DNA of 64,000 nucleotides. Source: Leucoraja erinacea. Taxonomy: Eukaryota. Both the position numbers and the translations under genes were made by a program. The notes below the pieces were generated by a model. That model made no database searches and had not been told where the DNA came from. It was given only the letters and a program-made list of their open reading frames with translations. Location of the stretch: contig NC_073385.1 of the NCBI RefSeq assembly GCF_028641065.1, forward strand, positions 46,748,001 to 46,812,000, in the 5' to 3' direction. This document shows, piece by piece, positions 1-64,000 of the stretch (its first letter is position 1; each line of letters opens with the position of its first letter).

Positions 1-562
1 CCAGTGGATTTCCTGTTCGCCTTCATCCAGTTCATTAGCTCTTACTATTCACAATTTAAGAATATGGCATTAACCGACTGACACTGAGATAGACTGGTGA
101 GCTGTAGTATTCTTGCCTATTTGAAATTAGGTTAAAGACAGCCTCCCAACATCCAAGTCCTGATTGGGGAATTGACATTTAAAATAACAGTAGTACTTGC
201 ATAAATTAATAAAGCTTAAGGTATTTTCTTACTCGTAATTTAGAGAGAGACTGACCATCGATCACTGTTCACACTAGTTCAATGTTATCCCACTTTTGTA
301 TCCATTCCCTACACACAAAGAGCAATATTTACAGAAACCAATTAACCTACAAATTTGCATTTATTTTATTCTAAAGGCACTGATTCTGGAACAATCGTGA
401 ACTGTTTACATATCTTGGCACGTACACTTGACCCCAGGTAACGTTAGGATTTTTTAATCACATTTTACATTATTCATTTCTTATAAATGTATTAAGCAAA
501 ACTTGGTTTGCCCTCTTATTGGAAATATGCTTTTAATGCATTTTGACATTTGTGCATTCCAG

Positions 563-801
563 GACTGTTATGAAGTCTGGCTCGGAGCTGGTAAAAGCTG
601 GCATACGTTCGTTCTTTGAAAATGCAGCAGAAGATCTAGAAAAAACACTGGAAAATCTGAAACTGGGGAAATTCACACATTCAAGATCTCAACTGAAGGG
701 AGTCACACAGAATATCAATTACACAACCATAGTTCTACTGCCTGTACTAACTTCATTATTTGACCACATTGGTCAGCATCAGTTTGGCACTAACATAATC
801 T
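563..801 (+). CDS. RYR3: RYR3 exon, 239 nt (R)[13 protein letters not shown]...QHQFGTNII
   Basis: ttccag|G acceptor, T|gtaagt donor; RyR homology in ORF 543..869. Confidence 0.96.
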
Positions 802-1959
802 GTAAGTATCCTGGTCCGCCAACTTTGTGTGAACACAAGCACGACTTCATGACCTTGTGTGGACTTTAAGTTGACTTCACATTTTTTAAATTTACAACCG
901 TTAGCCTGTGTTGAGAAAGAGAGAGCATTTAGAATGGTAGTCTGGCATTTTAGAGGGGTAAATGTTTCTGGTTCATTAGGCTTTCTCCCACTGTTCTGCT
1001 CAAAATTATTTGGGGCTGTGAGTTGCTGGAAAAGTAAGCTGATAGTAACAAAGAGAGAGCAGTGGGACGGGAAACTGTGAACAATTTGGTCAGTGAATAG
1101 CTGAATACTGGTTATGCTGGAAATCTGAAATGAAAACTAAAACTGCTGCTAATGCTAAGACTGTTGAGCAGCATTTATGGAATGAGAAAATGTTTATGTT
1201 GTGCAGCATTTATGAGGGTGTTAATGTTTCAGGATATGGACATTTAGGCAGAACATGATGAGGAGCATATCTAGGCCATTGAGATTTAACAAACAAGATG
1301 GAAACCAAAGAAGGAGATGTAGATAGAAAAATAAACGGAGGGAAATTTAGGTTGGATTAAAAAATAATGTACAAAGTGGGTAGAAAACAAGGTAGAAAAA
1401 CTTGGTAAATTATACATTTGAAAAATGTACAACAAATATCCACTTCCTGGCAGCATTTTATCTGTTCCCTTTCTGGGTCAGAGTGATTGATTAGCACTCA
1501 GTCACAATTGACAAGCTGTGAAGAGGTTATTGCACTGTTAAGGCAAGACAAATCTCTGTAATGTTTTTATATGCAATAAAAATGTGAATACACCAAATGG
1601 TATGAAATCTGCAAAAAACATTGAAGATTTTGCAAAGCTCAACATGAATCATTCAGAAATTTCTCATGCACTTTTCATTAAATAGGTCTTTCATGCCAAA
1701 TGCTGCTCAGTAACTTGCACATTAACAACACTATGTCTCCTGACATTATTTTTAAAGCAAGTCCTGCACATTTATGTTTGGAGCATGGAAAGTGAAGTGG
1801 GAGTAGGCCACCCGGTCCTCAAGCCTGCAGCACCATTTTGTAAGATCATGGTTGCCCTACATATAACCATAAACCTTCAATTTTTCCCCTACCTACTCTA
1901 TTTTTTGCCCCCTACTTGTCAAGAATTTTTGCAACTTTGCTGTTTGTGATATGTATAAA

Positions 1960-3110
1960 TTACTTGGATATGAATGGAGAAAGTATGATCAGTAAAGTTA
2001 CGGATGACATAAAAAATAGTTGTGTTGTGGACATTGAATACGATTGTCAAAGGCCACACCAAATATAGTTTGGATGGAAAGTTGGGCAGAATGTTGACAG
2101 TTAAAATTTAATCCTGACAAGTGCAAATTGACAAATGTTGGGAAGCAAATTAAGAGTAAGAATGCAGTAATGACCTTGGCATTCAAGTTCATCATTCCTT
2201 GTAAATAGCAACACAGATAGAAAGAGTGCTGAAGTGTGTAGGAAAAAACTGCAGATGCTGGTTTAGACCGAAGATAGACACCAAATTCTGGAGTAACTCA
2301 GCGGCACAAGCAGCATATCTGGATAGAAGGAGTGGGTGATGTTTCCGGTCAAGACCCTTCTTCAGACTGAGAGTCGGGGAGATGCAGACACAGAGATATG
2401 GAAGGGTAAGGTGTGAGAACGAGATATCAAAGGGGACGAAGTCAAGGAAAATTTAGAATATATCCACATTTGCCAGGATGTTGCCTGGATTGGAGGACTT
2501 TAGTTATGAGGAGAAATTGGATAGGCTGGGCTTGATTCCTTGGAGACAGAAGGTGTCCCGATAGTGGTATGTACAACTACGAGAAGCATAGATGGGATAG
2601 AAAGCCAGATTGTTTTTCCCCGTGATAGGGACATCAAAGACAAGAGGGCAGATGTTGAAGATGAAAGGAAAGGATTGTAAGAGGGTTTACTGACAAATGT
2701 TTTACTCACAGAAAGTGTTTGATATCTGGAGCATGGTGCTGGAAAAGGTGAATGCAGAGGAGATTCACTTGGACTGGATGAAATTAGTTTTGGGGAGAGA
2801 TTCGATAGGCTGGGATTATTTTCCCTGGAGAAAAGTGGGTTGAGGGGTAACCTTTTAGAGGTAGACAAGATTATATGAGGCACTGATAGGAGAGATAGTC
2901 AGAATCTTGTTCCCATTGTGGGGGTGTCAGAAAGAAGTGGGCATAGGTTTATGGCGTGGGGAAGAAGCTTGATGGGATGTAAGAGAAAAGTATTTAGCTG
3001 TAGATTGGGTGATATCTGGAACTTGATACTAGAGCAGGTGGTGGAATCAGGTAAATCGCTATGTTTAAGAGGTATTTGGACATGCAAGACATCGATGGAT
3101 ATGGACCTAA
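1960..3110 (+). mobile_element. Degraded CR1-like LINE fragments interrupted by a Penelope-derived piece (about 2234-2460)
   Basis: CR1 RT C-terminal motifs (aggatgttgcctggattggag, ttttccctggag...ttgagggg); boundaries approximate. Confidence 0.7.
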
Positions 3111-3742
3111 TGCTGACAAACGAGAAGAGTGTAGATGTGCCAACAGGTCTCCTTTTCATCTCTGGCCTTTGTCCATCCATCTGACAATCAAACCCCCTCA
3201 CCTGCAACCACCTATCTCATGCCAGGTTTTGTCCTGCCCCCACCTCTATCCCAGCCTTCTGCCCTCTACAATCACTCTGAAAAAGTGTCCTGACCAGAAA
3301 TGTCACCTGTCCATTCCGTCCACAGGTGCTGCCTGATGCACTGAGTTCCTCCAGCACTTTGTGTTTTAGTCATTGAAATAAAAACCTTTTCAAAGTGGCA
3401 AGACAGCACTGATATGGCATGTGGCCTCTTGCAGTGCCATCAGCTTTCATAAATTTATGGGGCTGATATTCATACTTTGTCTCAGGATTGAAATTAATTG
3501 AAGACATCATCCAGGAAATTTTGTAATGAGTTTGAGACTGTGGATAGGGGCAGTGGCAGGGTTAGAGTTGGGGTTGGGGAAAATGGGGTCGTGCAGTGGT
3601 GCAGGAAATGCTGAAACAACCAGAATTGATACAGAATAAAATATATTTGTTTGGTAAATATCTGCTTCAATTAGAACTGTAGTAGGAGATTTCTTAATTG
3701 GACCTTTAAACTCTCATTAAAAATGGTGTTTTGTATTTACAG

Positions 3743-3824
3743 TGGATGATGTCCAAGTAGCATGCTACAGGATCCTATGCAGCTTGCTTGCCTTAGGAAC
3801 AGGGAAGAATGCCTATGTGGAAAG
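3743..3824 (+). CDS. RYR3: RYR3 exon, 82 nt (L)[26 protein letters not shown](R)
   Basis: tttacag|TG, AG|gtaatt; phase fits flanking exons; not in ORF track. Confidence 0.95.
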
Positions 3825-5059
3825 GTAATTCCATCATATTTAATTAATTTTATAATCAACAAATTATAAAGAATGTGCAATGCCAGTATATCCTTTTTAT
3901 TTTGAACAAATCCTCTTCGAAGTACATTATCAAACAACAAGCAATCACTACAACTATCTCAGCATTGATGGTAGATCCATTTTTTAACAGTAAAGAAGCA
4001 CCACGGTTTGTGAGGTTCCATGCACTACTCAACGGATAGGTCCAGCAAATTGCACCCCTGGATCCCAACAATATGTTGATGTTACCGACTACTAGGAATC
4101 TCTACTGGTCTCCCCAAAAGACTTTCAACACCAATGAGAAGTTCTACAATTTTAAGAGCTAGTACATACAGTATCTATGGCACCAGAGGTCAGTGCAGGG
4201 AATAAGGGTCATACAGTTGAATACCCTTTCAACATTGCACATCTTTGTTTTGGGCCGGCACCATTTCCAAACAGGGCTTAGAAGGAACCAAGGGGTAGAT
4301 GGCACTGGGTGGTTTGGGGAGGAGATGCAGATAGGTCTCAACTTTGTTTCCAGCCATTTAAACCCATTTACATTTTTAAGTCTATAATTTTAATTCAACG
4401 GCATGGAAACACGTTGCTGTAGCACTATTCTGGTAAATCTTCATTACATGGGTCATTGCAAATTTGAAGAAAACTTATGCATGGATACCGATAGTGTGCC
4501 TAATTAAATAAAAATGGAATCCACTGCTCGATTGTATTGAAAAGGTATTGTGCTCTGTGAAGTGTTATACTGTAAGTTTATTTATAAACTATGACTTGAG
4601 TTTATTCTCTGCTGCAAACTATACCTTGTAAAGCCCTGAGGTTGCCTTGATGCTGTACAAGGAGCAGGAGTGAAACATCAAAACTGGGATTGTTTATTTA
4701 TAGAGGAAAGCGATTACCTATTCTTAAGTTCTTCTTTCCCAGTTTCAGTCAAATCTTTTGCCATCTGCAGTCATACATTTATCATGCCTATTTAGCAATA
4801 GATAAACCAGTGTTCTGCAATGGGCCGCTCTTCCTCACCTCATTTCATGGATTTCTACGTAAAGCTTCATTAGTAATTTTGGAAAGATTTTGTTTTGAAC
4901 ACTGCTCATTAACCAGATTCTAAAACATTAAATGGCTATTATAATTTAATTGTAAAATGCAAGCAGGTGTACATGACAGTCTTTTAAGAGAGCCAAGACA
5001 CTCCACATATTAGGAAATTAGGATGATCATGAATAAATAGGAACAGCGTGCAAAAATGT

Positions 5060-5578
5060 CTGTGGATGTCAACAAAATAGAGAGAGTACAGAGGAGATTT
5101 ACTAGAATGTTGCCTGGGTTTCAACAACTAAGTTACAGAGATAGGTTGAATAAGTTAGGTCTTTAATCTCTGGAGCGCAGAAGGTTAAGGGGGTCTTTAA
5201 AATGATGAGAGGGATAGACAGAGTTGATGTGGACAAGCTTTTCCCTTTGAGAATAGGGAAGATTCAAACAAGAGGACATGACTTCAGAATTAAGGGACAG
5301 AAGTTTAGGGGTAATATGAGGGGGAACTTCTTTACGCAGAGAGTGGTGGCGGTGTGGAATGAGCTCCCAGTGGAAGTGGTGGAGGCAGGTTCATTGGTAT
5401 CATTTAAAAATAAATTGGATAGGAATATGGATGAGAAAGGAATGGAGGGTTATGGTATGAGTGCAGGCAGGTGGGACTAAGGGGAAAAAAAATTTGTTCG
5501 GCATGGACTTGTAGGGCCGAGATGGCCTGTTTCCGTGCTGTAATTGTTATATGTTATATGTTATATGTTATATATGTT
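5060..5578 (+). mobile_element. CR1/HER1-like LINE 3' fragment with (ATGTT)n tail
   Basis: ORF 5202..5480 RGHDFRI..FFTQRVVAVWNELP. Confidence 0.85.
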
Positions 5579-7606
5579 AGCCACCATGCACTCTCTGTCC
5601 AAATTTTATCTCCACGCACATTTATGAAAGCAAGCACAATTTGAAGGCTGTTAATGAAATAGTGTCTGTGTTGCTGCAAGTAACTGCTCAGAATAGGAAG
5701 AGCTAACAGCAGAACATCCTTTATTGAAGGTAGCCATTATCAACCTAAGCAGCAATGTAATATACAACGGTGTATCACATTCGTTCTTAAAGGTCAACAT
5801 ATTCAATATATTCAACACTGTTCCCCTTTCTCAAAAAAAGTAATGCAGCCATGACCACAACTACCTACATGTATTAGGTTATGCCATTGGATCACTACTT
5901 CCATGTGAAATTATACAATGAACTAACTCTAATTCATTTTTTAGTCAGCTTGTGTACAAACCTTCATTACAATGTGCATTTAGCATTCCTGAAGTGTTTA
6001 CTTTAGCCATTGGTATGCATCCATCTGGTATGTACTGTATTTGGTCTACTTTCCTTCTCAGTAGTTGCATATACATAACTATTTCCAAAACATTGAAAAT
6101 ACTGTATTGTTTACAAATTCAATAAATGCAGCATCCTGGTTCCAGACCAACTCAATGCCAGGTATCCACAGCATCTTTAAAACATTTGTTGGCAGTCAAA
6201 ATCACTTTGTGCGGCAGAATCTTAACAATGTTCTGTAACTTATCAATAAATTGTCTCCCTGGTGGTGTGCCTTCATCTTTTACTCACAGATTAGTCATGG
6301 AACTTGAAATAACTTCTTCAATAGTTTCTTCCTTGCTGCTTCTCCCAATTTTTGGAATAATGTTTTAATTTGTCTTGCTCGTGTACCATTTCATATTGTT
6401 GGAAAATTATATTACCATTTATCTTAGCTGGTGGCTTCACCAGCTTTTTCCAAAAGTAGCTATCACACATCGTGAACCTTCTGCTGACTCAATTTAGTTT
6501 GGACATGTTGTTACCAAGTAAAGTTTCTTCTTCCTGTAGCTTTTGAAATATACCTTCCACAAGTAAAGATGCTACTTTGGATTTCTATTTGTTTCCTTCC
6601 TTAGATAGTTTAACCATAGCTATTGACTTGTTGTTTCCTATAACAAGCTCATTCACACTGCAACATCCAACCCTAGACTCCAAGAGTAGGCTAACTGCAT
6701 TCCTTTGAGAATCTACCCCAATCCATGATTACTGAAGCACTCTTATAATCCTTATCTGCAGTAGGTAACTGGGCTCAGCTGTCCCCACCAGCCACTATCA
6801 CCGTTGCGTCCATCCCAACCATGTGTGTGAGGGTGTTTCTCAAATGGGTACACATCACACCACCTAAACAATGCGCTGGAAATTTTTCAGATACACATCT
6901 TGTCCCATCACATAATAAGCATTATATTCTCTTTGTGTATAATAACTTCCTTCATAACATGAAGGTCTTTCATGTATTATTTTTACTGTTCTCATCCAAC
7001 GTGCAATAAATACCATAGTGTGTCTGTTTCCATCTCTTGACGCATTACATTTCCTGTTTCTAATGCATTTGAGGACTGCGTTCTCCACCAGCTGCTGGCT
7101 TCTTCAAATACTTGAATGGGTATTCTGAGGTTGAGGGAATCACATAGCAAGATCCCCACATTTGCCATGTGGCCATTTTATTACGATCAACCGAATCATT
7201 GAGATCTCAGGAAAATACAGAATGGAGGGTCATCGTGATACTCAAGAAGAGAACAGATATTTCTGCTCAAGACATACAAAATATGACCTATAGGCTTTGA
7301 TACTCATGTACCCTCTGTTTTTCTGCCATAAATCAGTGCAGCACCCACATGACTAAACCGATGAACCATGCCCCCATCATTACCAAACCAGTAGCCCTGT
7401 GACCTGCTTGATCTCAGAATTGTGTCCCAAACAAAGCTACCATGCAATCTCCTTGCCGGTGGTCATCTTGCTTGCTCCCTCAGACATTTGATCCATTGTT
7501 TTAATCTGCTGGACATTTGTTCTCTCAACAACTTCCAACATTGTTGAATTATTATGTCCCATCAAGATTTTTACCTGTGGTCCATGGTAATTGTAAACTC
7601 ACTGTT

Positions 7607-7899
7607 TAGTTTAGAGATACAGCATGGAAACAGACCCTTTGGCTCACGAGTCCGCGCCGACCAACAATCCCCACACATTAATATTATCCTAAACACACTA
7701 GGGACAATTTATAATGACACCAAGCCAATTAACCTTCAAACCTGTACGTCTTTGGAGTGTGGGAGGAAACCGGAGATCCAGGAGAAAACTCACGGGGGGA
7801 ACATACAAATCCTGTACAGACAAGCACCCGTAATCAGAATTGAACCCGGGTCTCTGGCGCTGTAAGGCAGCAACTCTACCGCTGCGCCTCTGTGCCGCC
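7607..7899 (-). mobile_element. tRNA-derived SINE (HE1-like)
   Basis: B-box GGGTTCAATTC on -, CR1-like tail, direct repeat cactgtt at 7600 and 7900. Confidence 0.85.
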
Positions 7900-9019
7900 C
7901 ACTGTTGCATGCCTTCAGCCCTCCCTCCTCAGCAGCATTATCTTTTGCATCTCACCTACCATCATGCCCTTCTTTTCTTTGTTCATTCCTGAGACCTCAG
8001 TGTTGTTTGTTCACCTTAAAGCCAACAATTCCACACAATCCATGTACAGTGCCAATGGCTGATTCCGCACATACCAGTCAAGCATTCTGACATACCTCAC
8101 ATGTCCAATTCCTGCCATCCTCGCCGTGCTTTAAGAACATTTGGTATTCCTGTTTCTTCATCCTTTATCCACATACTGTAACACTCACAAGCTGCAACAT
8201 CCTAACTTTGCCAATTTACTCCCACTGTCTTTTCTTGATGCAAGTACTTTCAATCAGAGTGGACAGAGCAAACAAAAGGGCATCTTTCTTTGAAGGCTGT
8301 GCAGCAATATATTTTAGTAATACTAAAGCATATACTCAGTTATTAATGATATGTAAACACCGTGTATACTGCAAGTACTTGGTTAATCAGTGTTAAAATT
8401 CAGTATTGGTTCTCGGGATACATCTAGCCCAATTTCTCTAACAGTTATTCACTCTAAATTTAAGATCATTAATGCTCACTTCGTTAAGATCTACTAAACC
8501 TAGATTCCTCTTTATTCTCCGTCCTTAAACATTCCATTATTTCAAACACCCATCACATTTTACTCTCAATAGACAATGCATACTGCCTGAACAATTTAAT
8601 GAGATTTCTCATGTGTTGATAATTATTATTGTAACCTTTTATTATCTGGTTTTAAAATTAAATGCTAATCAATGGGGGAAAAAAATCACTATTAACCTTT
8701 GCATGACACTTCATTTTCATGCCAACCTCTAAAAAATGTATTCTTAAGTGAGAAAAGGAACTTGTGAGATCTCTGTAATGTATCCCTGTTGATCTCCTGG
8801 CAAACCTTTTTCATTGCGTTTATACCTTTTTAAAGAGATGTTTGAGTTAAACTACATTATGTTCCCGCAAACCAAAATATTGTAGCCTAATTTTTGAAAT
8901 CTGTTTTCAGCAATAACAAACACAGTTTTGTGACTATTCATGCAGCTTAATTTTTCCAAAGGGCTAGGTGCTCTTTGTTTGACTGAAAGGTGGAGTTATA
9001 ATTTTCCTTTTGTGTCCAG

Positions 9020-9150
9020 ACAGCGACCTGTCCTTGGAGAATGTCTTGCCACACTTGCAGCTGCCATGCCGGTAGCTTTCCTTGAGCCTTCTATCAACGT
9101 ACACAATGTACACTCAGTTTTCAATACAAAATCGCCTCGAGAACGTATCA
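9020..9150 (+). CDS. RYR3: RYR3 exon, 131 nt [23 protein letters not shown]...KSPRERI
   Basis: tgtccag|A, A|gtaagt. Confidence 0.96.
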
Positions 9151-10824
9151 GTAAGTCACATGGTCTTTCTTTGGGGGTGGGATCACGGTCATATAAACAT
9201 TATGTTGAATCTATATACCAAATAGTTTGTGTTGATTTGGTTAGAATGTGGCTAATCGAACTGTAAATGAGTTGACAGCATTGGGTACAAATTTGAATGC
9301 TTTGCCTTAATGCAAATATTTGACATTTATTGTGTGAGATCATTATGGCTGTATCGTCCCCACTGTTATTAACAGATCTGGATCCGAAGAGCTAGCTTTG
9401 CTGACAAAGCATCTGGACTCCAGTGGCTGGCCTGTGGTGCCTGCACCTCCAATGACAGCCAGAAAAACCGCAGCTCACCCCATCTCCAGCTTTACCAGCA
9501 TCAAAGTTGGGAAGGCCTGAAGAAGGGTCCCGGCCTGAAATGTTATGTGTGCATTTCCCACTTATTTTTCTTTGTCTTCTTGCGTTTGAGGCAGCAGAAG
9601 TCTGCAGCAGGGTAAAGCCATCCGGTTTGATATCCATAGGTGCCCGCCCTAAAAAGGACGCATGCTCTGGGTTGGCACCAAGCTACGGCGCTGCTGCTGT
9701 CTCTGTTTGTTGTCGTTCGCCTGACTGAGGTCAGTTGACAGGGCTCACCACGGGGAGGTCGACAACCTGAGCCTAACCTACCTACTGAAATATTTCAGCA
9801 GCCTGTTGTGATGGTCAATTCAAAGTTCTGGCTGCCAGAAATATTTAAAAACTTTGAAAATGAAATGGACAATTTGTTAAAGCATTAATGTTTCAATTGA
9901 ATGCAAATGATACGATTTGTTAAAATAACTAAAGAACCGTACAAATAATCAAAAATATTAAATTAAACAGTAATAATTTTTCATAAAACCTTCCCATATT
10001 TTTGAAAATCAATACCCAACCTGCACAGGATCCAAGAGGCTATATTTCATGGAATGCTTGGGAATCTCAGCAAGATTCATCATTCTATTATCTTGTCAGT
10101 AAATTTGAGACATTTACTCATAAGAACATTAATTAGTCCTCAGATGGTGATTTTGCAAGAAAATGTGTTTGGCTCCACAAATTTTCTTTGCCCTGCTTTA
10201 ATTCTCACATTGTTGCAGCCTGTCCTTTCCTATCTGTTAGAATAGCACTGAATGTGAACATGAAGGCACATGTATCAAGCAGATTTCTTTCTCATTTGCC
10301 CATGATTACACTGCAGCTCCAGAATGTCCTCTAGAAGATGTCCTTTGAAGGCTAATGTACCCGCCATGAAATTAGCTTCAAAGATTTGCTCTATGAGACA
10401 ACTTGGATCTTTCTATAATTTTCTTGACTTTTCTCTATTGTGAACTACTCGTAGCTAAATGTAATGGTTGCACCATTCACAGCTAAACCTTCAATTACCA
10501 TTCAAAAGCCCTGCTTCTTGGAATTGAGTTTCTGCAATAAAAACATGGTTCTTTGACTTTGATTATCAGCATTACATTTGTGTCTTAGCATCAATGTTTA
10601 TTTAGTTTAATAATGCTCCTGTATGCACCCAGTTATGCTACTGTTGAATTGTAACTGATCATAATGTTGTAGTTATAAGTGGATATTGTGTGCCTTTAGA
10701 GCTTTTGGCCTGGAGTTTGTAGCTAATATGCAAGGAATAGCACTTGCTGTTTGCCTCATTGATACATCCCCATAGATTTTCTTCTTGAGCAGCCACTTAA
10801 TCCAATCTGGCTTCTAACCAAGTC

Positions 10825-11463
10825 TTCTTCTTCTTGCGAATGAAACATAAACCAAAGGAATAGTTAGACCTCAAGCCGGGTGTTGAGCAGCCAGGTTGTT
10901 GGCTCTGCGTCAATGTCTGCCAGTCCCTGAGCTCCATTTGGTGGGTGATAGAGCGGGCACCCAAAGATGACATGGTTGGCTGTCTGTTGTTCTGCTCCGC
11001 ATTCACAGGCTGGGTTCTGGCGGAGCCCCCATCTCCACATGCTGGCATTGAAACGCCCAACTCCAGTACGAAGTCTGTTGAGCTTCACCCATGCTCCTTT
11101 GGGGAGCTCAGACCCTGGACAGCTTTTGGCTGGTGAAGAGATGTTGCTGTGTAACGGAGATGAGATTGCCATTTGGTGGCTATCCAGTGTGCTTTTGGCT
11201 CAGTTGGCTGGATGAATGCATTGAGTTGTTTTCCATGTGGAGCAAAGGGGTGACGGGACTTCAGTCGGGGTGGCCCCTGCTCTCTGATGATAGCCTGATG
11301 GAGGAGGTGATCTGGGTCCATGGCATGACAAGATAGTGCCAAAGTTGCTGCTTGCGATTGGATCCCTGCAGGCGGAATGCCTTCGTGTATAGGAAGCTGC
11401 TCGACTGGAGTAGGTTGAAGGCACCCAGTGATGATTCGCAAGGTGCTGTTCAGGCTCGTGTCT
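10825..11463 (-). mobile_element. 5'-truncated non-LTR retrotransposon, Vingi/Ingi-like
   Basis: LRIITGCLQPTP..GIPP and LNRLRTGVGR..CECG..H..C knuckle; (GAA)n tail; possible TSD accaagtc at 10817 and 11464. Confidence 0.7.
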
Positions 11464-12591
11464 ACCAAGTCGGCTTCCATCTACATGGTGTCTGCAATGT
11501 ATTTAAGCAGTGCAAGAAACAGATAGGCTCTTCCACCAGTCAGATTAACTAATCCTCACTTAGAATGTGGAATCTAATCAACAAAGTATAAATTATATCT
11601 AAATTATCTACAGAAAGCTAAATAAAGATTTTGAGTAAAGATGGGGTTAAAAGAAAGATATCAAGAGTGAACAGAAAAAGGTTACAGGAGATTTGTTTAA
11701 CGTTAATTAGCAATAACAAGCTACAGTACATTGATTTTATTGCCCAAGAAAATCACTGAATCTCGATTATACTAGGCCAAATGTTCTCCCATTCTTTGTT
11801 GGGGGTAAGTGGCAAATAGGTTGAGTGAATATCATTTCAATACAAATTCTATCAGACAGGACTGCAGCAGTGCACACTTGTCAGTGGAGGGAGCTATCTC
11901 TGATAATCGCTCCCTGGTATACTCGTTTAACTGTGCACATTTGGATGCTGGAGGTTTCCTGTTTACTCCATTTAAAACTCTGACCCGAGGCCCTTACTGA
12001 AATTCTAATTGTACATTTGGCACATGGAGTTGTTGTGGTTTAACGCATTCATGATTTATTCCTCTGCAAATCCGAACGTACATCGTGCACAATGCAAATG
12101 CAAATGTAAGCGCTTCATATCTTCCTTGCAAATCATAAATTCATTCATTCAAATGTTGTGCTTCGACCCAAAATGAATTCAAAACATCAGGCTGCTTATC
12201 CACAAACCCGCTCCATAAGATTAAATTCACGGCAATGTAGAAGAGCAAATAACTGTTATTTGTAGGACAGTGTAAGTGTGCAGGGATCGCTGGTAGGCCG
12301 AAGGGCCCGTTTCTGCACTGTATCTAAAAACAAAATGATCCTGTGCCTCCTGTGTCTTGATCTTTGATTTGCGAGAATGATCATTACACAGGGACAAAGT
12401 TAAAAAATACTGGATTAAGTATTCAAATAGTCAGTGTCTGCACCAATATGAAATGCAAACACAAACTATCCAAAAGTTAGAGCTTGCCATTCAGTGAGTT
12501 TTTTTTGCACAAAATCTCAGTTTTAGATTAAGTAACAAGAATTGCTCCCAAATTACTAATGAATGAATGAATGAATGAATGAATAAGTTTG

Positions 12592-13222
12592 TAAGGCGAA
12601 TGGTATGTTAGCATTCATAGCAAAAGGATTTGAGTATAGGAGCAGGGAGGTTCTACTGCAGTTGTACAGGGTCTTGGTGAGACCACACCTGGAGTATTGC
12701 GTACAGTTTTGGTCTCCTAATCTGAGGAAGGACATTCTTGCCATAGAGGGAGTACAGAGAAGGTTCACCAGACTGATTCCTGGGATCACAGGACTTTCAT
12801 ATGAAGAAAGACTGGATAGATTTGGTTTGTACTCGCCAGAATTTAGAAGATTGAGGGGGGATCTTATAGAAACTTACAAAATTCTTAAGGGGTTGGACAG
12901 GCTAGATGCAGGAAGATTGTTCCCGATGTTGGGGAAGTCCAGAACAAGGGGTCACAGTTTAAGGATAAGGGGGAAATATTTTAGGACCGAGATGAGGAAA
13001 ACATTTTTCTCTCAGAGTGGTGAATCTCTGGAATTCTCTGCCACAGAAGGCCAGTTCATTGGCTATATTTAAGAGGGAGTTAGATGTGGCCCTTGTGGCT
13101 AAAGGGATCAGGGGGTATGGAGAGAAGGCAGGTACAGGATACTGAGTTGGATGATCAGCCATGATCATATTGAATGGCGGTGCAGGCTCGAAGGGCCGAA
13201 TGGCCTACTCCTGCACCTATTT
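12592..13222 (+). mobile_element. CR1-like LINE 3' fragment inserted in the tail of a Rex-like element
   Basis: ORF 12605..13072 LVRPHLEYCVQFWSP; (TTCTATGT)n tail. Confidence 0.9.
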
Positions 13223-13242
13223 TCTATGTTTCTATGTTTCTA

Positions 13243-13660
13243 ATTAATACGTTTATTGGCCAAGTATTCACATACAAGGAATTTGCCTTGGTGCTCCGGC
13301 CACAAGTGACAACATGACATACAGTGACAATTACAAATGACACAGAAAACACTAAACATTAACAGTAAAACACCATTGATCAAACATGTGAACCAAACAA
13401 AATACCAGATCAAAGGGAGGCTACAGATTTTTGGCTATTGAGTAGAGCTACGACTCTTCGAAAAAATCTGTTTTTATGTCTGGCTGTGGCAGCTTTAACC
13501 ATCCGGAGTCGCCTTCCAGAGTGAAGTGATTCAAAGAGTTTGTGGCCAGGGTGGGTCAGAGATGATCTTGCCCGGCCCTTGCAGTGTACAGTTCGTCAAT
13601 GGAGGGAAGGTTGCAGCCAATAACCTTCTCAGCTGATCAGATGATTCGCTGCAGCCTCTA
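13243..13660 (-). mobile_element. Rex1/Babar-like LINE 3' end; its (TTCA)n tail is displaced to 12558-12590
   Basis: Minus strand reads H.LFESLHSGRRLR; AATAAA next to the tail. Confidence 0.6.
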
Positions 13661-14280
13661 GGAAACGGAATTGAATAACAGTCCTGGGGTGTGCAAACCC
13701 ATCTTATTCCTCTATGGTCCTTTTTAGTGGTGCCTTGAACTTCTATAAATTTTCACACCATGATCTCATTCATTATTGATCAGTTACAGAGAACTAAACC
13801 AAGAAAAAATCACTAATATAAAATAATTAACTGAAACAAAGAAATATATTTTAAACCACTGTGTCCGCTAACAAGTTCTATTCCAATGTTATCAAAATAA
13901 AGTGGGATAGGATTTAACAAGATTTGCTGGAGATAACATGAATGACTGGCAAACAGAACCAATGTAAAGCCACCAGATTTCATGGCATGAACTGCCGCAA
14001 AGTGTCTGAATAAAAGCAGGGGGTTTTTACCAGTAAAATCCAGTGAGTGAAGGGTAACTGCCTCATGAAAATATTGTGCATTTAACCAATCCCAGATGGT
14101 CACAGAAGGACTATATGCAGCTGTGATTGATTAAAGCATTGTCTACTCGCCCTCCTCCTGTGGGGCTACAATGTGTTTTGTTAAAAGTAGCAGTTCAATT
14201 TAATGTATCTGCTTTTTTTAAATATAATTCCAGAAGCTTTTCCAGCCTATTTTATGTTTCTCACCTGGTTATTCTAAGAT

Positions 14281-15806
14281 AGACAAAAATGCTGGAGAAA
14301 CTCAGCGGGTGAGGCAGCATCTATGGAGCGAAGGAAATAGGCAACGTTTTGGGTTGAAAACCTTCTTCAGACTGTGAGGGTGGGGGGGGAATGGGAAGAA
14401 GAAATGAAGAGGTGGAGCAAGTCGGCTGAGGGAGAGCTGAGAAGGGGAGGAGAAAGTAGGGATTACCTGAAATTAGAGAAGTCAATGTTCATACCACTGG
14501 GGTGCAAACTGCCCAAGCGAAATATGAGGTGCTGCTCCTCCAATTTACGGTGGTCCTCACTCTGGCCATGGAGGAGGCCCAGGACAGAAAGGTCGGATTC
14601 AGAATGGGAGGGGGAGTTCAAGTGCTGAGCCACCAGGAGATCAGGTTGGTTATTGAGAACCGAGGGAAGGTGTTCGGCGAAGCAATCGCCAAGCCTACGC
14701 TTGGTCTCACCGATGTAGAGCAGCTGACATCTAGAGCAGCGGATGCAATAGCTGAGGTTGGAGGAGGTGCAGGTGAACCTCTGCCACACCTGGAAAGACT
14801 GCTTGGGTCCTTGAATAGAGTCAAGGGGGGAGGTAAAGCGGCAAGTGTCGCATTTCCTGCGGTTGCAAGGGAAAGTGCCCGAAGAGGGGGTGGCTCGGGT
14901 GGGAAGGGACGAATTGACCAGGGAGTTACGGAGGAAGCGGTGTCTGTGGAAAACAGACGGGGGAGGAGACAGGAAGATGTGGCAAGTGGTGGGATCACGT
15001 TGGAGGTGGCGAAAATGTCAGAGGATTATTTGTTGTAAATGACGGCTGGTAGGGTGGAAGGTGAGGACAAGGGGGATTCTGCCCTTGTTACGAGTGGGGG
15101 GATGGGGAGTGAGAGCAGAGTTATGGGGTATAGAAGAGACGGTGGTGAGAGCCTCATCTATAGTAGAAGAGGGGAACCCCCATTCCCTGAAGAATGAGGA
15201 CATCTCCGATGCCCTGGTGTGGAACATCTCATCCTGGGTGCAGATGCGGCGTAGACGGAGGAATTGGGAGTAGGGGATGGAGTCCTTACAGAAAGCAGGG
15301 TGGGAGGAAGTGTAGTCCAGATAGTCATGGGAGTCAGTGGGTTTATAGTGGATGTCGTTCAGTAGTCTATCACCTGTGATGGAGATAGTGAGGTCTAGAA
15401 ATGGTAGGGAAATGTTGGAAATGGTCCAGGAGTATTTGAGTGCCGGATGGAAGTTACTGGTGAAATGGATGAAGGCAGTGAGTTCTGTGTAGGTGCAGGA
15501 GGTAGCACCAATGCAGCTGTCGATGTAGCAGAGGTAGAGTTTGGGGATAGGGCCACGGTACGCCGAACAAGGATTGTTCGACTCTACAAAGAGGCAGGCA
15601 TAGCTAGGGCCCATGTGCGTGCCCATAGCTTGCCTTGTTTTTGGAGGAAATGGGAGGAGTCAAACGTAAAGTTATTAAGGGTAAGGACCAGCTCCGTTAG
15701 GCAGAGGAGAGTATCAGTAGACGGTGTTCTGCGGTCGAGGAAGAAACAGAGGGCTTTGAGACCGTCTACCATCGATTTTCCAACATCTGCAGTTTCTTCT
15801 TAAACA
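14281..15806 (-). mobile_element. Penelope-like element (RT C-terminus + GIY-YIG endonuclease), frameshifted
   Basis: MGTHMGPSYACLF RT motif; YCIRCSRC..YIGET GIY-YIG; exact 14-bp TSD ggttattctaagat at 14267 and 15807. Confidence 0.92.
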
Positions 15807-16571
15807 GGTTATTCTAAGATTCTGTTTTCTTTTTTTTTTTGTCATCCTTTGTAGGTTTCTAGGCAGCTGCTAATTTTTGCTACTTTAAAATGCCATTACA
15901 TTCAATGTTATGCCACTCTTCACTCTATTTGTTAATCAGAGATGGTTCACTCATTTAATAAAATATGTACTTTATATCTTTATTGCCTGTATTTGAATAT
16001 TATGTTATGATCACTCTTACCGAAAAGATGCCTTGCGATGAAATGGTTAATTAACCTTATCTCAATGGTCATGACCAGATCTAAAATGGCCTTGATTGAT
16101 TTCACGGCGTATTGATGCTAGAATCTGTGCTCTCTTCAAAGCCACCTATGCCCATTCGATTAGTTCAATCCAGATGAAGATTAGATATTGCATCCCTTAT
16201 TCATGCCCATATCTGATTTAGTGCATTTCACCTCTGGGCTTCTGAGACTTGTATGCTCTGTAAAATTGGTTCATCCAAACATCTGGCATCAAATCCCATT
16301 TGCCTTCACTGACCAGCATTTTACATCAAAGGGATCCTCAAGACTCTCAAACTTTTTCATTCCTTTTTTCTTGTTTTCTCCTCCTCAGATGTGCCTCACT
16401 GAATCTCCTCAAAAACTTTGTTACAGGTCTTTTCTGTCATGCAGACAAATAGCATTAGTGTGTAAATGCATAGCAGTCGATATGGACGAGATGGGCCAAA
16501 AGGGTCTGCTTATGTGTTGTACAATGCATTACATATGAAAGGAAATAATGACACTTAGTTTTCATTGTTAG

Positions 16572-16886
16572 TTCTAGGTTTACCTGACACGGTCGAGGAA
16601 GTGTGTCCAGAGGTACCTCATTTAGATGCATTAATAAAGGAGATCAATGAAACAGCAGAGTCTGGAGCAAGATACACAGAAATGCCTCATATAATTGAGG
16701 TGATTTTGCCCATGTTGTGTAATTATCTGTCTTATTGGTGGGAGCGAGGCCCAGAGAACAAACCCAGTGGGGACTGCTGCACTATCGTCACCTCTGAACA
16801 TCTTAGTGCAATTTTGGGCAATGTCCTGAAAATCTTAAACAATAACCTGGGCATTGATGATGCTTCCTGGATGAAGAGACTTGCAG
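16572..16886 (+). CDS. RYR3: RYR3 exon, 315 nt (I)[12 protein letters not shown]...[10 protein letters not shown]
   Basis: ttgttag|TT, G|gtaaga; ORF 16565..16924. Confidence 0.96.
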
Positions 16887-17611
16887 GTAAGAATGCAGTA
16901 TATTTTCAAGACAGATTTTGCTAATAGTATCCCACTTCATACTTGTGGAACCAAAATATCTATTTTGCCTCGATGAACCTATAAATGCATGTGCATAAAA
17001 TATTATATAATATCCAAGTCAAATTACACCATTTTGTGCTGATGGGATACGGTTGGACTCCATTTCGAAACTGAAGCATAGCAAACTAGACAGAGTGTGT
17101 GCTATGCTGTAATGATTTTTTGAATGCCAATGACATTCTAAATGTTTTCACAATCAATTAATTAGGTGGATTGAAAAACAAACACTATTTAATCCATTGG
17201 ACCAGTTTCACTATTTAATTGTATGATGGCTAATTTGTACCTTGACTCCATCTTTGCAGCCTTCTGTTCATAATTTAGAAGCAATTTTTAACAGAAAACT
17301 TTCATGGCCTTATAAAAACAGGCTGGTAATTTTTCAGTTGCACTAACTGAAGTTATATGAGGATGATAATTCCAGATTTTCAGTTCCTCTTGTGAGGAGA
17401 GCGCCTTCATGACATCATTCCTGAATGATCTAGCAGAGAAAGTGGTGGTCTGGATTATGGGATCTGTAGTGAAGCAACAGGGCTTGAATGAAACTGTAAC
17501 CAAAATATAGTTATCTCTCTGGCATTGGCTTCCCCTTTATTGCCTGGTTCAACAAGTCCTCTGGTGCATAGCAATCCCTGGCAGTTGGAGAAAAGGTGGA
17601 GGCTGGTTGTC

Positions 17612-17780
17612 TGGATACTTTCAGGAGAGAGCTAGATAGGGCTCTTAAAGATAGAGGAGTTGGGGGATATGGGATGAAGGCAGGAATGGGGTACTGATTG
17701 GGGATGATCAGCCATAATCACATTGAATGGCGGTGCTAGCTCGAAGGGTCGATGGCCTACTCCTGCACCTATTGTCTATA
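17612..17780 (+). mobile_element. CR1-like 3' end
   Basis: Same tail as 13075-13222. Confidence 0.75.
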
Positions 17781-18117
17781 ACGTTTAGCAGATTATCAGG
17801 CCAATTAAAAAAATAACAACCTCCAAAGATCCTTATTTGCAGCACCACAGCTGAAATATGACTTGAGTAGTTCAGTCTCATACTAGAAGATGACGATTTG
17901 TAACAAACAAAAGTGCATTATGCCTGAACAAGCATTGCACACTTTGTTTGCCGGCTGCCACTATATTACATATTGGATGATTTTGCTGTAGTATGTGAGA
18001 TATATGAGGCATGATATTGCATGATGCATACAGTTAATTGGAAAGACATTGCACAAAATGATTGCAACCTATGCTCTATGTTAAAATGCCAGTTCTATTT
18101 CTCTTTGAATTCTCCAG

Positions 18118-18358
18118 TGTATGCTCAGCCAATTATCAGCAAAGCTAAGCCTGATTTGCTGAGAAACCAATTCATTCCAACATTGGAAAAGCTGAAAAAG
18201 AAAGCAATAAAGGTTGTACAGGAGGAAGAACAAATGAAAGCAGAGTGCAAGGTGGATTTCCAGGAAACTGAGTTACTAATCCTTGATGAATTTGCTGTTC
18301 TCTGCCGAGATCTCTATTCCTTCTATCCAATATTGATCCGCTTTGTGGATTATAACAG
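18118..18358 (+). CDS. RYR3: RYR3 exon, 241 nt (V)[11 protein letters not shown]...LIRFVDYN(R)
   Basis: tctccag|TG, AG|gtaaaa. Confidence 0.96.
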
Positions 18359-18426
18359 GTAAAATTACCAACATGTTTATTATGTACCAAATTCTTACAA
18401 ATGTTTATCTTGTTAAAGATGATTCT

Positions 18427-20669
18427 TTACTACTTTACGATAGACCTACGGCAAGAATATTAACTAACAATATGATATCTCCAAAATTTTACTTATCAAG
18501 GGGTAATAGGCAAGGTTGTGCCTTATCACCATTGCTATTTGCCCTTATGATGGAACCGCTGGCCGAAAAGATTAGAAATCACCCGAATATTCACGGATAT
18601 AACACTAAGGACTAAAAGAATAAAATTTCATTATACGCTGATGATATCCTTTTATATATTACTAATACACAAATGAGTATGCCCACCTTATTAACACTAA
18701 TTGAGGAATTCGGCTCTTTTTCAGGATATAGAATAAATTGGAATAAAAGCGAAATTATGTCTTTAAAACCACAGGATTCGAGACACTTACTAAAATTCCC
18801 CTTCAAAATTGCAACAGAAAAATTCAAGTACCTGGGTATTCAAATTACGAGAAGACACAAATCATTATTTAATGCCAATTTTTTGCCACTATTAAATAAA
18901 CTGAATGATATGATTAAATTTTGGAAAATGCTCCCGCTCTCATTGATAGGTAGAATTAACGCTATAAAAATGACTTTCTTACCACAATTAATATATTTGT
19001 TTCAAGCGATCCCAATATATATTCCAAAATACTTTTTCAAAAAACTAGGTTCTACTATCACTAATTTTATATGGGATTACAGAGCACACAGAATTCAACA
19101 AAAGCATTTGTGTAAACCTAAAGAAGTTGGGGGTTTATCATGACCTAACTTTATGTATTACTACTGGGCAGTGCATATTAAGAACATAATGTACTGGGTG
19201 GATAGTTCCACTCAGCAGTTGGAGTGGATAAGAATGGGGAAAGAGGAGTGCTATCCGCACGATATAGGAACGATCTTGCTCTCACCGATTAAATTGAATA
19301 GTATAATATATAAGAAAAACCCAATTATTCACAATGCAATAAGAATTTGGAAACAAATAAAAGTATCCTTGAAATTAAATAATCTATCAGTACTAACCCC
19401 ACTATTGAACAATCCCGCATTCAAACCATCTCTCATCGACAAAACATATCAACAATGGGATAGACTGGGGATTAGGAAAGTAGGGGATATGTATGAATTG
19501 GGCAAACTGTTATCATTTCAACATTTAAAATTAAAATTTAAACTGAAGTATAATCAATATTTTAAATATATACAGATATGTGACTTTATGAAGAAATATA
19601 CACATAGATTTCAAACTATATTTTTAGACCCTTTAGAAGAAGCAATGAATATTAAGGCTGATTCAGAAAAACTAATATCATACTTTTATAATAATAAATA
19701 GAGAATTGCCCTCAACAGAAGCACTAAGAGAAGATTGGGAACAAGAGCTAATGATAAAGATCTCGAAGAATAGATGGGAAAAGTATCTGATGAACACACA
19801 TAATTGTTCTATTAATGCAAGACATAATTTAATTCAATTCAAATTATTATATAGACTATATTATTCAAAAACAAAGTTGAATAAATTTTATCCAACGTCT
19901 CTCCCAGATGCGATAAATGTTTGTTTCAAAACGCTAATATAACACATTCATTTGTAGGATGTACAAAGTTGAATAAATTTTGGAGCGATATATTTGATAT
20001 ATTTACAAAGCTTTTCACGTCGAGAATAAAACCTAAAACCGAATGGATTATATTTGGAATAATAGTAGAAGATATCAATTTAAATAAAGACCAAAACGTT
20101 TTTTTAAATTATGGGTTAATAATTAGAAAGAAATTGATACTTAAATTTTGGAAAAATACAACCATACCAACTGTTAAAATGTGGATTAGGAATATGATGG
20201 ACATAGCACGCCTTGAAGAAATGGGACTCCGACTAATAGATAAATATGACCGATTCTTAAGGAGGTGGTCTCCTTTCATCGACTTTTTGGAATCATGTGA
20301 TGCAGCGGTACCGTAAAGATTACTGATTTCAGTTCATGCCGTGGATAGATCTACATCTCCGAATAAATATTTGAAAATTTCTCTTTTAAGGGGCCTTCTC
20401 TCCTATTTCTACTTTCCACTTTTTCTTTTTTTTTTATATACACACTTCACGTTTTTCTATTCTCTACCATCTATTTTTCCGCTTTTTCCCCTCTCTATTG
20501 TTTTCTTTTTCTTGTCCTGCTTACTTCCTTCTCAAAACATAAAACTAGAGGTTGTACATAGAATGGATTACGGTATGACATAGTTGGCACCTAAAATTAG
20601 GTTCCACTGTACTGTTTTGTACTGCATTAACTTCTAATAAAATAAACAAAAAAACAAACAAAAAAAAAA
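18427..20669 (+). mobile_element. 5'-truncated L1/Tx1-clade LINE (ORF2 RT, YADD, C-terminal CCHC, 3'UTR, poly-A)
   Basis: [30 protein letters not shown]; poly-A tail; TSD atgattct at 18419 and 20670; few stops or frameshifts. Confidence 0.93.
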
Positions 20670-20981
20670 ATGATTCTGAACAATTAAGCACTTCATACAC
20701 ATGAAGCACATTTCTCTCCTGATGCTCCTCAGCCCACTTTGATAAATGGGTATGCTGATGATGCCACCTCCACTTCTTTCACACTTCTTCCCCCGACTAC
20801 AATCAGTCTGAAGAAGGGTCCCGATCAAAAACGTCGCCTATCCAATTTCCTCTATAGATGCTGCCTGACTTGCTGAGCTACTCCAGCACTTAGTGTTTTA
20901 CTTTCTGCTATTTGTTTACTGTGTATCTTAAAGCTGTATATTGTTTCTCCATGATTCTATCATTGTGATTTATTTTTCTAG

Positions 20982-21069
20982 GGCAAGATGGTTAAAGGAG
21001 CCAAATGCAGATGCTGATGAACTGTTCCGTATGGTGGCTGAAATTTTTATCTTGTGGTGTAAATCGCAC
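20982..21069 (+). CDS. RYR3: RYR3 exon, 88 nt [29 protein letters not shown]
   Basis: tttctag|G, CAC|gtaagg. Confidence 0.95.
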
Positions 21070-21119
21070 GTAAGGAATTGATTCACAAACAGATCTAAAA
21101 GATAATTGTAATAATGCTT

Positions 21120-21590
21120 ATACAATGTGGAAACAGGCCCTTTGGCCCAACTTGCCCACACCGACTAACATGTCCCATCTACACTAGTTCCACCTGCTTA
21201 TGTAGGCCCAAATCCCTCCAAACCTCTCCTATCCATGTACCTTTCTAATTATTTCTTAAACGTCGCAATAGTCCCTGCCTCAACTATCCCTAATGCAGCT
21301 TGTTCCAAATGCCCACCACCCGTTGTGTGAAAAAGTGACCCCTCAAATTCTTATTAAATCTTTCCCCCTTCAACCTAAATCTCTGTTTTCTGGTTCTCGA
21401 TTCCCCTACTCTGGGCAAGAGACTCTGTGTGTCTACCCAATCTGTTCCCCTCATGATTTTATATACCTCTATAAGATCATCCTCCTGGGCTCCAAGGAAT
21501 AGAGTCCCAGCTTGCTCAACTTCCTGTAGTTAAGACCCTCAAGTCCTGGCAACATTCTCATAAATCTTCTCTGTACCTTTTCCAACTTGT
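21120..21590 (-). mobile_element. CR1-like LINE 3' fragment
   Basis: Reverse of the CR1 tail and RT end. Confidence 0.8.
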
Positions 21591-21599
21591 CAGACCCCC

Positions 21600-22100
21600 T
21601 TTCATTAAAATAAGTGCAATTCAAACCAGCATTATTCCTTTCTCCTTCCTATGCTATCCTCTATACTTTCTCTCATCACCCTCCATACTATCTTCTAACC
21701 TCTCAACTGTCTTGGTCATGTATTAGATCCCACTCCCCTGCTAATATAGGTTAAATCCATCCATGTAACATTAGCGAACCTGCCTGCCAGGATATTGGTA
21801 CCCCTCTAGCTAAGGTGCAACCCATCTCTCTCGTACAGGTAACGCCTGCCCAAGAGGAGATCCCAATGGTCGAGAAATTTGAATCCTTGTCCCCTGCACC
21901 AACTCGTCAACCACACATTCATCTCCACTATCTTCTTGTTCTTACCTTCGCTAGTAAGTGGCACTGGAAGCAATTCCGAGATCACTACCCTGGAGGTCCT
22001 AATTTTCAGCTTTTTACGTAACTCTCTTTCCATACTGCTGAACCTCCTTCCTTTTCTTATCTATATAATTTGGGCCAACATGCAGAACGACTTCCAGCTG
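21600..22100 (-). mobile_element. CR1 ORF1 fragment (SGNH/GDSL esterase-like)
   Basis: ORF 21806..22033 VVISELLPVP..WCRGQGFKFLDHW..DGLHL. Confidence 0.8.
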
Positions 22101-22553
22101 CTCCCTCTTTTTAATTCTGGTCAGAGACCTCATTCAAATGAGTGGGGATATGCTTCACACGCCAGTCTTCGCTGGTGAAAAGTTGACCTGATGCAAAATA
22201 CATCCTGCCCCTGAGTCCACTTAACAGACTTGATGTGCCCATAGAATGGCCATAGCGGCATTCAGTATAATCCAGGTGGTCAGTATGTCTATTGACTTAA
22301 TTTTAAACTATTTTTTCTGTCAAAAAAAGGCAATGTAGCATTCCCTTCACATAAGGTCTGGAGTTTACAAGTCGTGGGTTTTGGTTGTTACGAACAGCTT
22401 TTATTGGGGAAAAAAAATGCGGAAAATATGTGAATGGGTCTATTGGACAGACTCACAATTCTGATACATTACCTGACAATGTAGAATTGTTATTGTTAGA
22501 GTTATTGTAGGTCTTTGGGCTAACCTTTGTGCTTGTCGCTCGCTGTTCCACAG

Positions 22554-22646
22554 AATTTCAAACGAGAGGAGCAGAATTTTGTGATTCAGAATGAAATCAA
22601 CAACATGGCTTTCCTGACTGCAGATAATAAAAGCAAGATGTCTAAG
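22554..22646 (+). CDS. RYR3: RYR3 exon, 93 nt [31 protein letters not shown]
   Basis: ccacag|AAT, AAG|gtaaat. Confidence 0.96.
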
Positions 22647-22909
22647 GTAAATGTCAATTGCAGGATCCTTCACTTGCTGGATATATACCGGGATTTAATA
22701 TGTTACACTATTTTGAAGTGAGGTATTTCAAAATCACAATGCAGTAAGCCCTTGTCTTAACAGACCTCATGATTTGGTTATAGTGGACTAACCTACTGAC
22801 AGCTGCCCATGCCACCCCTGGCTTGCACTGTGCCCCCCCCCCCGGCTAGTAGTGCCAGCCGCCCACACCACCCTAGCTCATGCCGCCTACCCAGCCGTTC
22901 ACAAATGGA

Positions 22910-23660
22910 ATTCGACCACAAGTGTGAAGTGATCGAATGTAAGGGGAAAATATGCAATTAATAACATGATCCATAACAGCATTGATGTTTAAAGTGATAT
23001 TGGGGTCCATAACTCCCTGAAAGTGATAAAATAAATACATAAAGTGGTGAAGAATGCATATTGTATGTTTGGCTTCATAGGTTGGGGCATTGAGTATAAG
23101 AGTCAGGAAACCATGACGCACCTTTATAGGACGTTGATTAGGCAACATTTGCAGTATGGCATGAGGTTCTGGTCGCCCCATTACATGAAGGCTTTGGAAA
23201 GGATGCAGAGGAGGTTTACTAGAATAATGCCTGGATTAGGGGGTATTAACTTCAAGGAGAGGTTGAACAGATCGTTTTCTCTAGAATGCCAGAGGATGTG
23301 GGGAGGCCTGATAGAAGTATATAAAATTATGAGCAGAATAGAGAGGTAGACAGTCAATACTTTTTTCCAAGGCTGGTAATATATACAAGAGAGCATAGAT
23401 TTAAGGAGAGAGGGGCAAAGTTTAAAGGAGAAATGTGTGGGGCACAAAGGGCAGTTAGTGCCTGGATGCACTGCTGGGGGTGGTGGTTGAGGAAAATATG
23501 ATAGTAGCATTTAAGAGACTTTTGGAAAGACATCTGGATATACAAAGAATAGGGGGATATGGATTATTTGCAGTCGGATAAGTGTTAATTATGGCATTAT
23601 GTTTGGCACAGACATGTGCGTCGAAGGGCCTGTTCTTGTGCTGTGTCTTTCTATATTCTA
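22910..23660 (+). mobile_element. Degraded CR1-like LINE
   Basis: ORF 23044..23349 LYRTLIRQHLQYGMRFWSP. Confidence 0.8.
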
Positions 23661-24069
23661 TCATCTTCCAGCCTCTGTTGCTATCTCAACCCTTCGCAAC
23701 CCACCTCACATGAAACTAGTGTACAAAATGGAAGATAATGCAGGTCAGAAAGACGTAAATGTATGGAATCCAAGGGAAAACAAACAACATGGAAATCAAG
23801 TCTGTAACTGATGTTGCAGATCAGCCATAATCTGATCAAATGGTGGATTTTCTCAAGGAGGCAGATGATCTGCTTATGTTCTTATTTATTATTCTCAAAA
23901 ACTGGTGAAATGAGCAGTTAAATAGCATGAATTTTAATACAGAAATATGAAATCATAGTTTGGTGATGAGAATGAGAAAATGCATTATAAACCAAGTTAT
24001 ATAATTATTTTTGTAGACTCTAGAAAAGACCTCAGTAATGATTAGCAATCAGAAAACTCAGATTTAAGA

Positions 24070-24278
24070 TCATAGAAACATAGAAAATAGGTGCAGGAGG
24101 AGGCCATTCGGCCTTTTGAGCCAATGCCGCCATTCATTGTGATCATGGCTGATTGTCCCTAATCAATAACCCGTGCCTGCCTTCTCCCCATATCCCTTGA
24201 TTCTACTAACTCCTAGAGCTCTATCTAACTCTCTCTTAAATCCATCCAGTGACTTGGCCTCCACTGCCCTCTGTGGCT
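24070..24278 (-). mobile_element. CR1-like 3' end abutting the Gypsy fragment
   Basis: Reverse of the 13040-13222 tail. Confidence 0.8.
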
Positions 24279-26560
24279 GTGGAGGCCAAGGGTGGTACGC
24301 CTGGGACCGGCGCTCGGGGCGTAGGTTCCTGGTGGACACTGGAACGGAGGTTAGTGTTTCGCCTCCCTCCAGAGCAGACACACAGGCCCCCTCTTGACTG
24401 CAGCGAACGGGAGCCCCATCTGCACCTACGCCGTCTGTACCATCCCCATCATATTGGGCGCGTGCCATTTCACCTGGCATTTTGTTGTCGCAGTCGTGGG
24501 CGCAGATTTCTTGTGGGCGCAAGAGCTTCTAGTGGATGTGAAGGGCCAGCACCTTGTCAACGTGAAATCGTTGGAGGCGATTTCCTTGTGCCCTACTACA
24601 GTGGCAGCATTGGACAATGTCTACACCCAGGTTCTGGCTGAGTTTCCGGACTTTGCCAGCCCGAAACATGGGATCGAGCACCACATCCTCACCTCGGGCC
24701 CACCGCTCCACGCCCACACCATCAGGCTTGCCCCCGACAAGCTTCAGATGGCCAAGGCGGAGTTTCGCAACTTGGAGGCCACGGGCATCGTCCGGCGCTC
24801 CAACAGCCCATGGCCCTCCCCGCTTCACATGTTGCCGAAGGCTTCTGGGGCTGGCGGCCTTGTGGGGACTATCGCCGCCATAATCAGGCTATAACTGCTG
24901 ACCGGTACCCGATTCCCCACATTCAAGGCTTCACAGCCCAGCTGGCCGGGGCTATGGTTTTCTCGAAGTTCGACTTAGTCCGCAGGTACCACCAAATCTC
25001 CATGCGATCGGAGGATGTCCCTAAAATGTCCTGATCATCGCCCCGTTTGGGTTGTTTGAATTCCTGGTGATGCCCTTTGGCCTCAAGAATGCCGTGCAGG
25101 CTTTCCAGCGCCTCATGGACACCGTGGGTCGAGGGTTGGATTTCATCTTCTTTTATTTGGACGACATCCAAGTGGTGAGTCACACATGGCAGGAACACTG
25201 CGCCTACCTTCGATTGTTGTGCCAGCGCCTTTGCGAGCATGGCCTGATGGTCAACCTCAGTATGTGCCAGTTCGGCCTCCGGGCCATTGAATTTCTAGGG
25301 CACGGGTGACATTGCATGGAGCAGTGCCTCTGTCTGACAGGTTTGAGGCCATACGCCGGTTCCCGCGGCCTTCCACAGTGCGAGGAGGTCCATTGGGACA
25401 CTGTCGCTGTGGCAGTGTTCGAAGCGGCAAACGATGCCCTGGCTCGGGTGGTCATGCTGGTTCACCCGCAAGCAGACGCACTCACTGCTCTTACCGTGGA
25501 TGCCTCGGACTCGGCGGGGTCCTGGAGCAGTGCTTCGACGGTCAATGGCGGCCTCTCGCATTCTTCAGCTGACAGCTGAACCCAGCGAAGTGTCTTGGGA
25601 CCGGGAGTTGCTCACCTTACATCTCGCGGTGCGGCATTTCCGGTACTTCTCGGAGGGCTGGCACTTCGTGGCCTTCACGGACCATAAGCCCCTTACATTC
25701 ACGTTCGCCAAGGTCTCGGATCCTTGGTCCGCCCGCTAGCAGCACCAGCTGACAGCCATATCGGAATACACCACCGACGTCCGGCACATCGCCGGTAAAT
25801 GCAACCCGGTGGTGGACGCCTTGTCCATGGAGATTGCAGCCGTGCTCAACTCAGCCGTCGGGATAGACTACTACGCCTTGGCAGCAGCACAGCTGACGGA
25901 CGAGGAAATGCCAGCTTACCGCACCGAGATCTCCGGATTGGTGCTAGAAGATGTGCCGTTGGGTCCCTCGGGTGGTTCCATTTTATGCGATGTGTCCACA
26001 GGATAGCCGCGGCCAGTTGTCCCGCCGCGGCCTGGCACCATCGGGTTTTCGAGGTGATCCACGGTCTGCCCCACCCGTCGATCCAGGCCACTGTTGCCAT
26101 GGTGGCGGCAAGGTTCATCTGGCACGGTCTGCGGAAACAGATTGGTCGCTGGGCACGGGCATGCATCCCGTGCCAGTCGTCCAAGATGCATCAGCACGTC
26201 CTTGCACCCATACAGGATATCTCGGTGCCACACCAGCAGTTCGACCACATGCACGTGGACATCGTGGGGCCGCTGTCGCCATCCCGGGGTGTTACATCTA
26301 CTGACGGTGGTAGATAGTTTTACGCGGTGGCCAGAGGCCATACCGCTCGTAAACACTTCCGCCCAGATGTATTCTCGGGCCCTGGTGGAAAATTAGATTG
26401 CCCACTTCGGGGTTCCCCCTGGACATCACTTCGGTCAGGGGCCCCCAGTTCACATCCGAGCTGTGGTCCGCGATGGCTCGCCTGCTGGGGACGCAGCTCC
26501 ACCATTCGACAGCATACCATCCCCCAGTCAAATGGGTTGGTAGAGCGATTCCAGGCACGA
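24279..26560 (+). mobile_element. Ty3/Gypsy pol pseudogene (protease-RT-RNaseH-integrase), no LTRs seen
   Basis: FLVDTG, MPFGLKNA, YLDD, TDHKPL, H.LPHP..C.PC and HVDIVGPL motifs in PR-RT-RH-IN order; many frameshifts; GC-rich. Confidence 0.92.
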
Positions 26561-26689
26561 CTCCAGGCCTCAGATCTGCCACCGCCTGGGATCCTGTCCA
26601 GGCCCCGACAGCGGACGTGGCCAATCAGTGCCATGTCCCGGCGACGCCCCTTCCTGACTGACAGAAGAGGAGACCAATCTGCATGGCGG

Positions 26690-26925
26690 TGACTGACAGG
26701 AATCTGCGCATGTGCTTTTTTTACGATTTTTAAACCTTAATAACTTTTACAATATATTATCAATTGGAATGAAACTTGTTGCACTCGCAGCACAGGTGAA
26801 CGGTGAGTAAGCTGGCCAAAAAAAATCGTAATGCTATCACGTACCATTTTTGTGCAAATAGAAAAACCGCGCAAACCGGAAGAGCACAAGATCATTGTTT
26901 TAGTTATGTATAGAAGATAGATAGA
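26690..26925. mobile_element. Probable non-autonomous DNA element end (Helitron/Helentron-like)
   Basis: CpG-rich, subterminal imperfect hairpin near 26843-26879, ends ttttagttatgtataga; family recognition only. Confidence 0.35.
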
Positions 26926-27408
26926 TTCCTGAACTGATAAAGAATGGCTGGTCAGGGGAACTAACTGACTATTTCTACTTATGGATGCAAGTGCCAGCAT
27001 TACAGAATATCACATTCAGGAAAGAAAAGAAACATTTTGGAGTGGGTGGAGAGATTTGTGGATTTGTGATTTTTTTTTAAGCATTCTGAATTTGGTGTGT
27101 GTCGGAAGGCACTGCAGATGTTGGTTTAAACCAAAGATAGACTCAAAATGCTGGAGCAACTCAGCGGGACAGCCAGCTTCTCTGGAGAGAAGAAATGGGT
27201 GATGTTTTGGGTTGAGTCCCTTCTTCAGACTCTCATTTTGTGTCCATCCTGAATTTTGTGTGTGGTTGGAGTTCAGAACATGGGATACATTGCTAAGCCA
27301 TTTTGCCAGTAACACACAGCACTTACTAAACAGCATAACCTATTATTTTTGGTGAAATATTATTCATGCAATCTATTGTATTGTTGTTAACAATTTATTT
27401 TATATTAG

Positions 27409-27579
27409 GCAGAAGGACAAAGCCAAGAACGGAAAACAATTCAGCGTAGAGGGGATTATTACTCGGTACAGACATCACTGATTGTGGCTGCTGTTAAAAA
27501 GTTACTTCCTATTGGTTTAAATATGTGCACTGCGGGAGACCAAGAATTAATCTCATTGGCCAAGCAGAGATACAATCTG
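27409..27579 (+). CDS. RYR3: RYR3 exon, 171 nt [28 protein letters not shown]...LAKQRYNL
   Basis: tattag|GCA, CTG|gtaatt; not in ORF track. Confidence 0.95.
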
Positions 27580-27799
27580 GTAATTTTTCCATTTTTTTCT
27601 TGTGTATTCTTTTCTACATTTTTAAAACATGAGCAGCAGATTCAACAAGTTTAACTGCATGTTTAAGTTGCATCTAAATATTCCTCATTTCGATTATAAC
27701 AGGTTTTGATTAATGCATTTAAAAACAAAATGTGCCTTGATCTTAGCTTCACATGATCTCCTTAATATTTCCTGACTTTGGAGCTCTTTTGCTAAGAAT

Positions 27800-28875
27800 G
27801 ATTTGCTGAAGATTAGATCGCATGGAATCGAGGGGGAGCTAGCTAACTGGATTAAAAAATTAGCTTCATGGAAGGAAGCAGAGGGTGATGGTGGAAAGTT
27901 GTTTTTTTGGACTGGAATGCGGTGACTAGTGTGCCTCAGAGATGGTTGCTGTTTATGGTTTATGTTAATTATGTGGATGAGAATGTATAAAGCATGATTA
28001 GTAAGTTTGCAGATGACACTAAAGTAGGTGGTATCGTAGTCAGTGGAGATAGGTATCAAAAATTACAGCAGGTTTATGATCAGCTGAGCAATTGAGCAGA
28101 GAAATGGCTAGTGGAGTTTAAAGCAAATAAGTGCAAGGTGTTGCATTTTGGGAAGTCAACCAGTGCCGGACCTACACAGTGAATGACAAGGCCCAAGGGA
28201 GTGTTGTAAAGCAGAGAGATCTAGAAGTACAGGTATATAGTTTCCTGGAAGTGCCATCACAGGTAGATAGTGTGGTAAAGACGGATGTTGGTACACTGGC
28301 CATCAGTCACAGCATTGAAGATAGAAAGTCGAAATTTTACCTTACGGTTGTACAAGATGTTGTTGAGGGTACATTTGTGATATAGTGTTCAGGTTTGGTC
28401 ACCCTCCTATAGGAAGGATGTCATTAAGCTGGAAAGAGTGCAGAGAAGAATTTCAAGGATGTTGCCAGTACTTGAGTGCCTGAGTTACAGGGAAAGATTT
28501 GGTAGGCAAGGACTTTATTCCTTAGAGCCCAGGAGGCCGAGGGATAATTTTATAGTGTTGATAAAATCATGAGGGGAATAGATAGGGTGAATGCACAGTT
28601 TTTTACCAAGGGTCGGAGAATCATGAACCAGAGGATATAGGTTTAAAGTGAGAGGGGTAAGATTTAATAGAAACTTGAGGGACAACTTTTTCACAGAGGG
28701 TGGTGGGGATGTGGAACGAGCTGCCAGAAGAGGTAGTTCAGGTAGGTACGATAACAGCATTTAAAGTACATTGATAGGAAAGGTTTTCAGGGATAACATT
28801 GGGAAATGGGACAGGATATTTTAATTCCCATGAGTGAGTTGTGCCAAAGGGCCTGTTTCCATGATGTATGACGCT
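27800..28875 (+). mobile_element. Degraded CR1-like LINE (RT KFADD to 3' end)
   Basis: aagtttgcagatgacactaaa at about 28003; CR1 tail. Confidence 0.85.
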
Positions 28876-29052
28876 ATACTGCTAAGTAAAACTTGATATA
28901 CAGTAGAGGCATTTGCTGTTAGATGCCCCCAGATGTGCTTGTCGGGTTTTGCCAATAAGTAGACATATGTCTCGGGCTGCCTGCTCACAAACATGAGCAC
29001 ACTATTTAATTCTCTAAATGTCTTGATTAAAGCTGTTTTGTTCTATCAACAG

Positions 29053-29112
29053 AAAGACACAGATGAAGAAGTTAAAGAATTCCTCGCAAATAACTTACAT
29101 TTACAGGATAAG
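29053..29112 (+). CDS. RYR3: RYR3 exon, 60 nt KDTDEEVKEFLANNLHLQDK
   Basis: caacag|AAA, AAG|gtaaga. Confidence 0.95.
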
Positions 29113-30077
29113 GTAAGATTTAAACTAAAATTTCTCCCAAATTGTGATCAAATGTTACATCCAACTTTGTCGTATTTGGTTCCACTGGAACGTCTCAGCT
29201 AAAATATTGTCAGGTTTTGAATTTCATATACTGAATGTCTTGTGATCTCCAAGCATTTAATATCTCGAGTCAAGACTTTTTTTAAGCATTTGGTTTATTG
29301 CTTAACCTGCATTTCATTTTAAGCAAGTGGGATCCTAACATGTAATTTGATCATAATTCACATCCTCATTAAAAGAGCCTTGTTTAAATAGTCAACCAAT
29401 TATTTGGCATGTTAAAATGTTCTCACAAAATCAGTTCACAGCAAAAAGGCAATCTCTACAAACTTACCAACTTTTGATTAAGGCGAGACCTGTGCTCTTT
29501 TAAATGGTTATACAAACTATCCTCACCAGGAACAGAAAGGAGATCAGTCTAATTGGATTGCACAATTATTCCGAAAAAGTAGATTTGTATTTTCAACCTT
29601 GCATGTGAGTTACAGTTGTGAAGGAGGAGGGAATAATGTCTTATTGGATGCTGTATGAATCTATGACTCTATGGGTAGGTGGCATTAGCATAGATGGGGC
29701 ATCTTGTGCAGCATTGGCAAATTGGGCCAATGTCCCTGTTTCCATACTGTATGGCTCTATGACCAAGTGAATACTGTAATATGTATCTTGGATAATAAGA
29801 AAATTTCCCTGGAGCTTGGGACCACAACAGTGCAGGAAGAAATGGAATAAGCCTGATGGAGAAATACAATTGCCATCTGTAGTCAGTAGCTTATGTAAGC
29901 TTTGTGCAGTCACAGCACGACAATTCCACTGCAGCAGCACTGGTTGACTCATCCAGGAAATGAGAGCATTCAGTCATATTCCTTATTTGATGTCATCACT
30001 TGATCATAATCCTGAAACTTCCTACATAACTACACTAGCTTCTTATCAGCTCCAGTTCAAGGTTCAAGAAAAACCGC

Positions 30078-30112
30078 TCCCCCCCCCCCCCCCCCCCCCC
30101 CTCCCCCCCCCC
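30078..30112. repeat. Poly-C tract (poly-G on -)
   Basis: About 33 C with one interruption. Confidence 0.9.
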
Positions 30113-30441
30113 TACACACCATCTCAGCCCCCCTTCATGGCTGTCATGGCTGCCATGGAAGGACATTCCGGGGATTTTAGGAAGTGTTTTCAAGGTAAAA
30201 ATTTAGCACAGAATTTGTTAATGCTTCAGAGATATTGCCTGCATCTTGATTAATTTACTAATCAAATAACTGGGTTCAGGTCAGTGTTTTGAAACCCAAT
30301 CAGCAAAGGCAACTTCCATTGCAACCCAATTCATATCTGAAGTTCTATGAAATGACACAACAATTTATTCGTCAATATTAAATGAAAATCTGCTTTTGCC
30401 ATATATCGGTGGCTACGTTCTGTTGATATTACTATCCTTCA

Positions 30442-30634
30442 AGTTCAAGTTACATTTATTGTCACATGCACCAATTGGTACAGTGAGATTTGAGTTACCA
30501 TACAGCCATACAAATAAAAAGAACAAAATACACGATAGAGTTTAACATGAACATCCCCACACAGCGGAATCAACATTTCCCACTGTGAGGGAAGGCAATA
30601 AAGTTCAATCATCTTCCTCTTTGTTCTCCCATGG
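30442..30634 (-). mobile_element. LINE 3' tail fragment (Rex/L2-like) in the 3' splice site of exon 30657
   Basis: AATAAA + (CTTGAA)n tail on -; TSD tccttca at 30435 and 30635. Confidence 0.75.
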
Positions 30635-30656
30635 TCCTTCACTCTACCCTCTGCAG

Positions 30657-30788
30657 TTTGATGACCCAGCAGTTCGATGGCAGCTTAACTTGTATAAAGA
30701 TATTGCCAAGCCTGAAGAGAGAATGGATCCTCAGAAGATTGTGGAACGTGTGCAAAAGATTTCAGCTGCTGTTTTTCACTTGGAACAG
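30657..30788 (+). CDS. RYR3: RYR3 exon, 132 nt FDDPAVRWQLNLYKD...SAAVFHLEQ
   Basis: ctgcag|TTT, CAG|gtaacc. Confidence 0.96.
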
Positions 30789-32136
30789 GTAACCAGAATA
30801 AACAGTAACATTCATTATATAAATGTGTTAAATTCCATAATCTCTTGTAAGAAAATAAACAATTATCTTGTGAACAAAGATAAATGCAGTTGCACAAAAT
30901 ATCACAATCACTAAGTGAAAATGGAACCACCTGAAGGTGGTTCCTAAAAATACACAACCCAATTTTAGTGAATTCCTTATTGGTGGCAATACATAGATCT
31001 TTAAAGTCGATAGTATCTTGTTATAAATGAGATATCTTATTCGTCCAGATATTTAGCAAATTAGGACAGAATGATAATCTTTTATTGCAGAGGCAACGTT
31101 ATTGCTATCTCAGAAATGTTTCACCACTTTGTAGAGATTTGGAAGGCTAGCTAGCAAAGAATGAGCTTGTCATGCTTTTCACACACAAACAGCTGCTGCT
31201 TGATATTGATCTTTAATATGCTCTTGGGAAATTTGGTAATTTATGCATCAGCAGCACATGAACTTTGCATATAATACAGCTTAGTTTGGGTGAAATTTGG
31301 GAGAATTTTGATGCATTCCTGGAAAAATAAGCGAGTTTGTTATTTACTATGTAATGGATAGATTCAGGGAAAAAATTACATTTTGGCCATTTTATTCTGA
31401 TTCATCCCATTGGAACAAAATCTAAAGGAAATAATTGAAATAGTGGATGAAAATTACAAATTATTTATTTTTCAATAATATCCAGTTGCCTATTGAAAAT
31501 AAATCTCTCTGCCTTAAGAAATAGCTAAGCTAATATATGTTGACGTTGACAAGGTCCTCAAAATGACACAGAATTTGGAGAAAAATAGAAAGGTGCCTTA
31601 AGTAACGTTTTGATCATTTAAAGCAGTAATAGTCATATTTCAGTTTGAATCTGTCTACCTATTTTCTGGACTAGCTTGTACCTTTGTTGAGATTATCAGC
31701 AAGAGTTGGCAGCAAAGCTTTGAAGTGACAAAGACCCTCCTACATATATAATAATGTCAACCTCCATGTAATGTAGGAGCAAAATGGAAAGGCGTTGAAG
31801 TAACGGGTGATTTATTAATCTGATGCGCACCAGGAGGCCTACCAAAGCTAACCTATCAAATGTGACTTTGGTACTGTTTTTATATTCTCAGATGACAAGA
31901 TTACTCAGAAACTTGACAGTAAAATAAGGTCTTAGTTACATAAATTTGACTAACAATAAAATGAGGTATTGCACAGAAACATGACAAATGGTAAAACGAG
32001 GTCTTAATTACATAAACTTGACTAACAATAAAACAAAGTCTTCTTTACCCTACAACAGAGAAAAATGTGGTGAACACCAACAGAATGGTGCTTACAACGG
32101 TGCTCAGAATATTTTTGAGGGCTCTACAGCAGATTT

Positions 32137-32443
32137 GTTTAGTTTAGAGATACAGCACGGAAACAGGCCCTTCGGCCCACTGAGCCCGCACCAACCATCT
32201 ATCCCCGCACATTAACTTTATGCTACACATACTAGGGACAATTTATACTTAGACCAAGCCAATTAACCTACAAACCTGTATGTCTTTGGAATGTGGGAGG
32301 AAACCGAAGATGTCGGAGGAAACCCACACAGTTACGGGGAGAACGTAAAACTCCGTACAGACAGTACCCTTAGTCAGGATCGAACGCAGAATGCTGCAAG
32401 CATTGTAAGGCAGCAACTTTACCACTGCGCCACCATGCTGCCC
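32137..32443 (-). mobile_element. tRNA-derived SINE (HE1-like)
   Basis: Homologous to 7607-7899. Confidence 0.85.
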
Positions 32444-32747
32444 TTTTGTGAAGGCCATGAGAAAGTCAAGGAACACTGAACCGCTTTGCTCAATCGGCTA
32501 AAGTGTCTTCAGAGATGCATTGTGCCTATATATACCGTGCAACATAGATCAGATTTAAATGAATTTCAGGAAGCAAAATGAAGTAGATCTTACAGTAGTA
32601 ATTATCAGTATTATGTCCTTTAAAACTCAGTTTGCTTCTGAATCCAATAGCCTTAATTTTCTAAGTTCTACTTAGTCCATAACTAGTGATCAAATGCCCT
32701 GAACTACATTTACATAATGACTGCAACAAAGCACCAGTGGAAGAGCA

Positions 32748-32912
32748 ATGTTTAGTTTAGTTTCTTATTTTCACGTGTGCCAAGTTATAGTGCAAAGCTT
32801 TTGTTTGCATGCTTCACAGTCATAGAAATGACTATACATGAGTACAATCGAGCTATCCACAGTGCACAGATAAATGATAAAGGGCTCAATATTTAGTGCA
32901 AGATATAACATT
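32748..32912 (-). mobile_element. Old LINE/SINE 3' tail fragment
   Basis: gtttagtttagttt..tatt..cacgtgt..agtgcaaagcttttg pattern resembles 30442-30634. Confidence 0.5.
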
Positions 32913-33155
32913 GAAGTCTTTTAAGCCCTGAATTCCCAAATGAAGCTGTGTACATGTAGAGGACGAGAGTTCCTGTCAGATAAACTCCATTGAAAATAAC
33001 ACATTTAGGGAGCTTGTACTTTATTATGAGTCCTTTAATCTCTGAATGTTCTAATCAATCCTAATTTTAATAATGGCACGCACCATTAGGACACAGTATT
33101 TTCCTGGCAAATCTGGCCCTTCATTAAGCAAGTAATTTTTTATTTTTTTTTTAAG

Positions 33156-33268
33156 GTGGAGCAGCCACTGCGGTCAAAGAAGACAGGCTGGCAAAAGCTC
33201 TTGTCCAAACAACGCAAAAGAGCAGTGGTTGCCTGCTTCCGGATGGCACCACTTTATAACCTGCCCAG
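33156..33268 (+). CDS. RYR3: RYR3 exon, 113 nt, calmodulin-binding segment [37 protein letters not shown](R)
   Basis: (t)n aag|GTG, AG|gtagaa; RyR CaM-binding motif. Confidence 0.96.
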
Positions 33269-33287
33269 GTAGAAGTGATGTTGTGTT

Positions 33288-33322
33288 CTATATGTGTGTG
33301 TATATATATATATATATATATA
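33288..33322. repeat. (TG)n(TA)n microsatellite
   Basis: Directly visible, 20 nt after the CaM-binding exon donor. Confidence 0.9.
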
Positions 33323-34015
33323 CATAATATATCTCAAGAAACAACTGTAATGAATACCTGTAATGATCATTTCTATTTATTCGTTATCTTATTTGCCTAC
33401 TCTCTTGAATTTTTATTTATTTATTTAATTATCAGCTTTCATTGGATAAAGCTTCCTTTTATATATTAACAATCACTCCCAATCTTTATTTCCAATCTTT
33501 AAGTCTGCTTCCATGTTACGTTCCTTGTTCCAGAAGATGAGCAATGACCTGTACTTTAATGTTTGGACTAAGAACATCCTTAGTAACTTTTCCCTGTGAG
33601 CTTTTCGTCCTCCTTTTCCATAAGAAAGTTTCTGATTCAATTTGGAGCCCTAATGATGCCAAGAGTTGGGTTGAGATGGTCATGTGAGAAATTACATTGT
33701 AAACCTATTTCTTTTAAGTTATTGTTAACTGTGAGATGCTTGCCAAACAGCTTTTATATTACTGTAAAGAGGTTTGTGAAGCTAGTCAATAAATCATGTA
33801 TGTCCATGATATTCACCTTAGGCACTATATCTATGCACATTTGTCTTTGGCAAACACATATTTACATACTTTTAAAGAAGTCAGTTTAATACTGTGAATT
33901 AATTGCAGGAACATTGCATTCATTCACAGTACATGGAGAAGTATCCCACAGTTAATTCAGAAACAACTGTGCTTTTAAATTGATCAATGCAAAAAAATGT
34001 ATCCCTTTTCTTTAG

Positions 34016-34115
34016 ACACAAAATTAACATTTACTTCCTGAACGCCTATCAACGTCTGTGGCTGGAAAAGCTATATAAGAACACTGACTTTGAGAATCTT
34101 ATCGTCTGTTTGACG
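34016..34115 (+). CDS. RYR3: RYR3 alternative (mutually exclusive) exon A, 100 nt (R)HKINIYFLNAYQRLWLEKLYKNTDFENLIVCLT
   Basis: cccttttctttag|A, ACG|gtaaag; open frame; same phases as, and paralogous to, exon 35006..35102. Confidence 0.85.
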
Positions 34116-35005
34116 GTAAAGTAACATTTGATTGATAGACACTGCTTCCTGTCCTGTGCAAATATTCTCCTTGGCACACCAACCGTGTTCAGTTTGTACA
34201 GTAAACCTTACAGAATCTGATTGGTCAATACATCAACCAAAACCCTCTGCAATCTTGCACGGAGAAAGATATAATGAATAATGCAAGTGTTCAAACAGCT
34301 ATCCACACACTTTCAGACATCTTATGATGTCTTTACTATGATAAAGTTGATATACTAAAATTGGTCATTGATACAGTATAGGCTGTGTATCTGCATTATA
34401 GCACATGAAGGATTCATTGAATCATTGAGGGTAACGGATTTTTACCAGTATATGAACCAGTACAATGTTAAGTTTTCATCTCATCTTATGCGGGTTACTT
34501 TTGCACAGAAGATGCTGATGCAATAACAATAATATATATATTTGAGATATTGGAGGAAAGGTAGGCTGGATGCACCAATTAAAACAGTCCTTAAAGATTC
34601 TAGAATTATTTTGTTGACTGTTACCAATACATGAGCTAATTGCAGTGTAATCAAAAACTATAATTAAAATAAATGAGCTCAATGACATCCGTACCTAATC
34701 AGAATAGCGAGTGTCTGCTTATGATGGAACTGCCTTCATCCTATTTCTGTTTCCTCTTGTTTTTCTTTCACTTCAGTCATATATGAACATCTAAACATTT
34801 GGGGACCATTCTCTACACCATTCATACTTTAATTAATGTTATCATGATATGTGACCGTGAAACACCATTGACCAATCAGAGGGCTGAAGTTGTACAAATC
34901 TCTACTAATTAACTTTAACTGTTATTTCAAATAATAAGTGTCCCTTAATCTACTAAAAGCTGTGTCTCACTCCTCCCAATTTTACTATACCCTCCCGCTT
35001 CCTAG

Positions 35006-35102
35006 GCATCGTGCTGTTAATCTCTTCCTTCAGAGTTATCAGAAATCATGGATAGAGACAGAGGAGTACTCATTTGAGGAGAAACTAATTGAGGACTTAG
35101 CT
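35006..35102 (+). CDS. RYR3: RYR3 alternative (mutually exclusive) exon B, 97 nt (R)HRAVNLFLQSYQKSWIETEEYSFEEKLIEDLA
   Basis: cttcctag|G, GCT|gtaagt; canonical RyR-like version. Confidence 0.95.
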
Positions 35103-35939
35103 GTAAGTACTGGCACCTGTGCAACTGGTTTCGACCTCCAGCACAAGTGGCCATGCTGCATTCTGCAAGTAGTGCTGTGGCCAAGCTGCCTACAAAATGT
35201 GCAACCTTTCTCTGTCGATTATCAAAGATTGGTTTTGGGGGTAGTTGTTTTCTCTTGACGCTTTGCATTGGAAGCAGGAATGAAAACCTGGTTACTGTGA
35301 ATGGTAGGTACCTTTTGAGCTGAGTAAGATGGACTGGCTTTTGCACTTATCAGCTTGTACTTGACACCGAATCGGAGTAACACACAGTGGAAGTAATAAT
35401 TAGGTAGATGTCTGCAAGAATTGATTGTTCTGGAGTAACAAAGTAAACAAATTGAAAGGTTTTTTTCTGTGAGTGAGATTTGATCTGTAGAATGCAATTT
35501 ATAAATGAGTTTCTACTCACAAAATATTTTTATCTTTTAAGTATTACTTTCACCTCTTTCTCTGTAAAAATTATTTAGCCCAGAGGGTGGCAACTGACCT
35601 ACTTCTAGACCACTGCCAATGTGCCCTGCAAAACTTTCCCAGGAGGCATTGAGGAGTTACATACAATAATCGTGCATAATTTCCTTGCCCGTCCAGATGT
35701 AGAAGTACGTCAGTTTCCATTTTAAAGCTCAGACAGTTGCCATAGCTCCAAAACCTCAATGTATGTCTGTGGTGGAGCAATGTCATTAGCTACTAACTTT
35801 TATTTTCCATTGTATATGTCATAGTATGAGAGAGGACCCATGGCTCTGAATATTAATATGCATTGGAAAGCTATGCTGCATGTTTAATTATAAAATAATA
35901 GATCACTTAGTGTGTTACAAGGCTTTGAATAACCAGAAA

Positions 35940-36500
35940 TTTGAGAAATGGTATTAGGACTGGCCCACTTAGCCCAGACTCTTCTCCACCCTCCAACAAT
36001 ATGATGGCTAATGTTCTACATCAACACCATTTTCATGCGCTGTCCTCGTATCTCTTGCTTTCTCTACTCTCCAGCAACCTATCTATCTCAGTTTGTAAAG
36101 CAGTTATTGACTGGGCTGCCACACTTTAGTGGGTAGAAAATTCCAAAGATTCACCACCGAGTGAATTTAAAAAAAAATCTTGTTGTTTCAATATTAATGT
36201 GTTTATCTCCCATTTAGAGAACATCCCAGACTCTATACTCAGGAGAAACATCCTCCCTCCAACGACTTTGTCGATCCCTCAAAGTATTTTATATGTCTTC
36301 ATGAGATTAGGTCCCATTCTGCTAAATTCTTGTGTTTCGAGTCCCAGCCTGCTCAGTGCCTACACTTGTGATACACCTAGCACCCTGGCAACCAGTCTGA
36401 TTAACCTTTGCTGCACTTCTTATATAGCAAGCAGATTGTTATAATAAGGAGACCAAAATTGTCCAAGCGCAGTCTCATCTGGATCCTGCATAATTGTAGT
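35940..36500 (-). mobile_element. Old CR1-like fragment
   Basis: Reverse CR1 RT-end motifs, highly diverged. Confidence 0.6.
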
Positions 36501-36914
36501 TTTCTCTTGTTCATATCATAACAAATTGGCAGTAAAGCAGGTCACATAAAATTATCTTCATCAGAGGTTGTATAAGAGCTTTGTAACAAACTATCAGATC
36601 TTAATTTTAGTTGATATGTGATTCTGGAGTTTTATAAATTGCATTGAATGTGAATGTGTTACTAGGCTATGCTTGCCTGTGTACTATTCTGTGCTGAATG
36701 TGAAGGGTATAAGGACACCACTTTTAGTAGTTGAAATATTTTTTGCAAGATTTATTGTGTTGCAATTTCATTTATCAAGTGTACGATTACATTATAGTTC
36801 ACATTGAGCAGTGTATTGTGATACCTGGAATAATGTTAAGTACGTGAAAGATAGCATTTGCTTACTTGCAAGATAAAAGATAGATTGTAACAAAAGCAAA
36901 AATATTAAGATAGA

Positions 36915-37110
36915 CACAAAATGCTGGAGTAACTCAGAGGGACAGGCAGCATATCTGGAGAGAAAGGATGGGTAACTTGTCTGAACAAGGATCTCGACCC
37001 GAAACGTCACCTATTCCTTCTCTCCAGAGATTCTGCCTATCCCGTTGAGTTACTCTAGCATTTTGTGTCTATCTTCGGTTTAAACCAGCATCGGCAATTT
37101 CTTCCTACAC
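36915..37110. mobile_element. Short palindromic Penelope-derived element
   Basis: Inverted arms; exact TSD aatattaagataga at 36901 and 37111. Confidence 0.8.
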
Positions 37111-37879
37111 AATATTAAGATAGAGTCTGGTTACAGGTTTGTTCTGCTGGGAGAATTTGTACTGATAATTAAAGTCTGCTATTCTGGGATGAAAATAAAT
37201 TAGTTTTCTATTGGTATGGTCACGTTGTTAACATTACTGATTTAAGCCATTCTAACTTAGCTTTATTTGGATGTTACTTTCATTTCTACAGATATCAAAG
37301 CAGTCCAAAACCACAGGTCCTGGACAATGCTTCGTTCTTTGCTGATAATTAGCTTGACTCGCTTGCCACAATGACCAAGCAGTAACCAACCAGTACAAGT
37401 GAAATTCTAACAACAGTTCCTTTTCAACTATAATCACATTAATAGTTCTTCCTGCATTGATCAGAAAGTCATTTTGATCCGCCACATAAATGCCATGGTT
37501 ACCACTGGTGGTCTCAGGCTCATTATTCAGTAATGAATGTCACTTCCTGACTCTCAACAGCTTTGAGAGCAACAGCCAAATAACAGTTGTTCAGTAGTTC
37601 AGCATCTCATCCTCTGGTCTAAATACTGATCCTTGGCACCTTGCCTGCAGCATGTACTGCCTACAAGATGCACTGCAGCAATTAAATGCACAGGTGCAAC
37701 AAAACACAAGCCAGTTTCCCTACCGAGTCACCACATGCCATTCTGATTACGGGTCAAAAACTGCAAAATTGTCTAGTTAAAAACAATAAGCAATTCTACC
37801 TGCTCTGGTTCATTACAGCAACCTTCCACTACCACATCAGGCCAATTCGGGACTCATAACGGATGCTGCCCTTAACAGT

Positions 37880-38163
37880 GAGGCACAGGGTAGAGCCGCA
37901 GCCTCACAACACGATCCTGATCTTGGGTGCTGTCTATGTGGAGTTTGCATGTTCTCCTGTGACTGCCTGGGTTTCTTCCAGGTGCTCCAATTTCCTCCCA
38001 CACCCCAAAGACTTGCTGGTTTGTAGGTTAATTGGCCCTCTGTAAAAATTACCCCTAGTGGGACAACATCGAAGTAGTGTGAGCGGGTGATCGATGGTTA
38101 GCGTGGACTTGGTGGGCTTAATGGGTGTTTCCGTGCTATATCTCTAAACTAAACAAAACAAAA
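37880..38163 (+). mobile_element. tRNA-derived SINE (HE1-like)
   Basis: gtggagtttgcatgttctcc core; (CTAAA)n tail. Confidence 0.8.
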
Positions 38164-40709
38164 CTGGTGCCTGCTGTGAGAAGAAAATTGCTTGGCAATG
38201 AATTAACATAGAAAGAGCCTTGCCAACATACACATCTAAACTGTCGTACATTCCAAGTTACATGACTAAGTAAATGTGGAAGTCTTGAGAAAGTAGGATT
38301 ATTTATTTGGGTACAAATGATTCTTCTTGCCCCAATTAGCTTTAGATGACTTCCCCTCTAACATAGTGTGAGGTGCAAGAACCTTGATTCTTCACTATTA
38401 GTCTCCAATCAGAGGTTCTCCAACAATGAATCATGCCCGGCCAATGTTTCAGCAAAGCCTGTAAAATATCCAGACTAGGACTGATAAGTGGCAGAACTTG
38501 GGACAATGTTAGTGCTGGCCATTGGCACGTGTGAGCTGGAAGTCATCCAGTCAGCCTCTCCTAAATGTCAGTGGTGCCACCACACCAGTGACTTCTGTAT
38601 CCCCTACCACCTCCATCATGGGAGCTGTGGTTAATCAGTATTATCAGGTTAATCCTGATTACAACAGGTTGAAGTTAGACACTTTGTCCTTCCTGGCTCA
38701 TCTGTTGATTCTTCAAAACTTCCCCACAATTCTAAAGCGCATATCAAAAACATGATAGACTGTAACACCTGACCTACATCCTGGCACAGTAACATTTTGA
38801 AAGCTAAACACTCAGTGCAGCAACACTGTGATGATATTACTGGAGCAAGTAACTAAAGACCGATGGGCCACGATGGCAGAAAGTTAAATTCATATGAATA
38901 AATAAATTGGGAATTAATAAGTTAGTTTCAGTAAAAGTGATTAGAAAACTGCTAGGTTGTTGTAAAAGCACAGTCAGTTCCCCAATGGCTTTTGGGGGGG
39001 GGGAAATTATCCGTCCTAACTTTGCTGGTCCTTCTCTGATCCCAGACCCACAGTCATGTGGTAGATTCGTAACTGAAATGAACTAGCAAGCCATTTACTT
39101 CACAGACATTCAGATGACTATTCAGTGCTGACACACACATCACATAATTATTATTTTTTTAAACCACACAAGACATTGGAATCTCATAGCAATTGAAAAC
39201 TGAATGGACATTTGATATCTTATAAGGAGGGAAGGGTGCAAACAAACAAACTAATGAAATCATTTGAACATGCAATGGGAAAATAAAATATAGCAAATGT
39301 TATTGGTGCAATATCAATGATTGAGCATCAACATGATTTGAGAACCAACAACTAACTGTCAGTTCAATTGCTGAATATTATAACAAGACAGAAGAACACA
39401 GCTGCTGAAAGCCATGCTGAACAGACCTGAGAATGTAATATCAGTAAAAAGTGGTAGGTTGAGAAAATGGGGGTGAGTATAGAATTTGTCAAAAATTGTA
39501 ATCACAGGAGTTGAAGGGAGGACCGCCTGGAAACAAGAGTATCCTGGCTTTCTTTGCTGAACCCAGAGTCCTGAGACACAAGATATGGTAAAAAGAACCA
39601 AAGCACATAACAAAAAAAACAAATTGCTGGAGGAACTCAGTGGGTTAGACAGCTGTTGTGGAGAGAAATGGACACCATTTTTGGGGTGGGACCCTTCTTC
39701 CCAACCTGAAATGTCATCTGTCCATTTTCCTCCACAGGTTCTGCCTGAATGGCTGATTCCTTCCAGCACTATGTTTTCTTGTTCAAATTTCCAGTGTCTG
39801 CAGTCTCTTGTGTCTTCCAGAAAAATAGAAGCCTTTACATGCTGCTTCTGACCCTGGATTCACATCCTGACAGCTTTGGCTTGGCAGTCCATCAATTATT
39901 CCCTGCTCAGATCTCAGAGTAATACTGCATATTGGGTCAGATGATAGAGGTAGAGCTTGATCCATTCAAGAAAGGATTGCAGTACATTGGTTCTGGTCTA
40001 CTTAAATGTTCAGTCAAGCCATGCAGGGTGAGAGGCCTGTTCACTAAACTCCCGTCCCATATTGATGGGTCACCCTGTCTAGTTTCCAGCAAGTAGAAGG
40101 AATTAAATTTCCTATACGATTCATACAAATACATTTCACTCCAATGTTAGAGAGCTTGGCAACTACACACACAAGGATTTATTGCTGGCCTTGGCCACAG
40201 GTCCAATGTTGATCGGACTTTGGAAAAATTCTCAATTTTTGTCATAAGCTAGTAAGTTAGTAGTGTTAGTAGTAATAAGTAGTGTTCCTTTTACACACTT
40301 CTCTGTTTCTTCAGTGCTGTCAAAATAACCTGTTTTGATTTTAACCAAACTACATATGTGCCATCTAATATCTGAGCATGCCTTGTAAGGTGACCTGTTC
40401 AAAAATGTTATTGTTTATTCAAAATATTACGATTTTCTTTTAATCACTTTGAAAACTGAGAAATCTCTAATCTGCTTAATCTACAAATTTATGATTGACA
40501 TGCTTTTTCTGTATTTTTAGCTGACAAAAATGATGCAAAGCTTTGTTAGCTATTTTCTATTTATTTTGTTTCCGTATTTCAAATGAGCAGCATTTTTGTT
40601 ACCACATATGATTTTTCTTGTGGTAATGGTACCCACTAGTTGTAATGTAGGCATTTTGTTGCACCCAAAACAAAACTTTCGTCCAAAACAAACCTCTAAA
40701 TATGCTCAG

Positions 40710-40816
40710 AAATCTGCAACTAAGTCAGAAGAGGAGGAGGAAGAATTTGACAAGACTCCTGATCCACTTCATCAGCTTATACTACACTTCAGTCGAACTG
40801 CCCTCACTGAGCGAAG
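40710..40816 (+). CDS. RYR3: RYR3 exon, 107 nt KSATKSEEEEEEFDKTPDPLHQLILHFSRTALTER(S)
   Basis: gctcag|AAA (weak pyrimidine tract), AG|gtatag. Confidence 0.92.
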
Positions 40817-41137
40817 GTATAGTAAGGATTTTATTCTGCTTTTGTAAAACCAATAATACTGATGAATCATTGCCCAATGATCTTCCAGCTTGTAATGAGA
40901 ACACCTTCCATAAGATCAATGATGTAAAAACATAAGAAACGGGACACTACTATTTTCTTTGAACCTGTTTCATTGTTCAGATTATACCTTTTTTTTCTCA
41001 TCCAATTTCCCATTCAAACCCTAGATAATTAAATTTTCAAAGTCACGCAATCTATTGATCTGAACAACTGAAGTAGAATATTCCAAAGGTGCACAACGTA
41101 CCAACTTATCCTAATATCAGTCCTAGGTGACTGGTCC

Positions 41138-43380
41138 ATAAGGTCCTAAGTGATAGGAGCAGAATTAGGCCATATGGTCCATCAAGTCTGCTCCACTATT
41201 TAATCATGGCTGATCTATCTCGCCCTCCTAACCCCAATCCCATGCCTTCACCCCATAACTCCTGACACCCGTACTAATCAAGAAACTATCTCACCTGCCT
41301 TAAAAATATCCATTGACTTGGCCTTCACAGCCTTCTGTGGCAAATAATTCCACAGATTCATCAGCCTCTGACTAAAGAAATTTCTCCTCATCTCCTTCCT
41401 AAAGGAACATATTTTAATTCTGAGGCTATGACCTTTAGTTCTAGACTCGCCCACTAGTGGAAACATCCTCTCCACATCCATTCTATCCAAGCCTTTCACT
41501 ATTCTGCAAGTTTCAATGAGGTGTCCCCTCATCCTTCTAAACTCCAGTGAGTACAGGCCCAGTGCCATCAAACACTCATCATATGTTAACCCACTCATTG
41601 CTGGAAGCATTCTTGAAAACGTCCTCTGTACCCTCTCCAGAGCTAGTGCAACCTTCCCATATATGGTGTCCAAAATTGCTCACAATACTCCAAATGCAGC
41701 CTGACCAGTGCCTTATAGAGCCACAGCATTATATCCCTGATTTTGTATTCTAGCCTTCTTGAAGCCCTTACTACCGATTCGACTTGCAACTTAACTTTTT
41801 GGGAATCTTGCACCAGAACTCCCAAGTCCCTATACACCTCAGATTTCTGGATTCTTTCCCCATTTAGAAAATAGTCTATTCCTTTATTGATGCTACTGAA
41901 ATGCATGACTCCACATTTTGCTACACTCTATTCCATCTGCCACTTCTCTGTCCATTCTCCCAACCTTCTGCAGAGTCCCTGCTTTCTCTACACTACCTGC
42001 CCCCCTACTTGCCTCCCCACCTATCATCTGCAAACTTAGCCACAAAGCTTTCAATCCCCTCGTACAAATCATTAATATACAACGTGAAGAGTAGCAGCCC
42101 CAGCACCGACCTCTGAGGATCTCTGCTAGTCACTCCCATCCAACCAGAAAATGCCCCCTTTATTGCCACTCGTTGTCTTCTGCCATCCAGCCAACTGCTA
42201 TCCATGCTATTATCTACCCTTTGATAGCATAGGCTTTCATCTTCCTTAGCAGCCTCATTTGTGGCACATTATCAAAGGCTTTCTGAAATCTAGATAAACA
42301 ACATCCACTGACTATCGTGTTTAAGAAGGAACTGCAGATGCTGGAAAATCGAAGGTACACAAAAATGCTGGAGAAACTCAGCGGGTGCAGCAGCATCTAT
42401 GGCGCGCAGGAAATGGGCAACGTTTTGGGCCGAAACCCTTCTTCAGTCTGAAGAAGGGTTTCAGCCCGAAACTTTGCCTATTTCCTACCATTGCTGTTCC
42501 ACCGTCATTCCTGCTAGGGTCCCTTTCCAGTCACTTTGGCAAGCTCCTCCCTCATGCCTCTGTAGTCCCCTTTGCTCGGCTGTTATACAGACACATCTGA
42601 TTTAATCTTCTCCCTCTCAAATTGCAGGTTAAATCTTATTATGTTGTGGTCACTACCTCCTAGTGGTTCCTTTATCTTGAGGTACCTTATCAAATTGGGT
42701 TCATTACACCGCACTAAATCAAGAATTGCCTTTTCCCTGGTGGGCTCCACTACAAGCTGCTCTAAGAAACCATCTTGGAGGCACTCCACAAATTCTTGGG
42801 AATCAGTACCAATCTGATTTTCCCCAGTCTACCTGAAAATTGAAATCTCCCCTGACCACCATAACATTGCCTTTCTCACATGCTGATTGTATCTCCTGAT
42901 GTAACTTGTACCCTATATCCTGGGTACTCTTTGGAGGCCTGTAAATAACTCCCATTGGAGTCTTTTTACCCTTGCAATTTCTCAGCTCTACCCACAATTA
43001 ATCTAAATGTTCTGATCCTATGTCACGACTTGCTAAGGACGAACTTCATTCCTTACAAGCAGAGCTACCCCTCCGATAGGATGTATAACCTTGAATATTC
43101 AGCTCCCAGCTCCGTTCCTCTTGCAGCCACGTTTCTGCAATTCCCACATCATACCTACCAATTTCTATGTGCTACAAGCACATCCACTTTATTTCTTACA
43201 CTACGTGCATTCAAATACAGCAGTATTCACCTCCTCTCCTCTCACGCTGGGCCCGATTTTACCTGACCCTACTCTCTTACCCTTCTTAAACTTTCTGTCC
43301 TATTACTCCTGGAGACTTCTATAACTTTTCCTGCACTCTCTTCCCCTTTAACTCCACCCTTAAACTTCGATTTTGTTGAC
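41138..43380 (-). mobile_element. CR1-like LINE with internal deletions (APE + RT), interrupted by Penelope piece 42318-42490
   Basis: GVIYRPP, GDFN, LGGSDHN (APE) and KFADD (RT) in minus ORFs. Confidence 0.9.
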
Positions 43381-43987
43381 TGCAGCCCCGTATCTATCCT
43401 GTGACTTTGATCACGAGTTGGGGACTTTCTAGCCGGAGGGCATCGCCACTTATTTTAGATCTGTAGGCTGTAAGCCAACCGGTTCAGGGGATTTGTGGTC
43501 GTTGAACCCTCTTCATGTATCCAGAGGTTTATATTTATTAATATTACTGGTTACATTATATTCTTCACAATCTTTGGAGCCTAATTTTTTACATTTTTAA
43601 TATATTGTTCTATGAAGACATATGTTTAATATTTCTTACCTTTCTTTATTTCTGCAGTATAATTTATTAGCCCTTGAGGGATTTCAATTTGCTTTTTCAA
43701 TTGGCTGTTCCTAGTATATTCAGAACAGTTAAATTCCTTCACAGTATTTACTTTTAGTCTGGGAGCCTATCTAGAGATACCCCAATCTATAAAACGTTCT
43801 AAAATTCTCAAATTGTTGCAATTTTCTTCCCCAAACATTTGTTCTCCATGGGTGCAAACTTAGGCTGTGGCTCCAATAAACTCTGCCAAGATGCAGCACA
43901 CGAGTAAGGAAGAGACACCAAAAACCAATGACCATAAGTGTGTCAATAGTATTAGAAAAGAAGCGTGAATCTGCCAATCTTATTTGC

Positions 43988-44276
43988 GGGCGGCACAGTG
44001 GCATAGTGGTAGAGTTGCTGCCTTATAGCGCCTGACTCCTGGCTTCGATCCTGACTATGGGTGCTGTTTGTATGGAGTTTTATGCTCTCCCTGTGACCAC
44101 ATGGGTTTTCTCTGGGTGCTCTGGTTTCTTCCCACACTCTGAAAAAGCACTGGTTTGCAGGTTAATTGACTTTGGTAAATTGTAAATATTGGCCCTAATG
44201 TGCAGTATACTGTTAGTGTATGGGGTGATCGCTGGTCGACAGGCCTGTTTCCATGCTGGATCTCTAAAGTCTAAAG
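43988..44276 (+). mobile_element. tRNA-derived SINE (HE1-like)
   Basis: A-box-like tggcatagtgg, B-box-like gcttcgatcc, (CTAAAGT)n tail. Confidence 0.85.
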
Positions 44277-44549
44277 TTTATTTCTACTTATTTCATGATG
44301 GTGCTAAAAGTCATGAACATTTTGTTCTCTATATTTTAAACCTTTGCTGATGTTCCCAAGAGCTCGTTCTGATTAAAATCTGAGATATGAATAGGTGCTG
44401 AATATTTGTAAAAAGTCATCCCAAATTTTTCAACCTTTATATTTGTTTTTATTTATTGGAGGGCTTTCATGAGATATTTTGCAGAACAAATTTATGTTAA
44501 AATGATGACTACAATGCAGAATTAATTAATCCAATATCACATGTTACAG

Positions 44550-44601
44550 TGCAATTGAAGAGGACCCCTTATACCTTGCATATGCAGACATGATGGCAAA
44601 A
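44550..44601 (+). CDS. RYR3: RYR3 exon, 52 nt AIEEDPLYLAYADMMAK
   Basis: gttacag|T, AAA|gtaagt. Confidence 0.94.
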
Positions 44602-45971
44602 GTAAGTTTTCTGGAATGCTGGAGAAGTTCAGCATTATTCATTATGTAAACATAAATACTGAAACTGTTTCTGTGGAAACCGTGTCTATGTCCTTGACTT
44701 TTTATCAACGTGAAGATGACAAAATGCAAACGGATAATGCTAAGGAACAGTGTAGAAGAAAGGCATCATTGCTCATCCTTTCACTTCAATTTGATTTTTT
44801 AAATGTGTGGAAATCAACAAATGCTTGTGCTTGGAAGCAAAATTAAATGGGTTTTGGTGGAGAGAAAAAAAGGTGTCCCTCAAACCACTCGCCTCAAAAG
44901 GGAGATAGGCATAACTATTATTTTACGTTTAACTCAAAGCATTTGAGTGCAATGAATAAAGTTGTCAAGGCAATATCCTTGAATACCAATGAATAGGTAT
45001 TCTGAAAAGTAAAGTAGATTGCTGAATATTGATTTGTAGCATGATCCAAGGGAACAATAGCGGATGGGTTGAACAGAGTGCTGCAGAGATTGGCAAGGTT
45101 ACCCATCATGTATGCACTGTGTGCCGAGCCCATACAAAATGAAGGTGGAATTGTTAATTTGTAAGGCACCAACAATGGACATTGAAAAGCAAAAATTACT
45201 GGCCTGAAATATTAACAATTTTTCTCCCTCCACTTGTTCTGCTTGGCCTACTGAATATCATGAGCGTTTTCTGGGTCTAACTAGCAATGAATAAGAGTGA
45301 TAGAGGGTTGCTGTAGAATTTTCACCATCCGCACATTCTTGCTGTTCTTGTCTACGATCGTTGCTAGTTATAGAAATGCACATTAATTTAAATTTTGCAG
45401 CTTTTGGAGAACCAAGCATCCATGGTCTTAAAAGTATGGGTCAAACACTGTCAGTGTCTCTAAGCCTCATGTTATACAGGCTTCAATTGGGTGATGATTT
45501 AAGGGGCTATATTCCAGCGTGTCTAGTGCTGGGAATCTACTATGAAATATAAATGTCAAAATGCACTGTGATAATGGGAATATTACATATAGCTGCAGTA
45601 ATCATGTCATGTTTCTTCTTTCAAGAAAATAGGCAGTGCCAATATTTCCATACAATTGTATATGTGTAATTGTACTTTAAATTCAGATCAGCCCATTAAT
45701 AGTTAAGCATGTTTGATCCTTTCCTAGACAGTGAAAGATTTATTTACAGGATGTGCAATAAGCGAGTTTGGTATTCCGATTGTGCATGCCCAGGTCATAG
45801 GTCACTCGAGAAAAACATTCTTGGAAGCTGAGCTGTTGCGTTTATACAGACCTGCGTTTCCGATCTGCATACAGGCAACATCTCTGGAGAAGGGATGTCA
45901 AACTCCAACCCGATACATCACCTATTCCTTTTCTCCAAAGATGCTGCCTGTTCCATTTTGTGCGTATCCCC

Positions 45972-47125
45972 GTTGGGCATGCACAGGGCACGTACGCGAG
46001 GATGCTCTTCATTGACTATAGCTCTGCATTCAATACGGTCATCCCCACCAAGTTCACCATCAAACTCCACCAGCTAGGCCTCAGCTCGCCGATATGCGAT
46101 TGGATCCTGAACTTTCTGACGGAGCGACCGCAGGCAGTGAGACTGGGCCCGCACCTGTCCTCCACTATCACCCTGAGCACCGGCACACCACAGGGCTGTG
46201 TACTAAGCCCCATGCTCTACTCCCTCTTCACTCATGACTGTGTTCCTGCATTCGACACCAACACCATCGTGAAGTTTGCAGACGACACAACAGTGATTGG
46301 GCTGATCACCAACGGTGATGAAACAAAATACAGAGCGGAGGTGCAGAACCTGGCGGACTGGTGCGCATGTAACAACTTGTCACTAAACACCTCCAAGACC
46401 AAGGAGTTGATTATTGACTTCAGGAGGTCCCATAATGGAGAATACGCCCCAATCTCCATTTACGGGGAAAGTGTGGAGAGAGTGTCCAGCTTTAAGTTTC
46501 TGGGCACTCACATTTCAGAGGACCTCACATGGTCCACCAACCCCACTGCGCTGGTCAAGAAGGCACAGCAACGACTGTTCTTCCTGAGGACATTAAAAAA
46601 GACTGGTCTGCCCCAACAGCTGCTGACAAACTTCTACCGCTGCACCACAGAGAGCATATTAACGTATGGCATCTCTGTGTGGTATCTCAGCTGCACGGAG
46701 ACGGAGAGGAGAGCTCTTCAGCGTGTCATCCATAGAGCGCAGAGGATTATTGGGACACAGCTACCAGCCTTGGAGGGCATCTACCACACACGGTGCCTCA
46801 GGAAGGCCGTCAGCATCCTTAAAGACTCCTCACACCCTTGTAACGGACTCCTCACACCCTTGTAATGAACTACTTCCCTCCGGCAGACGTTATAAGGCCT
46901 TCTACGCCTGAGCCTCCAGACTCGGAAACAGCTTTATTCCCAGAGCTATAGCGGCTCTGAACCGGCTCTGCTGAGTGCCCCCATCCCCCCTGGACTGTCT
47001 CCCTCAGATGGTCACGTTGCACAGTTTATTTATTTATTTTATTTTTTTGACATCGGTTGGAAGCTGAATACTAAATCTCATTGCACTGATGTGCAATGAC
47101 AATAAAAGATATTATCATTATTATT
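45972..47125 (+). mobile_element. 5'-truncated Rex1/Babar-clade LINE with nearly intact RT
   Basis: ORF 45960..46865 [27 protein letters not shown]; AATAAA + (TTA)n tail; a 20-bp duplication (46824/46846) breaks the ORF end. Confidence 0.9.
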
Positions 47126-48317
47126 GATGACTGGCGCTCAGCTATCACCAGCAACGAGGGGGTTAACCGACAGCCACTGGATAAGGAGAGAGGTGCAGCT
47201 GACGGTCTTCAGCCCGTAGGGGAATGTGTTCCTCAGGAGTTGGGGCAGAGTTGAGCTGGAGTTAGCGCTACTTCTCCATGCTGGCTGTAAGCCTGGGGCC
47301 GCCACTGCTCCAGGCCAATGTCCTGTCAGTTCAGGGTCTTCCCGGACAATTCCGGCCGCCCCAGACAGGGATGGGACACTCGGGATAGGACGGGGACGGT
47401 CCAGTAGCAATTCAACAGTGTTTCAACAGCCCTGGAGACCCGGGTTCGATCCTGACTACGGATGAAACGCAGGTCTGTATACACGCAGCAGCTCAGCTGC
47501 CGAGAATGTCTCTCCGCCAGTCCAGTCTCTCCCCGCCTCCCACTCGCATCTGCCCCCTCTCTCTCGCTGTTACACCCTGCTCTCCCGCTATCTGGCACCC
47601 CCGTTCCTCAGATTAAATTTTTTAACATAAATTATGAATAAAGATAAGAAAATGTTTCAAACACAAGTAATATTTTCGTATTCCAGTAGCAAACATATTA
47701 AGAATTAAATGAAAATAATAAATTCTTTAACTTTTTGAATATCTCATAATTGCAGATTAATGAACTGAACTAGAACTGGGACTGTAAATAGTGTGTGAAC
47801 AGCAGAACAAGAAAGGAAGCTATTGAGTTAACAGAATTATAGACTTTCATTGGTAGAATAGTTAACAATTTATACAGCCAGCGCTTTGTTCGCTTTTTCT
47901 TAATCACAAATGACCTTTGCCAAATCCCATGATTCCTTGCATTTTTCGGAATACCGAACTCGCTTATTGTTTAAGTTAAAATGCCATTCTTTATTACCAA
48001 CATCCTTGTCATTGATTTAAAAATGTTCAACTTGTTAACTGGTATTTGTGTTCCAGCTTGGATATTGGGATATTTTGTGAATTTAGAACTTTGAAAGTGA
48101 GAAATATTGATGCTGTACAGCACTTGGACCATGTCAGCCAAGTAGCCTAAACAGGCTTGTTCCACTTGTCTGTGCTTGGATGATTTTCCCCTAAATCTCT
48201 CCTATTCATATACCCGCCAGATGTTTATTTTGCATATTTGAAGTTTTCAAAGACATTTCAATGCTTGAGTGATTTGCTGAACAAAATCATTTAATTCTAA
48301 CTTTGCTTTAATATTAG

Positions 48318-48374
48318 AGTTGCCATGTTGATGATGATGATGAAGAAGATGAAGAAAAAGAAAAAACTTTTGAA
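48318..48374 (+). CDS. RYR3: RYR3 exon, 57 nt SCHVDDDDEEDEEKEKTFE
   Basis: tattag|AGT, GAA|gtaagt. Confidence 0.94.
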
Positions 48375-49439
48375 GTAAGTTGATAATAAGTTGTCAAATA
48401 TTGAGTTGTTTATTCCAGAAAATAACCACATTCTTTAAAATAGTATCCTATCTTTGTGCTAAAAATGGACAATAGTATAAATGATATTGGAATAATGATG
48501 GAAAAGTCTGTAATAGTGGAGTGTGGTAATTGATAACTATTGAAACCATGTATTTCAGTTCCCAAGGCATATTTGTGTGATGTGTTATATCCAGTTTATA
48601 TAATGCACAATTGAAACAATTATCAGTGTAAAGGGATGTCAAACCCAGCCCATCCAATTAGCACTATGATGAATACACCACTCACTTGCTTAGAAATTGC
48701 CTTACACTTTTAATATACTAAACAGGTGCTACATTTAGACCTAACAACTCATCAGATGACCTGTAAAAAATATGGTGAGTTTGTGCGAAATAGTGGTTTA
48801 AAAAAAATTGTTAGGCTGGTTCACCCAGAATTTTTCATTAAAATGGTTGTTTTAGTGCAAATCCCACTGGCAACAGCACAAATAGTCCTAACTACTTGTC
48901 ACTGATTTGCTGACCTCGGGCATGAATGTCACTCTCTGACAGCCACAAAACAGTTGCTGAAATGAATGCCAAAAGAAATTAAAGGAAACAGGAAATTCAT
49001 TTGTTTTTTGTGTGCGTGGTTACTGAAGGATCCACAATAAAACAGGATACATTGGGGGTTGATGGGGTGGTGCATTCGGCATCTGGACCGTACTGTCAAA
49101 TCAACTCATTAAAATAAATTTAACATTCCTCTCTAATTTTGTTCTTGAAGTCTCGTGGATTTGGAGCTGCAACTTTGGGATCACAGGGTGACGGATGTCT
49201 TTCTTTTATCCATTGGTGCCCCTCAATGACGAGTTAGCAGTTGTTTTAAAATGAGTTTAAAAAAAATATATCTTACATTTTACTTGCAGTGGTAGTTAAA
49301 AATGATTCCTGTTATATTACCCTTTCATTGTGATTTCGTGCAAGCTGCTTTCTAAAATATCACTTCTATCATGGACTTAAAGGATACATATTTCTGAGTA
49401 ATATGCATTAAAATTGTTTGTTTTTTTATGTTCCAAAAG

Positions 49440-49539
49440 GAAAAGGAAATGGAGAAACAAATGACACTCTACCAGCAAGCAAGGCTTCACCAGCGTGCAG
49501 CAGCTGAGATGGTTATACAAATGATTAGTGCAAGCAAAG
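49440..49539 (+). CDS. RYR3: RYR3 exon, 100 nt [33 protein letters not shown](G)
   Basis: ccaaaag|GAA, G|gtagag. Confidence 0.95.
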
Positions 49540-49760
49540 GTAGAGTGTAACCATGGTAACAGAACAACAGGCTTCATGTGAATAGCCCTCTTATCTTCCG
49601 TATTGCTAAAGCACTTGTGAATTTGGATTGTTTTGTGATTGAAGTACGCAGAGTAGATGAATACAACTTTATGTTGTTCTGTTATTGGAACAATGATTTT
49701 ATTACTAGACTCTATATTTATTTTGCTATCATTCATCATTTTTGTATTTTGTTCTTACAG

Positions 49761-49840
49761 GTGCATTAACACCCATGGTGACCACAACATTAAAGCTTGG
49801 TATCTCCATTCTGAATGGTGGTAACCCTGATGTCCAGCGG
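49761..49840 (+). CDS. RYR3: RYR3 exon, 80 nt ALTPMVTTTLKLGISILNGGNPDVQR
   Basis: cttacag|GT, CGG|gtaaaa. Confidence 0.95.
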
Positions 49841-50136
49841 GTAAAATAGTCTTTGCTATTAAAACATCTGTAGCAGTTCTAGTGACATTAAAACACTAAT
49901 CAAGTGTACTGATTTATTTATCTGTGCAAAACATTTTTTATTTTTAAGATGAATTGTAAAACATTGAAGCTAATATAAAGAAATGTAGCCATGAAAGTGG
50001 TCCTAATGATTCATTGCACTGATAGGAATGATAAACTGTGGAAAGTTTATTTAGTGAGCATATTCCATTAAAGTTAACTATAATACATTACATTTGTTAA
50101 TTATTTATACATAAATAACGTAACTTTTTAATTTAG

Positions 50137-50213
50137 ATAATGTTGGACTATTTGAAGGAGAAGAAAGAAAGTGGTTTTTTCAGGAGCCTGTCTGGATTGA
50201 TGCGATCCTGCAG
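50137..50213 (+). CDS. RYR3: RYR3 exon, 77 nt IMLDYLKEKKESGFFRSLSGLMRSC(S)
   Basis: atttag|ATA, AG|gtaaaa. Confidence 0.95.
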
Positions 50214-50518
50214 GTAAAAGAACAACGTTTAAACAATATGTTGAATTTGCTGGTCTCTTCCTGTCAGTGAGTCAACAGGCACATAGTCATGCTTATTCAC
50301 AAAATCCATATCTTTGTTCTCAGAGTAAATGTAAGGTGACACCTAGGTGGTATCAGCATATATTTTATTCATTCCATAATTATTCTCAGAATGTTGCAGT
50401 GGACCTTTTAGCACCACTGTGCAGGAGCTTTATACATCATGGGTGTTCTGTAGAACCACATAAAAAAAATATTCTGAGTCATTTATATCTGTGCAGTATG
50501 AAGATCTGTGCAGTATGA

Positions 50519-51117
50519 GAGCATTCTTACCAGCAGTCTCTCAGTCTGGTATGGCAGTTGCTCTGCTGCTGACCAGAAGGCACTACAGAGAGTGGTGAGG
50601 ACAGCGGAGAAGATCACCAGATCACCCCAACCTGCAATCCAGGACTTATACCCATCTCGCTGTCACAAGAGAGCAACCAATATCATTAAAGACACCACCC
50701 ACCCAGCACACAAACTGTTCACTCTCCTACCATCTGGCAAGCGCTACCGCAGCATGCGGAGCAAAACCACCAGATTCAAAAAAAAAACAGCTTTTTCTCT
50801 CAGACCATCAGATTACTCAACACACTCAAGAAAATTCCATGAACATTTAACTAACTCAATATCTGCAGTATGCTATTTGCACTTTTCTATATTGCACCTT
50901 TATTATTGCACCTTAATAACATACCTCAAAATTTTACTACAGTCTGGCACACTGTGAATATTTTAAATAATGTATATTGTCTATCTTGTTGGTATATTGT
51001 ATGTCTGTGTTATAAATATTACTTGCACATTTGGAGTTTGGGGAAACGCAATTTCAATCCAATTTATTTGAATTGACAATAAAGTTTACTTTGAACTTTG
51101 AACTTTTGAACTTTGAA
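50519..51117 (+). mobile_element. Rex1/Babar LINE 3' fragment
   Basis: ESILTSSLSVWYGSC..LPSGKRYRS; (CTTTGAA)n tail. Confidence 0.85.
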
Positions 51118-51362
51118 GATGTAGTCTAAAGAGCGGGCTCAACCTGAAATGTCACCTATCCATGTTCTTCAGAGATGCTGCCTGACCTGCTGAGTTTCTC
51201 CATCAATTTGTGTCTTTTTTTAATAAACTAGTATCTGCAGTTCCTTGTATCCACAACCCAAATTCTATACTCAGTAGATGGAGAAAAAAAGCTGGAGTAA
51301 CTCAGCGGGACAAGCAGCATCTCTGGAGAGAAAGAATGGGTGATGTTTTGAATCAAGACCCT

Positions 51363-52680
51363 TCTATACTCAGTACCCTGACTGATGAAGGCCAATGAAT
51401 TGAAAGCCTTCTTTACCATCCTCTTTCAAAGAACAAAGCATTTGTACTCCTTGATCGCTCAGCTCTGTAACACTTCCCAGGCCCCTATCATTTAATGTGA
51501 AGGTACTGCCATAGGCTAACTTTCCAAAATGCAATACTCCACACTGCATTGATCTCCATTAGCCTTTCTTCAGTCCACTTCCCCAGCTGACCAAGATCCT
51601 GCTGTAATTTTTGGTAACCACCTTCATAGGCCTCTTGTACAAAAAGCAACTTTGCACCGCCATGCCCTGCTTTCTTCCAGGAAGCCAATTCTGTTTCCAG
51701 GCAGTCAGCTCTCCCTAAATGCCATGCGATCTAACCTTCCAGAACAGTCATGCAGAACCCCCGTCTGAAGAAGGGTTTCGGCCCGAAACGTTGCCTATTT
51801 CCTTCGCTCCATTGATGCTGCTGCACCCGCTGAGTTTCTCCAGCTTTTTTGTGTAACCTTATCAATGGCCTTGTTGAAATCCATGAAAACAATGTCTACC
51901 GAATTACCCTCATCAACTTTCTTGGTTGCTTCTTCAAAAAACTCAATTTTGTTAGACATGATCTCCCATGTAGTAAATCATGCTGATTATCATTAATCAA
52001 CCTCTGTCCATCCAAATATAGATACATCTTATAATAATAATAATACATTTTATTTATGGGCGCCTTTCAAGAGTCTCAAGGACACCTTACAAAAAATTTA
52101 GCAGGTAGAGGAAAAACATGTAAGGGGAATGAAATAAATAGTAGAGACATGACTAGTACACCCTCAGAATCTTAACCCTCACAATCTCCTCCAGTAACTT
52201 ACGTACCACTGATGTTAGGCTCACTGGTCTACAGTTGCCAGGTGTTTCCTTGCAACCCTTCTTAAATAGAGGTACAACGTTAGCCACCCTCCAGTCATCC
52301 AGCACCTCATCTGTGTATAGCAATTATTTCTATATCTCCGTCGGGGCTCCTGCAATTCCCTCCCTAGCATCCCACTGCGACTATGGATACATATCTACCC
52401 TCATGTGCTTTTGAATATCCAACACCTCCTCGACTGTAATATGGACTGCCGTCAAGACACCTTCATTAACTGTTCCAAGCTTCCCAGCTGTCATGGCTTT
52501 CTCCACAGTAAAAGCAGAGGAGAAATTCTTATTGATGACCTTGCTCATCTCTTGCGGCTCTTCAAATAGATGACCACTCTAGTTTCTGAGTTTTCCTGTT
52601 CACTCGTTCTAGTTGCCCTCTCTCCCTTGATGTACATAAAATATTTTTGGGTTCTCCTTAATCTTATCTGCCAGAGTTGC
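51363..52680 (-). mobile_element. Degraded CR1-like LINE with nested Penelope (51763-51855) and L2-like tail (52031-52160)
   Basis: Reverse RT motifs; nested pieces visible. Confidence 0.7.
51763..51794 (+). ncRNA. Minimal type-I hammerhead ribozyme motif (Penelope pLTR-derived)
   Basis: GT-CTGAAGA-A-GGGTTTCGGCCC-GAAA-CGTT-GC: CUGANGA core, stem II, GAAA, palindromic AACGTT stem III. Confidence 0.75.
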
Positions 52681-53117
52681 CAGATTCCAGGGTGGTCTTA
52701 GTAAGAAGATGAGCACTGTTCCTTGAGAGTAAATTAGACTTCTTTGAAAAAATATGAGACCAAACACAAAAGAAGTCCGAATGGGAGTAGGTAGAACAAT
52801 AAAGTGCAGGCAACTGCAAGCTCAGGGTCAGGCTCGTAGACTAAATGCAGTGATGTTTTGCAAAGCAGTACCTCAATCTACGTTTGGTTTCTCCAATGCA
52901 ACGATGACCATTGCTTCTCTCTCCACAGATGCGGTTGACCTGCTGAGTGTTTAAAGCATTTTACGTTTTTATTTCAGATTTTTAGCATTTGTAGTTTTTT
53001 TTTTTTTTTCATCCATCTGTTAATATTCTTTGATCTTGAGGGAAGGCAGCCCATCACTATTTCAGCATAATTAGGCACAGGCCTGTCCATAATTAGGCAC
53101 AGTCCATATTACAGTCG

Positions 53118-53151
53118 CTTTGAGGGCACAACATTTGTTGTGCCCTCAAAG
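53118..53151. repeat. Perfect inverted repeat, 16-bp arms, 2-nt spacer
   Basis: ctttgagggcacaaca-tt-tgttgtgccctcaaag. Confidence 0.95.
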
Positions 53152-53336
53152 TACAAAAATCTGTCCAAATATCATTTCAGTCAATAAAAACCTGTGAAGT
53201 GCAAGTAGCAGATGCACCACAGTTTTTCATTTGGAAAATGCTATCTCCATGCTGTTTAGTATTACTTAATTATAATTGATTTCAAAATGGTCTTTAATTA
53301 GATGAGAAATTCAATATCATTTAAGGAGCAGTCTAA

Positions 53337-53495
<159 letters not shown>

Positions 53496-53763
53496 TGAAT
53501 CTTTTATCGTCATTATAACAGTAATGAGTTAATCCTGCAGAAATACAGATTTGTTAACATATTATCTCCTACAAACTGTTTATCTGTAATTGTACCTTCA
53601 TTACTTTACAATTATTACATTCTCATTGTTGAGTTTAACTTGTCTTACAAGTTCATATTGTTGTGGGTAATGTTTTGGTATTTTATTTGGTATACTTTAT
53701 TAATAAATCATTTACTCAGATTTTTTTTCTCCTCCCTTGAACCTTAAAACCATTGGTCCACAG

Positions 53764-53781
53764 TCATTGTTCGCGGACATG
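53764..53781 (+). CDS. RYR3: RYR3 18-nt microexon (L)IVRGH(G), ASII-equivalent
   Basis: ccacag|TCATTGTTCGCGGACATG|gtaaat; symmetric phase 1; aligns with mammalian RYR3 LIVRERG. Confidence 0.9.
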
Positions 53782-54490
53782 GTAAATACATGGTTTAGAT
53801 ACTTTTGAATGGCAAACTGACCAAATGTGGACCAGAAAAAATACTAATACGATTCATATTTTCCAAATGAGAATTATCAGTTTTTAATGGTCAATAGACC
53901 CTAATATACAGTTTTTTTCTGGTCCATTAATCTGCTTATTATGTGACATGCATTGAGTATAACTTGAAACTGCTTGTTCATTAGAATTCTTACAGAAGAA
54001 ATTATTGATATTTGCCAATAAGGAATGCCCTTTCAAATAAGATTAAATATAAAAATGTCCTTAACATGTTCAGATTTAATTTTAAATCCTTTTATATGCC
54101 ATGTGGATGCACTTTAGAGCTTTGTGTATGTGTTTAACAGCATCAATATTCAGTCTGTATTTGCATTAGCATTGCATTATTTATTGTCATTTATGCCATT
54201 CATACATAACAGATAATAAGTAAGTTCAGCACGTGTATGTGCAAGAAACCAAATTTAACATTTTTAAATGTCTGTTCACAAATTGTTCAAAGTTTGAAAT
54301 ATAAAGAATTTGAAAGTTAAAAACAATAACACAACTTAAAACAATGATATATGAAGTTTTTTTATAGTATCATAGATGTTATGAATATCTATCGTATGTT
54401 AAGCACTAATTACAAATGGTTCCATTCTGGTGTGCTAAACACAGAAGTATCTTTCACAGTAAGCGTCTCATCTTTTTTTTACCTCACCAG

Positions 54491-54571
54491 GTGACAAGGT
54501 GTTACAGAATGATGAATTTACTCGGGATTTGTTTCGTTTCTTGCAATTGCTGTGTGAGGGACATAACGGTG
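54491..54571 (+). CDS. RYR3: RYR3 exon, 81 nt [26 protein letters not shown]
   Basis: caccag|GT, G|gtaagt; LCEGHN motif with the Ca2+-coordinating Glu. Confidence 0.96.
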
Positions 54572-55389
54572 GTAAGTTTAGTTCAATTATCATCTGATGT
54601 GCATCACAATGAGCACAAATACCTGAGAGAAAAATGAATGCAAAGGGGATACTAATCAAGTTTTTATTTGGTAGGGGAAAAAAACCTTCATAGGAACAAG
54701 ATCATTTGTGCGGTTCACAAAACTGTTGCTGTCGAAAAGTAAAATTATGTGGCTCAGTTGATTCAGTAAAAGTAATAATATGTGTACATGTAAGGCTTAA
54801 GTAGCTTGAAATGTTCTATAATGATTCTTATTAATTCCGCATTAGTTAGTGTGATCTGGTTTCTCCTCTATGAAACACTGAATGCGGATATGTTATGCCT
54901 CCCTGGCTGTGTTAATTAGTGACTTGAAGGAATTTGCAAATAATAGCACATCTTGTGACAAGGTAATAAATAGAGGAAATCTAATTAAGCAAATTTGCAA
55001 CTGATTTTTAATGTTCATAATAAACATAAGGTTGGTTTCTCTGGTGATTTAGTCAAGTTAACTATCCAGATATCTGAGTCCCACAGTTCGGTTTAATCTC
55101 ACATTTCTGTTTAATCACAGGTTTACTCTGAAAGTGCATCCTTATGTTTGGATCATATTATTGCCTCACACGGTTGGCTGCTTGCTAATACTCCTGTTGA
55201 TGCATATGCATGAGTAACATGCACTTGGGCCAGATACCAATAGGCATCCTGTGAAATGTACCCATCAAGAAATCAATGCTAATAGCAGAGATGAAAAGGG
55301 AACACTTTTAAAATGGACAAATGATAGGAAATGATTATTGGGCATAGTAAATATATAGACATGTGTTTTTTTATTTTTAAAGCAGCAAT

Positions 55390-55710
55390 GAAAGGAATAG
55401 ATTGGGTAGATGCACAGTCTCTTGCCCAGAGTAGGTGAATCGAGGACCAGAGGACATAGCTTTAAGGTGAAGGGGAAAAGATTTAAGAGGAATCTGAGGA
55501 GTAACTTTTTCATACATAGGCTGGTGGGTGTATGGAATGAGCTGCCAAAGGAGGTAGTTGAGGCAGCGATTAAGAAACAGTTAGACAGATACATGGATAG
55601 GAGAACTTTGTGGGGATATAGGCCAAATGGGACTAGTGCATCTAGGACATATTGGCTGACATGGGCAAGTTGGGCCGAAGGGCCCGCATTCACGCTTTTT
55701 GACTCTATGA
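55390..55710 (+). mobile_element. CR1-like 3' fragment
   Basis: ORF 55410..55736 SRTRGHSFKV..WNELP. Confidence 0.85.
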
Positions 55711-55975
55711 AAGATATGGGTCATATTCATGAATAACTTCTGTGTGAAACAATTATCAAAAAGATGACCTTACCATTACAATCCATTTTTAAATGCTTTC
55801 GCAAAACATAAAGTGCTGGAGGTATTCAGCAGGTCAGGGATCTAGAGAGAGAACAGGCAGACGGTGTTTTGGGTCGGGACACTTCTTCAAACCAATTGTG
55901 GTGATGGGGAGAAGAAAACTGGAAAAGGGAGGAGGGGATGGGACAAAGCCTGGCAAGTAATAGGTAGATACAGGT

Positions 55976-58140
55976 CTTCTTCCTTCGTGTCCATCATCTA
56001 TGTTTCATGTTCGGCCAGTGGACAGCCTTTTTGTTTGCCACCACTATATCTTCCAGGCAGCATTGTTCACCAAGAAGTGGGCATCTTAGTAGGTGTGGCA
56101 GAGATTGTACAGATATTCCACATTCACATTCTGTGTCTGCCACATCTGCATAGCCCCATTTGTTCATATTGGTCTTGCATCGGCCCATCCTTTTGAGCCT
56201 ATTGAGGATCTTCCAGTCACCAGGTGGTAGCTGTTCCTTGGTGGGGATAGGCCGTGTGCTGACGTGGGGTAGAAGGATGAAAAGCCAAAGAAAAGAAGTG
56301 GAAGCCAAATAACCGAACGGAATACAAAGCCGTAATGCCAAATAACCGGATACATACGAAGCCGAAACGCCAACTAACCGAAAGGATGGGACGCCGAAAA
56401 GCAAACTCACCGAAAGGCCGCTCTGCCGAAAGGCCAACTCACCGAAGGGCTGCACCGCCTACAAGCCAACATGATGTCGCCGGGGGGGCGGAACTTGTCA
56501 GCGATTGGTCCAGACCCCCGCGTCCATCACAAGCCATATGTGACTGGGCACTCTGAACCCGAGCACCAAGTTGTAAGCGGCCAAAGCATGCTTCGGGACA
56601 ACCCCCACTCTCTCACGGCCACGGCCGCCCTCCGCCTCGTCTCCCCCATGCGGCCGCACTGTGACGAGCTGTGAGTCGGAAGCGCCGGGTGGAACAGAGG
56701 TGTGGGACAGGCTGGTCCCTCTTCCCACCCAGAGTCACTGACTGCGATGCACCGCCCTCGGACCCCAACCCCCACACAGACCCCAGTGGAACAGGCAGCA
56801 TCTCTGGAGAGAAGGAATGTGTGGCATTTCGGGTCGAGACTCTTCAGTCTTCAGGTCTGAAGAATGGTCTCAACCCGAAACACCACCCATTTCTTCTCTC
56901 CAGAGATGCTGCCTGTTCCGCTGAGATAAAATTGTTCGTTGTCATGCACACTTGTCATCGGGCTGGCAGGGAATTTGTGTGTCCCCCGCCACATGTTTTA
57001 AAAGCGATTTACTATGCCAATGCCCCGAGTCTGTTCCTGCGGCCAGGGGGGGGGGTGAATCACTCAGTGTGTGGGTGTCGAGGGGTGTAGGTCGGGGGGG
57101 TGAATCACCCTGGTGTTGGGGTTGGGGTCCGATGGCAGTGCATTGCGGTCAGTGACTCTGGGTGGGTGGCGGGACCAGCCTGTCCCACAACTCTGCTCCA
57201 CGTGTTGCTGCCGACACACAGCCCATCACAGTGTGGCCGCATGGGGAAGGCAAAGCGGAGGGCGGCCGTGGGGTAGTGGGGGCTGTCCCGAGGGATGCGC
57301 TCCTTCGGCCGCTTACAACTTGGCGCTCCGGTTCAGATTGCCCAGTCACCTTTGGCTTGTGTTGGAAAATGACCACCACCCTCCCTTCCACTGGCCAGTG
57401 TTGTGATGGACGCGGGGATCTGGACCAATAGCTGACAAGTCCCCCCCCCCGGCGACATCATGTCCGTTATTTGATTTTTCGGCAGAGCGGCCATTCAGTG
57501 AGTTGGCTTGTAGGCGACACAGCCTTTCGGTGAGTTGGCGTCTCGGCAGAGCGGCCTTTCGGAGAGTTTGCTTTTAGGCATCCCACCCTTTCGGTTAGTT
57601 GGCGTTTCGGCTTCGTACACTTCTGGTTACTTGGCGTTTTGGCTTTGTTTCCGTTCGGTTATTTGGCTTCCACTTCTTTGCTTCGGGTTCACTTCCTTCG
57701 GCGCCACGTCCGGGTACCGGGATAGGCATCTTTACGTGGTGGTGGTCTTCACTGCGTTTCTTTTTCCGCAAGGCTAATCTGGTTGCTTGAGGAGGCTGTG
57801 ACAGTGACTGGACTGTGTGGAGGAAGCTCTTCCTCGACTTCAGCCGTTTGGGGGCTGGATGATGGGAGTGACAGGAATGGCGAGTGTCCCTAACTTGCCT
57901 GCTACTGACAACTGATCTGCGGATTCCTGGTGGAGCAATACCGGCCAAGACATGCAAGCTATTCACATCCGTCGCTTTTAGGCAGCCAGTGATGCATCTG
58001 CAGCTGTCATTGAGGGTGGTATCAACTTTCTTCGCATGAGATGACTTCTCCCAAACAGGACAAGCATATTCTGCAGCAGAGTAGCACAGCGCAAGAGCAG
58101 TTGACGGCAGTGTGGATGCATTGGTACCCCACGACGATAC
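55976..58140 (-). mobile_element. Vingi/Ingi-like LINE fragment split by a fold-back element
   Basis: ALCYSAAEYACPVW, LAGIAPPGIRR, CECG; peptide rejoins at MPIP|TKEQ; exact 14-bp TSD aggtagatacaggt at 55962 and 58141. Confidence 0.8.
56253..57718. mobile_element. Non-autonomous fold-back DNA transposon (Mutator/MULE-like)
   Basis: Inverted arms of about 530-610 bp with 20-bp-period subrepeats (gccaactcaccgaaag); exact 9-bp TSD gggataggc at 56244 and 57719. Confidence 0.8.
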
Positions 58141-59410
58141 AGGTAGATACAGGTGCGGAGGGAGGGATGATGATTTGGCAGATGGGTGCAGTAACTGACA
58201 TAGGCTAAAGATAAGGTTCCAGTATCTCCAGTTCTTGTATCCTAAGAAGCTATAAATTGGCCAAGTGAATCTAACTGGATCATTATTTGCATATTGTACC
58301 CAGGAATAAATGAAATTACGCTCAGTGCCATACTTCTATGTTTAAAAAAGACATGAAATCCATTAGGTTAATCACAGTCAAGCTTCTATCTTGGATAAAA
58401 CAATGTCCCCCTGAAGCTCCGGATTCTAAAACTGCCAGTAATATTCACCGTCTTATCTATGACATGTAAATAATACAACGTTTATACCACAGGTTATGGC
58501 ACAAGCCCTGGAAAGAATGTGTAGAATACATGTTCATCAGATTGATGTTAAGGCTATTAACCTCAGGACTATCTCATTAAAAATAGATTTATATTGATAA
58601 GAGGAAGTTCATTGTACTGCTTTAGCTTGCCACCTCAAAGCAATATTTACTTCTGGTACAATTTGTTAATTCTTTCAATAACAGTGGACATGGATTGGGG
58701 TCTGTTCCATAATAAACATGCAGGGTTCCTTAATAGGGCATGGTAATTACATGAAGATAGCAGTGATGAATGGGTAGGAGATGGTATTATGGGCAGTTTA
58801 GGATTTGGGAAAATCATCTTAGTGATTGATGGAATACATTTTCCAACCAAATCTATAGGAAAACCAGGAGACTGGTCGGGTATCAGATCGGTGTGGAGGT
58901 GAGATCTACGGTCTAGGGCGCAGGGATAGGAAGGAAGCAGAGGTACATTATTAGGAAATGGGGCTGGAGTCCACAGTGTTTGGGGAAGGGTGCTGATGGA
59001 GTCACAAGCATCTGTTGGGGATGATTGCAAGAAGACTATGGAAGATAGGAGGGATTAATGTGCTTTGCAGGACATCAGATTCTATGGAGTCATGGAAGAA
59101 TCCAATGTATAATTGGGCTATGTAGGAGTGTTCTTGTTCTTCCTGGCCAATGAAGATTGCTGGGTAGGCACTGCCACGTTTCCGTGCAGCATAATTACCA
59201 CTTTCAGCAGTCTGAGTTGTGAGAAACACGAATGGTCACTGCTAAAACTGCAATAAAAAGAAAGCTTGGGGACGTAGTCTCACCGCTATAATTAATCGGC
59301 TAACTTCCAAAGAATGTGCTTGTCACTCCACTTTAGTTTAGAGATATAGCATGGAAACAGGCCCTTCGGCCCACCGGGTCCTCACCGACCAACGATCCCC
59401 ACACATTTAA

Positions 59411-59581
59411 GGTGGCGCGCGAAGATTTTGTGAATCCCAAAATCCTGGGGCTCCATGCACGATTGTGCGTCACTGCCTACGTCACCATGCACGCGTAATG
59501 CACGCCATGCGCGCATCACGATGCACGCGTCATGACACGTAAATAATGTCGAGCAAATGACGCCCAAGTGGGACAGGCCCT
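59411..59581. mobile_element. Partial PIF/Harbinger-like MITE
   Basis: Right TIR aagtgggacaggccc; TAA/TTAA on both sides; left TIR mostly deleted. Confidence 0.6.
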
Positions 59582-60202
59582 TAACAGTATTCTACACACA
59601 TTAGGGAAAATTTACACTTATGCCAAGCCAATTTAACTACAAACCTGTACTACTTTGGACTGGGATGAAGCCAAAGGTCTCGGAGAAAACCCATGCGGTC
59701 ATGGGGAGAACGTACAAACTCCGTACAAAACAGCACCTGTGGTTGAGATTGAACCCGGGTCACCAGCTCTGCAAGCGCTGTAATGCCCCTGTCCCACTTA
59801 GGAAACCTGAACGGAAACCTCTGGAGACTTTGCGCCCCACCCAAGGTTTCCGTGCGGTTCCCGGAGATTTTTGTCAGTCTCCCTAATGGTCGAAAGTGGC
59901 TTCCGCTTCTTCTATGTTCCGGCATTTATTTCAAAAAAATTAAAAACCAGCCGCGACTAAAAATAGGTTGCCGTTTTAAAAATCGGTAATTTTTTAGTCG
60001 AAGCCGGTTGCGATGCTAATTGAAGGTGGTTGCTGGAGGTTGCAGGTAGTGGAAGGTAAGACGTATTTTTCACCCAGTTTTATTTCACCAGGGAGGTCTT
60101 ACCTTCCACTACCTGCAACCTCTGGCAACCACCTTCAACTAGCATCGCAACCAGCTTCGACTAAAAAATTACCGATTTTTAAAACGGCAACCTATTTATA
60201 GT

Positions 60203-60768
60203 GTTCAAGAAGGAACTGCAGATGCTGGAAGATCGAAGGTACACAAAAATGCTGGAGAAACTCAGCAGGTGCAGCAGCACCTATGGAGTGAAGGAAATAG
60301 GCAACGTTTCGGACCAAAACCCTTCTTCAGACTGATGGGGGGTGGGGGGGAGAAGGAAGGAAAAAGGGAGGAGGAGGAGCCCGAGGGCGGGGGGGATGGG
60401 AGGAGACAGCTCGAGGGTTAAGGAAGGGGAGGAGACAGCAAGGGCTAGCAAAACTGGGAGAATTCAACGTTCATGCCATCCGGACGCAAGCAACCCAGGC
60501 GGAATATGAGGTGCTGTTCCTCCAATTTCCGGTGTTGCTCACTCTGGCAATGGAGGAGTCCCAGGACAGAGAGGTCGGATTGGGAATGGGAGGGGGAGTT
60601 GAAGTGCTGAGCCACCAGGAGTTCAGGTAGGTTATTGCGGACTGAGCGGAGGTGTTCGGCGAAACGATCGCCCAACCTCCGCTTAGTCTCTCCGATGTAA
60701 ATCAGCTGACATCTAGAGCAGCGGATGCAGTAGATGAAGTTGGAGGAGATACAGATGAACCTTTGTCG
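60203..60768 (-). mobile_element. Truncated Penelope (GIY-YIG end + pLTR) inside the MITE arm
   Basis: ORF 60445..60675 homologous to 14463..14789; TSD cctatttatagt at 60191 and 60769. Confidence 0.88.
60301..60332 (-). ncRNA. Minimal hammerhead ribozyme motif, antisense to RYR3
   Basis: Reverse complement GTCTGAAGAAGGGTTTTGGTCCGAAACGTTGC. Confidence 0.65.
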
Positions 60769-61439
60769 CCTATTTATAGTCTATTATATATATAATCTAT
60801 TTATAGTCGCGGCCGGTTTTTAATTTTTTATAATAATCGCCGGAACATAGAAGAAGCGGAAACCACTTTCGACCATTAGGGAGACTGACAAAAACCTCCG
60901 GGAACCGCATGGAAACCTTGGGTGGGGCGCAGAGTCTCCAGAGGTTTCCGTTCAGGTTTCCGAAGTGGGACAGGGGCATAAGGCAACAACGCTACTCCAG
61001 TGCCACCATACCTCTTCGGTTAACAAATGGGCTTAGCTTATAGTTTGGAGCTTCTAGTATTTTGCCTTTCCATTTATTATCAAACCTACAGTATTTGTTT
61101 ACATTAGCTGAAACTATCGTGATGAATTCTGAAGCTTGCAACTCAATACCCATTCAAGACAGGTTTTCATGACCCGAAACGTTCCTTCTCTCCAGAGATG
61201 CTGCCTGTCCCGCTGAGTTACTCTAGCATTTTGTGTGTACCTTTTTTTTTTACAACCTTTACAGCAACTCATATTTGTGAGTGGTGAAGCTATCGCTTTC
61301 ACAAGAGAAGAACACAGAGAATCTAAGGATTAAACCCTGAAGAGTCTATAAATCCCACTAGCAAATATCACTTTAAACTAATTAGACAAGCACCTTGAGT
61401 GTATACAAAGAACACTCCTTGAGTCTGAAGAAAGGTCCT

Positions 61440-62058
61440 GACATGAAAGTAAGCACACAGGTACAACAGGCAATGAAGAAAGCTAATGGCATGTCGGCCT
61501 TCATAAAGAGAGGAGTTGAGTATAAGAGCAAAGACGTCCTTCTGCAGTTGTACAGGGCCCTGGTGAGACTACACCTGGAGTATTGTGTGCAGTTTTGGTC
61601 TCCTAATTTGAGGAAGGACATTCTTGCTATTGAGGGAGTGCAACGTAGGTTCACAATGTTCATTCCTGGGATGGTGGGACTGACGTATGATGAAAGAATG
61701 GAGCGACTGGGCTTGTATTCACTGGAATTTAGAAGGATGAGGGGTGATCTTATAGAAACATATAAAAGTATTAAGATGTAAGAAACGTGTTTCCAATGTT
61801 GGGGGAGTCCAGAACCAGGGGCCACAGTTTAAGAATAAGGGGTAGACCATTTAGAACTGAGAAGAGGAAAAACATTTTCTCCCAGAGAGTTGTGAATTCA
61901 CGGGATGCATTCAAAAGAGAGTTAGATAGAGCTCTTAGGGCCAGCGGAATCAAGGGGAATGGGGAAAAGGCAGGAACGGAGTACTGATTGTGGATGATCA
62001 CATTGAATGGCGGTGCTGGCTCAAAAGGCCGAATGGCCTCCTCCTGCACCTATTATCT
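61440..62058 (+). mobile_element. CR1-like LINE 3' fragment
   Basis: ORF 61395..61781 LVRLHLEYCVQFWSP. Confidence 0.88.
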
Positions 62059-62063
62059 AGGAA

Positions 62064-63989
62064 CAGTGCATTCAGAAAGTATTCAGACCTCTTCACATTT
62101 TGTTACATTACAGGCTTATTCTAAAATGGATTAAATCATTTGTTTTATCATCAATCTACACACAATACCTCATAATAAAAAAGCGAAAACAGGTGTTGAA
62201 AAATGTTTGCAAAGTAATTAAAAATAAATAACTGAAATACCACATTTACATAGTATTCAGACCCTTTACTCAGTACTTTGTTGAGGCATCTTTGGCAGCG
62301 ATTATCGCCTCAAGTCTTCTTGGGTATGACGCTACAATGGCACACCTGTATTTGGGTAATTTCTCCCATTCGTCTCTGCAGATCCTCCCAAGCTCTGCCA
62401 GGTTGGATGTGGAGCGTCGATGCACAGCCATTTTCAGGTCCCTCCAGAGATGTTTGATCGTGTTCAAGTCAAGTCTCTGGCTGGGCCACTCAAGGACATT
62501 CACAGGCTTGTCACAAAGCCACCTGCATTGTCTTGGCTGTGTGCTTAGGGTCAGCGTCCTGTTGAAAGGTGAACCTCCGCCCCAGTCCAATGTCCTGAAC
62601 ACTCTGGAGCAGGTTTTCATCAAGGATCTCTCTGTATTTTGCTCCGTTCAATCTTTCCCTCAATCCCGACAAGTCTCCCAGCCTGCTGTTAAAAATTCAG
62701 GCTGAGTGGCCCAGCCATAGCCTGGACTTGAACCCGATCGAACATCTCTGGAGGGACCTGAAAATAGCTGTGCATCGACGCTCCCCATCCAACCTGGCAG
62801 AGCTTGGGAGGATCTGCAGAGAAGAATGGGAGAAATTACCCAAATACAGGTGTGCCAAGGTTGTAGCATCATACCCAAGAAGACTTGAGGCTATAATCGC
62901 TGGCAAAGATGCCTCAACAAAGTACTGAGTAAAGGGTTTGAATACTTATGTAAATGTGATATTTCAGTTATGTCTTTTTAATGGCAGGCTGGGAGACTTT
63001 TCCCACAGCATGATGCTGCCACAACCATGCTTCATCGTAGGTATGGTATTGGCCAGGTGATAAGCGGTGCCTGGTTTCCTCCAGACGTGACGCTTGGCAT
63101 TCAGGCCAAAGAGTTCGATCTTGGTTTCAGACCCAGAGAGTCTTGTTTCTCACGGTCTAAGAGTCCTTTCGGTGCCTTTTGGCAAACTCGAAGTGGGCTG
63201 TCGTGTGCCTTTTACTTAGGAGTGGCTTCTGTCTGGCCACTCTACCATAAAGGCCCCCATTGTTGGAGTGCTGCAGATATCGTTGTCCTTCTGGAAGGTT
63301 CTCCCATCTCCACAGAGGAACTCTGGAGCTCTGTCAGAGTGAGCATCGTGTTCTTGGTCACCTCCCTGACCAAGGCCCTTCTCCCCGATTGTTCAGTTTG
63401 GCCGGGCGGCCAGCTCTATGAAGAGTCCTAGGTGATTTCAAAGTTCTTCCATTTAAGAATGACGGAGGCCATTCCATTTAACTTCTTCCATTTAAGAATG
63501 ACTGTGCTCTTCTGGACCTGCAATGCTGCAGAAATTGTTTTATACTTTTCCTCAGATCTGTGTCTCGGAGGTCTGTAGCCAATTCCTTCATCTTCATAGC
63601 TTAGTTTTTGCTCTGACATGCACTGTCAACTGTGGAACCTTATATAGACAGGTGTGTGCCTTTCCATATCATGTCCAATCAATTTAATTTACCACTGGTG
63701 GACTCCAATCAAGTTGTAGAAACATCTCAAGGATAATCAATGGAAACAAGATGAACCTAAGCTCAATTTTGCGTGTCATAGAAAAGGGTCTGAATACTTA
63801 TGTAAATGTGATATTTCAGTTATTTCTTTTTAATTACTTTGCAACAATTTCTAAACACCTGTTTTCACTTCTTCATTCGCGGTATTGTGTAGATTGATGA
63901 TAAAAAATAATAATCCATTTTAAAATAAGGCTGTAAAGTAACAAAATGTGGAAAAGGTGAAGGGGTCTGAATACTTTCTGAATGCACTG
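62064..63989 (-). mobile_element. Tc1/mariner IR/DR-type transposon, full length but rearranged and inactive
   Basis: TIRs of about 200 bp starting CAGTGCATTCAGAAAGTATTCAGAC with inner direct repeats; WPSQ..DLNPIEHLWRDLK transposase C-terminus; flanks are not the expected TA. Confidence 0.92.
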
Positions 63990-64000
63990 GATCTATGTAT

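Follow-up and report, generated by a model that had tools for sequence, protein, structure and literature searches.

Two similar short exons follow the RYR3 exon for the calmodulin-binding helix in the Leucoraja erinacea DNA analysed here (the window, 64,000 nucleotides). Are both of them used, and, if so, does a transcript carry one or the other? We conclude, with a probability of roughly nine in ten, that they are a tandem-duplicated, mutually exclusive pair that is orthologous to a pair in human RYR3 and likely guarded by nonsense-mediated decay (NMD), and that the swap likely tunes regulation of the channel. We refer to the upstream constitutive exon as U, to the alternative exons as A and B, and to the exons that follow as D and E (Table 1).

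The host gene was originally identified as RYR3, and this holds. A 103-residue exon of the window scores 174 bits against RyR3 in the PDB, compared with 142 for RyR2 and 137 for RyR1, and RYR3 scores best in 15 of the 16 exons for which RYR1, RYR2 and RYR3 could all be compared. We also built a tree of 17 proteins, leaving out the swapped segment. RYR3 sequences are nearest to the gene, which lies outside bony-vertebrate RYR3 (support 86/91), while the deeper RYR3 node has no firm grouping. This position is consistent with a cartilaginous fish, in a tree that includes no named sequence from that group.

The original prediction described a 100-nt exon with good splice sites and an open frame, 890 nt upstream of a 97-nt exon with the same phases, and all of these properties are seen in the sequence. 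Exon A has the boundaries tttag/A...ACG/gtaaag (slashes mark exon ends) and the stop-free translation HKINIYFLNAYQRLWLEKLYKNTDFENLIVCLT. Exon B is bounded by cctag/G...GCT/gtaagt, and the intron between them measures 890 nt. Their peptides are identical at 7 of the first 17 residues (E 8e-5, as a single comparison). When all six frames of the window are scanned with a profile of A- and B-type peptides, these two exons are the sole matches (63 and 42 bits, with 7.6 as the next best score). The exons are therefore adjacent, homologous, similar in length and equal in phase, as tandem-duplicated exons are. They also differ strongly in charge, A being much less acidic, as had been proposed (net charge +1 versus −4).

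The frame is open in both U-A-D and U-B-D. The inclusion of both exons, or of neither, was predicted to shift the frame, and it does: U-A-B runs into a stop at 35018-35020, and U-D-E into one within exon E (Table 1). Either premature stop precedes later junctions, which is the arrangement of a frameshift- and NMD-guarded pair.

Table 1. Positions of the RYR3 exon pair, its flanking exons and associated elements in the window
Feature	Position	Strand	Remarks
Exon U, constitutive, calmodulin-binding helix	33156..33268	+	Phase 2 at end, AG/GT; contigs join U to A or B
Weak second partner of 5′ arm, over exon A branch-point candidate	33979..33988	+	−11.1 kcal/mol; absent from fish loci
Exon A, mutually exclusive, probable RYR3-specific derived copy	34016..34115	+	100 nt, phase 2-0; U-A-D contig in X4
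Exon A donor GTAAAG with in-frame TAA at +7..+9	34116..34124	+	Predicted U1 pairing with one bulged base
5′ arm of perfect 14-bp inverted repeat in A-B intron; reverse CCAAT box	34216..34229	+	12 letters kept in L002, at similar distance from A
Poly(A)-signal-like hexamers at 34578, 34663 and 34668, candidate	34578..34673	+	A-rich stretch; X15 reads reach 34601
3′ arm of the same repeat in A-B intron; forward CCAAT box	34867..34880	+	12 letters kept in L002
Exon B, mutually exclusive, type common to RYR1, RYR2 and lamprey RyR	35006..35102	+	97 nt, phase 2-0; U-B-D contigs in X1, X2
Exon D, constitutive, downstream	40710..40816	+	Spliced contigs, open frame
Exon E, after D	44550..44601	+	Carries premature stop 44591-44593 when A and B are both skipped

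Transcripts splice each exon by itself between the same flanks, in different organisms. We compared four RNA runs (X1, X2, X4 and X15, of 15 listed) with positions 33000-41000 of the window. Run X1, from the organism that best matches the window (organism A), contains a U-B-D contig with contiguous, exact junctions and 0 differences. The U-B-D contig of run X2 (organism B) has 4 differences in D. Run X4, from a relative (organism D), contains a U-A-D contig that has 0 differences over A, against 1 in U and 4 in D; this run is flagged as “probably DNA”, yet the contig is spliced. Exon A has zero depth in X1 and X2, as has exon B in X4 and X15, the latter a raw run.

Each of the four runs thus has one form only, across different organisms and with contigs that drop rare forms, as would be expected of a regulated either-or choice. 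None of the pieces listed holds A and B together, in agreement with the mutual exclusion that had been claimed. The four junctions put forward as a check are all present in contigs: 33268-34016 and 34115-40710 in X4 (organism D), and 33268-35006 and 35102-40710 in X1 and X2. This much of the check stands for contigs; the raw-read rows listed are dominated by repeats and contain no junction of either exon. The listed pieces include no A-form contig from organism A, the A form coming from the relative, organism D.

Two further loci, L001 and L002, are genomic sequences from fish whose peptides match two bony-fish ryr3 types. In both, A precedes B in tandem, and the lengths are again 100 and 97 nt. 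Given that contigs splice A or B and that both fish loci retain the two exons at the same lengths, the pair is not a product of chance: A and B are real, homologous exons used as either-or alternatives. Relative to the two fish loci, the window peptides are identical at 18 and 15 of 33 residues for A, and at 24 and 23 of 32 for B.

The exon A peptides of fish, reptiles, birds and mammals all fall on one side of a branch with 100/100 support (9/9, with an alignment of only 33 columns). The window's exon A scores 83-107 against the 8 other A peptides, compared with 37 against its own B. On these alignments, exon A is orthologous across jawed vertebrates, and the proposed check of its peptide across vertebrates returns intact orthologues in fish and amniotes.

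Might exon A nevertheless be a dead duplicate in this species, retained by slow evolution alone? The listed pieces hold no A-form contig from organism A, and A diverges from its fish counterparts faster than B does, both of which would fit such a relic. However, the frame of A is open, its length and splice sites are intact, and the relative, which differs at 1 position in U and 4 in D, has none in A and splices U-A-D. Orthologues are moreover retained in fish and amniotes. We consider a dead duplicate very improbable. Exon A shows 0 differences to the near relative and saturation versus fish.

Database searches separate the two types. In the PDB, the sole match of the exon A peptide is mink RyR3 (residues 3495-3525). 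The exon B peptide has 38 PDB matches, which are of the RyR2 and RyR1 types; the mink RyR3 chain is absent from them, and none is a B-form RyR3 chain. Exon U retrieves 95 proteins. An A-type segment comes next in 5 of them (a seal, a mammal-like record and three bony fish), and a B-type continuation occurs in RYR1, RYR2 and two lamprey records. All 27 full-length hits carry an A-type segment (27/27, from 12 reptile, bird and marsupial species). Used alone as a query, the exon A peptide retrieved nothing among longer proteins (4 candidates) and two ORFs among 50% representatives.

Because RYR1, RYR2 and the lamprey records have the B type, and the A peptides form a single 100/100 clade within RYR3, B is likely the ancestral type, and A would be a derived copy that arose in RYR3. 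The exon B peptide of the window (35006-35102) scores 144 to RYR2 versus 133 to the B segment of rat RYR3, which is likely a retained ancestral state. Some database records treat the pair in other ways. Two mammal-like RYR3 records (P0016 and P0098) skip both exons, with a resulting frameshift, and three fish gene models (P0030, P0047 and P0054) wrongly chain exon A with part or all of B.

The pair itself is known from the literature, and a 1996 report by Marziali is said to describe these RYR3 exons in mink. In the available part of Hatje 2017, the human RYR3 pair is cluster 1006, with exons of 100 nt and 97 nt in frame 2-0 and an expression that differs among tissues (PMC5740500). Martinez Gomez 2021, in the text accessible to us, lists the event as number 180 (ENST00000634891/ENST00000634418; near human chr15 33,815,834-33,815,933, hg38) and dates its last common ancestor to Gnathostomata (PMC8373072). 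In view of the human pair in the former and the Gnathostomata date in the latter, the pair, its position and its age are already published and are not new.

The human pair shares with that of the window its position, its lengths of 100 and 97 nt, its frame of 2-0 and homologous peptides. It differs in belonging to another species, and exon B of the window resembles the RYR2 segment more than it does the B exon of bony-vertebrate RYR3. Two points of the original prediction are upheld. The HKINN-type alternative exon of mammals corresponds to the catalogued human 100/97-nt pair and to the A segment of mink RyR3, and an origin before the split of chondrichthyans and bony vertebrates agrees with the published date and with the pair in both fish loci.

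Insect ryanodine receptors also substitute tandem exons. Their mutually exclusive exons lie at the SPRY2 site, and a second alternatively spliced site lies at the calmodulin region, according to the available part of PMC6026295. Unlike the vertebrate pair, the fly event affects another region, and the portion of PMC9741552 at hand files it as “different region, convergent”.

What does the switch exchange? The swapped segment, of 32-33 residues, corresponds to RyR1 3647-3677, where the shell-core linker ends and the core solenoid starts. The calmodulin anchors of RyR1 are W3620 and F3636, as stated in the accessible text of PMC9168041. Both are encoded in exon U, and the swapped exon begins 11 residues past the last of them, so that any effect on calmodulin would be indirect. 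The shell-core linker is contacted by calmodulin and S100A1 (PMC11228480, available part), and an indirect effect of the swap on the coupling of either protein through this linker is plausible.

The charge switch is a general one, in that 6 of 7 other A peptides are positive and 7 of 7 other B-type peptides negative, as in the window. Exchanging A and B just past the calmodulin-binding helix would likely modulate how the channel is regulated. We found no functional comparison of the A and B isoforms in the literature. An AlphaFold model of an A-form fragment, made with a 9-row alignment, has a pLDDT of 39.6 and is uninformative.

An A-form structure does exist, in that the mink RyR3 cryo-EM entries 9C1E and 9C1F contain the exon A segment at residues 3495-3525 (34017-34115 of the window). 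In the main text of the paper on the mink structure (PMC11452665), neither “splic” nor “exon” occurs. The PDB thus shows RyR3 solely in its exon A form, whereas RYR1, RYR2 and most of the RYR3 gene models examined are B-type. Since the solved RyR3 is the A form and RYR1 and RYR2 are of the B type, some of the features near the shell-core linker that have been ascribed to RyR3 in particular may in fact be specific to exon A.

How might exclusion be achieved? In the mechanism that we favor, exon U is spliced to either A or B, and double inclusion or double skipping creates a premature stop that likely leads to NMD. Of the two donors, that of exon A is the weaker (GTAAAG versus GTAAGT in B), and A is for this reason likely the regulated choice, perhaps by tissue or stage. 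Two simple mechanisms were rejected. One is steric hindrance, given an intron of 890 nt, branch candidates at most 100 nt from B and an AG-free zone of 44 nt; the other is an incompatibility of U2 and U12 splicing, as the donors belong to GT-AG introns of the U2 type. The criteria for both (a donor-to-branch distance below 50 nt, or a U12-type donor) are those given in the available text of PMC5740500. Rfam has 0 matches in window positions 33000-41000. We found no RBFOX motif and one QKI-like motif, at 34904.

Decay might not act alone. The A-B intron contains a perfect inverted repeat of 14 bp (Table 1), and a long-range RNA helix between its arms could close this intron and be what mainly enforces exclusion, in the manner of ATE1. 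We regard it as possible, though doubtful, that such a helix assists exclusion, and hold the larger role to be no less tentative. A repeat of this length was reached in 1 of 300 shuffles, but when the window itself is cut into 890-nt tiles, 5 of 71 contain one. Pairing of the arms is predicted with a probability of 0.97 in the window intron. L002 keeps both arms as 12-mers and in order, which no shuffle matched (0/20000), but the predicted probability there is 0.000, and forcing the helix costs 10-16 kcal/mol at 37 °C.

The other fish locus is similarly divided. L001 has nested helices at similar places with probabilities of 0.88-0.91, but it matches the arms by words of only 5 and 7 letters, which is at chance level (5506/20000 shuffles). 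If the helices are homologous, one base pair is U-A in the window, U-G in L002 and C-G in L001. Neither single-block alignments of the intron (p 0.12 and 0.19, not significant) nor whole-intron z-scores (−1.26 and 0.40) point to a conserved structure.

ATE1 exons 7a/7b likewise form a two-exon cluster with complementary intronic elements (R1R3/R3R4), of which R1 and R4 overlap splice sites, with pairing proven by mutation (PMC7797038, available part). By contrast, the arms in the window lie ~100 and ~125 nt from splice sites, are clear of the 3′ splice sites and have no conserved competing partner. Two conserved competing partners, as in ATE1 and Dscam, were not found across the three loci, where second partners are weak or displaced; in the fish loci, this comparison covered the 86 and 303 nt that precede A. 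The 5′ arm in L002 has extra partners at 481-527, a local hairpin just upstream, and at 1514-1537, a site ~210 nt past B (−18.8 kcal/mol). The window has no site like the latter behind exon B.

We found no published RNA structure at the RYR3 cluster, although the large tables of PMC8052449, beyond its available part, may list a human pairing. The accessible parts of PMC5740500 and PMC8373072 contain no mention of the intron repeat or of the stop at +7..+9, and the former states that RNA structures of this kind seldom last across long evolutionary distances. A conserved intron repeat would offer a concrete handle on how an old switch stays exclusive.

Both arms of the repeat double as CCAAT boxes. 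The conserved letters could hence belong to NF-Y sites in a promoter or enhancer within the intron, and would be complementary because one motif stands there in two orientations. We rate this reading as unlikely, somewhat below the helix. Both arms match the NF-Y consensus, the 64 kb contain 4 such boxes, 2 of which fall here, and CCAAT is kept in both L002 arms. However, the identity spans 14 letters and so extends past the motif, L001 has no CCAAT at these places, the best L002 partner carries CCAGT, and the intron is 35% GC with 8 CpG. A two-part element, GTGACC followed by CATTGACC, occurs 70-200 nt before exon B at 34852-34880 in the window, 1286-1337 in L001 and 1011-1053 in L002.

The donor of exon A has a further property. 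Reading past it, the third intron codon is an in-frame stop in all three loci, namely TAA in the window, TAG in L001 and TGA in L002, and a stop at this codon also occurs in five ORF records (P0096, P0097, P0022, P0100 and P0101). In addition to its role in the pair, exon A could thereby act as a composite last exon, such that read-through of the donor and intronic polyadenylation would yield a pore-less RyR3 fragment. Poly(A)-signal-like hexamers lie downstream of A. In the poly(A) run X15, the sense reads (~10) fall on U, on A and in the intron as far as 34601, while B and D are bare.

These reads come from 6% of one run of another species, and could equally be nascent RNA or the product of internal priming on the A-rich stretch; the X15 rows listed include no pile-up of read ends. 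Bulged U1 pairing at the exon A donor is predicted in all three loci and explains why +7 is a conserved T and +8 a purine. Read-through ORFs also exist for the RYR2 exon (P0045). We therefore think a short form improbable. It is also quite unlikely, in our judgment, that the A-B intron contains a helix that holds the switch exclusive and has lasted since the split of cartilaginous and bony fish, together with an exon A that serves as a last exon yielding a pore-less fragment.

Other parts of the window contain repeats. The B-D intron contains high-copy short repeats at 36907-37113, 37900-38160 and 39600-39800, which are abundant in all four RNA runs. LINE-like reverse-transcriptase remnants, read from translations, lie in introns at 18337-20313 and 45728-46862. 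Long, near-perfect inverted repeats at 56516-57417, 59934-60829 and 62261-62999 are likely transposon ends or back-to-back copies.
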